39,421 bases of DNA from a virus, in the IMG/VR virus record IMGVR_UViG_3300026991_000009, positions 1-39,421 of that record, one strand, 5' to 3'. Within the stretch, counting starts at the first letter, position 1, and every line of letters starts with the position of its first letter. The notes under the pieces are model-generated. The model made no database searches, was not told the origin of the DNA, and saw nothing but the letters and a program-made list of their open reading frames with translations. The translations under genes and the position numbers were made by a program. This document shows, in pieces, positions 1 through 39,421 of this stretch.

Positions 1-519
1 ATGACTGACGACGAGTCCGGACCCCGAACGGAGGACGTCCTCCAGGTCGCCCGGCGAGCGCTCGCGAAGACGAACGACCTCGAGGACGACGTCGCCGAGC
101 TGCAGGCAGATCGCGAGGACCTCCGGGACAAGCTTACCGCCGTGCAACTCCGCCTCTCCGAGATCGACGAGGAGCGCGACTACTCCGCGCTCACGCTCGA
201 CGAGAAGATCGGGAAGGTCCGGGAGCACGCGTTCAACAGAGCCACGGAGGGGCACGGAAAGGCCACGCTCGACTACAACGCTATCCAGTGGGAGGTCTTC
301 GACGGCGAGCCCGGGCCGAACCACTGCTACAAGCTCCTGCGGCTGGCAGCCGGTCTGACCGACGCTGACGAGAAGCGGCCCACCGGCGGCGAGATCCCCG
401 GGTTCCAGTGCCGCGACCCGGACGGAGACAACTACCACCTCGCCGTCGATGCCGAGCGAGCAAAACGAGGCGCGGCGTTTTATCCTGGGAATAAAACGGC
501 CCAGGAGGGGGCCCGCTGA
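1..519 (+). CDS. Hypothetical protein, N-terminal coiled coil; possible replication-associated DNA-binding protein
   Basis: 172-aa acidic ORF with heptad-like N-terminus (LAKTNDLEDDVAELQADREDLRDKL), immediately upstream of mcm. Confidence 0.75.
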   Translation: MTDDESGPRTEDVLQVARRALAKTNDLEDDVAELQADREDLRDKLTAVQLRLSEIDEERDYSALTLDEKIGKVREHAFNRATEGHGKATLDYNAIQWEVFDGEPGPNHCYKLLRLAAGLTDADEKRPTGGEIPGFQCRDPDGDNYHLAVDAERAKRGAAFYPGNKTAQEGAR

Positions 520-694
520 ACATGGCCCGATACGACCGCGGCATTCCACCTCCAGTTGTACTCGTTGTAAGTTACGTTGTAGTGTAGTTTGTACAAACGG
601 ACGGATAGCCTGGGGTCCGTCGACCAACGCGTCGCCACGCGTCGTTGTTGGTCGTCGATAAGGCCGATTTCGGCTTTATTCCCAGGAAAAAGCG
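476..694. promoter_or_regulatory. Candidate replication origin: 20-bp inverted repeats flanking an AT-rich tract
   Basis: 476-495 cgttttatcctgggaataaa vs reverse complement of 675-694 (18/20; 13-bp perfect core); gttgta iterations 555-581; palindrome gtttgtacaaac 587-598. Confidence 0.5.
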
Positions 695-702
695 AACCCA
701 CG

Positions 703-2787
703 ATGGACGGAACACAAGCCACCACCGAACTCACGGACGCCGTACTCGAACTGTACCGCAACTACTACCGAGAGGAGATCGGGCAACTCGCCAACCGCTA
801 CCCGTCGGAGCAGCGCTCCCTGGAGGTCGACTGGTCGGACCTCTACAGCAAGGACCCAGACCTGGCGGACGACCTCCTCGAACACCCAGGCCAGATCATC
901 GACGTCCTCGAGGAAGCGCTGCGCCTCTACGACAAGCCCATCGACCGCGAGCTCGCGAACGCTCACGTACGCGTCTACAACCTCCCGGACGAACACACCT
1001 ACTTCCCGACTGAGTTCTCCCCGACGGAGGAGGCTGGCGGCTACCGGACCATCCGGGGCGACGTCCTGGTCTCGACGGAGACGTACTCGAAGATCGAGGT
1101 CGCCGCGTTCGAGTGTGACCGTTGCGGCACCCTCACCCGGATCCCACAGGCCGACGGGGACTTTCAGGAACCGCACGAGTGCCAGGGGTGCGAACGACAG
1201 GGCCCCTTCACCGTCAATCACGACCAGTCGGAGATGGTCGACGGCGAGACCATCCAGCTGCAGACGCCGCCGGAGGTCGCTGGCGGCGCCGGTCGGACCC
1301 TACAAGTGTTCGTCGAGGACGACGCGACGGACAAGGTGGAGATGGGCGACCGCATCGCCGTCTCGGGCGTCCTCCACCTCAACCAGAAGACGAAGGGGCG
1401 CAACCAGAAGACGGGGCAGTTCGAGCCCTACCTCGATGGGCACCACATCCAGATAGAGGAAGCGACGCAGGCGAACATGGAGATCGACGCCGACGTCCGC
1501 TCCGAAGTCGAAGCGCTCGCGAACGGCGAGAAGGGCGACCCGCTGACCGTCGCCGCAGACTCACTCCACACGGGCGTGTACGGCTACGAAACGGAGAAGC
1601 GGGCGCTCATCCTGGCCATCATCGGCGGCGCGACGAACACGCCGGACGTCCGCGGGAAGTTTCACGTGCTTTTCATCGGCGACCCGTCGACCGGAAAGTC
1701 CCAGCTCATCAACCGCGTCAACGAGATCGCCGCCCGGTCCATCTCGGTGAGTGGCCAGCAGTCTTCGTCGGCGGGCCTCGTCTCAACCGCCACCCAGGGC
1801 GAGTTCTCCGACGGTCGGTGGACGCTCTCGCCGGGTGCGTTCGTCAAGGCGAACGAGGGCGTCGTCACCATCGACGAGCTCGACGACATGGACCCGGACC
1901 ACCGGAGTTCCATGCTCGAACCGATGGCGAACCAGAAGGTCAGCGTCTCGAAGGCGGGCATCAACGCCACGCTGTCGACGAAGACGGCGGTCCTCGCAGC
2001 GGCAAACCCCAAGGGCTCCCGGTTCGACCCCTTCGACGCCCTGGCGGAACAGTTCGGGTTCGCGTCGAACCTCATCAGCCGGTTCGACCTGGTGTTCACG
2101 TTCCGCGACCAGCCCGACCAGGAGGACGACGCGGACATCGGCAACCACGTCACGCAGTACCGGGACGCGAAGATTCGGGCCGAACGCGGCGAGGAGATCC
2201 CCGAGGAACAGCAGGAAGTCGTCGACCAACCCGTTCCCGACGACACGCTGCGCATCTGGCTCGCCCTGGCCAACCAGCAACCGGACCCCGTGTACGAGAG
2301 TGACGAGGTCCGCCAGCAGCTGGTCGACAGCTTTGTCACGCTGCGCGGGGCGAACGGCTACGCCGAAGACACGGAAGTCCCGGTGACGTTCCGGAAGCTC
2401 CCCGGCGTCGAGCGCATTGCCCGGGCCCACGCCAAGCTGGAGTTCTCGCCGGTCATCACCCAGCGCCACGCCGACCAGGCGATGGACATGGTCGGACAGT
2501 CCATGCAGGACTACCAGAAGACGGAGGACGGCAAGTTCGACGCGGACATCGCGGAGACAGGGTCGTCGAAGTCCCAGAAGAAACGGGCAGAACTCATTGA
2601 GGGCGCCATCAAAGACCTCCAGTCCGCCTCCGACGAGGACATGGCGAAGGTGGACAAGGTCATCGCCGAACTGGACGGCGACGTCGACGCCGATCGCGTC
2701 GAGGACCACATCCAGAAACTCATGCACAGGAAGGGCGAGGCAATCGAGCCCCGAACGGGCTACGTCCGCTACCTGGGGGAGTGGTGA
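703..2787 (+). CDS. mcm: MCM replicative helicase (likely start ATG 703, MDGTQATT)
   Basis: Zn finger CDRC...CQGC, Walker A GDPSTGKSQL, Walker B IDELDDM, arginine finger SRFD, C-terminal winged-helix-like region. Confidence 0.97.
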   Translation: MDGTQATTELTDAVLELYRNYYREEIGQLANRYPSEQRSLEVDWSDLYSKDPDLADDLLEHPGQIIDVLEEALRLYDKPIDRELANAHVRVYNLPDEHTYFPTEFSPTEEAGGYRTIRGDVLVSTETYSKIEVAAFECDRCGTLTRIPQADGDFQEPHECQGCERQGPFTVNHDQSEMVDGETIQLQTPPEVAGGAGRTLQVFVEDDATDKVEMGDRIAVSGVLHLNQKTKGRNQKTGQFEPYLDGHHIQIEEATQANMEIDADVRSEVEALANGEKGDPLTVAADSLHTGVYGYETEKRALILAIIGGATNTPDVRGKFHVLFIGDPSTGKSQLINRVNEIAARSISVSGQQSSSAGLVSTATQGEFSDGRWTLSPGAFVKANEGVVTIDELDDMDPDHRSSMLEPMANQKVSVSKAGINATLSTKTAVLAAANPKGSRFDPFDALAEQFGFASNLISRFDLVFTFRDQPDQEDDADIGNHVTQYRDAKIRAERGEEIPEEQQEVVDQPVPDDTLRIWLALANQQPDPVYESDEVRQQLVDSFVTLRGANGYAEDTEVPVTFRKLPGVERIARAHAKLEFSPVITQRHADQAMDMVGQSMQDYQKTEDGKFDADIAETGSSKSQKKRAELIEGAIKDLQSASDEDMAKVDKVIAELDGDVDADRVEDHIQKLMHRKGEAIEPRTGYVRYLGEW

Positions 2788-2806
2788 ACCCCTGCCCCAC
2801 CCCCTC

Positions 2807-2822
2807 ACCGAAAACGTTAAGC
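2807..2822 (+). promoter_or_regulatory. Putative BRE/TATA promoter for the late operon
   Basis: accgaaaac followed by gttaag in the intergenic region after mcm. Confidence 0.4.
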
Positions 2823-2937
2823 CACTAGAACATGATACGTTCACATACGCACCGGGCGCTCACCAGAAACGGTCCTGAGGCCGAGCTGACGCGACGACGC
2901 CCAGGGTCGAGCCACCAGGCTCATTTTACTTGTTCAA

Positions 2938-3438
2938 ATGTCACAGGCAGTTAACACATCCAGCGGCAGCGACGCGAGTCCAGCCCGCCAGGGAGACGGC
3001 AGTCTCTCGCTGAAGGCAGCGCTGGAGTGGTTCGAGGAGCACGTCTGGCACACGCACCAAATCTGCTCGAACTGCTTCGCCCGGCTCAAACACTCCCAGG
3101 AAGTCCAGCGGGACGCGTGGGGGCACACCGAAACGGACTCCTGGAGAAGCGAGACCGCGACGCTGGAGCACGGCCACGACCCACTCCCAGACCCGCCGAA
3201 GACGACCTGCGAAGAGTGCGGGTCGATGCGCGGGCTCAAGCAGTACGACACGCTGTCAAAGGGGCAGGCCGTCGACCGCGTCCCCGAGCTGGTCGACCGC
3301 GTCCAGGAGGCGGGCTTCCTCGTCGACGTCGGGACCGTGTACGGCGTCGTTCGCGAGTACAAGCGCTCGGAGGACCACGCCAGCAACGACAAGGAGATCT
3401 TCGCCGTCGCGACCGCGCTCGGAGTCGAGAAAGCATGA
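2938..3438 (+). CDS. Hypothetical Zn-binding protein
   Basis: HQICSNC and CEECG motifs; ATGA coupling to the next gene. Confidence 0.75.
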   Translation: MSQAVNTSSGSDASPARQGDGSLSLKAALEWFEEHVWHTHQICSNCFARLKHSQEVQRDAWGHTETDSWRSETATLEHGHDPLPDPPKTTCEECGSMRGLKQYDTLSKGQAVDRVPELVDRVQEAGFLVDVGTVYGVVREYKRSEDHASNDKEIFAVATALGVEKA

Positions 3439-3692
3439 GCACGCACTCCGCCGACGTTTCGAGAGACCCCTCGGAGTACCGTCTCTCCATCCACGCCCAG
3501 CAACGTCGGCGGGAGCGCGACATCGAGTGTTCGGAGATCGCTGAGGCGATTCGAGGTGGGGAGGTTCGCAACACCGACGACGTCGACCTCCGCCACTTCG
3601 TCTACGAACTCCCAGACGCGGACGTCCCGGTCTACGCTGCGGCGGACGTCACGTCGGGCGAGATCGTCACCGTCGGCTGGAAGGACCAGTAA
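3435..3692 (+). CDS. DUF4258-like (RelE/BrnT-like fold) small protein, 85 aa
   Basis: LSIHAQQRRRERDIECSEIAEAIRGGEV matches the HAxxRxxERxI pattern; ends with IVTVGW. Confidence 0.7.
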   Translation: MSTHSADVSRDPSEYRLSIHAQQRRRERDIECSEIAEAIRGGEVRNTDDVDLRHFVYELPDADVPVYAAADVTSGEIVTVGWKDQ

Positions 3693-3693
3693 C

Positions 3694-3732
3694 GCAGACC
3701 CCGATGACCCCGACGCGAGGGTGAGGGTCTGC
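3694..3732 (+). other. GC-rich stem-loop directly after a stop codon
   Basis: gcagaccc (3694-3701) pairs with gggtctgc (3725-3732); inner accc/gggt stem. Confidence 0.55.
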
Positions 3733-3832
3733 ATCGTCGCACGAAGCGGGCATCTACCATCGCCGACGCGGTCCAGTTGCATACGTTCTGGCCTACATCG
3801 CTTTCCGTCAGTTCCCGTTGCGCCCGCTATCT

Positions 3833-3926
3833 GCCGGCCACTGGGAGCGACCACGGGGCTACAAGCCCGGGGACAACCCGGGACGCCACGTGGCCGTGCC
3901 AGGGTTCGATTCTCCTGAGGCCGGCC
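3833..3926 (+). tRNA. tRNA-like element (atypical or degenerate; possible ACA anticodon loop)
   Basis: Perfect 7-bp acceptor gccggcc/ggccggc; short D-like stem tgg/cca; CU-ACA-AG loop 3859-3865; long variable region; T loop GGTTCGATTC 3903-3912 on a bulged stem. Confidence 0.45.
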
Positions 3927-3933
3927 TTTAAAC

Positions 3934-4401
3934 ATGAGATACTCCAGAGAAGACTGTATCGAGGCCCTTCGGAAGGCAGCCGAAGAGTATGGACCGGACC
4001 TCACGGTAACGCAGTACCGAGAAAGCGGCTTCTGTCCGAGTGACCGGACCATCCTGAACAGGTTCGGAACTTGGAATGAAGCAAAGGAGGCTGCCGAGCT
4101 CGACGCTACTCGCGTTGGTCTCACGCTGGACAACAAGTACGGCCCAGCGGGATATAGGACCACACCGGACGGCTACTGCAGCTGGCAGTTCCAGGAGTTC
4201 GGCGACTGGGCTGCCGTGAAAGTCCACCGGCTACTCGCAGTTTCCGAGTTCGGGTTCGATGCAGTAACCGACAAGGTGGTCCACCACAAGAACGACATCC
4301 CCTGGGACAACAGACCTGAGAACCTCGAACCGATGGGGCGTGCCGAACACACGGCCCACCATCGCGAACAACAGGAAGCGCGGCGCGCATCTACCTCGTG
4401 A
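3934..4401 (+). CDS. HNH homing endonuclease with N-terminal homing-endonuclease-associated repeat
   Basis: YSREDCIEALRKAAEEYG...FGTWNEAKEAA repeat plus VHRLLAV...VHHKNDIPWDNRPENL...EHTAHH. Confidence 0.92.
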   Translation: MRYSREDCIEALRKAAEEYGPDLTVTQYRESGFCPSDRTILNRFGTWNEAKEAAELDATRVGLTLDNKYGPAGYRTTPDGYCSWQFQEFGDWAAVKVHRLLAVSEFGFDAVTDKVVHHKNDIPWDNRPENLEPMGRAEHTAHHREQQEARRASTS

Positions 4402-4434
4402 TTGGCACTATCAGGTTCGACTCCTGAACGAGGC
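4394..4434 (+). ncRNA. tRNA-like T-arm/acceptor minihelix downstream of HNH
   Basis: Perfect T arm tcagg-ttcgact-cctga (4411-4427); acgagg (4428-4433) can pair with cctcgt (4394-4399). Confidence 0.4.
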
Positions 4435-4605
4435 CTCCCCTCGCCGGCGGCTTGCCTACCCGTCGTCGAGGGCGCCACGTAGTCGGTCACCCACCCCCCG
4501 ACCGACACGTAGCTTCCACCACACGCTCCTTTTCCGTACCAGTCGCCAGCAGTACACGCTCGGGCGCAACCCCCGGGGGCGACCATCGAGCAACAGCATG
4601 GCACC

Positions 4606-4869
4606 ATGTCAACGACCAATACCACCCTTCTCGACGAGATCGCGGAGTACAACGACTCGCTCGACGACTGCCTGAGAGGCCGATTCGGGATGACGCTCAA
4701 GACCTTCAAGACCATCAAGGCGACAGCCCAGCTCGTCGGCGCCGGTGCCGGTGTATACGCAATGTCACTCGGCGCCCCACCGCTGGCGACGTTCGCCCTG
4801 ATGGCCATCATCATCTCCGGGCCCGAAGCCATCGAGTATCTGATCAACGACGGCGACCCCCACCGATGA
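4606..4869 (+). CDS. Small membrane protein (holin-like candidate)
   Basis: 87 aa; hydrophobic stretches LVGAGAGVYAMSLG and LATFALMAIIISG. Confidence 0.75.
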   Translation: MSTTNTTLLDEIAEYNDSLDDCLRGRFGMTLKTFKTIKATAQLVGAGAGVYAMSLGAPPLATFALMAIIISGPEAIEYLINDGDPHR

Positions 4870-5162
4870 ACGTCCCCAACGCCGGCGAGTTCATGGACGA
4901 CCACGAGGAGCAACACGCCGTCGGCGCCGGGCTCGCACTCGGCTTCGGTGCCGTCGTCGCCGGCGAGTACGGCGCGCTCGCCATCCTCCCCGCACTCGTT
5001 CAGCAGGCACTCGAACGCAAGCGACGTCCCAAGGCGTCCGCCACGCAGGACCTCGCGAACGACATCCGCCGTGAGGTCCACTACTTCGTCGCGGCGGCCG
5101 TCGTCGGTGGCCTCCTCGGCGCCGTCGTGCTGGTCGCGACCGGCGGAACGCTCCCTCTGTAG
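4866..5162 (+). CDS. Two-TM membrane protein (holin-like candidate)
   Basis: 98 aa from ATG 4866 (ATGA overlap); two hydrophobic segments around a basic loop (ERKRRPK). Confidence 0.75.
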   Translation: MNVPNAGEFMDDHEEQHAVGAGLALGFGAVVAGEYGALAILPALVQQALERKRRPKASATQDLANDIRREVHYFVAAAVVGGLLGAVVLVATGGTLPL

Positions 5163-5164
5163 TC

Positions 5165-5341
5165 ATGACCGCCGAGCATCCCGAAGACTGGACGCCCGCC
5201 CGGGGCGCGTTCACACAGGAGGCGCTGGAGATCGCCCTCGACGGCCTGGAGGACGAGGCGGACGAGTACGATGGAGAGTTCGCGGCGGGGATACGCTACG
5301 CGGAGCAGTACATCGCGGAGGCACTACAGACCGATGAGTGA
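5165..5341 (+). CDS. Small acidic protein, 58 aa
   Basis: MTAEHPEDWTPARGAFTQEALEIALDGLEDE...; native codon usage; fills gap in operon. Confidence 0.6.
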   Translation: MTAEHPEDWTPARGAFTQEALEIALDGLEDEADEYDGEFAAGIRYAEQYIAEALQTDE

Positions 5342-5471
5342 GTTCGTGACCGAGGACGGCGTCCCCACCAGCGGGATCTGCAACGCCTGCCAGACGCCCG
5401 GTGCCGATGCCCGGCTGGCTGATGGCGAGCTCTACCACATCGACTGCGCCCCGGAGGAACTACTGGGATGA
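5334..5471 (+). CDS. Zn-finger microprotein, 45 aa
   Basis: CNAC...HIDC motif; ATGA coupling to terS. Confidence 0.6.
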   Translation: MSEFVTEDGVPTSGICNACQTPGADARLADGELYHIDCAPEELLG

Positions 5472-5983
5472 GCGACGATATCTGCGGCGCCGACACCACG
5501 GGAGAGGAGCCGTGCCAGAACCCGGCCGGCGAGAACGGCCGGTGCTGGATACCTTCCCACAACGACGCCGGCGCGGAGAATCCCGCCGGGCGTCCGTCGA
5601 AGTTCAACGACCAGCGCGCCCTGGACGCCATCGAGGCTGCCCGGGAAGGCCTGAGCAAGGCTGGGTGTGGTCGTGCCGCAGGTGTCGCCGACGGTACCAT
5701 CCAGAACTGGCTCGACGCCAACCCGACGTTCACCGACGAAGAGGGTGAGGAGCGAGAATTTTTCCGTGCCTTCATGCGCGCGCGTCGGGTCGGCGAGACG
5801 AACCTCGTCCAGGGCGGGCTCTACGACGAGGATACGGACTCGTCGATGGCGAAGTTCCTGCTGGCCTCGTCGTTCGACTACAAGAAGACCGAGCAGCGGG
5901 AGGTGACCGGCGAGGGCGGCGGGCCCGTCCAGGTCGACGTCAACGAGACGATCGTCGAGACGCCCCACTCCGAGGAGGACTGA
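5468..5983 (+). CDS. terS: Terminase small subunit
   Basis: Cys/His N-terminus, GRPSKF then HTH (GLSKAGCGRAAGVADGTIQNWL); directly upstream of terL. Confidence 0.85.
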   Translation: MSDDICGADTTGEEPCQNPAGENGRCWIPSHNDAGAENPAGRPSKFNDQRALDAIEAAREGLSKAGCGRAAGVADGTIQNWLDANPTFTDEEGEEREFFRAFMRARRVGETNLVQGGLYDEDTDSSMAKFLLASSFDYKKTEQREVTGEGGGPVQVDVNETIVETPHSEED

Positions 5984-5986
5984 CCC

Positions 5987-7318
5987 ATGAGCACCGACAC
6001 CGTCACCGTCGACTGGAAGTGGACGGACTACCAGGCGAAGGTCCGGGACGCCCTCGAGGCGGCCGAGCACGACCTCGTCGTGTTCCGGACGGGCTACGGT
6101 GGCGGGAAGTCCATCACGGGAGCGCAGTGGATCCACCGCGGCGCCCTGCAGCTGGACCACGGCGAGAGCCTGGTCATGGCGCAGGACTTCCAGAAGGGGC
6201 GAGGGACTACGTTCAAGGTCTACTGGGAGACGCTCCCCGGCGAGAACACCGTCCCCGACGATGCCGAGGGCGATCCCGAGAACTCGCCTATCATCGCTGG
6301 CTACAACGCCAACGAGAATCGGGTCACGTACATCACCGGGCACAAGGTCCGCCTCGGGAGCGCGGACAAGTGGAACCGGTACGCCGGTGGTGAGTTCCAC
6401 CGCATCTGGTGTGACGAGGTCGCTCACTACGACAACACGGACCTTTACCGGCTCCACGAGATGCTCGTCACTCGCCAGCGGACGGCGGCGGGCCCCAACA
6501 CCACGCTCTGGACGTCGACCGGCAACGGCTACAACCAGTTCTACGATGTCACCGAGCGCCAGGTCAACAAGGACGACGAGCCACTCCCGTGGGCGGACTC
6601 CATGAAGGTCATCGTCGCGTCGACGGAGCACAACACGCTCCTCCCCGAGGACGGCCTGGAGAAGATCAAGAACCAGTTTCAGGGCACCGCTCGCGAAGAG
6701 CAGGGCCTCCACGGTGGCTTCGCCGCTGCGGAGGGGCTCGTCTACGACGATTTCAACCGCAACATGCACGTCGTCCAGGCGGAGGACGTCGCCGACCGGC
6801 TCGTCGAGGGCCACGCCATCTACGGCTACGACGCCGGGTGGGACGACCCGCGCGTGGTTGTCGAGATCCGTCGCACCCACGCCGACCAGTACGTCGTCTG
6901 GGACCTCTTCTACGAGTCCGAGTCCCGGCTGGCCGAGCTGGTCGACCCCGACGACGTCCTCGACGACCCGGCGTGGATGGACGGCCGGCCCGAGGGCTAC
7001 GTCTACTGCGAGCACGAGCCTGCCCACATCCAGCAATTTCGGCAGGCAGGCTGGCCGGCGGTGAAGGCGGAGAAGAGCCTCGACGGTGGCATCGACCACG
7101 TCCGCGACCGGCTGGCGACGGACGGCGAGGGCCGGCCGGGCCTGCTCGTGACCGAGCGCTGTTCCGACCTCATCCAGGAGTTCCTCTCCTACAAGGAGGA
7201 GCACGTCGGGAAGGCCGCGGCGAAGGACCACGCCCTGGACGCCCTTCGCTACGCGCTGTTCACGCACACGCCGGCGCCTGACCAGGACGACGACTCGACG
7301 GGAGTGAGCTACATATGA
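5987..7318 (+). CDS. terL: Terminase large subunit
   Basis: Walker A GYGGGKS, Walker B WCDEVAH, nuclease motifs GYDAGWDDP and DHALDALRY. Confidence 0.96.
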   Translation: MSTDTVTVDWKWTDYQAKVRDALEAAEHDLVVFRTGYGGGKSITGAQWIHRGALQLDHGESLVMAQDFQKGRGTTFKVYWETLPGENTVPDDAEGDPENSPIIAGYNANENRVTYITGHKVRLGSADKWNRYAGGEFHRIWCDEVAHYDNTDLYRLHEMLVTRQRTAAGPNTTLWTSTGNGYNQFYDVTERQVNKDDEPLPWADSMKVIVASTEHNTLLPEDGLEKIKNQFQGTAREEQGLHGGFAAAEGLVYDDFNRNMHVVQAEDVADRLVEGHAIYGYDAGWDDPRVVVEIRRTHADQYVVWDLFYESESRLAELVDPDDVLDDPAWMDGRPEGYVYCEHEPAHIQQFRQAGWPAVKAEKSLDGGIDHVRDRLATDGEGRPGLLVTERCSDLIQEFLSYKEEHVGKAAAKDHALDALRYALFTHTPAPDQDDDSTGVSYI

Positions 7319-9219
7319 GCGAACACGAATCTGACGACCAGAAGGTATCGGTCAACGTCGAGGGGATCGGTGGTGGCAGTGGCGCACTCTCCAAGGCGGA
7401 GAACAGCACGCAGCTGGCCGAGCGCCGCATCCAGCGCCTGGGGAAGGGCATCAAGCCGCCGTACAACCCCGACCGGCTGGCTTCCTTCCTCGAACTCAAC
7501 GAGACGCACGCGACAGCCGTCCGCAAGAAGGCGCGCTACGAGGTGGGCTTCGGCTTCGACATCGTCCCCCAGGAGGACGTCGAACCCGATGAGGCCAGTG
7601 ACGAGGAACGGGAGACGGTCACCCAGTTCTGGCGGGGCCGCGACTCGCGCTGGTTGACCGGGCCGCACCAGTCGGCCGAACCCACCACGCCGGAGGAAGT
7701 GAAGGAACTCGCCCGACAGGACTACCACTCTATCGGGTGGGCCTGCCTGGAGATCCTGGCCAACGCGGAGGGCGAGCCGGTCGGCCTTGCCCACGTGCCG
7801 GCGAACACGGTCCGCGTTCGGAAGCCCCAGTCCGGGGAGGAAGACGAGCGAGCCATCGGGCACGACGCGCCGAAGGACTTCGAGGCGCGGGGCTACGTCC
7901 AGATACGCGACGGTCGGCGCCGGTTCTTCGGCGTCGCCGGCGACCGATACCGTGGCCAGGGCGAGGGCGACTCTCGCGAACCCCTCTTCGTCGACAAGAA
8001 GAACGGCGACGTCGTTCGTGGGAGTGCGGAGGAGCTGGACAACGGGCCCGCGAACGAACTCATCTTCATCCGGAACCCCAGTCCGCTCGAACAGGAGTAC
8101 GGCATCCCGGACTGGGTGTCGGCCATCCGAACCATCTCCGCGGACGAGGCGGCGAAGGACTACAACCGCGAGTTCTTCGACAACGACACCATCCCGCGGC
8201 TGGTCATCAAGGTGACTGGCGGGGAGCTTACTGAGGAGTCCAAGAAGGACCTCAAGCAGATGCTCCACGGGCTTCGCGAGGAGTCTCACCGGACGGTCGT
8301 CCTCGAGGTCGAGAAGTTCCAGCAGCAACTCGACGAGGACGTCGAGATCGAACTCGAACCGCTGGGGCAGGGCATCAGCGAGGAGATGGACTTCCGGGAG
8401 TTCCGGGAGAAGAACGAGCACGAGATCGCGAAGGTCCACGAGGTGCCGCCGCTCCTCATCGGCGTGACGGAGACGTCGAACCGGAGCAACTCCCAGGAGC
8501 AGGTGCGCGACTTTGCGACGAACGTCATCGCGCCGGAGCAGCACAAGTTCGCCGAGCGGCTCTACCAGATCATCCACCAGCAGGCGTTCGGCGTCTCGGA
8601 CTGGACCATCGAGTACGAGCTGCGCGGCGCCGACCAGCCCAAGGAAGAGGCGGCCATCGCCCGCCAGAAGATTCAGGCTGTCCGGGGCGCCATCCCGGTA
8701 AACCGGGCGCTGGAGATGATCGGCGAGGATCCGCTCCCCGACGACCACGAGGTCGACGGCGACACGCTCGTCTCTCAGGTCGGGCAGGACCCCACTGGCG
8801 GGCAGCCAAACGGAGGCCGTCCGGGCGGTGACGCGGCCGTCGATGCCCACTGCCCGCCGCCGGAGAACAAGATCGGCGAGCGTGACTGGGCCGACGTCGA
8901 GGCCGACCTCGCCCAGAAGGACCCGCTCGAACAGACGCAGTTCTCCAGTTCGAACCTCGACGAGGGCCTCTACGACTTCGGCGAGCAGGAACTCTATCTC
9001 TCGTTCAAGCGCGAGGACGGAACGAACTCCCTGTACGCGTACGTGGACGTCCCGGCGACGGAGTGGTCCGGGCTGGTGAACGCCTCCAGTCACGGGAGCT
9101 ACCACTACGATAGCATCCGGCTGGAGTACCCCTACATCGAGATCACCAACTTCCACGACCGCCTGCCGGAGGGGCCAAGCCCCGACCCGGAGGACGTCCC
9201 CGACGACATCCCGACGTAG
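7315..9219 (+). CDS. Portal protein with C-terminal KTSC-like domain
   Basis: Follows terL; portal motifs (YGIPDW, YNREFFDNDTIP, IAKVHEVPPLLIG); C-terminal FSSSNLDEGLYD...ELYLSF...YAYVDVP...LVNASSHGSY...IR. Confidence 0.92.
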   Translation: MSEHESDDQKVSVNVEGIGGGSGALSKAENSTQLAERRIQRLGKGIKPPYNPDRLASFLELNETHATAVRKKARYEVGFGFDIVPQEDVEPDEASDEERETVTQFWRGRDSRWLTGPHQSAEPTTPEEVKELARQDYHSIGWACLEILANAEGEPVGLAHVPANTVRVRKPQSGEEDERAIGHDAPKDFEARGYVQIRDGRRRFFGVAGDRYRGQGEGDSREPLFVDKKNGDVVRGSAEELDNGPANELIFIRNPSPLEQEYGIPDWVSAIRTISADEAAKDYNREFFDNDTIPRLVIKVTGGELTEESKKDLKQMLHGLREESHRTVVLEVEKFQQQLDEDVEIELEPLGQGISEEMDFREFREKNEHEIAKVHEVPPLLIGVTETSNRSNSQEQVRDFATNVIAPEQHKFAERLYQIIHQQAFGVSDWTIEYELRGADQPKEEAAIARQKIQAVRGAIPVNRALEMIGEDPLPDDHEVDGDTLVSQVGQDPTGGQPNGGRPGGDAAVDAHCPPPENKIGERDWADVEADLAQKDPLEQTQFSSSNLDEGLYDFGEQELYLSFKREDGTNSLYAYVDVPATEWSGLVNASSHGSYHYDSIRLEYPYIEITNFHDRLPEGPSPDPEDVPDDIPT

Positions 9220-9297
9220 GCGATCACTGATGACCGCGGGCGCTCCCCGACGTCCCGCGCGAGGTTCGACCGGGCATCAAGGATTCTTCGACCACAC

Positions 9298-9426
9298 ATG
9301 ACTGACAAGACTACGAAGCGCGGCGAGAAGCGCGGCGTCCTCTCGACCGGTCGAGCCAAGGAGCTCGGGAAGACGAAGGACGCCGACGCTGACGCCGCCG
9401 ACGAGGACGATGAAGCGGAGGAGTAA
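9298..9426 (+). CDS. Small bipolar peptide, 42 aa
   Basis: MTDKTTKRGEKRGVLSTGRAKELGKTKDADADAADEDDEAEE; native codon usage. Confidence 0.5.
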   Translation: MTDKTTKRGEKRGVLSTGRAKELGKTKDADADAADEDDEAEE

Positions 9427-9429
9427 CGG

Positions 9430-9702
9430 ATGTTCACAAGACTGACTGATCGAGTCCTGTCGCCCCTTCTCGGCGATCGGAGGGCGAACAGCGACACACG
9501 CCATCGGCCGCGATGGTGGCCCAGGAACTTCGACAAGCGCTGGCTGGGTGAACGTCTCGCTGTAATGGACATCGCGCCGTACAAGCCACCCTACCGACGC
9601 CACATCAAGGCGAAGGCCTGGGTCTGTACGAGCGTGTTCACCCGGCACGCGATTCTCGAAGCAGACCTCGATGAGCGGACTCTGGAGGTGAACATCTACT
9701 GA
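9430..9702 (+). CDS. Hypothetical Arg/Trp-rich protein, 90 aa
   Basis: TGATG overlap with the protease gene. Confidence 0.55.
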   Translation: MFTRLTDRVLSPLLGDRRANSDTRHRPRWWPRNFDKRWLGERLAVMDIAPYKPPYRRHIKAKAWVCTSVFTRHAILEADLDERTLEVNIY

Positions 9703-11153
9703 TGCCGCCGGTAGCGAAGGCGGGCGGCCAGCAGTTCCGCAAGGACGTCGAGTTCGTCACGAAGGACGACGACGAGCAGGTCGCCGCCGGCATCGTGATG
9801 GTACCGGACAAGGCCGACCTGCAGAACGACTTTGCCCGAGAGGGCACCATCCGCGGGTTCGCCGACCAGTTCGAGACGTTCGTCGACGCCGGCGAGGCGG
9901 GCGGCGGCATCATGCACGCCGTCTTCCCGGACGACTGGATGGACCTCGAACGCAACGAGGTCCTGGACGAACCCGAGACGATCGGCGGGCGGGACGTCGA
10001 CGCCGGCGCGTGGGTTCAGGAATGGGGCATCCAGAACGACGGCCTCTGGGAGCTCATCGACGACGACATCCTGACGGGCTACTCTATCGGCGCGATCCAG
10101 GTCGACTGGGACGGTCCGTACGAACAGGACGAGGCCGACGACGTCGACACCTCGGCGATCCCCGACGACGAACTCGTCTGGGAGCTCATCGACGGTATCA
10201 TTCGCGAGGTGTCGGCGGTCGACATCCCGGCCGTGCCCGACGCGGAGATCCTCGAGACGAAGGCCGATGCGGAGAAGCGCCTGGGCGACTACGTCGGGGA
10301 CCAGGACGGGTTCATCGAGGAAGCACTTCAGCGGGGCCACTCCGAGGCCGAGGCTGAGCAGCTCTGGGACGTCTGGAACTCGGCCATGCAAGTGGAGGGA
10401 TCCGCCGAACCGGGCAACAAGGACAGCCTGCGAGAAGCAGCCAAGGCGTTCCTCGGCTCGCTCACCGGGACCGATGACGACGGCACGGACAGGAAGACGT
10501 CCGAGGCCCCGGACCAGGCGAAGGAGGGGCGGACCCTCTCGACGGCGAATCGCAACCGGCTGTTCGCGACCATCGACTCCTCGCTGGACATCCTCCAGGA
10601 CGCCAACGTCGACCACGGCATGACGCGGTTCACCGACCGCGACGACGTCGCCTTCGACCTGAGCGAGCACAGCGCTCGCACGTGGGCAGAGGACGACGAT
10701 CCCGAGGACGACGACGAGGATGAGGAAGAAGAGCCGGAGGAAGAGGACGGCAAGAACGCAGCCGGCGGCGAGACGCCGGGCGACAGCAACACCACAGACA
10801 TGAGCGACGACAACAACGACGACCCGATGGCCGACGCCCCGGAATGGGCGAAGGCCCTCAACGATCGTATCGACGACATGGAGGGAGACAAGGACGCCGG
10901 CGGCGAGCCGGACGACCCGCTCGACGACGCACCCGAGTGGGCGAAGGGTCTCGCCGAGCGCGTCGACGAGATCGAAGAGAAGGCCCTCGACGACGACAGC
11001 GAGGAGGAGATGCCCGAGTGGGCGAAGGAACTCGAAGCGCGCATCGACACTATCTCGCAGCAGAGCGGCGTGTCGACGCAACTCGAAGCCGGCGCCGAGA
11101 CCGAAGAGGACGAGGAAAGCGGACTCGGGGGCCTGGGGAAGGCCCTCTCCTGA
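9702..11153 (+). CDS. XkdF-like prohead protease fused to an acidic scaffold region
   Basis: QVAAGIVMVPDKADLQND...MHAVF...W...GYSIG; three C-terminal PEWAK repeats; lies between portal and capsid. Confidence 0.85.
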   Translation: MPPVAKAGGQQFRKDVEFVTKDDDEQVAAGIVMVPDKADLQNDFAREGTIRGFADQFETFVDAGEAGGGIMHAVFPDDWMDLERNEVLDEPETIGGRDVDAGAWVQEWGIQNDGLWELIDDDILTGYSIGAIQVDWDGPYEQDEADDVDTSAIPDDELVWELIDGIIREVSAVDIPAVPDAEILETKADAEKRLGDYVGDQDGFIEEALQRGHSEAEAEQLWDVWNSAMQVEGSAEPGNKDSLREAAKAFLGSLTGTDDDGTDRKTSEAPDQAKEGRTLSTANRNRLFATIDSSLDILQDANVDHGMTRFTDRDDVAFDLSEHSARTWAEDDDPEDDDEDEEEEPEEEDGKNAAGGETPGDSNTTDMSDDNNDDPMADAPEWAKALNDRIDDMEGDKDAGGEPDDPLDDAPEWAKGLAERVDEIEEKALDDDSEEEMPEWAKELEARIDTISQQSGVSTQLEAGAETEEDEESGLGGLGKALS

Positions 11154-11165
11154 GGTGAGCACTAC

Positions 11166-12197
11166 ATGAGCAACACTACCATCGACGCAGTGCGACAGCA
11201 GAACCAGCAGGCTACCCTCTCGCAGAAGGACGTCGACCTCGCGACGCTCGACGGCTTCCAGCTCCCCTCGGACGTCACCGAGGAGTTCCTGGAGCGGATG
11301 CAGAAGGAGGTCAACATCCTCGGGATGGCCGACACCATGACGCTCGCGCGTCTGGAGCAGGAAGTCCCGCAGTTCGGCGTGCCGCTGCTCTCGGGCAACC
11401 AGCGCTCGGAGGAAGCATCCCGAACGACGAACTCCGGGGTCGACTCGGGGCACGTCAAGTTCAACGCGACGGACAAGAGCTACTACATCCTCGTCGAGCC
11501 GACCCGCGACGCGCTCAAGAACACGCACTACGGGCCGGACCAGTTCGGCGACTACATCGTCGACCAGTTCGTCCAGCGGTGGGGGAACGACGTCGGCCTC
11601 ATCGGCATCCGCGCGAACGCGGACAGCGGCAACCTCCAGGCCATCGGCGGCGACGCGTCGCTCGACAGCACCTGGAACGGCTGGATTGCCATCGCCGAAG
11701 GCGAGGACAGCGCCTCCGACCGCATCGGGCTGGAGAACACGGCCGGCGGCGAACTGACGACGATGCCGGAGGTCGACATGGCCTCCGCGGCGCCGGACAC
11801 GCAGATGTTCAACGACACGATCCAGAAGCTGGATTCGCGCTACCGCGACCCCGACGACGTGGTCTTCCTCATGTCGCCGGACAAGGTCCAGGAGTACGTC
11901 TTCTCGCTGACCGAGCGCGAGGACCCGCTGGGCAGCGCCGTCGTCTTCGGCGAGTCCGACATCACGCCGTTCAGCTACGACGTCGTCGGCGTGAACGGCT
12001 GGCCGGACAGCTACGCCATGCTCACGAACCCCGACAACCTGGCGTTCGGGCTGTTCGAGAACATGGAACTCGACCAGACGACCGACACGGACAAGGTCCA
12101 CGAGGACCGCCTCCACTCGCGCAACTGGATGGAAGGGCAGTTCGACTTCCAGATCAAGGAGCTCCAGGCTGGCGCTCTCGTGACGAACATCGGGTGA
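11166..12197 (+). CDS. Major capsid protein (HK97-like)
   Basis: 343 aa after protease; GFQLPSDVTEEFLERMQ, DVVFLMSP, MLTNPDNLAFG; ggtga SD-like sequence upstream. Confidence 0.9.
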   Translation: MSNTTIDAVRQQNQQATLSQKDVDLATLDGFQLPSDVTEEFLERMQKEVNILGMADTMTLARLEQEVPQFGVPLLSGNQRSEEASRTTNSGVDSGHVKFNATDKSYYILVEPTRDALKNTHYGPDQFGDYIVDQFVQRWGNDVGLIGIRANADSGNLQAIGGDASLDSTWNGWIAIAEGEDSASDRIGLENTAGGELTTMPEVDMASAAPDTQMFNDTIQKLDSRYRDPDDVVFLMSPDKVQEYVFSLTEREDPLGSAVVFGESDITPFSYDVVGVNGWPDSYAMLTNPDNLAFGLFENMELDQTTDTDKVHEDRLHSRNWMEGQFDFQIKELQAGALVTNIG

Positions 12198-12203
12198 TCC
12201 CCG

Positions 12204-12563
12204 ATGACTGAACCCACCACGAACGCCCGGGTCCGCGACTACTTCGAGGGCACGGGCGGTTCGTACGCCGAGACGCTATCGCCGGGCAACGGCGCTGCGG
12301 TGGCGCCGAGCGAAGACACACGCACGGCCGTCGTCACCGCCGACGGAACGAACACGGTCGACCTCTCGAACAACGAGCGCGAGGGGCACGAGGTCACGGT
12401 CGTCCACAACGGCGGTGCGAACACGCCGACGATCGCCTTCGATGACGCTGACTTCGTCGGCACCGGGCCGGCCAACATGACCAGCGCCGGGGCCACCGCG
12501 ACGGTTCGCAACATCGACGGGACGGCCGCCGGCTGGGTCGTCACCGGAACGGGGAGTGCCTGA
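12204..12563 (+). CDS. Putative head decoration/minor virion protein
   Basis: Thr/Ala/Gly-rich, beta-type 119-aa ORF directly after the capsid gene. Confidence 0.6.
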   Translation: MTEPTTNARVRDYFEGTGGSYAETLSPGNGAAVAPSEDTRTAVVTADGTNTVDLSNNEREGHEVTVVHNGGANTPTIAFDDADFVGTGPANMTSAGATATVRNIDGTAAGWVVTGTGSA

Positions 12564-12565
12564 CC

Positions 12566-12871
12566 ATGCCTCGGGTTGAGAAGACCAGGGGCGGTCGGGT
12601 GTACATCCGCCCGCTCGACGAGGAGTTCATGGTCGGAGACCAGGCAACTGTCGGTGACGATCTCGCGAGCCATCTCGTCGACGAGCGCGGCGACTTCGAG
12701 GTGGTCGACGACGCCGGCGATGGCGACGGCGGCCAAGAGGACGAGCCGCCCGACGAACAAGTGGACGGAGACGATGAGGACGTCGAGATCTGCGGCGAAG
12801 AGATGAGCGACGGCGAGGTCTGCGAGCGACCGGCCGACGAGTGCCCCTATCACGGCGACGAGGAGGACTGA
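12566..12871 (+). CDS. Hypothetical acidic protein with C-terminal Cys/His knuckle
   Basis: CGEEMSDGEVCERPADECPYH. Confidence 0.7.
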   Translation: MPRVEKTRGGRVYIRPLDEEFMVGDQATVGDDLASHLVDERGDFEVVDDAGDGDGGQEDEPPDEQVDGDDEDVEICGEEMSDGEVCERPADECPYHGDEED

Positions 12872-12874
12872 CGC

Positions 12875-13177
12875 ATGGGCCGTTCCGCCAACGAGACCAT
12901 CGACATCGAGACCGCTGGGAACAGCGTCTCCGTCGAGCTGGGCGGCGCGACGATCGTGTCGCTACACATCCGCGGCGACGCCGCAGCATCCTACCAGTGG
13001 GACGCGAAACCCCGGGGAGGTAGCTGGGTCCAGAACATCGGGACGGAACACTCGGGCAGTAGCGACTACGACGAGGTCTTCGAGACTGGTGTCGAGGAGG
13101 TTCGTGTTCGCTGTTCCAGCGGGACTGGTAGCGCCGGCGACTCTGCCAACATCTACCTCTCGGCCGGCGGCGGGTGA
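12875..13177 (+). CDS. Hypothetical virion protein
   Basis: 100-aa beta-rich ORF in the head-tail operon. Confidence 0.7.
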   Translation: MGRSANETIDIETAGNSVSVELGGATIVSLHIRGDAAASYQWDAKPRGGSWVQNIGTEHSGSSDYDEVFETGVEEVRVRCSSGTGSAGDSANIYLSAGGG

Positions 13178-13186
13178 CATCAACAC

Positions 13187-14053
13187 ATGGCTACAGGCTA
13201 CTGCACCGTCGAGGACGTCCGCCGAGCGCTGCGGAAGGCCAAACTTCCGGGCGACGTCGGCCAGGACCGCGACATCGCCATCGACGCGATCGCCTCCCGG
13301 ACCGAGTGGCTGGAGAAGACCATCTCCCGCCACTGGTACGAACCCAGCGGAATCACCGAGGACGATGATGACCTCATCCCGACGAGCCCGAAGACGCGGG
13401 ACGACGAGCACGACATCCAGACTCACGGGGCGCTCGTCGACGGCGCGAGCGAGCGCGAGCGGTATCGCTACTCGCGCAACTCCGATGCGCTGCTGGAAGC
13501 AGGCCCGCGGCACGACCGGCAGCGCCGTCAGGACCTCCGCCGCGAGCCGAAAGAGGAGATCCGCCTCGCCTTCGGCGAACTCTGGGACGACACCGTCCCG
13601 GCGTATACGCGCATCACCCTCGCCCGGAAAGACGCCGACGCAATCAACGAGCTCTCGGTCGTGAACGCCGACGGCGGGTTCGACGACTGGGTCGGCAGCA
13701 ACGACTACGACGGCGGCGTCGGCAACACCCACCGCGGCGAGGACTACTGGGTGCGCGTCAACAACGGCGGCGTGTCCGAGCTGTACCTGGACGTCCACGC
13801 GATGGACGATGACCTCGTCTCGCTATCGAACGCGGTGTACGTCGACCTCGATTACGGCCACGAGGGCATCCCGCGCAACGTCCGCCGGGCGGTCGCGTTC
13901 CTCGCCGGGTCGGACCTCGTCGAGGAGGCGGTCATCGAGATCCCCGACAACGCGACGCTCTACAACGTCGACACCAAGGCCGAGGAGATGCGCTCGAAGG
14001 CGGAGGAACTGCTCGACGTCTACCACGAGGGCGACCTCGGGATCAACCAGTGA
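13187..14053 (+). CDS. Head-tail adaptor/connector
   Basis: N-terminal YCTVEDVRRAL and C-terminal YGHEGIPRNVRRAVAFLA, typical of adaptor proteins. Confidence 0.8.
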   Translation: MATGYCTVEDVRRALRKAKLPGDVGQDRDIAIDAIASRTEWLEKTISRHWYEPSGITEDDDDLIPTSPKTRDDEHDIQTHGALVDGASERERYRYSRNSDALLEAGPRHDRQRRQDLRREPKEEIRLAFGELWDDTVPAYTRITLARKDADAINELSVVNADGGFDDWVGSNDYDGGVGNTHRGEDYWVRVNNGGVSELYLDVHAMDDDLVSLSNAVYVDLDYGHEGIPRNVRRAVAFLAGSDLVEEAVIEIPDNATLYNVDTKAEEMRSKAEELLDVYHEGDLGINQ

Positions 14054-14535
14054 AGCTGGAAGCCGACTTCGAGCAGAAGGCTCGCGAGGCGCTCCTGGAC
14101 GATGTCCAGACGACGCTCGTGGGCGAACAGGCCAACCTCATCTACGAGTTCGTCGAGCTCGTCCACACCAACCTGCGAGCCTACGGGCAGCGACATGGCT
14201 ACGATGTCGAGTCCACGATCGACTCGCTTGGCCAGCCCGAAGTCGACCGGTCGACGAACACAATTTCCGTCACGATCGGCTGGGAGTCCGAGCAAATGGG
14301 CCGCTGGGAGTTCGGGGTCAGCCCGCACACCATCGACGGCGACCCGCTGCTGAGCTTCGTCTGGGAGAATCCGCCGCAGTGGGTTCGCCAGGAGTTCGAC
14401 CAGGCACGGACCGGCGGCGGCCAGTTCGCCTCGGGCTGGCGCGTGTTCTTCCAGTCTGTCGACCACCCCGGCATCCCCGAGTCACGGGCGATCCGTGATG
14501 CGATGAACGGCCTTCGCAGAGTGATCCAAGCATGA
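14050..14535 (+). CDS. Neck/tail-completion protein (GTG start)
   Basis: Position; EFGVSPHTI and VDHPGIP motifs resemble HK97 gp10-like proteins. Confidence 0.65.
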   Translation: MKLEADFEQKAREALLDDVQTTLVGEQANLIYEFVELVHTNLRAYGQRHGYDVESTIDSLGQPEVDRSTNTISVTIGWESEQMGRWEFGVSPHTIDGDPLLSFVWENPPQWVRQEFDQARTGGGQFASGWRVFFQSVDHPGIPESRAIRDAMNGLRRVIQA

Positions 14536-15062
14536 GCAATCCAGAAGTCGACTGGGTACTCGCCCAGCTGGCCAGCGTCGTCACCGACGTCGGCAACAAC
14601 TACACGGCTCGGAACGGCGACCCGGTGACGGTCAAACGCGTCGACCGTGACGAGAGTGACGTCCTCGAGGACGGCGTCCGCGATCTCGAAAACGAACTCC
14701 AGCAAGGGTGCTACCTGGGAGCGACGCTGGCCGACGTCGTCTCCGACCCGATCGGCACCGAGTACGATCACGCCAGAGAGGCCGTCGTCGGGCTGCGAGT
14801 CGTTGGCCTCCACAACTCCGAATGGGGTCACGTCGACGAGGATGGCACCGACGGCGTCCCGTGGCGCAACGGTAGTGATGGCCTGGTCGACCGGGTTCGG
14901 ACGGCGCTGCTGTCTGAGCGGACCTGGCCTGACGCTGGCGGGGCGAACGTATCGTACACGGACCTACAGTTCACGAACGAATCGCCGCAGTCCAGCAACT
15001 ATCAGGACTTCTACCGCTGGGACGTCGACGTCGTCTTCGACGGCTTCGAGACGTTGCCCTGA
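14532..15062 (+). CDS. Putative tail terminator protein
   Basis: 176 aa, last neck gene, ATGA-coupled. Confidence 0.6.
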   Translation: MSNPEVDWVLAQLASVVTDVGNNYTARNGDPVTVKRVDRDESDVLEDGVRDLENELQQGCYLGATLADVVSDPIGTEYDHAREAVVGLRVVGLHNSEWGHVDEDGTDGVPWRNGSDGLVDRVRTALLSERTWPDAGGANVSYTDLQFTNESPQSSNYQDFYRWDVDVVFDGFETLP

Positions 15063-15092
15063 CGCGGCCTTTTCATTACGGAAACAGATACC

Positions 15093-17000
15093 ATGGGAGA
15101 CACTATAGACCGCATCCCCAACACGATAGAGTCGCGCCGCAAGCACCCGCGAATCCCCGAGCAGGGTGACAACTACTACCTCGAAACCCCTGACCTCGCC
15201 GTCATCGGTGGCGAACTGGTCATCTCGGGCGGGTCGTTCGTCGTGTTGGATACCAGTTCGGACGAGGTCGTCCTCGTCGAGCTGGACGCGCGGGCAGCGG
15301 AGAGTGCGATCTCCCTCTCCGGCAGCGGTACGTCCGACGTCTGGTACGACGTCGATGGGCGGTCGGTCGTCGTCGGCAGCAACCCCGGCGCGCCGTCGTT
15401 TCGACTCGGTTCAGTTGACTTGGATGTGGAGACCGCGACGGTCGGCGGAGAGAACCCGGAGTACACTCTGGCGGCGTTACAGACAGACTCCATCAAGAAC
15501 ATCGTGGACCACGTCGCCGGGACCGACAAGGACCTCCCGACTGTCGTCAACGACGACGCCGTCAGTGGAGACCGAATTTTCGTCGGGCCTGGGACGCATG
15601 AAGTCGGCGCGGTATCTAACTTCAAGGACGATCTGGAGATCGTTTGTGCTGGTCGCCATCTGACGACGATTCGACGGACAGCGCCCGTCAAGATTTTTGA
15701 TGCTCTGGACGTGGATGGGTGGTCGCTGACGGGTTGCACGCTCGACGGCAACGAGGCAAACGTCCAAGACACGGGCATTCCGAACCTCAGCATTCGAGGG
15801 AGTAGTTCGGACTGGGATGTCAACTCCGTCATCAGTCGCGACCTGTACGAACAGGATGCTGGTGGCGGGGCGAACCACTCGTTCTCGGTACGCCCAGCGG
15901 ACGGTAATGCGCCCTCTGCCGGTACATTTAGAGAATGTTCGGCCATCAACTACGGTGACGACGGCTGGTCGATTATCGCCAACGTCGGCGGAACACCGAA
16001 ACCGACCGACATCGACATCATCGACCCATTCATCGACGGGAGCGGGACTACCAACAGCACAACTCACACGGGTATCGAACTGGAACACGGAGTGAACAGT
16101 ATTAGTGTGCGCGGTGGCCGAATCTTCGGGACCTACGGCCCTGCCATCATCTGCGAAAGCACTGGAACGGACGACGACGCGAACGCTCACATCGAGATTT
16201 CGGGCGTCACGATCGACCAGGAGACAAGCGCAAGCGGCGCGGCGGGGACGGCGATTCGGGTTGCCCACGGTTCTGACCCGTCCACCCACTCGCACATCAC
16301 CCTCGACGACCTGAGTATTCGCAACGTTCAGGACGGCGTTCTGGTCACGAACGCGACTGGCATCTCCGTCGACGGAACGGCCATCGAAGCAGGAGGGACA
16401 GCATGTGTCCAGGTTCGTGGGGTCGACACCTCCCGTTTCTCCGTGTCCGATACGGTACTCGTCGGGGCTGACCACGCCATCGACGCCGAAGATGCCTCTG
16501 ACATCTCCCTCAACGGTGTCCGTGGATACGACCAGACGAACTTCCCGTACAAGCTACACGCCTCACTTGGGGATGTCGACGCTGTTGACTGTGTGGCGGC
16601 TGGGTCGACTAACCAGGGATGGATCGTCGCCTGTGATGGAACGACTCTCTCCCACGTCAGAGCATACAACAACGGGTCTGATGGCTTCGAGATCAACGCC
16701 GACGACGTAGTAATCGACGTGGCGAAGGCCGTTGATAATGGTACCTACGGCTTCGACCTGAACGGTACTGATATCAGACTATCCGACTGGGAAGCCAGCG
16801 GCAACGTGCAACAGGTCAACACGGCAGGGGCGACCCGCCCGCTGCTGAACGGCGTCGGTCAGGAAAGCGCGTCTGCAGAGACGCCGACAGCGGCCAACTG
16901 GCAGATCGGAGATACCGTCGACTTCACCGACTCGGGAGACGGGTCGGGAACGGGCGTCTATCAGCTCATGCCTGACGAAACGTGGGCGACTATCGCGTAA
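15093..17000 (+). CDS. Right-handed beta-helix (pectin-lyase-like) spike/fibre, possible depolymerase
   Basis: GDRIFVGPGTHEV, LTGCTLDGN, repeated NxxxGF/DDG turns (NNGSDGFEI, DNGTYGFDL); more A/T-ending codons than neighbours. Confidence 0.8.
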   Translation: MGDTIDRIPNTIESRRKHPRIPEQGDNYYLETPDLAVIGGELVISGGSFVVLDTSSDEVVLVELDARAAESAISLSGSGTSDVWYDVDGRSVVVGSNPGAPSFRLGSVDLDVETATVGGENPEYTLAALQTDSIKNIVDHVAGTDKDLPTVVNDDAVSGDRIFVGPGTHEVGAVSNFKDDLEIVCAGRHLTTIRRTAPVKIFDALDVDGWSLTGCTLDGNEANVQDTGIPNLSIRGSSSDWDVNSVISRDLYEQDAGGGANHSFSVRPADGNAPSAGTFRECSAINYGDDGWSIIANVGGTPKPTDIDIIDPFIDGSGTTNSTTHTGIELEHGVNSISVRGGRIFGTYGPAIICESTGTDDDANAHIEISGVTIDQETSASGAAGTAIRVAHGSDPSTHSHITLDDLSIRNVQDGVLVTNATGISVDGTAIEAGGTACVQVRGVDTSRFSVSDTVLVGADHAIDAEDASDISLNGVRGYDQTNFPYKLHASLGDVDAVDCVAAGSTNQGWIVACDGTTLSHVRAYNNGSDGFEINADDVVIDVAKAVDNGTYGFDLNGTDIRLSDWEASGNVQQVNTAGATRPLLNGVGQESASAETPTAANWQIGDTVDFTDSGDGSGTGVYQLMPDETWATIA

Positions 17001-17027
17001 CACTCCGGGGCCAACTCTATCAGCTGA

Positions 17028-17044
17028 TTCTTCCTCCGCTTTTT
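17028..17044 (+). terminator. Pyrimidine/oligo-T terminator candidate
   Basis: ttcttcctccgcttttt after the spike gene. Confidence 0.4.
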
Positions 17045-17156
17045 GAAACAACCCCTGATGACGCGCCCGTAGTCGCGGCGGGCGTCGAGGATACCACGCG
17101 GCGTTTTCGGTGCTAATCATCATGATGACCACAGCGTACAGTAGCGGAGGTATCGC

Positions 17157-18074
17157 ATGACGGGGGCCGGCAGCCCCACCGTCGCGGTCGTGAAGGAGGA
17201 CGGCTTCCGGACGCTCCCGGGGACGCCGTCGTATTTCCTCCCGGGCCGCAACATCACGTTCGACGAGATTTCGTTGGGGAACGCACTCCAGCGGATGCGG
17301 TCGCCGACGAACGAAGAGGCAGTCGACAGCATCGCCACCAACCTCGAGGGCGCGCTGTCGGCGTCGTGGGTCGTCTCCCAGGACACCCACACGAACGTCC
17401 GCGACCTCGTCTTCAACGACGGCGGGACGGGCTTCACCAGCGGCCTCGCGAACACGTCGCGGTGGTACCTCGGCCTGAACTACTCGACTGGTGGAGCGGT
17501 CGCGACAGTCGAGCGCGAGCTGGAGGGCGTCATCCCGCTGGACTACAGCATCCAGTACACGCAGGGCGGCGTCATCCGGGCGTCGATGACGATGGGCTAC
17601 GCTGCTGAAGGGAACGCGACGAGCATCACGCCCGGGACGATCTCCGGGCCGACCGATGGCGGCGACGTCCCGTTCCACGGCGCCAACTTCTCCATCGACA
17701 CCAGCGCCCAGACGAAGCTGCAGAGCGCGACGCTGTCGTTCTCGAATCTCTACCGGTACCACGACGGCGCCTCGCGCTACCCCGTCGACGCCGTCCTGGC
17801 GGCGCCGGAGGTCTCCCTCGAGGCGACGTCGACGTTCAGCGAGACGGACCAACTCGAACTCGCCTATGGGTCGTCGGGCGCCACGTCTACAGAAGACTCG
17901 CTCACGAACGTCGCCGGCGAGGTGTCGTTCGACGTCGACGGAAGCACGGTCGCGACGTACACGCTCCCGAAGATGAAGTGCGACACGCACAACTGGAACT
18001 CGCTCGTCGACGCGGAGTCCGACGCGGCCGAGCAGACGTCGTGGCACGCCAACGGAGGTATTTCGGTCGCATGA
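17157..18074 (+). CDS. Major tail tube protein
   Basis: 305 aa, ggaggt SD, MTGAGSPTVA start, upstream of chaperone and tape measure genes. Confidence 0.8.
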   Translation: MTGAGSPTVAVVKEDGFRTLPGTPSYFLPGRNITFDEISLGNALQRMRSPTNEEAVDSIATNLEGALSASWVVSQDTHTNVRDLVFNDGGTGFTSGLANTSRWYLGLNYSTGGAVATVERELEGVIPLDYSIQYTQGGVIRASMTMGYAAEGNATSITPGTISGPTDGGDVPFHGANFSIDTSAQTKLQSATLSFSNLYRYHDGASRYPVDAVLAAPEVSLEATSTFSETDQLELAYGSSGATSTEDSLTNVAGEVSFDVDGSTVATYTLPKMKCDTHNWNSLVDAESDAAEQTSWHANGGISVA

Positions 18075-18601
18075 GCCTGACCGAGGAGACGCGGACGCTG
18101 GGCGAGGAGTTCGACCGCCTGGACGAGCGTCTGGACGATGTCGCCGACCGCCTCTCCGACACGGAGGGTGGGACGGCGTCGGGCCAGGCACTCCTCCAGG
18201 AGGCCAACAGCGTCGAGACGCAGCTCGGCGGCGTGGGCTACCTCATCGACGAGTACGGCGAAGAGGCCGAGGTGGCCATCGCCGGCCTCGACGCTGGCGA
18301 GTACGCCCGCGTCCAGGACCGTGCCGAGGCCATCCGCTCGCAACAGGACCACCCGGGCGACGTCCCGGGAGCGCGGAGCAACGTCTTCGCAGCAATGGGG
18401 CTCGTCGACGCGCCGTTCCTCGCCGATCCTGACGACGAGGACGACGGTGGCGACTCGCTGGACGCGAAGGTGTCGGCCGTGGCGTCCCAGCCCATCGGCG
18501 TGTCGAAGTGGCTCGAAGCGGTCGCGAACAGCCTGACGACGGTGTCCCAGGGAAACTTCAAGCCCTTGAGCGAGCGACTCGCGGAGAGATCGGAGGGCTG
18601 A
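18071..18601 (+). CDS. Tail assembly chaperone (gpG-like), 176 aa
   Basis: Between tail tube and tape measure genes; in-phase slippery heptamer near its 3' end. Confidence 0.8.
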   Translation: MSLTEETRTLGEEFDRLDERLDDVADRLSDTEGGTASGQALLQEANSVETQLGGVGYLIDEYGEEAEVAIAGLDAGEYARVQDRAEAIRSQQDHPGDVPGARSNVFAAMGLVDAPFLADPDDEDDGGDSLDAKVSAVASQPIGVSKWLEAVANSLTTVSQGNFKPLSERLAERSEG

Positions 18602-18738
18602 GCCATGCCGAACAGGTCGACTACGCCGTCTCGGTCCTCGGTCTCTACGGCCACTCACCGGAAGACGTCCGGGAGATGCCCTGGCGAGACGTCCGGCTCA
18701 TCCTCGCCATGCACCACATGACCAACGGAGGGATCTGA
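18550..18738 (+). CDS. -1 frameshift extension of the tail chaperone (gpT-like)
   Basis: G GGA AAC at 18550-18556; the -1 frame stays open to 18738 and encodes ...LGLYGHSPEDVREMPWRDV... Confidence 0.75.
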   Translation, partial: GKLQALERATRGEIGGLSHAEQVDYAVSVLGLYGHSPEDVREMPWRDVRLILAMHHMTNGGI

Positions 18739-18740
18739 CC

Positions 18741-19703
18741 GTGGCGGAGTTCGGCGCCGCCGCAACCCTCGAAGTCTCTGTCTCGGACAGTGAACTCCGA
18801 GCGGCGCGCAGTCGCATCGAAGACGAGCTGGGCGACGTCGAGGTGGGCGTGTCGACGCCACCCTCTCGAACCCCGCCGGGGACGGCCATGAGCGACGGCG
18901 GCCTCGGAAGCGTGGACGCGCTCCTCTCGGCGCAACTGGAGGCGCTCGAAGACATCCACGAAGAACTGGAGACGATCGGCGCCAGCGGCGGCATGGGCGG
19001 CGGCGGTGGCGGTGGTGGCGCTGGGGGAACGATCCTCGCCGGCCTCGGCGCACGGAGTCTGCTCGCGGGCGGGACTGCTGCAGGTGTTACGGCGGCCGGT
19101 ACGACGGCACTGGCAGCCGGGAGTATCGTTGGGACTGGCGCGATGATCGGCAAGGGCGCTCGGAACGTCATGCAAGGCCAGTTCCCCGACGCGTATGCGC
19201 CGTCGTCGGAGGGCATCTCGGGGACGTCCTACGCGTACACGGAGGAAGACGGCATCGGTGGCAGTGCGGAGCCGGTGATCAACCCCGAAGAGATACAGCA
19301 GTCGCTCAGCGGTCTGGAGTTCCCCCAGCCGGACTGGGTGTCGATGCTCGACCAGGGCATCGACTTCGCCAAGCCGCCCTGGCTGCAGCAACTCGAACAG
19401 GTCCAGCAACAGCAGCCGTCGTGGATGTCTAACCTCAACCCCTTCGGCGGCGGCGGAGGTGGCTCGTCCAGTGCGGACTGGTCGAACGTCCCTTCGGCCC
19501 AGCGCAAGCGCTACCAGAACGAGACCGGCACCCGAGACACCGGCTTTCGTGACCTTCGCGTCGACGTCGGTGGCGTCCAGTTCGACATGGACCCGAACCA
19601 GCTGCAGCGAGAGATCGAACGCGCCGTCGACGACCTGACGCCGCAGATCGTCGACCAGGCGGTACAGGAAGTCCAGGACCTCGTGCCTGGAGGTGGATTC
19701 TAA
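18741..19703 (+). CDS. Short tape measure protein (GTG start), 320 aa
   Basis: After chaperone; Gly/Ala-rich segment and P-x-W repeats. Confidence 0.7.
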   Translation: MAEFGAAATLEVSVSDSELRAARSRIEDELGDVEVGVSTPPSRTPPGTAMSDGGLGSVDALLSAQLEALEDIHEELETIGASGGMGGGGGGGGAGGTILAGLGARSLLAGGTAAGVTAAGTTALAAGSIVGTGAMIGKGARNVMQGQFPDAYAPSSEGISGTSYAYTEEDGIGGSAEPVINPEEIQQSLSGLEFPQPDWVSMLDQGIDFAKPPWLQQLEQVQQQQPSWMSNLNPFGGGGGGSSSADWSNVPSAQRKRYQNETGTRDTGFRDLRVDVGGVQFDMDPNQLQREIERAVDDLTPQIVDQAVQEVQDLVPGGGF

Positions 19704-19704
19704 C

Positions 19705-20280
19705 ATGCCACCACTCGGGAAAGCCATCCTCACTGTCGAGGCCGATCCCGACGGGGACGGCAACACCGAAACCGGTGAGTTCCACTTCGTCGACGTCGAG
19801 GTGACGCGTGGCCTGCGGACGGGCTACCTCGTCGGCGGCCGCGGTTCGACGACGAACGCCATTCTCGATAGTATCCTCGGCGACGGCGAGTCTCGCCAGC
19901 AGGGCGTCTTCCTCGGCTTTGGTGGCGGGACGCAGACCTACGATATCTCCCTCTCGGGCTGGGAGGGGGCGTCTGACCAGTGGGGCGATACGGGTAACGG
20001 CGGCAGTGCGACCGACGCGACGGGCGACCCGCGCGAGACGCAGATCGACGTCCTGATGAAGTACCTGACGACGGCGGACCTGGACTCGCGCAACCCGGCG
20101 CAATTCGAGTACGGCGAGCACCACTCCGGCGGGTATTACGACCCTGTCAACGTCGTCCCCGAACAGCCGTCGTTCACGCCGCCGATCGACGAGTCGAGTA
20201 GCTTCACTGGGCAGCTGACGCTGCTGTCGGCGGCCGACCTGACGAAGGCACTCGACGGGCAGAAACAGAACCCCTACTGA
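19705..20280 (+). CDS. Distal tail (Dit-like) protein
   Basis: Immediately after tape measure; likely start MPPLGK at 19705. Confidence 0.6.
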   Translation: MPPLGKAILTVEADPDGDGNTETGEFHFVDVEVTRGLRTGYLVGGRGSTTNAILDSILGDGESRQQGVFLGFGGGTQTYDISLSGWEGASDQWGDTGNGGSATDATGDPRETQIDVLMKYLTTADLDSRNPAQFEYGEHHSGGYYDPVNVVPEQPSFTPPIDESSSFTGQLTLLSAADLTKALDGQKQNPY

Positions 20281-20283
20281 GAC

Positions 20284-21393
20284 ATGACCGACAGAAACCT
20301 CTACGTATGCAGTATCTCCTCGGACGCGCAGACTCGGGGGCAGGCACAGGCCAACCAGCGGACTGCTCAGCAGGGCATCCTCAACTCGGACACGGGCGCC
20401 GTCGAGTCCATCGCCACCGAGCCCGGGGAGCAACGGCTTGTCCTGGAGTACCGAAGCACCTACGCCGAGAAGATGGCCGCCGAGTTGGACGAACTCGCGA
20501 ACGCCTCGGCCATCGACGAGGTGCCGTTCTACGCGATCGGGACGACGACGCCGTCGGACGGCTACTACACCATCTCGAACGCCTCCACTGGCCGAACTGA
20601 CCCGCGAGCCTCGGAAATGACGTCCTTCGACGGCCGCCTCACCCACAAGGGGACACGGGCCAGCTATCGCCGCGCCGTCGAGACGAACGTCTCGCAGGTC
20701 GACCACCCACTCGGGAACGACCAGACGGCCTACGTCGGTGTCCCAGCGACGGCGTCGAAGGTCCAGTGGTTCGACCGATCGCAGGGGACCGATACGCCAA
20801 CGCTCGTCGAGACGCGCAGCGCCGAGCTGGGCGACGTCGAGATCTACGACGCCGACGCGGCGCCGTTCGACAACCCGACCATCGTCTACGCCATCGACTA
20901 CGCCGACGAGGGGCCGACCGACGTCCGTCTCTGGGACGAACGCGGTGTCGGCGACAAGCTCGACGCTGAGGGCGTCCTGCAGTGGCAGAAGGTGTTCGTC
21001 TCCTCGCACGACTACACGGGCGAGGCCATCCTCGACAACGGCCTCGTTCGGTTGCGCTTCGACGAGACCGCGCCGTCGCTTTCCGTGGAGCGCTGGGACG
21101 ACGCAGGCGGCGCGTGGACGTCGCAGTCGCTCGGCGCTTCCAGTTGGTCGTTCGCCGACTTGGACGTCCGCGAGGTGGGTCTGGCGAGCGCCCACGCCGT
21201 CGTCGAGTTCACCGACGGGACGAACTCCGTCGACGTGGACTGCTGGGTCAAGCGCGGATGGGAGGACCCGTTGTGGGGTGAGCGAAGTGAGGCGATCCCG
21301 GCAGGACTGGTGGACCTCCTCTCGCCGGTCGCGAGCGCGTCGGATTACGAGCCCGGTGAGAGCAAGGGACTGGTTGATAGGGGTGAGCTGTAG
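20284..21393 (+). CDS. Tail tip/baseplate protein
   Basis: 369 aa in the tail operon, native codon usage. Confidence 0.65.
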   Translation: MTDRNLYVCSISSDAQTRGQAQANQRTAQQGILNSDTGAVESIATEPGEQRLVLEYRSTYAEKMAAELDELANASAIDEVPFYAIGTTTPSDGYYTISNASTGRTDPRASEMTSFDGRLTHKGTRASYRRAVETNVSQVDHPLGNDQTAYVGVPATASKVQWFDRSQGTDTPTLVETRSAELGDVEIYDADAAPFDNPTIVYAIDYADEGPTDVRLWDERGVGDKLDAEGVLQWQKVFVSSHDYTGEAILDNGLVRLRFDETAPSLSVERWDDAGGAWTSQSLGASSWSFADLDVREVGLASAHAVVEFTDGTNSVDVDCWVKRGWEDPLWGERSEAIPAGLVDLLSPVASASDYEPGESKGLVDRGEL

Positions 21394-22221
21394 ATGGTCA
21401 ATATCATCTGGGAGACAGCCGGCGACTGGGACAGTGCGGCGAGCGATGACGGCGTCGTTCACGAATCCGTCGCGAACACGGATCACGACGATGGCGGAAC
21501 GGTCAAGCGAGGCTACTCTGCCGAAACGCCGTTATTCGGCACCGACCTCGCCATCTACTGGCCACTTCAGGAGGATAGTGGGTCGACCGCGAACGATTTC
21601 TCAGGCGCAGGAAATGACGGCACAGTCAACGGAGCGACGCTTGGAGCGAGCGGGCTACTCGGGACGAGCGCATACGGGTTCGACGGGACCGACGATTACG
21701 TCGAGATCGCGGATGACCCGTCGTTTAGCGGGCTGGGATCGTTCACAATCTCGCTCTGGTTTACGCACCAAAACGCGGGCTCGCGGTCGAAAATCGCGGC
21801 AAAAGGCGTCGACGTCGGTAGTAATCGCAACTACGAATGGGAGTTTTCCAAGCTGTCGGACGAGACAATCAGATTCGACGTCACCGACGGCACCGACAAC
21901 ACGGAGGTCGTCACCAGCACGAGTACAGCAGAGGGTGTCTGGTATCACGTCGGCGCCGTGTACGACGACGCTGCCGGCGATATCGAGATCTATCTCGATG
22001 GGTCACTCGAAGACTCTGCCACGCCCGTCACGATGCAAAACGATGGTGGACCTCTCTGGCTCGGTGCTGAGGCTGACGGAGGAAGCGGGACCGAGTGGCT
22101 TGACGGACGGATAGCAGAGTTCCGGTTCTACGACGCGGTGCTCTCGGGAACGCAGCTGCAAACCATCATCGACGTCGTCGAGACGAACGGCACGCTGACG
22201 ACGGACTGGAGGTCTCCCTGA
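21394..22221 (+). CDS. LamG/concanavalin-A-like lectin domain virion protein
   Basis: YWPLQEDSGSTAND, FDGTDDYVEI, SFTISLWF, WYHVGAVYD, IYLDG, GRIAEFRFYDAVLS. Confidence 0.9.
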   Translation: MVNIIWETAGDWDSAASDDGVVHESVANTDHDDGGTVKRGYSAETPLFGTDLAIYWPLQEDSGSTANDFSGAGNDGTVNGATLGASGLLGTSAYGFDGTDDYVEIADDPSFSGLGSFTISLWFTHQNAGSRSKIAAKGVDVGSNRNYEWEFSKLSDETIRFDVTDGTDNTEVVTSTSTAEGVWYHVGAVYDDAAGDIEIYLDGSLEDSATPVTMQNDGGPLWLGAEADGGSGTEWLDGRIAEFRFYDAVLSGTQLQTIIDVVETNGTLTTDWRSP

Positions 22222-25200
22222 TGGTTGATCTCATTACCTCAGCGACGCTCAACGGTGGGTCGATATCGCTCACCATCGAGCAGGACGACGATGGTGACGG
22301 AACGGCGGACGTCACAGAACAGGTTAGCGTCAGCGACGGCGAGACGACCACTGCACTGTCGACCATCACAACAGGGGCCACACAGTACCGGATCTCGCAG
22401 GATATCTCGGGAGAGGCGCAACTCCACAGCCATCGGCTTGCCACGTTTGGGGTCACTGGGTTCGCAGTCGCCGACGGGTCGGGAAGCGAGTTCGACCTCT
22501 CCTGGGACGGCGACGCTTACCCGTCGGGTGAGTGGCGCATCTTCCGCAGTACTGTCGATAGCCCGACGTATCCAGGCGACTACACGCATATCGACACCGT
22601 CTCCGACCCTGGTGCAACGAGTTACACCGACACGCTGCAGAAAGACGGCCGGACGTTCTCGTGGTTCGTCCGTCGTCTCGTCGACGGCAATACAACCGAC
22701 TCGTCGCGTGTCACGCTCGCGTTTGCTGATGAGGATCAACCCGTTCTGGGCAACGGTGTCGAGGATGAGGTCGCGATCGACAGGGAGACGGCTGTCTCTG
22801 GCTACGGTGACGTCAGATTCCAGATCCGAGATACGGGCGAGGCGACCTGGGACAGTAACGCGGCCGGCTACGACGAGCAGGTCATTGACTCGGGGACCAT
22901 CACGACGATATTCGCTGGTCGCGAGGATGGCGAAGAATACGAGGTTCGGGGTCGGACCGAGGCGGAAGACATCACCGGGGCATGGACTGCTCCGGTCAGT
23001 ATCGTCGCGAAGCTCCCCGGCATCACTAATCTAACTTCCGACACCGTCACCGAGACGTCCGTCGACCTATCATGGCAAGACAACGCCGACAACGAGGACG
23101 GCATCGACGTCGAGCGTGCGAAGCAGTACGACGACGGCTGGGGACCGTTCCGAGATTTCGGGACGCTGGACCCGAACACAGAGGCCTTTGCCGACGATAC
23201 AGTCTCGCCGAACCGGACGTATCGCTATCGCCTGCGAATCTTCACCGAACATGCGGATGCGACGTCGACGATCGACGTGGACACGGCGACGAACGACGTC
23301 CGCCAGACGAACGTTCCAACTCGGGGCTGGTACGTCGAAGTGGACCACCCGAGCGGCCGGACACTCACGCCGAGCATCATCGCCGAGGACGTCGACTACC
23401 CGACGCCAGTGAACGACCTGCCGCGTGTGCGTATCCCCATCCCGAAGGCGGACATCTGGCTCAACGACCAGCAGCTCGAGGAGCAACCGCTGCGAGTCTG
23501 GCAGGACGGCAAGCGCAAACCCATCGGCCAGCTGGAGAACGTTCGCGAGCGACCGGACCGAGTCATCCTCGAAGGCCGCGGAGGGCTCGCACTGACGAAC
23601 CGCGTAACCGTCGAGTACACGGAGGAGGAAGCCCAGGCCGGCGCGGCGGACGTCATCGGCCAGACGGGACTGGCATACGACGTCGACGACCCGACGACGG
23701 AGACGTCGACCGACGACCGAATGCAGTCGGCGGACACGACGTCGGAGTGGCTCGACCGACTCGCCACGCTCGACGACATCGTCACCGTGGAGAATGGCGT
23801 CCTAACGACGTACCAGGTGGGCTACTTTGGCGAGGCAGAGGATGGCACCATCGGCACGAACGGCTCGGTCATCGGGAGCAGCACCTATTCGAGCGAGGAG
23901 GCTGTCGGCTTCGACGGCCCGACCGGCCTCCAGCACTTCGTCGAGGTCGACATCGAAACGGACCACGATATCCCGGCCGGCGACGTCCAGTTTGCCGCAC
24001 GCCTCAACTTCCTCGACGACGGCGACATGGGGTTCAACCTCTTGCTCGATGGCCAGGAGGTGGAGAGCTACAGCGCCGACTCGAACGTCGGCACTGGGAC
24101 GTCCTGGCGGACGACGAGCCAGTACTCTTCGTCGCTCCCGGCAGGGACGCACACGCTTCGGATCGAGTTCGACGAGGACTCTACTACTGACGACGGGTCG
24201 ATCGACGTGGATGCGCTGGCGCTGTGGGACGGCCGCTACGCAAGCCAGCCCGGGAATAGCGTCACCGGTGGGGTGTTGTCGTGGGACCTCTACCCTGGCG
24301 GCATAGAGCAGGAAATGACCGACGCCGTCACGTTCCTGTCCATCGTCGCCGGGAAGCTCACGAGTTCGTGGAACGGCACCTCGGGCGACCAGGCGGTGGC
24401 GATCTCGAACGACCAGGGGCAGAACTGGATCGAGGCGACGAACAGCGAGACGGTCGAGGGCGAGTTCGCCAGTGGCGCGGCGCAGATCCGGGCGCGCTTC
24501 CGGCTGGCTGGCTACGACCCCGACCCGGACACGTCTCCCGCCGGGCGGAAGGTGCCGCACGAGGTCGACCTCTACGACCTGTATGCAGATCAATCCGATC
24601 TGCCCTTGCTCATCAACAAGAAGCACGACGGGTCGGCAAAGGACGCCCTCCAACGTTGGGCGCAGTTCGCCGACGCGCTGTGGACGGTCATCTGGGACGA
24701 ATCAATCGATGACGAGCGCGTCGTGTGGACATGGCCCGGCCTGCGGACGCGCGAATCCAGCGTCGACCTCGTGGACTACGAGACGGCGAAGCTCAACGAG
24801 GAATCCTACGAGCAAGTGCTCGTGAAAGGCCAGGCGAAGACGGAGACGGGCGACAGCGTGACTGCGGACATCGGCAACGCAGCCCCTCTCGAACACGGCG
24901 ACATCGTGGAGGGTTCTGGGCGAGTGTATAACCGCGACGACGGGACAGAGTACTCAGAGGGTTCGGACTACGAACTCGCTCGTATCCCCGGTGAACTAAC
25001 TGCTCTCTCAGGCGGATCTATCTCCGATGGGGAACCTCTCGCAGTCGACTACAACTGGAAGATCAGCGGCGTCTACCCAGAAGACGACATGCTGGACACG
25101 AACGACCCGAAGGTGGTCGTCCGAGACGTCCCCTCGCTCCCTTCCGAGCGCATGTGCCAGCAAGCCGCTCTTTACCTCTACCGCGTCGTCGACGAGCCAC

Positions 25201-25421
25201 TCATCCGGGCCGAGGCGACGGTCGACGAGCTGCCGCCCGACGTCTCCGTCGTCGAGACGCTGACGATCCCGAACCTGCCGACGGCTGGGGAGGCGGTCGA
25301 ACTCCAGGACATCACGCAGTCGGAGAAGTCTCCGACGTTCGTCCTCGGCAACCGCCAGGGACTCGGTGAAGCACTCCAGAAGATCCGCAGCCGACTCCAG
25401 GACGTGAGCGAATTGGTCTAA
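22221..25421 (+). CDS. Large tail protein with fibronectin type III domains
   Basis: 1066 aa; FDLSWDG and TNLTSDTVTETSVDLSWQDNADNEDG...YRYRLR FN3 signatures. Confidence 0.8.
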   Translation: MVDLITSATLNGGSISLTIEQDDDGDGTADVTEQVSVSDGETTTALSTITTGATQYRISQDISGEAQLHSHRLATFGVTGFAVADGSGSEFDLSWDGDAYPSGEWRIFRSTVDSPTYPGDYTHIDTVSDPGATSYTDTLQKDGRTFSWFVRRLVDGNTTDSSRVTLAFADEDQPVLGNGVEDEVAIDRETAVSGYGDVRFQIRDTGEATWDSNAAGYDEQVIDSGTITTIFAGREDGEEYEVRGRTEAEDITGAWTAPVSIVAKLPGITNLTSDTVTETSVDLSWQDNADNEDGIDVERAKQYDDGWGPFRDFGTLDPNTEAFADDTVSPNRTYRYRLRIFTEHADATSTIDVDTATNDVRQTNVPTRGWYVEVDHPSGRTLTPSIIAEDVDYPTPVNDLPRVRIPIPKADIWLNDQQLEEQPLRVWQDGKRKPIGQLENVRERPDRVILEGRGGLALTNRVTVEYTEEEAQAGAADVIGQTGLAYDVDDPTTETSTDDRMQSADTTSEWLDRLATLDDIVTVENGVLTTYQVGYFGEAEDGTIGTNGSVIGSSTYSSEEAVGFDGPTGLQHFVEVDIETDHDIPAGDVQFAARLNFLDDGDMGFNLLLDGQEVESYSADSNVGTGTSWRTTSQYSSSLPAGTHTLRIEFDEDSTTDDGSIDVDALALWDGRYASQPGNSVTGGVLSWDLYPGGIEQEMTDAVTFLSIVAGKLTSSWNGTSGDQAVAISNDQGQNWIEATNSETVEGEFASGAAQIRARFRLAGYDPDPDTSPAGRKVPHEVDLYDLYADQSDLPLLINKKHDGSAKDALQRWAQFADALWTVIWDESIDDERVVWTWPGLRTRESSVDLVDYETAKLNEESYEQVLVKGQAKTETGDSVTADIGNAAPLEHGDIVEGSGRVYNRDDGTEYSEGSDYELARIPGELTALSGGSISDGEPLAVDYNWKISGVYPEDDMLDTNDPKVVVRDVPSLPSERMCQQAALYLYRVVDEPLIRAEATVDELPPDVSVVETLTIPNLPTAGEAVELQDITQSEKSPTFVLGNRQGLGEALQKIRSRLQDVSELV

Positions 25422-26227
25422 ATCTTCTCGACTGTGGGAAGGCTCCCATTCCACTCTCTGATGGCGGCATCGTCTCGGTGTTTGGTGCCCAACGTCCCAG
25501 ACCAGTTCGCGAAGGGGCCCAGTTCATCAGTCTCCGAGTCCTCTGTGATTTTCCCATCGGACCACTCCCACTCCACCTTTACAGTCACACGAACGGAGTA
25601 GCTGTTGTTGTTCTCGACGTCGAAGTCGAAAATGTCCGACTGGCCGGTATCTGCCTGCGTGAACTCAACGCTAACTCCCTCCTCGGGCTCGGGCGTCGCC
25701 GTCGGCGTGGGCGACTCAGTCGCGGTCTCCGTTTCAGTCTCCGTCGGTGTTTCCGTCGCTGTCTCGGTGGGCGTCTCCGTCGGCGTGTCGGTGCTGGCCT
25801 CGGTCGCCGTAGCCGAGCACGATCCCGCCGCGGGGTTGTCGGCCGACGCCTGCCCGCCGTCGGGACCGTAGACCAGCACGCTCTCGACAACGGCTGCCGT
25901 CTCGAAACTTTCAGTACCAGCGTAGTCTCCGTCAAACTCGGTCGTGCTTCCGTCCGAGAGCGAGGCCAGCACGGGCCCGTAGGCGTCCGCTGTCACCTCG
26001 AAGCTGCTGCAGGTGGGAAAGGTCACGTCGGGGTCGAACGCTGGCGTGGCGGTGCTCGTGGCCGTCTCGGCGGGCGTCGCAGTCGACTCGTTCCCTGCTG
26101 CCTGCGCCTGTCCACTACCACCGCCGAGATCGGCCTGGCTACCAAGCACAGCGCCGGTAGAGAGCACAGCACCCCCGCCAGCAACGTAGCCCAGGAGTTC
26201 ACGCCGAGTCATGCCATCGTCGCTCAT
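25418..26227 (-). CDS. Tat-exported Thr/Pro-rich surface protein (moron), 269 aa
   Basis: MSDDGMTRRELLGYVAGGGAVL twin-arginine signal; TETP repeats; TATA-like cttatg about 25-30 bp upstream of ATG 26227. Confidence 0.85.
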   Translation of the reverse strand: MSDDGMTRRELLGYVAGGGAVLSTGAVLGSQADLGGGSGQAQAAGNESTATPAETATSTATPAFDPDVTFPTCSSFEVTADAYGPVLASLSDGSTTEFDGDYAGTESFETAAVVESVLVYGPDGGQASADNPAAGSCSATATEASTDTPTETPTETATETPTETETETATESPTPTATPEPEEGVSVEFTQADTGQSDIFDFDVENNNSYSVRVTVKVEWEWSDGKITEDSETDELGPFANWSGTLGTKHRDDAAIREWNGSLPTVEKI

Positions 26228-26295
26228 AGGTATAACTCGTTGGCATGGAAACATAAGCGTTCGGCCACTATCTGGCCGAGAAACGAAAGGTCTGG

Positions 26296-26415
26296 TCAGT
26301 CGCGCAGGTTGCGAAGATGGGTGTCCTTCCACCACTCGGACTTGACATCGGACTGCTCGCAGCCCGGGAGGTGGGCGATGTACTCCGGCGCCGCAGCGGA
26401 CTGGCCGCTACCCAT
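26296..26415 (-). pseudogene. Orphan 3' fragment homologous to the C-terminus of the 27229-27462 gene (39-codon ORF)
   Basis: MGSGQSAAAPEYIAHLPGCEQSDVKSEWWKDTHLRNLRD; 10/26 ungapped identities including H-x-P-x-C-x-Q...SEWW. Confidence 0.8.
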
Positions 26416-27232
26416 CTGCGTGTGCCTGGTTATGTTCCGCTTTCGTGAGTAATTCGACGTTCTCCAGCCGATTGTCCCATTTCACGCCGTTTCTGTGGTG
26501 GACGTCGTACTCGCCAGAGAAAACTCGGTGCGGCTCGCTGCCTTTTGAGATGGCGAGGAGCTGATGTACTCGCAGAAACCCTCCGCCTTCTGAGCTGTCT
26601 TTCCAGTACTCGTAGCCGTCAATTCCAGTTCCGAAGGTTGCGAAGCTGTTCTTAACGGCTTCGAGCCTGCCTCTTCGTGGGATGCCGTGGCGTTGCATCT
26701 CGGTTCGGATAGCCTCGCGGTCTACACCGAGTTCCTGGCCAACTTCGCTCAGTGACATCCCCTCCTCGTGATACAGCCGCTGAAGCTCTTCTGGGTCGGC
26801 CCACATTCGCCGTCTTCGTTTAATCGAGTCTGTTCGATTCTCTATCCCGTGTCGTCGAAGCCAGGTCTTGATTGTCCCGGCCGAGCACCCCATATCGTCA
26901 GCAATCTCTTTCGGCGTCCTCTCATCTTGGTGATGCGCCTGCCGGAGTGTGTACTCATTTTGCCAGGGCATCTCGGTGTGCTTCCCATTGAATGACGGCC
27001 CCCTCTTCTCGATCCCCAGCTCGTCCATCCATTTGAGAATCCCAGAGGGTGTGATGTCCCACCCCTCCGCTATCTCCTCTGAGGTCATTCCCTCTCCGTG
27101 GTAGAGTTCCCGTAGCCGGGCTTCGTCTGTCCACGGTTTCTCGTCGTTGTGCGACTTCGATGCGTGGATCTTCTGAGCACGTTCTGTTTCGAACGTCCGC
27201 GTGCAATTCTCGTGGGTACACTCTACAGTCAT
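26408..27232 (-). CDS. HNH endonuclease with C2H2 finger and three HTH repeats, 274 aa
   Basis: CTHENC...HASKSH; three PW/MW...LY...EIA..GC...HGI repeats; VHQLLA...VHHRNGVKWDNRLENV...EHNQAH. Confidence 0.92.
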   Translation of the reverse strand: MTVECTHENCTRTFETERAQKIHASKSHNDEKPWTDEARLRELYHGEGMTSEEIAEGWDITPSGILKWMDELGIEKRGPSFNGKHTEMPWQNEYTLRQAHHQDERTPKEIADDMGCSAGTIKTWLRRHGIENRTDSIKRRRRMWADPEELQRLYHEEGMSLSEVGQELGVDREAIRTEMQRHGIPRRGRLEAVKNSFATFGTGIDGYEYWKDSSEGGGFLRVHQLLAISKGSEPHRVFSGEYDVHHRNGVKWDNRLENVELLTKAEHNQAHADG

Positions 27233-27462
27233 TGGTCCAGGATTTGCTCTGCCCACCATTCTGAGAGGGTGAATCGTTGCGAACAGTGTGGTTCGTGCGG
27301 AACCTCGTCGACGTTCTTCGCTCTTGCACCACACTCCTCACACTCGACTTCGCCGGTCGGCTCCCCGATCTTGTACCCGTCAACGGAGACGGGCGTGTCC
27401 GACCGTACGAGCTCGAACTCGGTGTCGGGATCGCTGAAACTCCGATACTGGCTGCTACCCAT
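27229..27462 (-). CDS. Zn-finger protein, 77 aa
   Basis: MGSSQYRS...CEECG...HEPHC...SEWW; ATGA coupling to HNH. Confidence 0.75.
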   Translation of the reverse strand: MGSSQYRSFSDPDTEFELVRSDTPVSVDGYKIGEPTGEVECEECGARAKNVDEVPHEPHCSQRFTLSEWWAEQILDQ

Positions 27463-27549
27463 CGAGACGCACCCCCAGGCCGGCACCGCGGGTGTAGTTG
27501 AGAACGATCTCGCGCGACGTTTTCGGTAGTGGAATTCCTATCTCTGCTT

Positions 27550-27843
27550 TCATGAGTTATCACCGTCGTTGCGGAACCGCGGGTCTGTCCATCCGGAACC
27601 GTCGATCGTCAGCCTGTACATCCTGCAGGTGTCGCACCAGTTCTCGCCGTAGCCGTAGAGCGCGTCCTCGCGACAGATGGCGTAGTGGACTTCGCCCTGG
27701 ACCTCGGGACACAGCGGCGTCTCGTGCTTCTCCTGCCCACCCTTCGTGACGTATACGGGCGGGAACCGCGGCTGGTCGAGGCCGGAAAGCGAGATCCCGG
27801 CCGTCCCGATGCGGTGGTTCTGCGGGTGGAGGGCGTCACTCAT
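27550..27843 (-). CDS. Hypothetical Cys/His metal-binding protein, 97 aa
   Basis: HETPLCPEV and WCDTC motifs. Confidence 0.65.
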   Translation of the reverse strand: MSDALHPQNHRIGTAGISLSGLDQPRFPPVYVTKGGQEKHETPLCPEVQGEVHYAICREDALYGYGENWCDTCRMYRLTIDGSGWTDPRFRNDGDNS

Positions 27844-27934
27844 CGTCGTCCTCCCGGTCGCCACCCGTGCAGTAGTTTCGCTTGTGGCTGTCCATGTTGC
27901 TGACGAACGAGCCGCAGTCCGGACATTCAGGCAT
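27836..27934 (-). CDS. CPxCG Zn-finger microprotein, 32 aa
   Basis: MPECPDCGSFVSNMDSHKRNYCTGGDREDDDE; overlaps both neighbours as in coupled genes. Confidence 0.6.
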   Translation of the reverse strand: MPECPDCGSFVSNMDSHKRNYCTGGDREDDDE

Positions 27935-28118
27935 CGTCCACCTCCGTGCGCTCGTAGGTCGTGATGTCGGCCGGCCGGAGTGTGTTCCCACAGCGGGGGC
28001 ACTGCATGGCCGTGCCGTTGCCGTCGAGGTTCGTCACCAGCGTCGGGTTTTCACATCCCGGACAGATGGCGACGTGAGCGACCTTCGGCGGGTGGATCGG
28101 GTTGACGTCACTCGACAT
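27927..28118 (-). CDS. Zn-ribbon microprotein, 63 aa
   Basis: CPGCENP...CPRCGN. Confidence 0.75.
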   Translation of the reverse strand: MSSDVNPIHPPKVAHVAICPGCENPTLVTNLDGNGTAMQCPRCGNTLRPADITTYERTEVDDA

Positions 28119-28392
28119 TGTCCACCTCCTGGAGCCGCTCGTCGAGACGGTCGAGCTTCTTGTCGATTCGCTCGTCGACGGCGTCCGGCCCGAAGATGAG
28201 GGCCAGCTGGTCGAGCATCACATGGACGTCCGCGATCTCGTCGATGACGTCCGCGGCATCGGCCCGGCCACGGTAGACGTCGGTCAGCGCCGTGATGAGC
28301 TCCGAGGACTCCTGCATAGCCATCACGATCTGGGCTTCCTCGCCCCACGTGTCGAGCGCGCGTTCAAGGACCTCATCACTCGGCATCGGCAT
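28108..28392 (-). CDS. MazG-like nucleotide pyrophosphohydrolase
   Basis: WGEEAQIVMAMQESSELITAL...DEIADVHVMLDQL...KKLDRL. Confidence 0.8.
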   Translation of the reverse strand: MPMPSDEVLERALDTWGEEAQIVMAMQESSELITALTDVYRGRADAADVIDEIADVHVMLDQLALIFGPDAVDERIDKKLDRLDERLQEVDNVE

Positions 28393-28834
28393 CCCCCTCC
28401 TGTGATACTTCCGTGTCGCTGTAACACTCTGGACGTTCGGCCCACATCATGATCCGCCCCCAGATTTCGGTCTTGAACGGCTCGTATGCGTCTTCCTCGT
28501 GGAACGTTAGGCCCCGCTCTATCGGTTTGCCCCAGTCCTCTTGATTGTGGTATGAATCTGTGGTGTGGACGTTCAGCGTAACCGGTCGTTCGTCGTTCGG
28601 AACGTCAAAAGCGAACGTCCCGTGATACTCGATGTTCTCCGCGAGTAGTTCGCGTTCGTCGTTAGACACCTCAAACGCCTTTCCGAACTCCGTCTCTGCG
28701 AGGGGGAGTTCGTACTCGTCGGGGTCCTCGTCGAGCAGATCCTCGTAGGACGCAAACTGCCCGCCCTGCCAGACGTGAACCGTGGCGGTATCGTGTTCCA
28801 CTCCGTCTCCGTCTGTAACGTCGTGATCACTCAT
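28376..28834 (-). CDS. Hypothetical acidic protein, 152 aa
   Basis: Coupled ORF with atypical codon usage. Confidence 0.7.
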   Translation of the reverse strand: MSDHDVTDGDGVEHDTATVHVWQGGQFASYEDLLDEDPDEYELPLAETEFGKAFEVSNDERELLAENIEYHGTFAFDVPNDERPVTLNVHTTDSYHNQEDWGKPIERGLTFHEEDAYEPFKTEIWGRIMMWAERPECYSDTEVSQEGDADAE

Positions 28835-29234
28835 CGGTATCCTCCTGATTGCTTTCCGTGCTCGTTGTATCGCCCAAGCGGTCGGCGTACTCGGCGATTA
28901 CTTCGCCGTGACAGGACGGACCATCCTCATCGATCTGCTGGCACCAACACCCGAGAGTCTTGCCGGCGAGGTCTTCGATGGCCCGTCGGAACTCCGGGTT
29001 TCGCTCCAGTCGTTCCTCGAAATCCTCTCGGAACTTCGCTATACTGGCACCTCGGTGGTGGTTCTCCAGCGTGTAGGGGTTCCCGAGCCAGCCACGCTCC
29101 CCGATCGGCGTGGAGAGTATGTCTCGACCGTTCGGGCCACGGCCGACATACACGTCTGTTTCGTCGGCCTTGCAGTGGCCGACCCGAGTTCGTTCTACTC
29201 CGCCTCCGTCTGTAACAGATTCGTCTTCACTCAT
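28827..29234 (-). CDS. DUF4326 domain protein
   Basis: DVYVGRG...WLGNPY...LAGKTLGCWC...CHGEVI. Confidence 0.88.
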   Translation of the reverse strand: MSEDESVTDGGGVERTRVGHCKADETDVYVGRGPNGRDILSTPIGERGWLGNPYTLENHHRGASIAKFREDFEERLERNPEFRRAIEDLAGKTLGCWCQQIDEDGPSCHGEVIAEYADRLGDTTSTESNQEDTDE

Positions 29235-29598
29235 CGTCATCACCGTCCGTTCCGCACGAAACCTGCTCTCGCTCCGCTTGTACCTCTGGCAGGACGTCGA
29301 GGTTCCCCAACGCGAGGTCCGTGACGTCCCGCTCGTCGTCGAGTCGTTCACGCGCCATCATCCGCTGCAGCCGGGCGATGTCGCCGTAGATCCGGTCCGC
29401 TTCGGAGGCGTACGGCTCCGGCAGGAACGACGACAGGACGACCATCTTCGTGCCCGCGGTCCCGAGGTCGCGGAACTGGCGCGCTGTTGGTTCTTCTTCC
29501 TCCTCGGCGTCGACGATCCACGTGGTGTGAGTCTCGCTGACCTGCTCGATGCGGAACCCGCCCTCCGGCCTGTTCACACGCACGATCTCGTCACTCAT
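29227..29598 (-). CDS. Hypothetical protein, 123 aa
   Basis: Start MSDEIVRV at 29598; coupled overlaps. Confidence 0.7.
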   Translation of the reverse strand: MSDEIVRVNRPEGGFRIEQVSETHTTWIVDAEEEEEPTARQFRDLGTAGTKMVVLSSFLPEPYASEADRIYGDIARLQRMMARERLDDERDVTDLALGNLDVLPEVQAEREQVSCGTDGDDDE

Positions 29599-29863
29599 CG
29601 TCGACCGCCTCCGTGAGCGTCTCGACGATCTCGTCCCACTCCTCGACGTGCTCGTCGGGGACTTCTGGCCGGGCGTCGCGCATCGCATCGGCGGCCGTCT
29701 TGATCGAGTCCAGGCGCCGCTTGCCCGACTCGTCTTTCGCGGCCAGCATCCGCCGCGTCGCCCGCAGCGTCGCGCCGTAGCCCTCCGTCAGGGCGCTGTC
29801 GAACTGCAGCGAGATGTTGGCCACGCGGCTGGTCAGCTCGTCCAGGTCGAGCTCGTCACTCAT
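29591..29863 (-). CDS. Hypothetical protein, 90 aa
   Basis: Acidic helical ORF, coupled. Confidence 0.7.
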   Translation of the reverse strand: MSDELDLDELTSRVANISLQFDSALTEGYGATLRATRRMLAAKDESGKRRLDSIKTAADAMRDARPEVPDEHVEEWDEIVETLTEAVDDE

Positions 29864-30050
29864 CGAGAATCGCCTCCTCGACCGTCTCGAACTCGTCTTG
29901 TGCGGCTTCGATGGCCGTAAACGCCTTGCCGCTCTTGCCGTCCCAGAGGGCCTGCCGCGCTTCGCGGAGTTCGCGTTCGAGCCACATCACCGACTCTTCC
30001 AGCGCGTCATTGACGTCCACTGTTCGCTCGGTATTCGTGTCCTCACTCAT
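29856..30050 (-). CDS. Hypothetical helical protein
   Basis: MSEDTNTERT..., coupled overlaps. Confidence 0.65.
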   Translation of the reverse strand: MSEDTNTERTVDVNDALEESVMWLERELREARQALWDGKSGKAFTAIEAAQDEFETVEEAILDE

Positions 30051-30261
30051 CGTCCCCACCTCCGTCGTACCCGCCGCCGTGCGGTAGTGGCTCCACGCCG
30101 TCGATAACCTCCGTCACGAGCGACTCCAGGAAGTAGGCGAACGTTGGGCCGATCTCGATGTCGACGCCGTCGTCGGTCACCTCGTACATGTCGTCGTCAA
30201 GCACGCGAAGGACGTCCTGCCCGTCCTCGCCCTTGACGACTCGTGCGATACGCTTCCCCAT
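30043..30261 (-). CDS. Hypothetical protein, 72 aa
   Basis: Acidic ORF, native codon usage. Confidence 0.65.
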   Translation of the reverse strand: MGKRIARVVKGEDGQDVLRVLDDDMYEVTDDGVDIEIGPTFAYFLESLVTEVIDGVEPLPHGGGYDGGGDDE

Positions 30262-30495
30262 CTATGCGCTCACCCCCTCGACCGCGCGGATGGCCTCGCC
30301 GTCGCGGTGACTCCGGAAGCCCTCGGAGCACCCGTGGCCGGTCACTCCCTCGTGGATCTCGTGCCCGCAGCGCTGACACACGCCGATCACGTCGGCGCCG
30401 CAGTGGTCGAACGGCTCGTCGCTCTCGGGGTCGCGCCCGAGCTCGTCGTGGGGCGCGGTGTCGGGAACCTCGCCCGCCTGGAAGATGCCGCTCAT
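30262..30495 (-). CDS. Cys/His-rich small protein
   Basis: HCG...CQRCGH...HGC. Confidence 0.65.
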   Translation of the reverse strand: MSGIFQAGEVPDTAPHDELGRDPESDEPFDHCGADVIGVCQRCGHEIHEGVTGHGCSEGFRSHRDGEAIRAVEGVSA

Positions 30496-30677
30496 CGGCA
30501 CACCTCCCAGGGGTTCTCGGCTTGTATCCACGCGCCGGTCTCGACCTCCTGGACGAGCAGGCCGACGAACCCGTCACTCTCGTAGTCGTCCAGCCTGGGG
30601 GCGTGGCCGGCCGGGACCGGGATGTGGTCGTCGTCGAGATCGTCACCGTCGACGATCTCCGCGCCGTCGACCGTCAC
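30492..30677 (-). CDS. Hypothetical protein, 61 aa (GTG start)
   Basis: Four-base overlaps on both sides. Confidence 0.6.
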   Translation of the reverse strand: MTVDGAEIVDGDDLDDDHIPVPAGHAPRLDDYESDGFVGLLVQEVETGAWIQAENPWEVCR

Positions 30678-30802
30678 TGTCCGTCGCCTCCGTTGGCCGT
30701 CGCGACATCGTAGCCTTCGCGCCGGCGCCGATCGGCCAGTTCGCCGTCGTCGGTTGTCACGGACCAGTCGTCACCAAGCCGGACGTTGTAGAGCGTCGTC
30801 AT
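30674..30802 (-). CDS. Microprotein, 42 aa
   Basis: MTTLYNVRLGDDWSVTTDDGELADRRRREGYDVATANGGDGQ; coupled. Confidence 0.6.
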   Translation of the reverse strand: MTTLYNVRLGDDWSVTTDDGELADRRRREGYDVATANGGDGQ

Positions 30803-31134
30803 TGCTGCTCGCCTCCGTCGGTGACCAGCTCGGCGGCAGTCCGCTGGGCTTCCATCGCCCGGACGATCCCCTCGCCGAAGCCCGTCGCCGACCACCAGAC
30901 GTCGACCCAACCGCAGGCCTCGTCCTCGACGTAGTCGATCCACTTCGTGACGTGCTCGCGGGCGAGTTCCTCGGTGTGGACGACCTCGTCGTCCTTCGTG
31001 ACGATGACCGTCGCCGTTCCCTGGTGCCAGCGGTGTTTGCGGTGCTTCGTGTCGATGCCGAAGACGCCAACTTCCGTCGCTTCCTGTTCCGTCAGTCCGG
31101 AATTCTCAAGTCCGGTGGAGTTCGTAGATTCCAT
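30799..31134 (-). CDS. Hypothetical first gene of the leftward early arm
   Basis: Likely start MESTNSTG at 31134; FGIDTKHRKHRW motif. Confidence 0.7.
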   Translation of the reverse strand: MESTNSTGLENSGLTEQEATEVGVFGIDTKHRKHRWHQGTATVIVTKDDEVVHTEELAREHVTKWIDYVEDEACGWVDVWWSATGFGEGIVRAMEAQRTAAELVTDGGEQQ

Positions 31135-31250
31135 TGCTTGGTGGGATCCAAGCACGGTCGCGGTGTCTTCAGCACCGTCGGCCACTTTCCTGCGAAAGTA
31201 GCCGAATGCCGCCCTTGGACAGTTACGTCTACACAGGGGTGCCTATTAAG

Positions 31251-31265
31251 CGTTACTATGTAACG
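31251..31265. promoter_or_regulatory. Operator-like palindrome between divergent promoters
   Basis: cgttac-tat-gtaacg, flanked by ctattaag (31243-31250) and tttttac (31274-31280). Confidence 0.5.
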
Positions 31266-31331
31266 GACAGTAGTTTTTACACCCGAAGATACAATAGCCG
31301 TGCGTCCGATAGATACACTTGAGGGACTCGA

Positions 31332-31601
31332 ATGAGAACGGTTCAATCAAGCGTGGCGAACAAGAGTTTCAACCCGTCTGGCCAGCAACGGCAGGTGCTG
31401 AACGTCTTCAAGGAGGAGTATCAGGTCAATCCTCGGTGGATCCGTGACGTCACCGGCCTCGAACGCCAGCGCGTCAACGAAGCGCTGGGGTCGCTCGAAG
31501 ACGCCGGCTGGATCGAGAAGCGAACGCGCGGGCTGTACCGGCTCGTCTACGATGGCGATGGGTACGTCGAGCAGGAGCTCGTCCACAGCGACGAACGATG
31601 A
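31332..31601 (+). CDS. Winged-HTH transcriptional regulator
   Basis: QQRQVLNVFKEE...NPRWIRDVTGLERQRVNEALGSLEDAGWIEKRTRGLYRL. Confidence 0.85.
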   Translation: MRTVQSSVANKSFNPSGQQRQVLNVFKEEYQVNPRWIRDVTGLERQRVNEALGSLEDAGWIEKRTRGLYRLVYDGDGYVEQELVHSDER

Positions 31602-31996
31602 ACGCCCGCACCCACAGAGAGTTCGAGCACCGGCAGCTCCTCCAAGACCACTACTGGGAGATCTCGAAGCGCGATGCCGTCGCGTTCAACTCAGGGTCTG
31701 AAACGTTCGCCCACTTCATGGCGAAGGCCGCGCTCGCGTGGACACTCAAACAACAGGGCTACCGCGTCGGGAGCGAGGTCGCCAAGGACGGCGCCGGCGA
31801 GATCGACGTCGTCGCCTACGGCGGGCAGGACCCGCCGGTCGCCGTCGAGTGCGAGCGAGGGATGACCGACGACGTGATGGCGGACAAACTCTCCCGGTAC
31901 GTCGACGGCGAGCCGTTCCGCGACATGTACCCCGTGGACGTCGACGAGATGCCCGACGTCGAGGCACTCGAAGAGTGGGCCGCCGCGCAGGTGTAG
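31598..31996 (+). CDS. PD-(D/E)XK restriction-endonuclease-like protein
   Basis: H..AK.ALA..LKQQGYRVGSEV...IDVVA...VAVECE. Confidence 0.65.
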   Translation: MNARTHREFEHRQLLQDHYWEISKRDAVAFNSGSETFAHFMAKAALAWTLKQQGYRVGSEVAKDGAGEIDVVAYGGQDPPVAVECERGMTDDVMADKLSRYVDGEPFRDMYPVDVDEMPDVEALEEWAAAQV

Positions 31997-32557
31997 TTAC
32001 GAGTTCGGCTCTTCCCAGAGCTCCATCTCGACGAAGGTGAGATACGGGATTGTTCGTTGGTTCCCGTTCGTCGTCTGGTACGTGTGGAGTTTCTCAGCGA
32101 TACCGATAAGAGGGTTCAGGCGGTCCTCCTCCAGGTACCGGTCGTCTCCGTGCCATTCACCAGCGATATCACCAGGCCAGTTCTGACTATCCTCCGAGAC
32201 GTACATCTGGAGGTAATCGTAATCGCTGCCGTCGAAGTCGTATATGACCTGGTAGATCTCGGCATACTCGAAGCGAATGGGGTCGCCCTTGTACTCCTCA
32301 AAATTACGGAAGAGGTCGTCGTAGCTTGGTTCGCGCGCGTTTTCACGTGCCACCTCCGGGTCGTACGGGTCGGGCGTGGGTGAGGCAGTCGGTGTCGGCG
32401 ACTCGGTGGGGGTGGGACTCTCCGTCGGCGTCGGCGAGTCGGTTGGCACGGGGCTGTCGGTCGGCGTCGAGGCGCTACTGTCACCGTCGCCGCCACAGCC
32501 GGCGGTGAGGGCGAGGCTACTGGCGGAGACCGTCGTCAGGAACGTTCTGCGATCCAT
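31997..32557 (-). CDS. Tat lipoprotein with PT-rich linker and OB-fold-like domain (moron)
   Basis: MDRRTFL twin-Arg, lipobox LTAGC, PTES repeats, SYDDLFRNFEEYKG...IYQV. Confidence 0.88.
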   Translation of the reverse strand: MDRRTFLTTVSASSLALTAGCGGDGDSSASTPTDSPVPTDSPTPTESPTPTESPTPTASPTPDPYDPEVARENAREPSYDDLFRNFEEYKGDPIRFEYAEIYQVIYDFDGSDYDYLQMYVSEDSQNWPGDIAGEWHGDDRYLEEDRLNPLIGIAEKLHTYQTTNGNQRTIPYLTFVEMELWEEPNS

Positions 32558-32751
32558 ACGTGGGAACTTATCTATTGACTAAACAGTCTTTCGTCATTTA
32601 CGAACCAGATAACCATCCCGCCGTTTCGTTAACATCGTTTCAATTCTCACCTACTGATTCTAAACTCACCAGCCCGCCGTCTGTTAGTTTCAGTTTCACT
32701 CTGGGCCCCGCCGAGGTATATACGTCAACCTTCCATCGCTAACACTTGGCG

Positions 32752-33009
32752 ATGGCCCAGACACACACCACCATCGACACGACGATCCCGGCGGCAAAGT
32801 GGCGCTTCCGGTGTCCCGAGTGCAACTCCGTCGACTGGCGCGTCCACAACGGCACGATCGGGTGCCGCGGCTGTGACACGACTGTCGGAGGGCTCATCGA
32901 TACGAAAGACGACGAGTACGTCAGCCGATCCGACCTGGAGTTCGTCGGGCCCGAGGCGAATCACAAGAGCGTCGAGTCCCACCCGCCGGGCAAGGGGCGG
33001 TACCGATGA
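32752..33009 (+). CDS. Zn-ribbon protein
   Basis: WRFRCPEC...CRGC; tatata at 32717-32722 about 30 bp upstream of ATG. Confidence 0.7.
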   Translation: MAQTHTTIDTTIPAAKWRFRCPECNSVDWRVHNGTIGCRGCDTTVGGLIDTKDDEYVSRSDLEFVGPEANHKSVESHPPGKGRYR

Positions 33010-33011
33010 CG

Positions 33012-33362
33012 TCAGTCGTCGGCGTGGTCGAGGACCTTTGGCCGGACGATCTCGACCTTCTTGGCGCGCTCGTTGACCAGCTGCTCCCACTCGGGGCCGC
33101 TATCGTACTGGTCGCGAAGCGCCAGGGCCGCGACACCACCTTCGGTGATGCGGTAGACTCCGGAACGCTCCGCTGGGCCGACGTACTCCAGCAGGCCGTA
33201 ATCGTGGAGTTGAGGGATTCGGGTGTTGATGTACGACCGGTCGCGGTCGAGTTCGGTCGCTACGTTCACGCCCACGTCCTGCTCACCGTCGCTAAAGGCT
33301 TCCAAGATCTCGAAGTCTGTCGGGCGCGTCAGCTTCACCACGTGTTCGTCGGGCCCAGTCAT
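33012..33362 (-). CDS. Winged-HTH immunity repressor (phiH1 Rep-like)
   Basis: PTDFEILEAFSDG...LDRDRSYINTRIPQLHDYGLLEYVGPAERSGVYRITEGG; divergent from the early operon. Confidence 0.8.
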   Translation of the reverse strand: MTGPDEHVVKLTRPTDFEILEAFSDGEQDVGVNVATELDRDRSYINTRIPQLHDYGLLEYVGPAERSGVYRITEGGVAALALRDQYDSGPEWEQLVNERAKKVEIVRPKVLDHADD

Positions 33363-33369
33363 CTAAAAG

Positions 33370-33432
33370 TACCAATGGTATGTACCGCCTTCATGTTAAC
33401 GGTACATTATTCGAGCACATACCTCCGGTATG
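33370..33432. promoter_or_regulatory. Divergent promoter/operator region
   Basis: TACC-N3-GGTATG at 33370-33382 and 33420-33432; 8-bp inverted repeat atgtaccg/cggtacat at 33380-33407. Confidence 0.65.
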
Positions 33433-33451
33433 CATAAGTAGCAGGAGGTTA

Positions 33452-33502
33452 ATGGATAGCACGGAAGCTACGCTCGCTGCTGTGAGGGGTCAAATCACGT
33501 GA
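33452..33502 (+). CDS. Possible 16-aa leader peptide
   Basis: ggagg SD at 33444-33448, then MDSTEATLAAVRGQIT*. Confidence 0.3.
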   Translation: MDSTEATLAAVRGQIT

Positions 33503-33578
33503 GGAAGGCCCCGGGTGCTGAGACACCCGCGGCGTGGCTTACCACCCGATTCCGCGCGATGCGGAGTGTCGATAAGCC

Positions 33579-34088
33579 ATGATAGACAACTCGGAAGGGC
33601 ATAAAGAATATTGCCCCACTAACCGCGGTAGCACAGATCGGCCCTGGCAGGACGAAGAGGTACTTCGAGACCTCTACGTTGACGAGGGGCTCAGTATGGA
33701 AGCAGTGGCCGAGAAGCTCGGCTGCGCTCAAAAAACAGTTCACAAGTGGATCCACCAGCACGGGATCCAGATTACGGATCCTCGTGGGCGCGGCGTGAAG
33801 GGGCGTCGGATCCCTGGGTTCCCAGCCGCTTTCGGTCACCGGAAGTCCGGGTCCGAAACTGTCACCTACGAAGTGTGGCGAGACAGTCAGGACGTAGTTA
33901 CTGTCCACCGCCTTCTCGCAGTCGCGGAGTATGGATTCGACGCACTCGATCGTGACGTCGTCGTCCATCACGAGAACGGTATCGGCTGGGACAACAGGCC
34001 CGAGAATATCGAGCTAATGGACCACTCCGAGCACTCACGCCTGCACGCCGTCCAACTTTGCGAACAGCGAGGAGGGTGGGTTTCATGA
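33579..34088 (+). CDS. HTH-HNH endonuclease
   Basis: RPWQDEEVLRDLY..EGLS...LGC...TVHKW...HGI; VHRLLAVAEYGF...VHHENGIGWDNRPENI. Confidence 0.92.
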   Translation: MIDNSEGHKEYCPTNRGSTDRPWQDEEVLRDLYVDEGLSMEAVAEKLGCAQKTVHKWIHQHGIQITDPRGRGVKGRRIPGFPAAFGHRKSGSETVTYEVWRDSQDVVTVHRLLAVAEYGFDALDRDVVVHHENGIGWDNRPENIELMDHSEHSRLHAVQLCEQRGGWVS

Positions 34089-34600
34089 GCGCCGCCGAGT
34101 CCGAACCGGCTGAGGCGGTCCACCCGACGGACAAGCCGTACAAGAATTCCGACCTGCTCGAACGCCTCTACATCGGTAAGCGACTCACCACGCGCGAGAT
34201 CGCCGAGCGCCTCGGGTGCACTAACGGGACTATCAGCCGGTGGCTGAACAACCACGGCATCGAGACCCGAGAGAACTGGACGGCAGGCGTCGAGGCCGCG
34301 AAGCGGGCGAACCGGGTCGAACGAGTGAAACTCCGCTCGCTCCCGTCCGGGTACGAGTACTGGGCATCCCAGGAGTGGCGGTCTGGCGAAGACACGCGGA
34401 CGAACGAGATCGTCTACGTTCACCGTCTCCTTGCCGTTGCGGAGTACGGCTTCGAGGCCGTTGTCGACAACGACGTCCACCACGAGAACGGAGTAAAGTG
34501 GGACAACCGCCCTGACAACATCGCAGTCGTCGATCCGGCGGAGCACGGCCGCCACCACTCGATGGAGTTCCACCACGGTGACGGAGGCGATCTTGCATGA
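34085..34600 (+). CDS. HTH-HNH endonuclease (tandem paralog)
   Basis: KPYKNSDLLERLY...EIAERLGC...TISRWL..HGI; VHRLLAVAEYGF...VHHENGVKWDNRPDNI. Confidence 0.92.
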   Translation: MSAAESEPAEAVHPTDKPYKNSDLLERLYIGKRLTTREIAERLGCTNGTISRWLNNHGIETRENWTAGVEAAKRANRVERVKLRSLPSGYEYWASQEWRSGEDTRTNEIVYVHRLLAVAEYGFEAVVDNDVHHENGVKWDNRPDNIAVVDPAEHGRHHSMEFHHGDGGDLA

Positions 34601-34956
34601 ACGCCTCACCTGCGGAACTGGACGAGGAGCCTGTCGGTCCGGAACAGCTCACGAAGTACCAGCTCGAACTTCTGTACGAACTCGGCGCGGAAGGGAAGGA
34701 GTACGGCCTGGGCATCATGGAGAGCCTGGAGCAGTACTACGACGAGAGTCTCAACCACGGTCGCCACTATCCAAACCTCACGGAGATGGCGGATCTCGGT
34801 CTTGTCGACAAGACCGAGGCCGACGGTCGGACTAACAACTACGCTCTCACGAAGCGTGGAAAGCGTCTCATCCGCCGTGACCTTCAGCGCCGCATCAACG
34901 CCGCGAGCCGGTTCGTCGACCCCGGAGAGCTCGCCGACGACGGGGGTGAGGAGTGA
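34597..34956 (+). CDS. PadR-family transcriptional regulator
   Basis: LTKYQLELL...GLGIMESLEQYY...HGRHYPNL...GLVDK...RTNNYALTKRG. Confidence 0.88.
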   Translation: MNASPAELDEEPVGPEQLTKYQLELLYELGAEGKEYGLGIMESLEQYYDESLNHGRHYPNLTEMADLGLVDKTEADGRTNNYALTKRGKRLIRRDLQRRINAASRFVDPGELADDGGEE

Positions 34957-35186
34957 TGGTGGACCTGATGGAGTTCATCGAGCAGGCAGAAGCCCAACCC
35001 ACTATCCAGACGGACCGGCCGTCGGAACCCCAGCCGCTCGCTGCCATCCAGCAGCGACTCGTCAAGCACGACGGGTCGTTCGAGGAGTCCATCGTGCTCG
35101 TCGAGGACGAAGACGACTACCCGATGACGAAGGCCTGGGCCAAGTGCGACCCGGACGACGTCGAGGACCTCGCGGGGTGGCGATGA
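34956..35186 (+). CDS. Hypothetical protein
   Basis: Coupled acidic ORF. Confidence 0.65.
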   Translation: MVDLMEFIEQAEAQPTIQTDRPSEPQPLAAIQQRLVKHDGSFEESIVLVEDEDDYPMTKAWAKCDPDDVEDLAGWR

Positions 35187-35299
35187 TGTCCGACGCGATG
35201 ATTCTCGTCCTGCTGGTCCTCATCGCCACCGTCTGCCCGCTCGTGCCGCTCACCCTGTCGTACTACTTCATCGAGCGGTCTGGGGGTGAGCAGGCATGA
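35183..35299 (+). CDS. Single-TM microprotein, about 38 aa
   Basis: MMSDAMILVLLVLIATVCPLVPLTLSYYFIERSGGEQA; ATGA overlaps both sides. Confidence 0.55.
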   Translation: MMSDAMILVLLVLIATVCPLVPLTLSYYFIERSGGEQA

Positions 35300-36210
35300 G
35301 CGCCGACGCCGGGTCCAGCGACGAGTACGACTGGGTCGACGTCGAGAACATTTCGGCGACGGTGTTCACCGAGCCGCCGACGCTGAGCGTCTACCGCGAC
35401 GGGTCGGGCAACATCAACAAGTCGGCGGACTACCAGTGGTTCGCCGACCACGACGGGTTCGTCCGTCGAGCCGACCCCGACGCGCACGTGCTGGGGTTCA
35501 TCCCGACCGACGGTGAGGACGTCCGCCAGATCAACCGCGAAGGCGAGTTCGGCGGCACCGTCGGCCTGCAGAAGGCCCTCACGATCCTCGGCATCGACGC
35601 GGGCGAACTCGACGAGACGTACTTCACCGACCTGGAGCGCCACGGCGACGTCATCGTCGCCGACCTCTCCGACCTCGCCGGGACCGCGGCGGACACTCGC
35701 ACGGACAGCGACCGTGCCCTGGATGCCACCACCGCCGCGGACGACGAGCCCGAGGAGGACGACAGCGACGAGAGCGCGACGACGGCCAGGTGCGAATCCT
35801 GCGACTACGTCTTCGACGACCAGGACGCGCTCGACCGACACCGCGCGGAGACTCACGGCGACGTCGACGAGGAGGATACCGACGCGGAAGACGAGACCGA
35901 CGAAGAGGAGAGCAAAGACGAGTACCAGTGTCGCCACTGCCCGGACGCGTTCGACTCGCTCCAGGGTCGGAAGATCCACGAGGGGCGCGTCCACAAGGGC
36001 GAGGACGACGAAGACGACGAAGAGGAAGCCGACGACGGTCTCACGCCGGACGACGTCGAGCTGCCCGGCAGCCTGACCGAGGGCGACGTTCACGCCGTCG
36101 CGGACGTCCTGGACTCGCTCGACGACGTCGCCGCCGATCTCGAAGTGAGCGAAGAGCGCACCGAGAAGATCCTCGAAGCGTACGACCTGCTCGACGAGGT
36201 GGACCGATGA
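35296..36210 (+). CDS. C2H2 zinc-finger acidic protein with C-terminal HTH-like region
   Basis: CESC...HRAETH and CRHC...HEGRVH. Confidence 0.85.
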   Translation: MSADAGSSDEYDWVDVENISATVFTEPPTLSVYRDGSGNINKSADYQWFADHDGFVRRADPDAHVLGFIPTDGEDVRQINREGEFGGTVGLQKALTILGIDAGELDETYFTDLERHGDVIVADLSDLAGTAADTRTDSDRALDATTAADDEPEEDDSDESATTARCESCDYVFDDQDALDRHRAETHGDVDEEDTDAEDETDEEESKDEYQCRHCPDAFDSLQGRKIHEGRVHKGEDDEDDEEEADDGLTPDDVELPGSLTEGDVHAVADVLDSLDDVAADLEVSEERTEKILEAYDLLDEVDR

Positions 36211-36338
36211 GCCTCGAATGCCCGTCCTGTCACAAGGACAGTGACACGGAGTACCGCTGCGAGCACTGCGGGAAGGACCTCGCGAAAGTCAGCTCGTCAT
36301 CGAATGGCGACCGCGCGGTCGTCGGAGGTGGTGAGTGA
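36207..36338 (+). CDS. Zn-finger microprotein, 43 aa
   Basis: CPSCH...CEHCG. Confidence 0.7.
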   Translation: MSLECPSCHKDSDTEYRCEHCGKDLAKVSSSSNGDRAVVGGGE

Positions 36339-36856
36339 TGCCGGGCGACCGCTACGAGCGTGTTTTCGTCCGGATGTTCGTCCAGACGCAGGAGACGAAC
36401 GGCGCCGACTGGTGGGCGCAGCGGGCAGCGGCATCTGGTTCGGCCACCGAGGCCGACCTCCCCGACGTCACGTTCGCCCACGATGGCCTCGGCTTCGCCG
36501 GCGAGCTGAAGACGACCATTCAGCCGTACATCTACGTCGACGAAGACGAGGTCGAGGCGCTCCAAGACTACGCCGACGCGTACGGGATGGAGGCAGTCGT
36601 CCTCGGGCGCTTCAAGCGAGAACGCGCCTACTACGTCTGGAACCCCGAGGACATGGATCGGACGGACGCGAGGAAGTACCGCGGCCGAGCCGATGACGAC
36701 AACTGGGCGATGAAGATCGCCGAGCCCGACGGCGCCGCGGAGGGTATCCTCCCCTCCGAGGTGACGTCGTTCCACCTGCACCACTCTCTGTCTTCGGAGT
36801 TGAGCGGGCAGGTGACCGAACCGCCGGCTGCTGACGGAGGTGAGGCCGATGCCTGA
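36338..36856 (+). CDS. hjc: Archaeal Holliday junction resolvase
   Basis: GDRYER...RAAASGS...LPDV...GELKT...EVEALQDYA. Confidence 0.88.
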   Translation: MPGDRYERVFVRMFVQTQETNGADWWAQRAAASGSATEADLPDVTFAHDGLGFAGELKTTIQPYIYVDEDEVEALQDYADAYGMEAVVLGRFKRERAYYVWNPEDMDRTDARKYRGRADDDNWAMKIAEPDGAAEGILPSEVTSFHLHHSLSSELSGQVTEPPAADGGEADA

Positions 36857-37139
36857 GATGGTCACCAACCTCTTCCGCCGTTCGTTGGTCGCAGTCGGGA
36901 AGACGGCCGGGATCGTCATCTGCGAGCCCCAGCTCCGACTCGGCCGCCGTCGGCACGATGGCACCTGTGACAAGTGTGGTGACAGGCTCGGGCCGTACTC
37001 GCTGGAGAAACTCGACTTTCCGGCACAACCCGATGAAGAGTCGACGATCGAAAAGCTGCGCCGGATGGCGAGGGCCGAGTACGTCCGTATCTGTCTGGAG
37101 TGTGACCCGGACGTCCGAGGTGACACCGATGGGGAGTGA
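36849..37139 (+). CDS. Zn-finger protein
   Basis: CDKCG...CLEC. Confidence 0.65.
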   Translation: MPEMVTNLFRRSLVAVGKTAGIVICEPQLRLGRRRHDGTCDKCGDRLGPYSLEKLDFPAQPDEESTIEKLRRMARAEYVRICLECDPDVRGDTDGE

Positions 37140-37404
37140 GTCCATCACCCTCGAACTCACCATCTCGCCCGGGAGCGAGGAGTACAAGATCCCGAAGCTT
37201 CTCGACCACATCGGCCGGTTGCCGGATGTCGCGGACGTCGAGGAGACGGACACCGTCCGCTGCGTCGTGTGCGGGACGGTCCTGTCGGACCCGAAGAACT
37301 GCGGCGACCCTGACGTGGGCGGTGACTGGGTCTGCGCTGACGAAACCTGCCGGGCCATGCACGAGCCCGAGATGACGGTCAATCGCCGGGTGATTCGGTC
37401 ATGA
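37129..37404 (+). CDS. Zn-finger protein, 91 aa
   Basis: CVVCG...CADETC. Confidence 0.65.
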   Translation: MGSESITLELTISPGSEEYKIPKLLDHIGRLPDVADVEETDTVRCVVCGTVLSDPKNCGDPDVGGDWVCADETCRAMHEPEMTVNRRVIRS

Positions 37405-37607
37405 GCGACTCGGACCGCCTCGACCAGCGGGAGATAGACGAGGTCGTCGCGCGGGCCAACAAGGAGGTCCGAGAACGCGACGAGTGCCGTCACTGTGGTG
37501 ACACCGTCCCCGACGAGGACTTCCCAACCAAGTACGCTGGCGCTGGCGGTGTCCGCGCGGGCCCGTTCTGCTCCGAGGACTGCTACTGGGGGTGGATGAA
37601 CGCATGA
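37401..37607 (+). CDS. Treble-clef (TRASH/MYM-like) Zn-finger protein
   Basis: CRHCG...FCSEDC. Confidence 0.7.
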   Translation: MSDSDRLDQREIDEVVARANKEVRERDECRHCGDTVPDEDFPTKYAGAGGVRAGPFCSEDCYWGWMNA

Positions 37608-37894
37608 GCGCCGAGTCGATCGTCCCGGACTCGCCGCCGGTGACTCGCCACGCCGCGCAGCGCTGGAGTGAGCGAACCGAGCGGGCGTCCGTCGCGCCGG
37701 GAACGGCCTGGTTGCACGCCACGCGCATCGACGCCGGAGGCCCACTCCGAAACGTCGACGTCCGACACCACCAGTCGACAGGGACACTACTCCTGTCCGA
37801 GACCAGTTGGATCACCACCGTCTACACCGTCGACGAGCTGACCGACGCGCAGTATCACGCAGTCAAGCACGCACTTCCCGAGAACCATGAGTAG
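37604..37894 (+). CDS. Hypothetical protein with HAxxRWxER motif (RelE-like fold candidate)
   Basis: VTRHAAQRWSER...ITTVY. Confidence 0.6.
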   Translation: MSAESIVPDSPPVTRHAAQRWSERTERASVAPGTAWLHATRIDAGGPLRNVDVRHHQSTGTLLLSETSWITTVYTVDELTDAQYHAVKHALPENHE

Positions 37895-38108
37895 CAAATC
37901 AGAGACACCGACAGAGACGCCGGACGTCTCGAACGACGACCCTCTCGAAGCCGTCAGAGAGAACGAAGACGCGTTCGAGAAAGAGGCCGAGCGAGACGAT
38001 CGCTTCGGAGCGATGGCTCGGTACTTCCTCGCCGTCGCCAAGGGCGAACAGCCCGACGACTACGATGCGGAGCTCGCCGGGCTCCCGAAAATCGGAGGTG
38101 ACGAATGA
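37887..38108 (+). CDS. Hypothetical protein, 73 aa
   Basis: Last gene of the rightward arm, convergent with integrase. Confidence 0.65.
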   Translation: MSSKSETPTETPDVSNDDPLEAVRENEDAFEKEAERDDRFGAMARYFLAVAKGEQPDDYDAELAGLPKIGGDE

Positions 38109-38110
38109 CG

Positions 38111-39421
38111 TCAGTCGTCCAGTGCGGCGAGTGTCTCGGCCAGCCCGGCCGGGTCGGCGCCGGCCTCGGAGATGGCCTGCGCGACGGCGACGGTGTCGGG
38201 GTCGAGACTCGACATCCCCTCGTCTCGGGCACGGTCGCGAGCTTCGTCGAGCTGCTCGGCGAAGTCTTCGCTCGGCCCGAACACCTCGTCGCAGCTGGGG
38301 CAGCGTCGCCAGTGCTCTTCGAGCAACTCCCCACACGTCGGGCAGATGTCCGGCGTGAAGGACTTGGGCCCGTCGTCCTCATCGCGAACGCCGAGGGCGA
38401 CCTCTGCCTTCTCGATGTAGTCCGCGTCGAAGAGGTGCTGGTAGGTCTTCTCGAGGGCGTCCGACCCCTCGACGTGGCCGAACAGCATCTTGATGGTCGC
38501 GGGGTCGACGTCGTGGTCTCGCTTCATCACGGTCGCGCAGTAGTGGCGGAAGTTGTGGGGGTTGACCGGCTTGTCGACGCCGGCGCTCTCGGCGAGGCGA
38601 TTGAGTGTTCCCTCGACGGCGCCCTCCGACCAGTGCCCGTCGGGGTCGGTCTGGGGGTGCGACGGGTCGCCGACGAACAGCCAGTCGTCCGGGTCGGCGC
38701 CGGAGCGGCGGAGGTTGATGTAGTCGCGGACGTACTTCCGAGCTCCGAAGATGGGGCGCTTTCGCCCACGGGCGAGGGCTCCCTTCAGCCCGCCGAACTC
38801 GTCGTCGTAGTCCTCGTTGAGGTAGATGTACCCGTCGTCGACGTCCTTGAGTCGGAGGGTCAGCACCGCCTTGACGCGCTGGCCGGTGAAGATGAGCAAT
38901 TCGAGGAAGGCCCGATTCCGGACGGCGTTCCTGGTGTCACCACAGGCCTGCCGCAGCGCCTGGACTTCGTCGTCGGTGAACATGTCCTGCTCGTCGTGCT
39001 TCGGCGACGAGTCCGGCGTGAACGTAGTGATCGCCTCGGGGTCGACGCCGAGATCGTGGTAGCGATAGAAGGTCTTGAGGGCGCACTGGTACTTTGCGCA
39101 GGTACCCTTCGAGAGGCCGTGGTCGTCGTGAAGGGCGTCCATGAAGTCGTTGACGTCCTCGACGTCACCGACGCCGGTCGGGTCGAAGTCCCGGTCGCAG
39201 CACAGCCGGACTGCCTTGGTGTAGTCCAGGACCGTCCCGGGACGGAGCCCCTTCACGTCCCCGTCCTCGTCGCGGTACTTGTTGCGGACGGTCGCCTCGT
39301 CGAGGGCGTCGCTCCACTCGAGGATGGCGTCCTTCGCCTCCTCGGAGATGTCGCCCTCGTCGGCGCGGTCCTCGACGTTCCCCCGCTCGTATTCCAACTT
39401 GTCGCGCGGTGTCTGAGCCAT
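38111..39421 (-). CDS. int: Tyrosine integrase (SNJ2-like) with C-terminal Zn ribbon
   Basis: RNRAFLELLIFTGQR, GGLKG, HNFRH, FGH, KTY catalytic residues; CPTCGE...CPSC. Confidence 0.96.
   Translation of the reverse strand: MAQTPRDKLEYERGNVEDRADEGDISEEAKDAILEWSDALDEATVRNKYRDEDGDVKGLRPGTVLDYTKAVRLCCDRDFDPTGVGDVEDVNDFMDALHDDHGLSKGTCAKYQCALKTFYRYHDLGVDPEAITTFTPDSSPKHDEQDMFTDDEVQALRQACGDTRNAVRNRAFLELLIFTGQRVKAVLTLRLKDVDDGYIYLNEDYDDEFGGLKGALARGRKRPIFGARKYVRDYINLRRSGADPDDWLFVGDPSHPQTDPDGHWSEGAVEGTLNRLAESAGVDKPVNPHNFRHYCATVMKRDHDVDPATIKMLFGHVEGSDALEKTYQHLFDADYIEKAEVALGVRDEDDGPKSFTPDICPTCGELLEEHWRRCPSCDEVFGPSEDFAEQLDEARDRARDEGMSSLDPDTVAVAQAISEAGADPAGLAETLAALDD

Follow-up and report, generated by a model that had tools for sequence, protein, structure and literature searches.

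The window, that is the whole stretch of DNA analysed here, corresponds to a complete provirus record of IMG/VR, 39,421 bp long and with a G+C content of ~65%. The genes neighbouring the locus under study have haloarchaeal relatives (Halorientalis, Salinibaculum, Halosimplex). An MCM helicase gene and two small genes lie on its upstream side, and an HNH gene begins 241 nt after the second of these. A further gap of 204 nt leads to gene C, which opens the packaging block, ahead of the terminases. The tRNA-like elements E1, E1' and E2 are arranged around the HNH gene and before gene C (Table 1). When the region was compared by BLAST with 50,697 phage records, the HNH domain was the sole match.

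Table 1 Features of the locus and of the rest of the window, with their positions.
Feature	Positions	Strand	Description
MCM helicase gene	589-2787		
First small gene	2938-3438		
Second small gene (gene B)	3435-3692		DUF4258-like
E1	3833-3926	+	Full-size Y-shaped tRNA-like element
E1 acceptor	3833-3839/3919-3925	+	7 bp; discriminator C at 3926
E1 long arm, inner hairpin	3866-3871/3877-3882	+	GACAA loop, 3872-3876
E1 T arm	3900-3904/3912-3917	+	Loop 3905-3911; one-base bulge in the T stem
Junction TTTAAAC	3927-3933	+	7 nt, from E1 to the HNH start codon; absent in HNH-free L029 (alignment)
HNH gene	3934-4401	+	Free-standing homing-endonuclease gene, 155 aa; ATG at 3934, stop at 4399-4401
E1'	4394-4435	+	42-nt mini tRNA-like element
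E1' stem	4394-4399/4428-4433	+	6 bp, acceptor-like
E1' linker	4400-4410	+	11 nt, D-loop-like, contains TTGGCAC
E1' T arm	4411-4415/4423-4427	+	Perfect; loop 4416-4422; starts 9-10 nt past the HNH stop
Spacer	4436-4541	+	Two conserved hairpins and a T-run; collinear with the L029 spacer right after E1
E2	4542-4584	+	Mini element: 6-bp acceptor, 11-nt linker, T-like hairpin; 21 nt before gene C
Gene C	4606-4869	+	Small hydrophobic (membrane) protein, 87 aa
Small terminase gene	5468-5983		
Large terminase gene	5987-7318		Followed by the portal gene
Further HNH_3 gene	26408-27334	-	HTH-type N-terminus
Further HNH_3 gene	33579-34088	+	HTH-type N-terminus; in tandem with the next
Further HNH_3 gene	34058-34600	+	HTH-type N-terminus
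Tyrosine integrase gene	38111-39421	-	Only integrase gene of the window; start is the last base of the record

E1 is a virus-encoded tRNA mimic and belongs to a conserved family. It combines the top half of a tRNA with a single-stranded, GG-containing linker at the position of the tRNA D loop, and the D and anticodon arms are replaced by one long arm with a conserved pentaloop hairpin. Acceptor and T-arm helices of 7 and 5 bp, one bulge and an unpaired 3' discriminator give it the anatomy of a t-element, the tRNA-like structure found upstream of 5S rRNA in Haloferax volcanii (Holzle et al. 2008, 2012, as cited in PMC4326828). The T-loop motif of E1, GGTTCGATTC, is at positions 3903-3912. A search of both strands of the 39.4 kb found GGTTCGANTC in two copies, both on the plus strand, 511 nt apart and flanking the HNH ORF; this count alone is not significant, because 0.93 copies are expected in the whole window.

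The tRNA-like fold, the T arms, the complementary stretches and the position of the HNH gene were all present in the sequence as the original prediction had described them. Its 94-nt tRNA-like fold before the HNH gene was borne out, with two corrections. The minimum free energy fold of the single sequence lacked a T arm, and the T stem is bulged. The family consensus fold has the T arm, and both covariation and the match to a model built from relatives speak for the fold.

For the comparison with relatives, loci of gene C homologues were gathered from collections of viral, genomic and metagenomic sequence. Wherever a homologue had sequence upstream of it, a tRNA-like or Y-shaped element preceded gene C. 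In 12 distinct relatives, this was one full element ending 10-35 nt ahead of the start codon of gene C, and in 3 relatives it was a mini element just before the gene. Among the carriers are proviruses of Halosimplex pelagicum, Halorientalis persicus and Salinibaculum litoreum. Distant relatives had compact Y-shaped versions of 44-47 nt. The site is the boundary between replication genes (MCM) and packaging genes in related haloarchaeal proviruses. The family consensus consists of an acceptor of 6-9 bp, a T arm with a TTCRANY-type loop, and one long arm between them, whose inner hairpin carries a G-R-Y-A-A pentaloop in the relatives. The stems vary among relatives through compensatory changes. 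The T-loop sequence was not conserved in the L006/E2 subtype.

Two compact elements, at L015:2729-2772 and L034:2429-2475, have a 7-bp closing stem, a small pentaloop hairpin and a hairpin with a loop of 7 or 6 nt. It follows from these elements that the three-way shape is conserved beyond the T-loop sequence.

A covariance model, R1, was built from six relatives only, with the window excluded from training. It matched the window at 3834-3925 with 32.6 bits (E about 5e-6) and the element of the closest relative, L029, with an E value of about 3e-8; L013 and L014 were matched as well. In an alignment of 10 sequences, itself fitted to the model, 95.5% of the cells were paired, and 25 of the 31 pairs had double (both-side) changes. 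Sliding the partners brought the pairing down to 40-49%, and no shuffle attained the observed values. When 151 genomes from the family of Halosimplex were searched with R1, three true matches were obtained, all of them immediately before a gene C homologue. In this way R1 brought in two further genomes, with gene C directly downstream of the element in both. Matches in the host genomes L049, L052, L053 and L054 were treated as false positives, as they lay in apparent coding regions and had no T-loop motif.

Covariation and conserved position together indicate that E1 is a conserved structured RNA or, less likely, a conserved DNA element. In the latter case, the elements would be a promoter/terminator module or a packaging signal, and the tRNA shape would be left over from a viral tRNA array that has degenerated. 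About half of the relatives have a T-run behind the element. The distance from the T loop to the gene C start, 23-34 nt, is that of an archaeal TATA box in front of a leaderless mRNA, and the site is just upstream of the terminase genes. We nevertheless consider a DNA-level role improbable. Compensatory changes keep all helices, including the acceptor formed by distant ends, which is expected for an RNA but not for a promoter. The T-loop-type sequence and the GG linker are features of the tRNA elbow, and TTCGANT makes a poor TATA box.

ARAGORN, one of the tRNA callers that the original prediction had suggested for this region, did not recover a tRNA. At default settings, with or without introns, it found none in the window, and Rfam had no match in the window at the gathering score. 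The best Rfam match to E1 was tRNA-Sec (3833-3925, 18.3 bits, E 1.5, against a gathering score of 47). The E1 family is previously undescribed and absent from Rfam. At lowered thresholds, ARAGORN covered E1 among many obviously spurious calls and proposed a tRNA-Cys(ACA) with a 20-nt intron. In intron mode, it also called the elements of L005 and L044 at default stringency, and the L044 element was above the Rfam tRNA threshold. On these grounds E1 could be a genuine odd tRNA gene, for example an intron-containing one. This is very unlikely, as the D stem is absent and the presumed anticodon loop, CUACAAG, has no conserved stem. The bases flanking this lookalike were unpaired in L029 and L051, and in the family consensus CUACAAG forms an internal loop within the long arm.

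Low-scoring tRNA-like sequences in haloarchaeal virus genomes may also serve as integration sites. In halovirus HF2, the tRNA-like gene HrrHF2_450, next to the integrase gene, is the attP used by the integrase (PMC8707807), and a tyrosine integrase gene is part of the present provirus record. An attP of the HF2 type is a copy of the 3' part of a host tRNA, located beside the integrase gene. E1, in contrast, covaries throughout, its 5' strand with its 3' strand, and is intact in the integrated state, both here and in proviruses within complete chromosomes, where viral genes flank it left and right. The sole integrase gene is found 34 kb off, where the record ends, and for this reason an attP at E1 is extremely improbable. 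The gene starts at the last base of the record, which places the provirus boundary and the att site at or just beyond the end of the window. A direct-repeat search of the window revealed no att-like repeats at the E1/HNH site, only the cores of three HNH_3 paralogues.

The HNH protein has an N-terminal homing-endonuclease-associated repeat (PF18780 HNH_repeat, 8.7e-12) and a C-terminal PF13392 HNH_3 domain (4.6e-9); a nuclease domain and a DNA-binding module are both present. Its last 7 residues are a lineage-specific extension running into E1', and the aligned relatives are without it. The gene is a compositional outlier, with a GC3 of 0.69 compared to 0.82-0.92 for the neighbouring genes.

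Alignment with an HNH-free relative, the check that the original prediction had proposed, revealed an empty site. The close relative L029 (gene C 77% identical), which is identical to L032 in this region, has the same collinear flanks with no HNH gene between them. L029:838-1089 aligned to window positions 3691-3928 (80%), and L029:1064-1506 to positions 4413-4852 (76%, BLAST). The two alignments overlap in L029, and therefore 26 nt have one copy in L029 and two in the window. These 26 nt comprise the T arm and the 3' acceptor strand, with one copy at each end of the insert. The HNH cassette (3927-4436) starts right after the E1 discriminator and ends with the second T arm and 3' strand. Such borders leave E1 intact and produce a second, miniature element, E1', after the HNH stop. 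The two T arms of the window share a T-stem sequence unseen in L029 and L051, which suggests that the copies arose by duplication or conversion within the lineage of the window.

The predicted invasion of a tRNA-like gene by the HNH gene is largely borne out by the single element and single T arm of L029, by the collinear flanks and by the deviating GC3. The T arm and 3' end are indeed duplicated, and either copy may be the replacement 3' end of the original prediction. E1 is completed by the upstream copy, whose 3' strand pairs with the 5' strand of E1. In the downstream copy, the 3' strand differs and pairs instead with the last HNH codons; this copy resembles a self-contained mini element.

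Gene B is another presence/absence difference adjoining E1. L029 has no counterpart of it, and the corresponding gap in L029 is ~100 nt shorter. No relatives of gene B were found in the viral contigs searched.

The HNH ORF might instead be an intron within one split tRNA-like gene, closed by a helix of gtgcca (3896-3901) with tggcac (4403-4408) and removed by the archaeal splicing endonuclease. The 6-nt complement across the ORF is present as predicted. It is at chance level, with about 1.5 such complements expected between the flanks (estimate), and had no other support; the 6-bp helix is not surrounded by bulge-helix-bulge geometry. A whole E1 precedes the ORF and aligns over its full length with the HNH-free allele. 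The split or intron-containing tRNA does not hold up, as the downstream 3' strand matches the upstream 5' acceptor at 3 of 7 positions and cannot pair with it, and we give this explanation almost no credence.

The second perfect T arm, expected ~10 bp past the HNH stop, was found at 4411-4427 as part of E1', which has helices of 6 and 5 bp. Its 3' strand, ACGAGG, is complementary to CCTCGT, the last two HNH codons plus the first base of the stop. This pairing had also been predicted; the complement exists, and ACGAGG has an alternative partner in CCTCG at 4439-4443. The TTGGCAC of the linker is close to the D loop of the L044 tRNA and to the tRNA D-loop consensus. With its 6-bp stem, 11-nt linker and T arm, E1' has the same build as E2 and the minis of locus L040. 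In a scan of 179 kb of loci for minihelices, defined as a T arm plus a 6-7-bp acceptor, there were 15 matches, E1' among them, compared to 1.6 in dinucleotide shuffles. Conservation and covariation in relatives, whose absence was part of what would have refuted the original prediction, were seen for E1; the other copies of E1', on the HNH-carrying contigs L019 and L020, are identical to that of the window, with zero variation.

E2 has two helices of 6 bp each and is conserved in L029, L030 and L031. R1 matched it weakly (E 0.22 in the window, 0.045 for E2 of L029). Its acceptor is shared with the full-size element of L006/L050, as is, in L029, the loop sequence. The shared acceptor indicates that minis arise from full elements by loss of the long arm.

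E1' could also be a decaying scar: a fragment of E1, duplicated or displaced, that has no function and whose acceptor-like pairing is fortuitous. In the alignment with L029, its T arm and 3' strand fall on the only T arm of that relative, and E1' shares the CAGG/CCTG stem with E1 of the window. A 6-bp complement within 150 nt upstream of a T arm is not rare (estimate 0.1-0.2), and ACGAGG, as stated, pairs downstream too. Against this, the T arm is perfect despite a flank divergence of about 24% from L029, and the 5' strand is placed such that an 11-nt D-loop-like linker results, as in E2 and the L040 minis. Both L040 minis flanking an HNH gene have been kept by compensatory changes. We regard the scar as the minority view, though one to be taken seriously.

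In the spacer behind E1', the window shares with the HNH-free L029 two conserved hairpins (~4438-4470 and ~4477-4501) and a T-run near 4525. These structures may act in termination or regulation.

The closest relatives of the HNH protein are 44-48% identical and were found in unrelated contexts, beside tRNA or mini tRNA-like elements. The close clade was sampled in only three independent contexts. At L040-L043, the HNH gene (48% identical in L040) is located between two 45-nt minis, one 44 nt before its start and one 10 nt after its stop (L040:936-980 and L040:1511-1555). The two minis are paralogous, with a conserved linker and with five compensatory double changes in the acceptor and T stems. 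A third T arm is present in L040 at about 1640-1665. On the low-G+C contig L044, an HNH gene with 44% identity is located ~40 nt downstream of a tRNA (L044:295-384, 40.7 bits, above the Rfam threshold), which has an enlarged anticodon-loop region of 22 nt. L040 and L044 have a TATA-like box about 28-31 nt upstream of the HNH start, so that 5' processing may be dispensable for those HNH genes.

The similarity between L040 and L041 ends abruptly after L040:1732. The start of the database protein P0040, the L044 HNH, is set too early, and its translation runs through the tRNA.

More distant HNH_3 genes on the IMG/VR contigs L065 and L067 lie inside genuine tRNA arrays, with tRNAs on both sides within 1.2 kb. 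No minihelix was found near nine HNH_3 controls with different N-termini (HTH-type or distant), and no T-arm motif near the other three HNH_3 genes of the window. The one of these at 33579 is likewise an outlier in GC3 (0.65).

From these contexts we infer that the HNH clade probably homes at tRNA or tRNA-like genes and that it travels with, or creates, the flanking mini element. The invariant T-arm DNA is a likely, if putative, recognition or recombination site of the HNH enzyme.

Our best joint explanation of the locus, with a probability of roughly 65%, is that E1 is a conserved tRNA mimic, that the HNH clade homes at such elements, and that the elements serve as RNA punctuation. In this last role, their 5' and 3' ends would be cleavage sites of the RNase P and tRNase Z of the host. 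Cutting would separate early from late transcripts and leave short leaders, 7 nt for the HNH gene and 10-25 nt for gene C, and the HNH mRNA would be released between E1 and E1'. By analogy with known tRNA-like substrates, processing of E1 and E1' by RNase P and tRNase Z, the other alternative of the original prediction, is plausible and agrees with the anatomy of the locus. A broader formulation is possible and remains tentative. According to it, a lineage of haloarchaeal tailed proviruses would punctuate their transcripts with anticodon-less top-half mimics, which would be cut to set the start of the packaging operon. The HNH clade would recognise T-arm DNA, that of real tRNA genes included, insert behind it and carry its own minihelix, so that the HNH mRNA and the downstream operon are both still correctly processed.

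tRNA punctuation of polycistronic transcripts is known from animal mitochondria and from the mascRNA of MALAT1. As there, tRNA-shaped modules could set mRNA ends through RNase P and RNase Z. We know of no case that has been shown for an archaeal virus, and the present locus would be a candidate case of tRNA punctuation outside organelles.

The nearest cellular counterparts of E1 are the t-elements of Haloferax volcanii, which, like E1, are haloarchaeal, tRNA-like and non-decoding and lie directly upstream of another gene product. They are cellular, whereas the members of the E1 family are encoded by viruses and share a conserved, pentaloop-bearing long arm; the two were compared by description only. 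In Haloferax, RNase P and tRNase Z free an RNA that has been placed between two t-elements (PMC4326828). If the proposed processing is true, E1, the HNH gene and E1' would be a natural counterpart to the engineered 't-element' cassettes of Haloferax.

As for the HNH gene, the closest precedent is SegB of phage T4, a homing endonuclease encoded in a tRNA cluster (PMC2330249). As with SegB and the genes of L065 and L067, an endonuclease gene occupies the space separating tRNA-type genes, is carried by some close relatives and missing from others, is a compositional outlier and leaves the flanking RNA genes intact. Unlike in phage tRNA clusters such as that of T4, the flanks in the window are anticodon-less mimics and minihelices. 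The host element is an archaeal provirus, the enzyme combines HNH_3 and HNH_repeat domains and is not of the GIY-YIG type, and a T arm occurs in duplicate at the insertion. The locus suggests that the known affinity of homing endonucleases for tRNA clusters reaches archaea and tRNA mimics. For homing, a plausible target is the invariant T arm, and L029 (empty) and the window (filled) form a ready substrate pair.

The E1 family, if confirmed as described, adds a structured, covarying and Rfam-absent RNA family to the genomes of archaeal viruses, whose non-coding RNAs are, to our knowledge, almost unexplored.

Between the element and gene C, most relatives (L004-L014, L021-L031), and the window at 4585-4608, have a T-run or CTCCGCG. 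Next come a conserved ATG that is out of frame, five bases and the ATG of gene C. The resulting ATG-N5-ATG motif may be a start-site or ribosome-contact signal.

What the first reader, a model, noticed from the sequence alone, without database searches (positions are those of the whole stretch)
26296..27463. HNH cassette that appears to have invaded a Zn-finger gene and supplied it a new 3' end, leaving the original C-terminus orphaned
Seen: upstream of the HNH (minus strand) is an intact 77-codon gene ending CEEC-GARAKNVDEVPHEPHCSQRFTLSEWW. Directly downstream of the HNH stop is an unannotated ORF containing GQSAAAPEYIAHLPGCEQSDVKSEWW, which aligns without gaps at 10/26 identities. Hand count of A/T-ending codons: intact gene 5' part 9/44, its current 3' part 14/33, orphan fragment 4/36. 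So the orphan matches the native 5' half, while the present 3' end looks foreign like the HNH gene. A 15/16 direct repeat (GATGGGTAGC[A/G]GCCAG; 27448-27463 and 26401-26416) also brackets the unit. Inference A: a roughly 925-bp cassette (replacement 3' end plus HNH) inserted at the second Cys codon, restoring the gene with a recoded, cleavage-immune tail. This would be intron-free and intein-free homing into a coding sequence. Inference B: a whole-gene duplication, then a microhomology deletion in the downstream copy.
Basis: partly seen in the sequence, partly recalled or inferred. Interest (0 to 1): 0.85.

Follow-up and report, generated by a model that had tools for sequence, protein, structure and literature searches.

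The report
Homing nuclease carrying spare gene tail
In a provirus of a salt-loving archaeon, a selfish HNH nuclease gene sits inside a small zinc-finger gene; it brought a foreign substitute for the gene's last third and left the original end stranded downstream, a trick known from fungal mitochondria and seen here in an archaeal virus.

Summary
Gene A (27462-27229, 77 aa, phrog_17157) is followed by an HNH gene (27232-26408) and a 39-codon ORF (26415-26296) whose codons 4-39 are a second A-family tail.

- **Empty allele found.** It is collinear with the window apart from 924 extra bases.
- **Composition.** The extra DNA (foreign tail plus HNH) has 56% GC against 64% for the window. Its A/T-ending codon share matches the HNH, not the flanks.
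- **Recurrence.** The closest HNH relative (Haloprofundus salilacus provirus) also follows an A gene with an AT3-rich tail. A third locus (L050) has foreign tail, HNH and a 17-codon native orphan, joined at a different codon.

Two points of that reading do not hold as stated. The new tail is a natural allele type, not a recoding. The 16-nt repeat is not a target duplication: its second copy is a 10-nt copy of the U-stop/A-start overlap, and its origin is unexplained. Cleavage and immunity are untested.

The architecture matches the mobile-ORF gene hybrids of fungal mitochondria. This scan has noted the same design before on other DNA.

The parts
27455..27553 (-). Gene U (32 aa), the small gene upstream of A. 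Its stop codon overlaps the start of A.
   Evidence: ORF list and translation. Its last 29-31 nt plus the first 9 nt of A are identical in the HNH-free contig L015.
27448..27463 (-). Repeat copy 1: the native U-stop/A-start overlap (10 nt) plus A codons 4-5.
   Evidence: The same 10-mer sits at the U/A junction of L015.
27331..27462 (-). Gene A 5' part, codons 1-44 up to the second Cys of the CxxC knuckle. GC3-rich like the rest of the genome.
   Evidence: A/T-ending codons 9/44. It aligns with L015 positions 97-279. Only 71.5% identical to L015 in codons 4-44, so it may be partly co-converted.
27229..27330 (-). Gene A 3' part, codons 45-77 plus stop: the foreign 'type-1' tail carrying the His/Cys half of the zinc site.
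   Evidence: A/T-ending codons 14/33, differing from background at p = 2e-4. The tail type is shared with P0004-P0006, L019 and L050. No nucleotide similarity to L015.
26408..27232 (-). Free-standing HNH endonuclease gene (274 aa): C2H2 finger, three HTH repeats and an HNH_3 domain. Its start overlaps the A stop (ATGA).
   Evidence: Pfam HNH_3 34.9 bits against a cut-off of 24.8; phrog_7545 E 3e-51. All invariant residues of a 6-protein alignment are kept. It ends 3 aa after the last invariant His, while five relatives run on for 3-56 more residues.
26407..26416 (-). 10-nt filler at the right junction, an exact copy of the U-stop/A-start overlap. It supplies the HNH stop codon and the orphan's ATG.
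   Evidence: The sequence upstream of it shows no further match to the U end.
26296..26406 (-). Orphaned native 'type-2' tail of gene A (codons 45 to stop of the ancestral gene). It reads as codons 4-39 of a 39-codon ORF (26415-26296).
   Evidence: 92/111 nt and 31/36 aa identical to the tail of L015. A/T-ending codons 4/36. phrog_17157 positions 54-79. No other such short protein among 5.8 billion sequences.
25418..26227 (-). Downstream gene (269 aa, looks secreted). It marks the native right flank.
   Evidence: Its homolog follows the HNH-free A gene directly in L020.

Best explanation
A mobile cassette made of a foreign A-gene tail plus a free-standing HNH homing endonuclease gene entered the provirus's own A gene between the second Cys codon (27333-27331) and the next Gly codon. 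The 5' part of A now reads into the imported tail, which restores the second half of the zinc site. The HNH is translated from an overlapping stop/start. The native tail is left as a non-functional remnant after the HNH.

Most likely mechanism (inferred): the HNH cuts HNH-free alleles at or near that codon boundary. The break is repaired from an occupied allele, using the conserved 5' part of A as the left homology. On the right, repair uses either the native tail (two-sided homing, the orphan serving as homology arm) or, in the founding event, illegitimate joining at microhomology. The occupied allele would escape cutting because the site is split by the insert.

Shown: the insert and both junctions, an empty allele, foreign composition, and recurrence in two other genomes. 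Inferred: cleavage, its position, immunity, and the repair route.
For: 1. Empty allele. L015 is collinear with window 27511-27329 and 26408-26293, with 924 nt extra in the window.

2. Lineage of the orphan. L015 is by far its best nucleotide match (82.9% over 111 nt). The present tail has no such match.

3. Composition. The insert has 56.1% GC against 64.4% for the window, and the drop lies at about 26410-27330. A/T-ending codon counts:
- tail 14/33, HNH 95/274;
- 5' part 9/44, orphan 4/36;
- tail against orphan, p = 0.005.

4. Closest HNH relative. P0017 (57% identical; sister on the tree) in Haloprofundus salilacus follows an A gene with the same overlap. That gene shows the same jump at CxxC, 7/39 against 17/34.

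5. Pooled codon counts. The two HNH-linked tails give 31/67 A/T-ending codons, against 135/676 in 19 HNH-free tails (p = 5e-6). The 5' halves do not differ.

6. Third locus. L050 has an A gene, an HNH (45% identical) and, straight after the HNH stop, a 17-codon native tail of the same length as the imported one. Its score is 41 against 13 for the next best of 5,525 windows. GC is 0.67 / 0.55 / 0.69 across the three parts.

7. No other double tails. None of the 30 related loci scanned has two tails; the only other locus with two is L050 (point 6). None of 16 more distant HNH loci adjoins an A gene.

8. Published precedent. One-sided homing with microhomology junctions, and co-conversion of flanks, are documented for T4 (PMC2988022).
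Against: - No biochemical or read-level evidence exists for cleavage, target site or immunity.
- The 10-nt copy of the U/A overlap at the right junction is not predicted by a clean insertion.
- The 5' part of A is less like L015 than the orphan is (71.5% against 82.9%, p = 0.044). The left edge of the foreign DNA could therefore lie as far upstream as codon 4.
- Composition is noisy in this genome. Gene U has 12/32 A/T-ending codons and some window genes reach 0.27-0.30. The HNH-free genes of BJ1 and CGphi46 also have AT3-richer tails.
- The L050 HNH does not group firmly with the other two on a poorly resolved tree, and its junction is at a different codon.
- L019 has no orphan.
Confidence: 0.7

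Rival explanations
1. Ordinary illegitimate recombination between two related viruses created the mosaic. The HNH gene is a passenger lying next to the exchanged segment, not the agent of the exchange.
For: The right junction looks like illegitimate repair: a 10-nt filler plus 6 nt of microhomology, with the HNH 3' end apparently cut short. Module shuffling is common in these viruses, and the window/L015 comparison is patchy: 100% identity over about 30 nt, then about 72%.
Against: The same HNH group sits directly after an A gene with a compositionally foreign tail in three independent genomes. Two of them have a native orphan tail, at different codons. Across the 30 related loci scanned, no locus without an HNH after gene A carries a second tail. 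A passenger would not be expected to recur this precisely.
Confidence: 0.15
2. Inference B in its plain form. Gene A was duplicated within this genome with an HNH between the copies, and the downstream copy then lost codons 4-44 by a microhomology deletion.
For: The orphan ORF keeps the native first three codons and the base before the ATG. The deletion end points share GCCAGT. A template switch giving U|A|HNH|A(full), followed by deletion, would produce exactly this junction.
Against: The two tails are as different as alleles of different viruses (10/26 aa, no nucleotide match), so this is not a recent in-genome copy. The orphan is 83% identical in DNA to the tail of another virus's single-copy gene. 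Gene A is single-copy in the other related loci. The composition jump sits inside gene A. A duplication of the A start may still have been one step of the cassette's arrival.
Confidence: 0.1
3. The 39-codon ORF is a functional small gene, for example a regulator or a partner of the HNH, kept by selection rather than a remnant.
For: It has an ATG overlapping the HNH stop in the same arrangement as the U/A coupling, and no internal stop. The locus is 100% identical across at least three records (the window, L017 and L018; protein P0001 was read on 8 contigs).
Against: No other protein of 22-72 aa resembles it among 5.8 billion sequences. It holds only half of the zinc site. The orphan in L050 has no start codon. 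The identical copies show only that the event is recent or the sampling narrow.
Confidence: 0.05

Closest known systems
Mobile-ORF (mORF) gene hybrids of fungal mitochondria: Allomyces macrogynus atp6; Glomus atp6, atp9, cox2 and nad3; Rhizopus atp9; Mortierella cox2 (as described in PMC3630166)
   Same: An endonuclease ORF travels with a foreign C-terminal segment of the invaded gene. The segment joins the native 5' part in frame. The native C-terminus stays downstream as an orphan that resembles close relatives, while the inserted tail groups elsewhere.
   Different: The enzymes there are LAGLIDADG or GIY-YIG, here HNH_3 with HTH repeats. The hosts there are mitochondrial genomes, here a haloarchaeal tailed provirus. 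Here the nuclease is a separate ORF coupled by a stop/start overlap. The invaded gene is a 77-aa zinc-ribbon gene of unknown function. The window's right junction also carries a 10-nt filler.
Intronless homing of free-standing endonucleases in T-even phages (seg and mob genes; review PMC2988022)
   Same: A free-standing nuclease gene sits beside its target gene. It spreads by double-strand-break repair with co-conversion of flanking sequence. One-sided events with microhomology junctions are documented.
   Different: Typical T4 events use homology on both sides and leave no orphaned gene end. Cleavage sites can lie far from the insertion site. Activity is proven there and not here.
Gene-splitting insertions of homing endonuclease genes (mobE in Aeh1 nrdA, mobA in T4 gene 60/39; PMC2988022)
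   Same: An HNH-type free-standing endonuclease gene is inserted inside a coding sequence, with no intron or intein.
   Different: There the two gene pieces both stay functional and reassemble as proteins. Here the downstream piece is replaced by an imported tail and becomes redundant.

Membership tests
HNH endonuclease (Pfam HNH_3, PF13392) | Profile match above the curated cut-off, with the His/Asn metal-site residues kept | tested here: met
   34.9 bits against a cut-off of 24.8; phrog_7545 E 3e-51. H245, H246, N248, D253, N254, R255, N258, E266, H267 and H271 are invariant in a 6-protein alignment and present here.
Homing endonuclease gene (functional class) | Presence/absence polymorphism at one precise site among related genomes | tested here: met
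   Occupied: the window, L019 and L050. Empty: L015, L016, L020, L021 and 15 other alleles.
Homing endonuclease gene (functional class) | Site-specific cleavage of the empty allele and resistance of the occupied allele | not testable with these tools
   Needs purified protein and DNA substrates.
Homing endonuclease gene (functional class) | Super-Mendelian inheritance, or co-existing empty and occupied forms in one population | not tested
The locus is 100% identical in the contigs examined.
mORF-type gene hybrid | Foreign C-terminal segment joined in frame to the native 5' part, directly followed by the endonuclease ORF | tested here: met
   The same holds in L019 and L050.
mORF-type gene hybrid | Native C-terminus retained downstream and closest to relatives' intact genes, while the inserted one belongs to another allele group | tested here: met
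   The orphan is 82.9% identical in nucleotides to the L015 tail. The A tail is of type 1, like P0004-P0006. L050 has a 17-codon orphan.
phrog_17157 (gene A family, function unknown) | Full-length profile match and the CxxC...H...C ligand pattern | tested here: met
   E 8e-22 over profile positions 2-79 of 80. In the 19-row alignment, H56 and C60 are invariant and C41 and C44 are conserved in at least 90% of rows. The Pfam DUF7129 match is below its cut-off. The fold model is mediocre (pLDDT 69) and has no significant PDB match.

The most novel reading that the evidence does not exclude
A group of haloarchaeal-virus HNH enzymes are true coding-sequence homing elements that need neither intron nor intein. 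Each carries a substitute tail for the gene it interrupts, and the stranded native tail serves as the right homology arm for the next round of homing. Different members have shifted to different codons of the same small zinc-ribbon gene: after the CxxC in the window and L019, and after the last Cys in L050. That would extend the mitochondrial mORF strategy to archaeal viruses and to the HNH family.
Probability: 0.45. Interest if true: 0.65.

Novelty: new variant of a known kind. Interest (0 to 1): 0.55.

Why it matters
It shows how a free-standing nuclease gene can live inside a protein-coding gene without an intron or intein. It brings the piece of the gene it displaces.

The design is published for fungal mitochondria. 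My paper searches found no description of it for archaeal viruses or for HNH enzymes. Other windows of this scan have noted the same design in phages and giant viruses, so it may be a general and under-reported way for homing nucleases to invade genes.

Here the case comes with a natural empty allele, an occupied allele, a second occupied lineage with a different junction, and a predicted cut site. The specificity and immunity of a haloarchaeal HNH can therefore be tested directly.

It also warns annotators. Short 'hypothetical' ORFs after HNH genes can be stranded gene ends, and the gene upstream can be a chimera.

Tried and rejected
- **Nucleotide search of phage records:** no match to the region.
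- **Genome-collection scan with the HNH:** only unrelated bacterial hits.
- **Exact-pattern scans of viral contigs:**
  - The U/A junction pattern found nothing.
  - A conserved orphan 18-mer hit only an unrelated gene, L048.
- **Synonymous-site comparison of the A 5' core with five alleles:** nucleotide identity is 75-78% to all of them, so it cannot assign the 5' half to a lineage.
- **Hidden orphan in L019:** none found.
- **A-family genes near 16 further HNH loci from viral contigs:** none adjoins an A gene.
- **Tree of 104 HNH domains:**
  - Only 6 of 101 branches are well supported.
  - The window's HNH and P0017 are nearest neighbours.
  - The position of the L050 enzyme is unresolved, and the one-clade test did not finish.
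- **Structure of gene A:**
  - Mean pLDDT is 68.9 and no PDB match reaches E <= 0.001.
  - The function of A therefore stays unknown.
- **Second in-genome example at the HNH of 3934-4401:**
  - No tRNA was found by ARAGORN or Rfam.
  - None appeared in 3,300 trial joins that remove the HNH.

Full report
**Setting**

The window is a whole IMG/VR provirus record of 39,421 bases, estimated 95% complete. Its nearest named relatives are the Halorubrum siphoviruses BJ1, CGphi46 and Humcor1 of the family Graaviviridae. The finding lies at the end of a minus-strand operon of small early genes. In order, the genes are:

| Gene | Coordinates | Size |
|---|---|---|
| U | 27553-27455 | 32 aa |
| A | 27462-27229 | 77 aa |
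| HNH | 27232-26408 | 274 aa |
| Orphan ORF | 26415-26296 | 39 codons |
| Secreted-looking gene | 26227-25418 | 269 aa |

Each gene start overlaps the previous stop: U/A, A/HNH (ATGA) and HNH/orphan.

**Check of the observation**

- The tail of A and the orphan align without gaps at 10 of 26 residues. No shuffle out of 100,000 reached this.
- A/T-ending codons are 9/44 in A codons 1-44, 14/33 in codons 45-77 and 4/36 in the orphan. The HNH has 95/274 and 13 long ORFs average 0.156.
- The 16-mer occurs only at 27463-27448 and 26416-26401, with 0.03 matches expected by chance. It extends to 16/17.
- Gene A matches phrog_17157 over its whole length (E 8e-22). The orphan matches positions 54-79 of that 80-position profile (E 0.003).
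- The HNH passes Pfam's HNH_3 threshold and carries several HTH repeats.
- The HNH keeps every residue that is invariant among six relatives.

**The predicted empty allele exists**

A protein search with gene A returned 13 relatives. One of them, P0007 (80 aa, Logan contig L015), has the same first three residues. It runs from the CxxC straight into a tail that matches the orphan at 31 of 36 residues. At the DNA level:
- Window 27511-27329 aligns with L015 97-279.
- Window 26408-26293 aligns with L015 276-391.

L015 is therefore continuous where the window has 924 extra bases. L015 has no HNH. The orphan's similarity to L015 (92/111 nt) is far above its similarity to any other allele. The present tail of A has no nucleotide match to L015.

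**The present tail is a natural allele type**

The family has several tail types. The type now on gene A also occurs in HNH-free genes: L016, L020, L021, L030 and L035. In L020 such a gene is followed directly by a homolog of the window's downstream gene, so the context is syntenic. None of these loci has a second tail. No other protein of 22-72 aa resembles the orphan among 5.8 billion sequences. However, 'recoded' is the wrong word for the new tail.

**Composition marks the insert**

GC is 56.1% for 26417-27330 against 64.4% for the window. The drop spans about 26410-27330, and the orphan and the A 5' part lie at 0.63-0.69. The tail of A differs from background (p = 2e-4) and from the orphan (p = 0.005), but not from the HNH. 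This evidence alone would be weak. Gene U has 12/32 A/T-ending codons and some other genes reach 0.27-0.30.

**Recurrence**

*L019.* The closest HNH relative anywhere is P0017, 57% identical and the window enzyme's nearest neighbour on a tree. It lies in a provirus-like stretch of Haloprofundus salilacus, directly after an A-family gene of the same tail type, again with overlapping stop and start. That gene shows the same jump at the CxxC: 7/39 against 17/34 A/T-ending codons. Its HNH has 106/297.

*Pooled counts.* The two HNH-linked tails have 31/67 A/T-ending codons against 135/676 in 19 HNH-free tails (p = 5e-6). The 5' halves are alike at 16/83 against 133/716.

*L050.* A third locus, found on 8 contigs of a JGI metagenome, has three parts:
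- an A gene of 74 aa;
- an HNH 45% identical to the window's, with an ATGA overlap;
- a 17-codon copy of the A tail immediately after the HNH stop.

That copy has the same length as the tail now on the gene and shares 7 of 17 residues with it. It is by far the best match to that tail in all six frames (score 41 against 13). GC runs 0.67, 0.55 and 0.69 across the A 5' part, the tail plus HNH, and the orphan. Here the junction follows the last Cys codon, not the CxxC.

*Negative controls.* Sixteen loci with more distant HNH relatives have no A gene nearby.

**What does not fit a clean insertion**

- *The filler.* The last 10 nt before the native Gly codon (26416-26407) are an exact copy of the U-stop/A-start overlap, which lies 117 nt upstream of the left junction. 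The next 7 nt match A codons 4-6 at 6 of 7. This copy supplies the HNH's stop and the orphan's ATG.
- *A short HNH.* The window's HNH ends 3 residues after its last invariant His, while five relatives continue for 3-56 more residues. Its 3' end was probably cut short at this junction.
- *Possible routes to the filler.*
  - Capture of the broken right end by GCCAGT microhomology on the donor strand, with a few bases copied.
  - A template switch that placed a full native A copy after the HNH, followed by a microhomology deletion of codons 4-44. This is the valid core of inference B.
  - I cannot decide between the two.
- *Comparison loci.* L050 has no such filler. L067, a related HNH at another site, has a 14/16 repeat of the upstream stop/start overlap at both ends of its ORF.
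- *The left edge.* It is less certain than composition suggests. Window and L015 are identical for about 30 nt up to A codon 3. Identity then falls to 71.5% in codons 4-44, against 82.9% in the orphan (p = 0.044). Part of the 5' half may have been co-converted.

**Mechanism**

Shown:
- an insert with defined junctions;
- an empty allele;
- foreign composition;
- an intact-looking nuclease;
- recurrence with a second orphan.

Inferred:
- The HNH cuts empty alleles at or near the junction codon.
- Repair copies the tail and HNH from an occupied allele. The conserved 5' part of A is the left homology. The native tail is the right homology, or illegitimate joining served in the founding event.
- The split site protects the occupied allele.

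Co-conversion and one-sided repair at microhomology are established for T4 homing (PMC2988022).

**Comparison with what is known**

The architecture is that of the mobile-ORF gene hybrids of fungal mitochondria. There, a LAGLIDADG or GIY-YIG ORF brings a foreign C-terminus into atp6, atp9, cox2 or nad3 and leaves the native one downstream (PMC3630166). Here the enzyme family, the host and the coupled separate ORF differ.

Searches of the paper library found no account of this design in archaeal viruses or for HNH enzymes. This is absence in one library only. Notes from other windows of this scan describe the same design in a P22-like prophage, a sediment phage and a giant virus. I did not test those notes.

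**Limits**

- The function of gene A is unknown. The model has pLDDT 69 and no significant fold match.
- There are only three occupied loci.
- The HNH tree is poorly resolved.

**Verdict**

This is a real, well-supported case of a homing-type HNH cassette that replaces a gene tail. It is of moderate interest and is a new variant of a known kind.

Noticed in passing
ARAGORN and Rfam find no tRNA here. None appears in 3,300 trial joins that remove the HNH. Whether this is a second 'spare end' insertion is open.
   Followed up: partly
window 33579-34600: Two more HNH paralogs lie in tandem on the plus strand (31-43% identical to parts of the HNH studied here), so the provirus carries four genes of this group.
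   Followed up: no
L067 63-78 and 665-680: A related HNH (P0041, 46% identical) at a different insertion site is bracketed by a 14/16 direct repeat of the upstream gene's stop/start overlap. The next gene's start motif is repeated once more 20 nt on. Copying of gene-junction sequence at the 3' end may be a habit of this HNH group.
   Followed up: partly
L011 2495-2740 (BJ1 ORF14) and L010 2507-2752 (CGphi46): These HNH-free A genes also have AT3-richer tails (5/40 against 15/41, and 2/40 against 10/41). This could be a footprint of a lost cassette, or it could weaken the composition argument.
   Followed up: no
L034 1553-1930 and L047 4-597: In two metagenome contigs an HNH relative lies upstream of the A gene rather than after it.
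   Followed up: no
L038 2468-2698 (also L037) and L046 196-387: These A-family genes end early: one stops 6 residues after the last Cys, with tblastn similarity to A continuing past that stop, and one has lost that Cys. They may be decaying alleles or further junctions.
   Followed up: no
window 27483-27454 and L015 126-154: A stretch of about 30 nt at the U end and A start is identical between two loci that are otherwise 72-83% identical. The identity ends exactly where the 10-nt repeat ends.
   Followed up: partly
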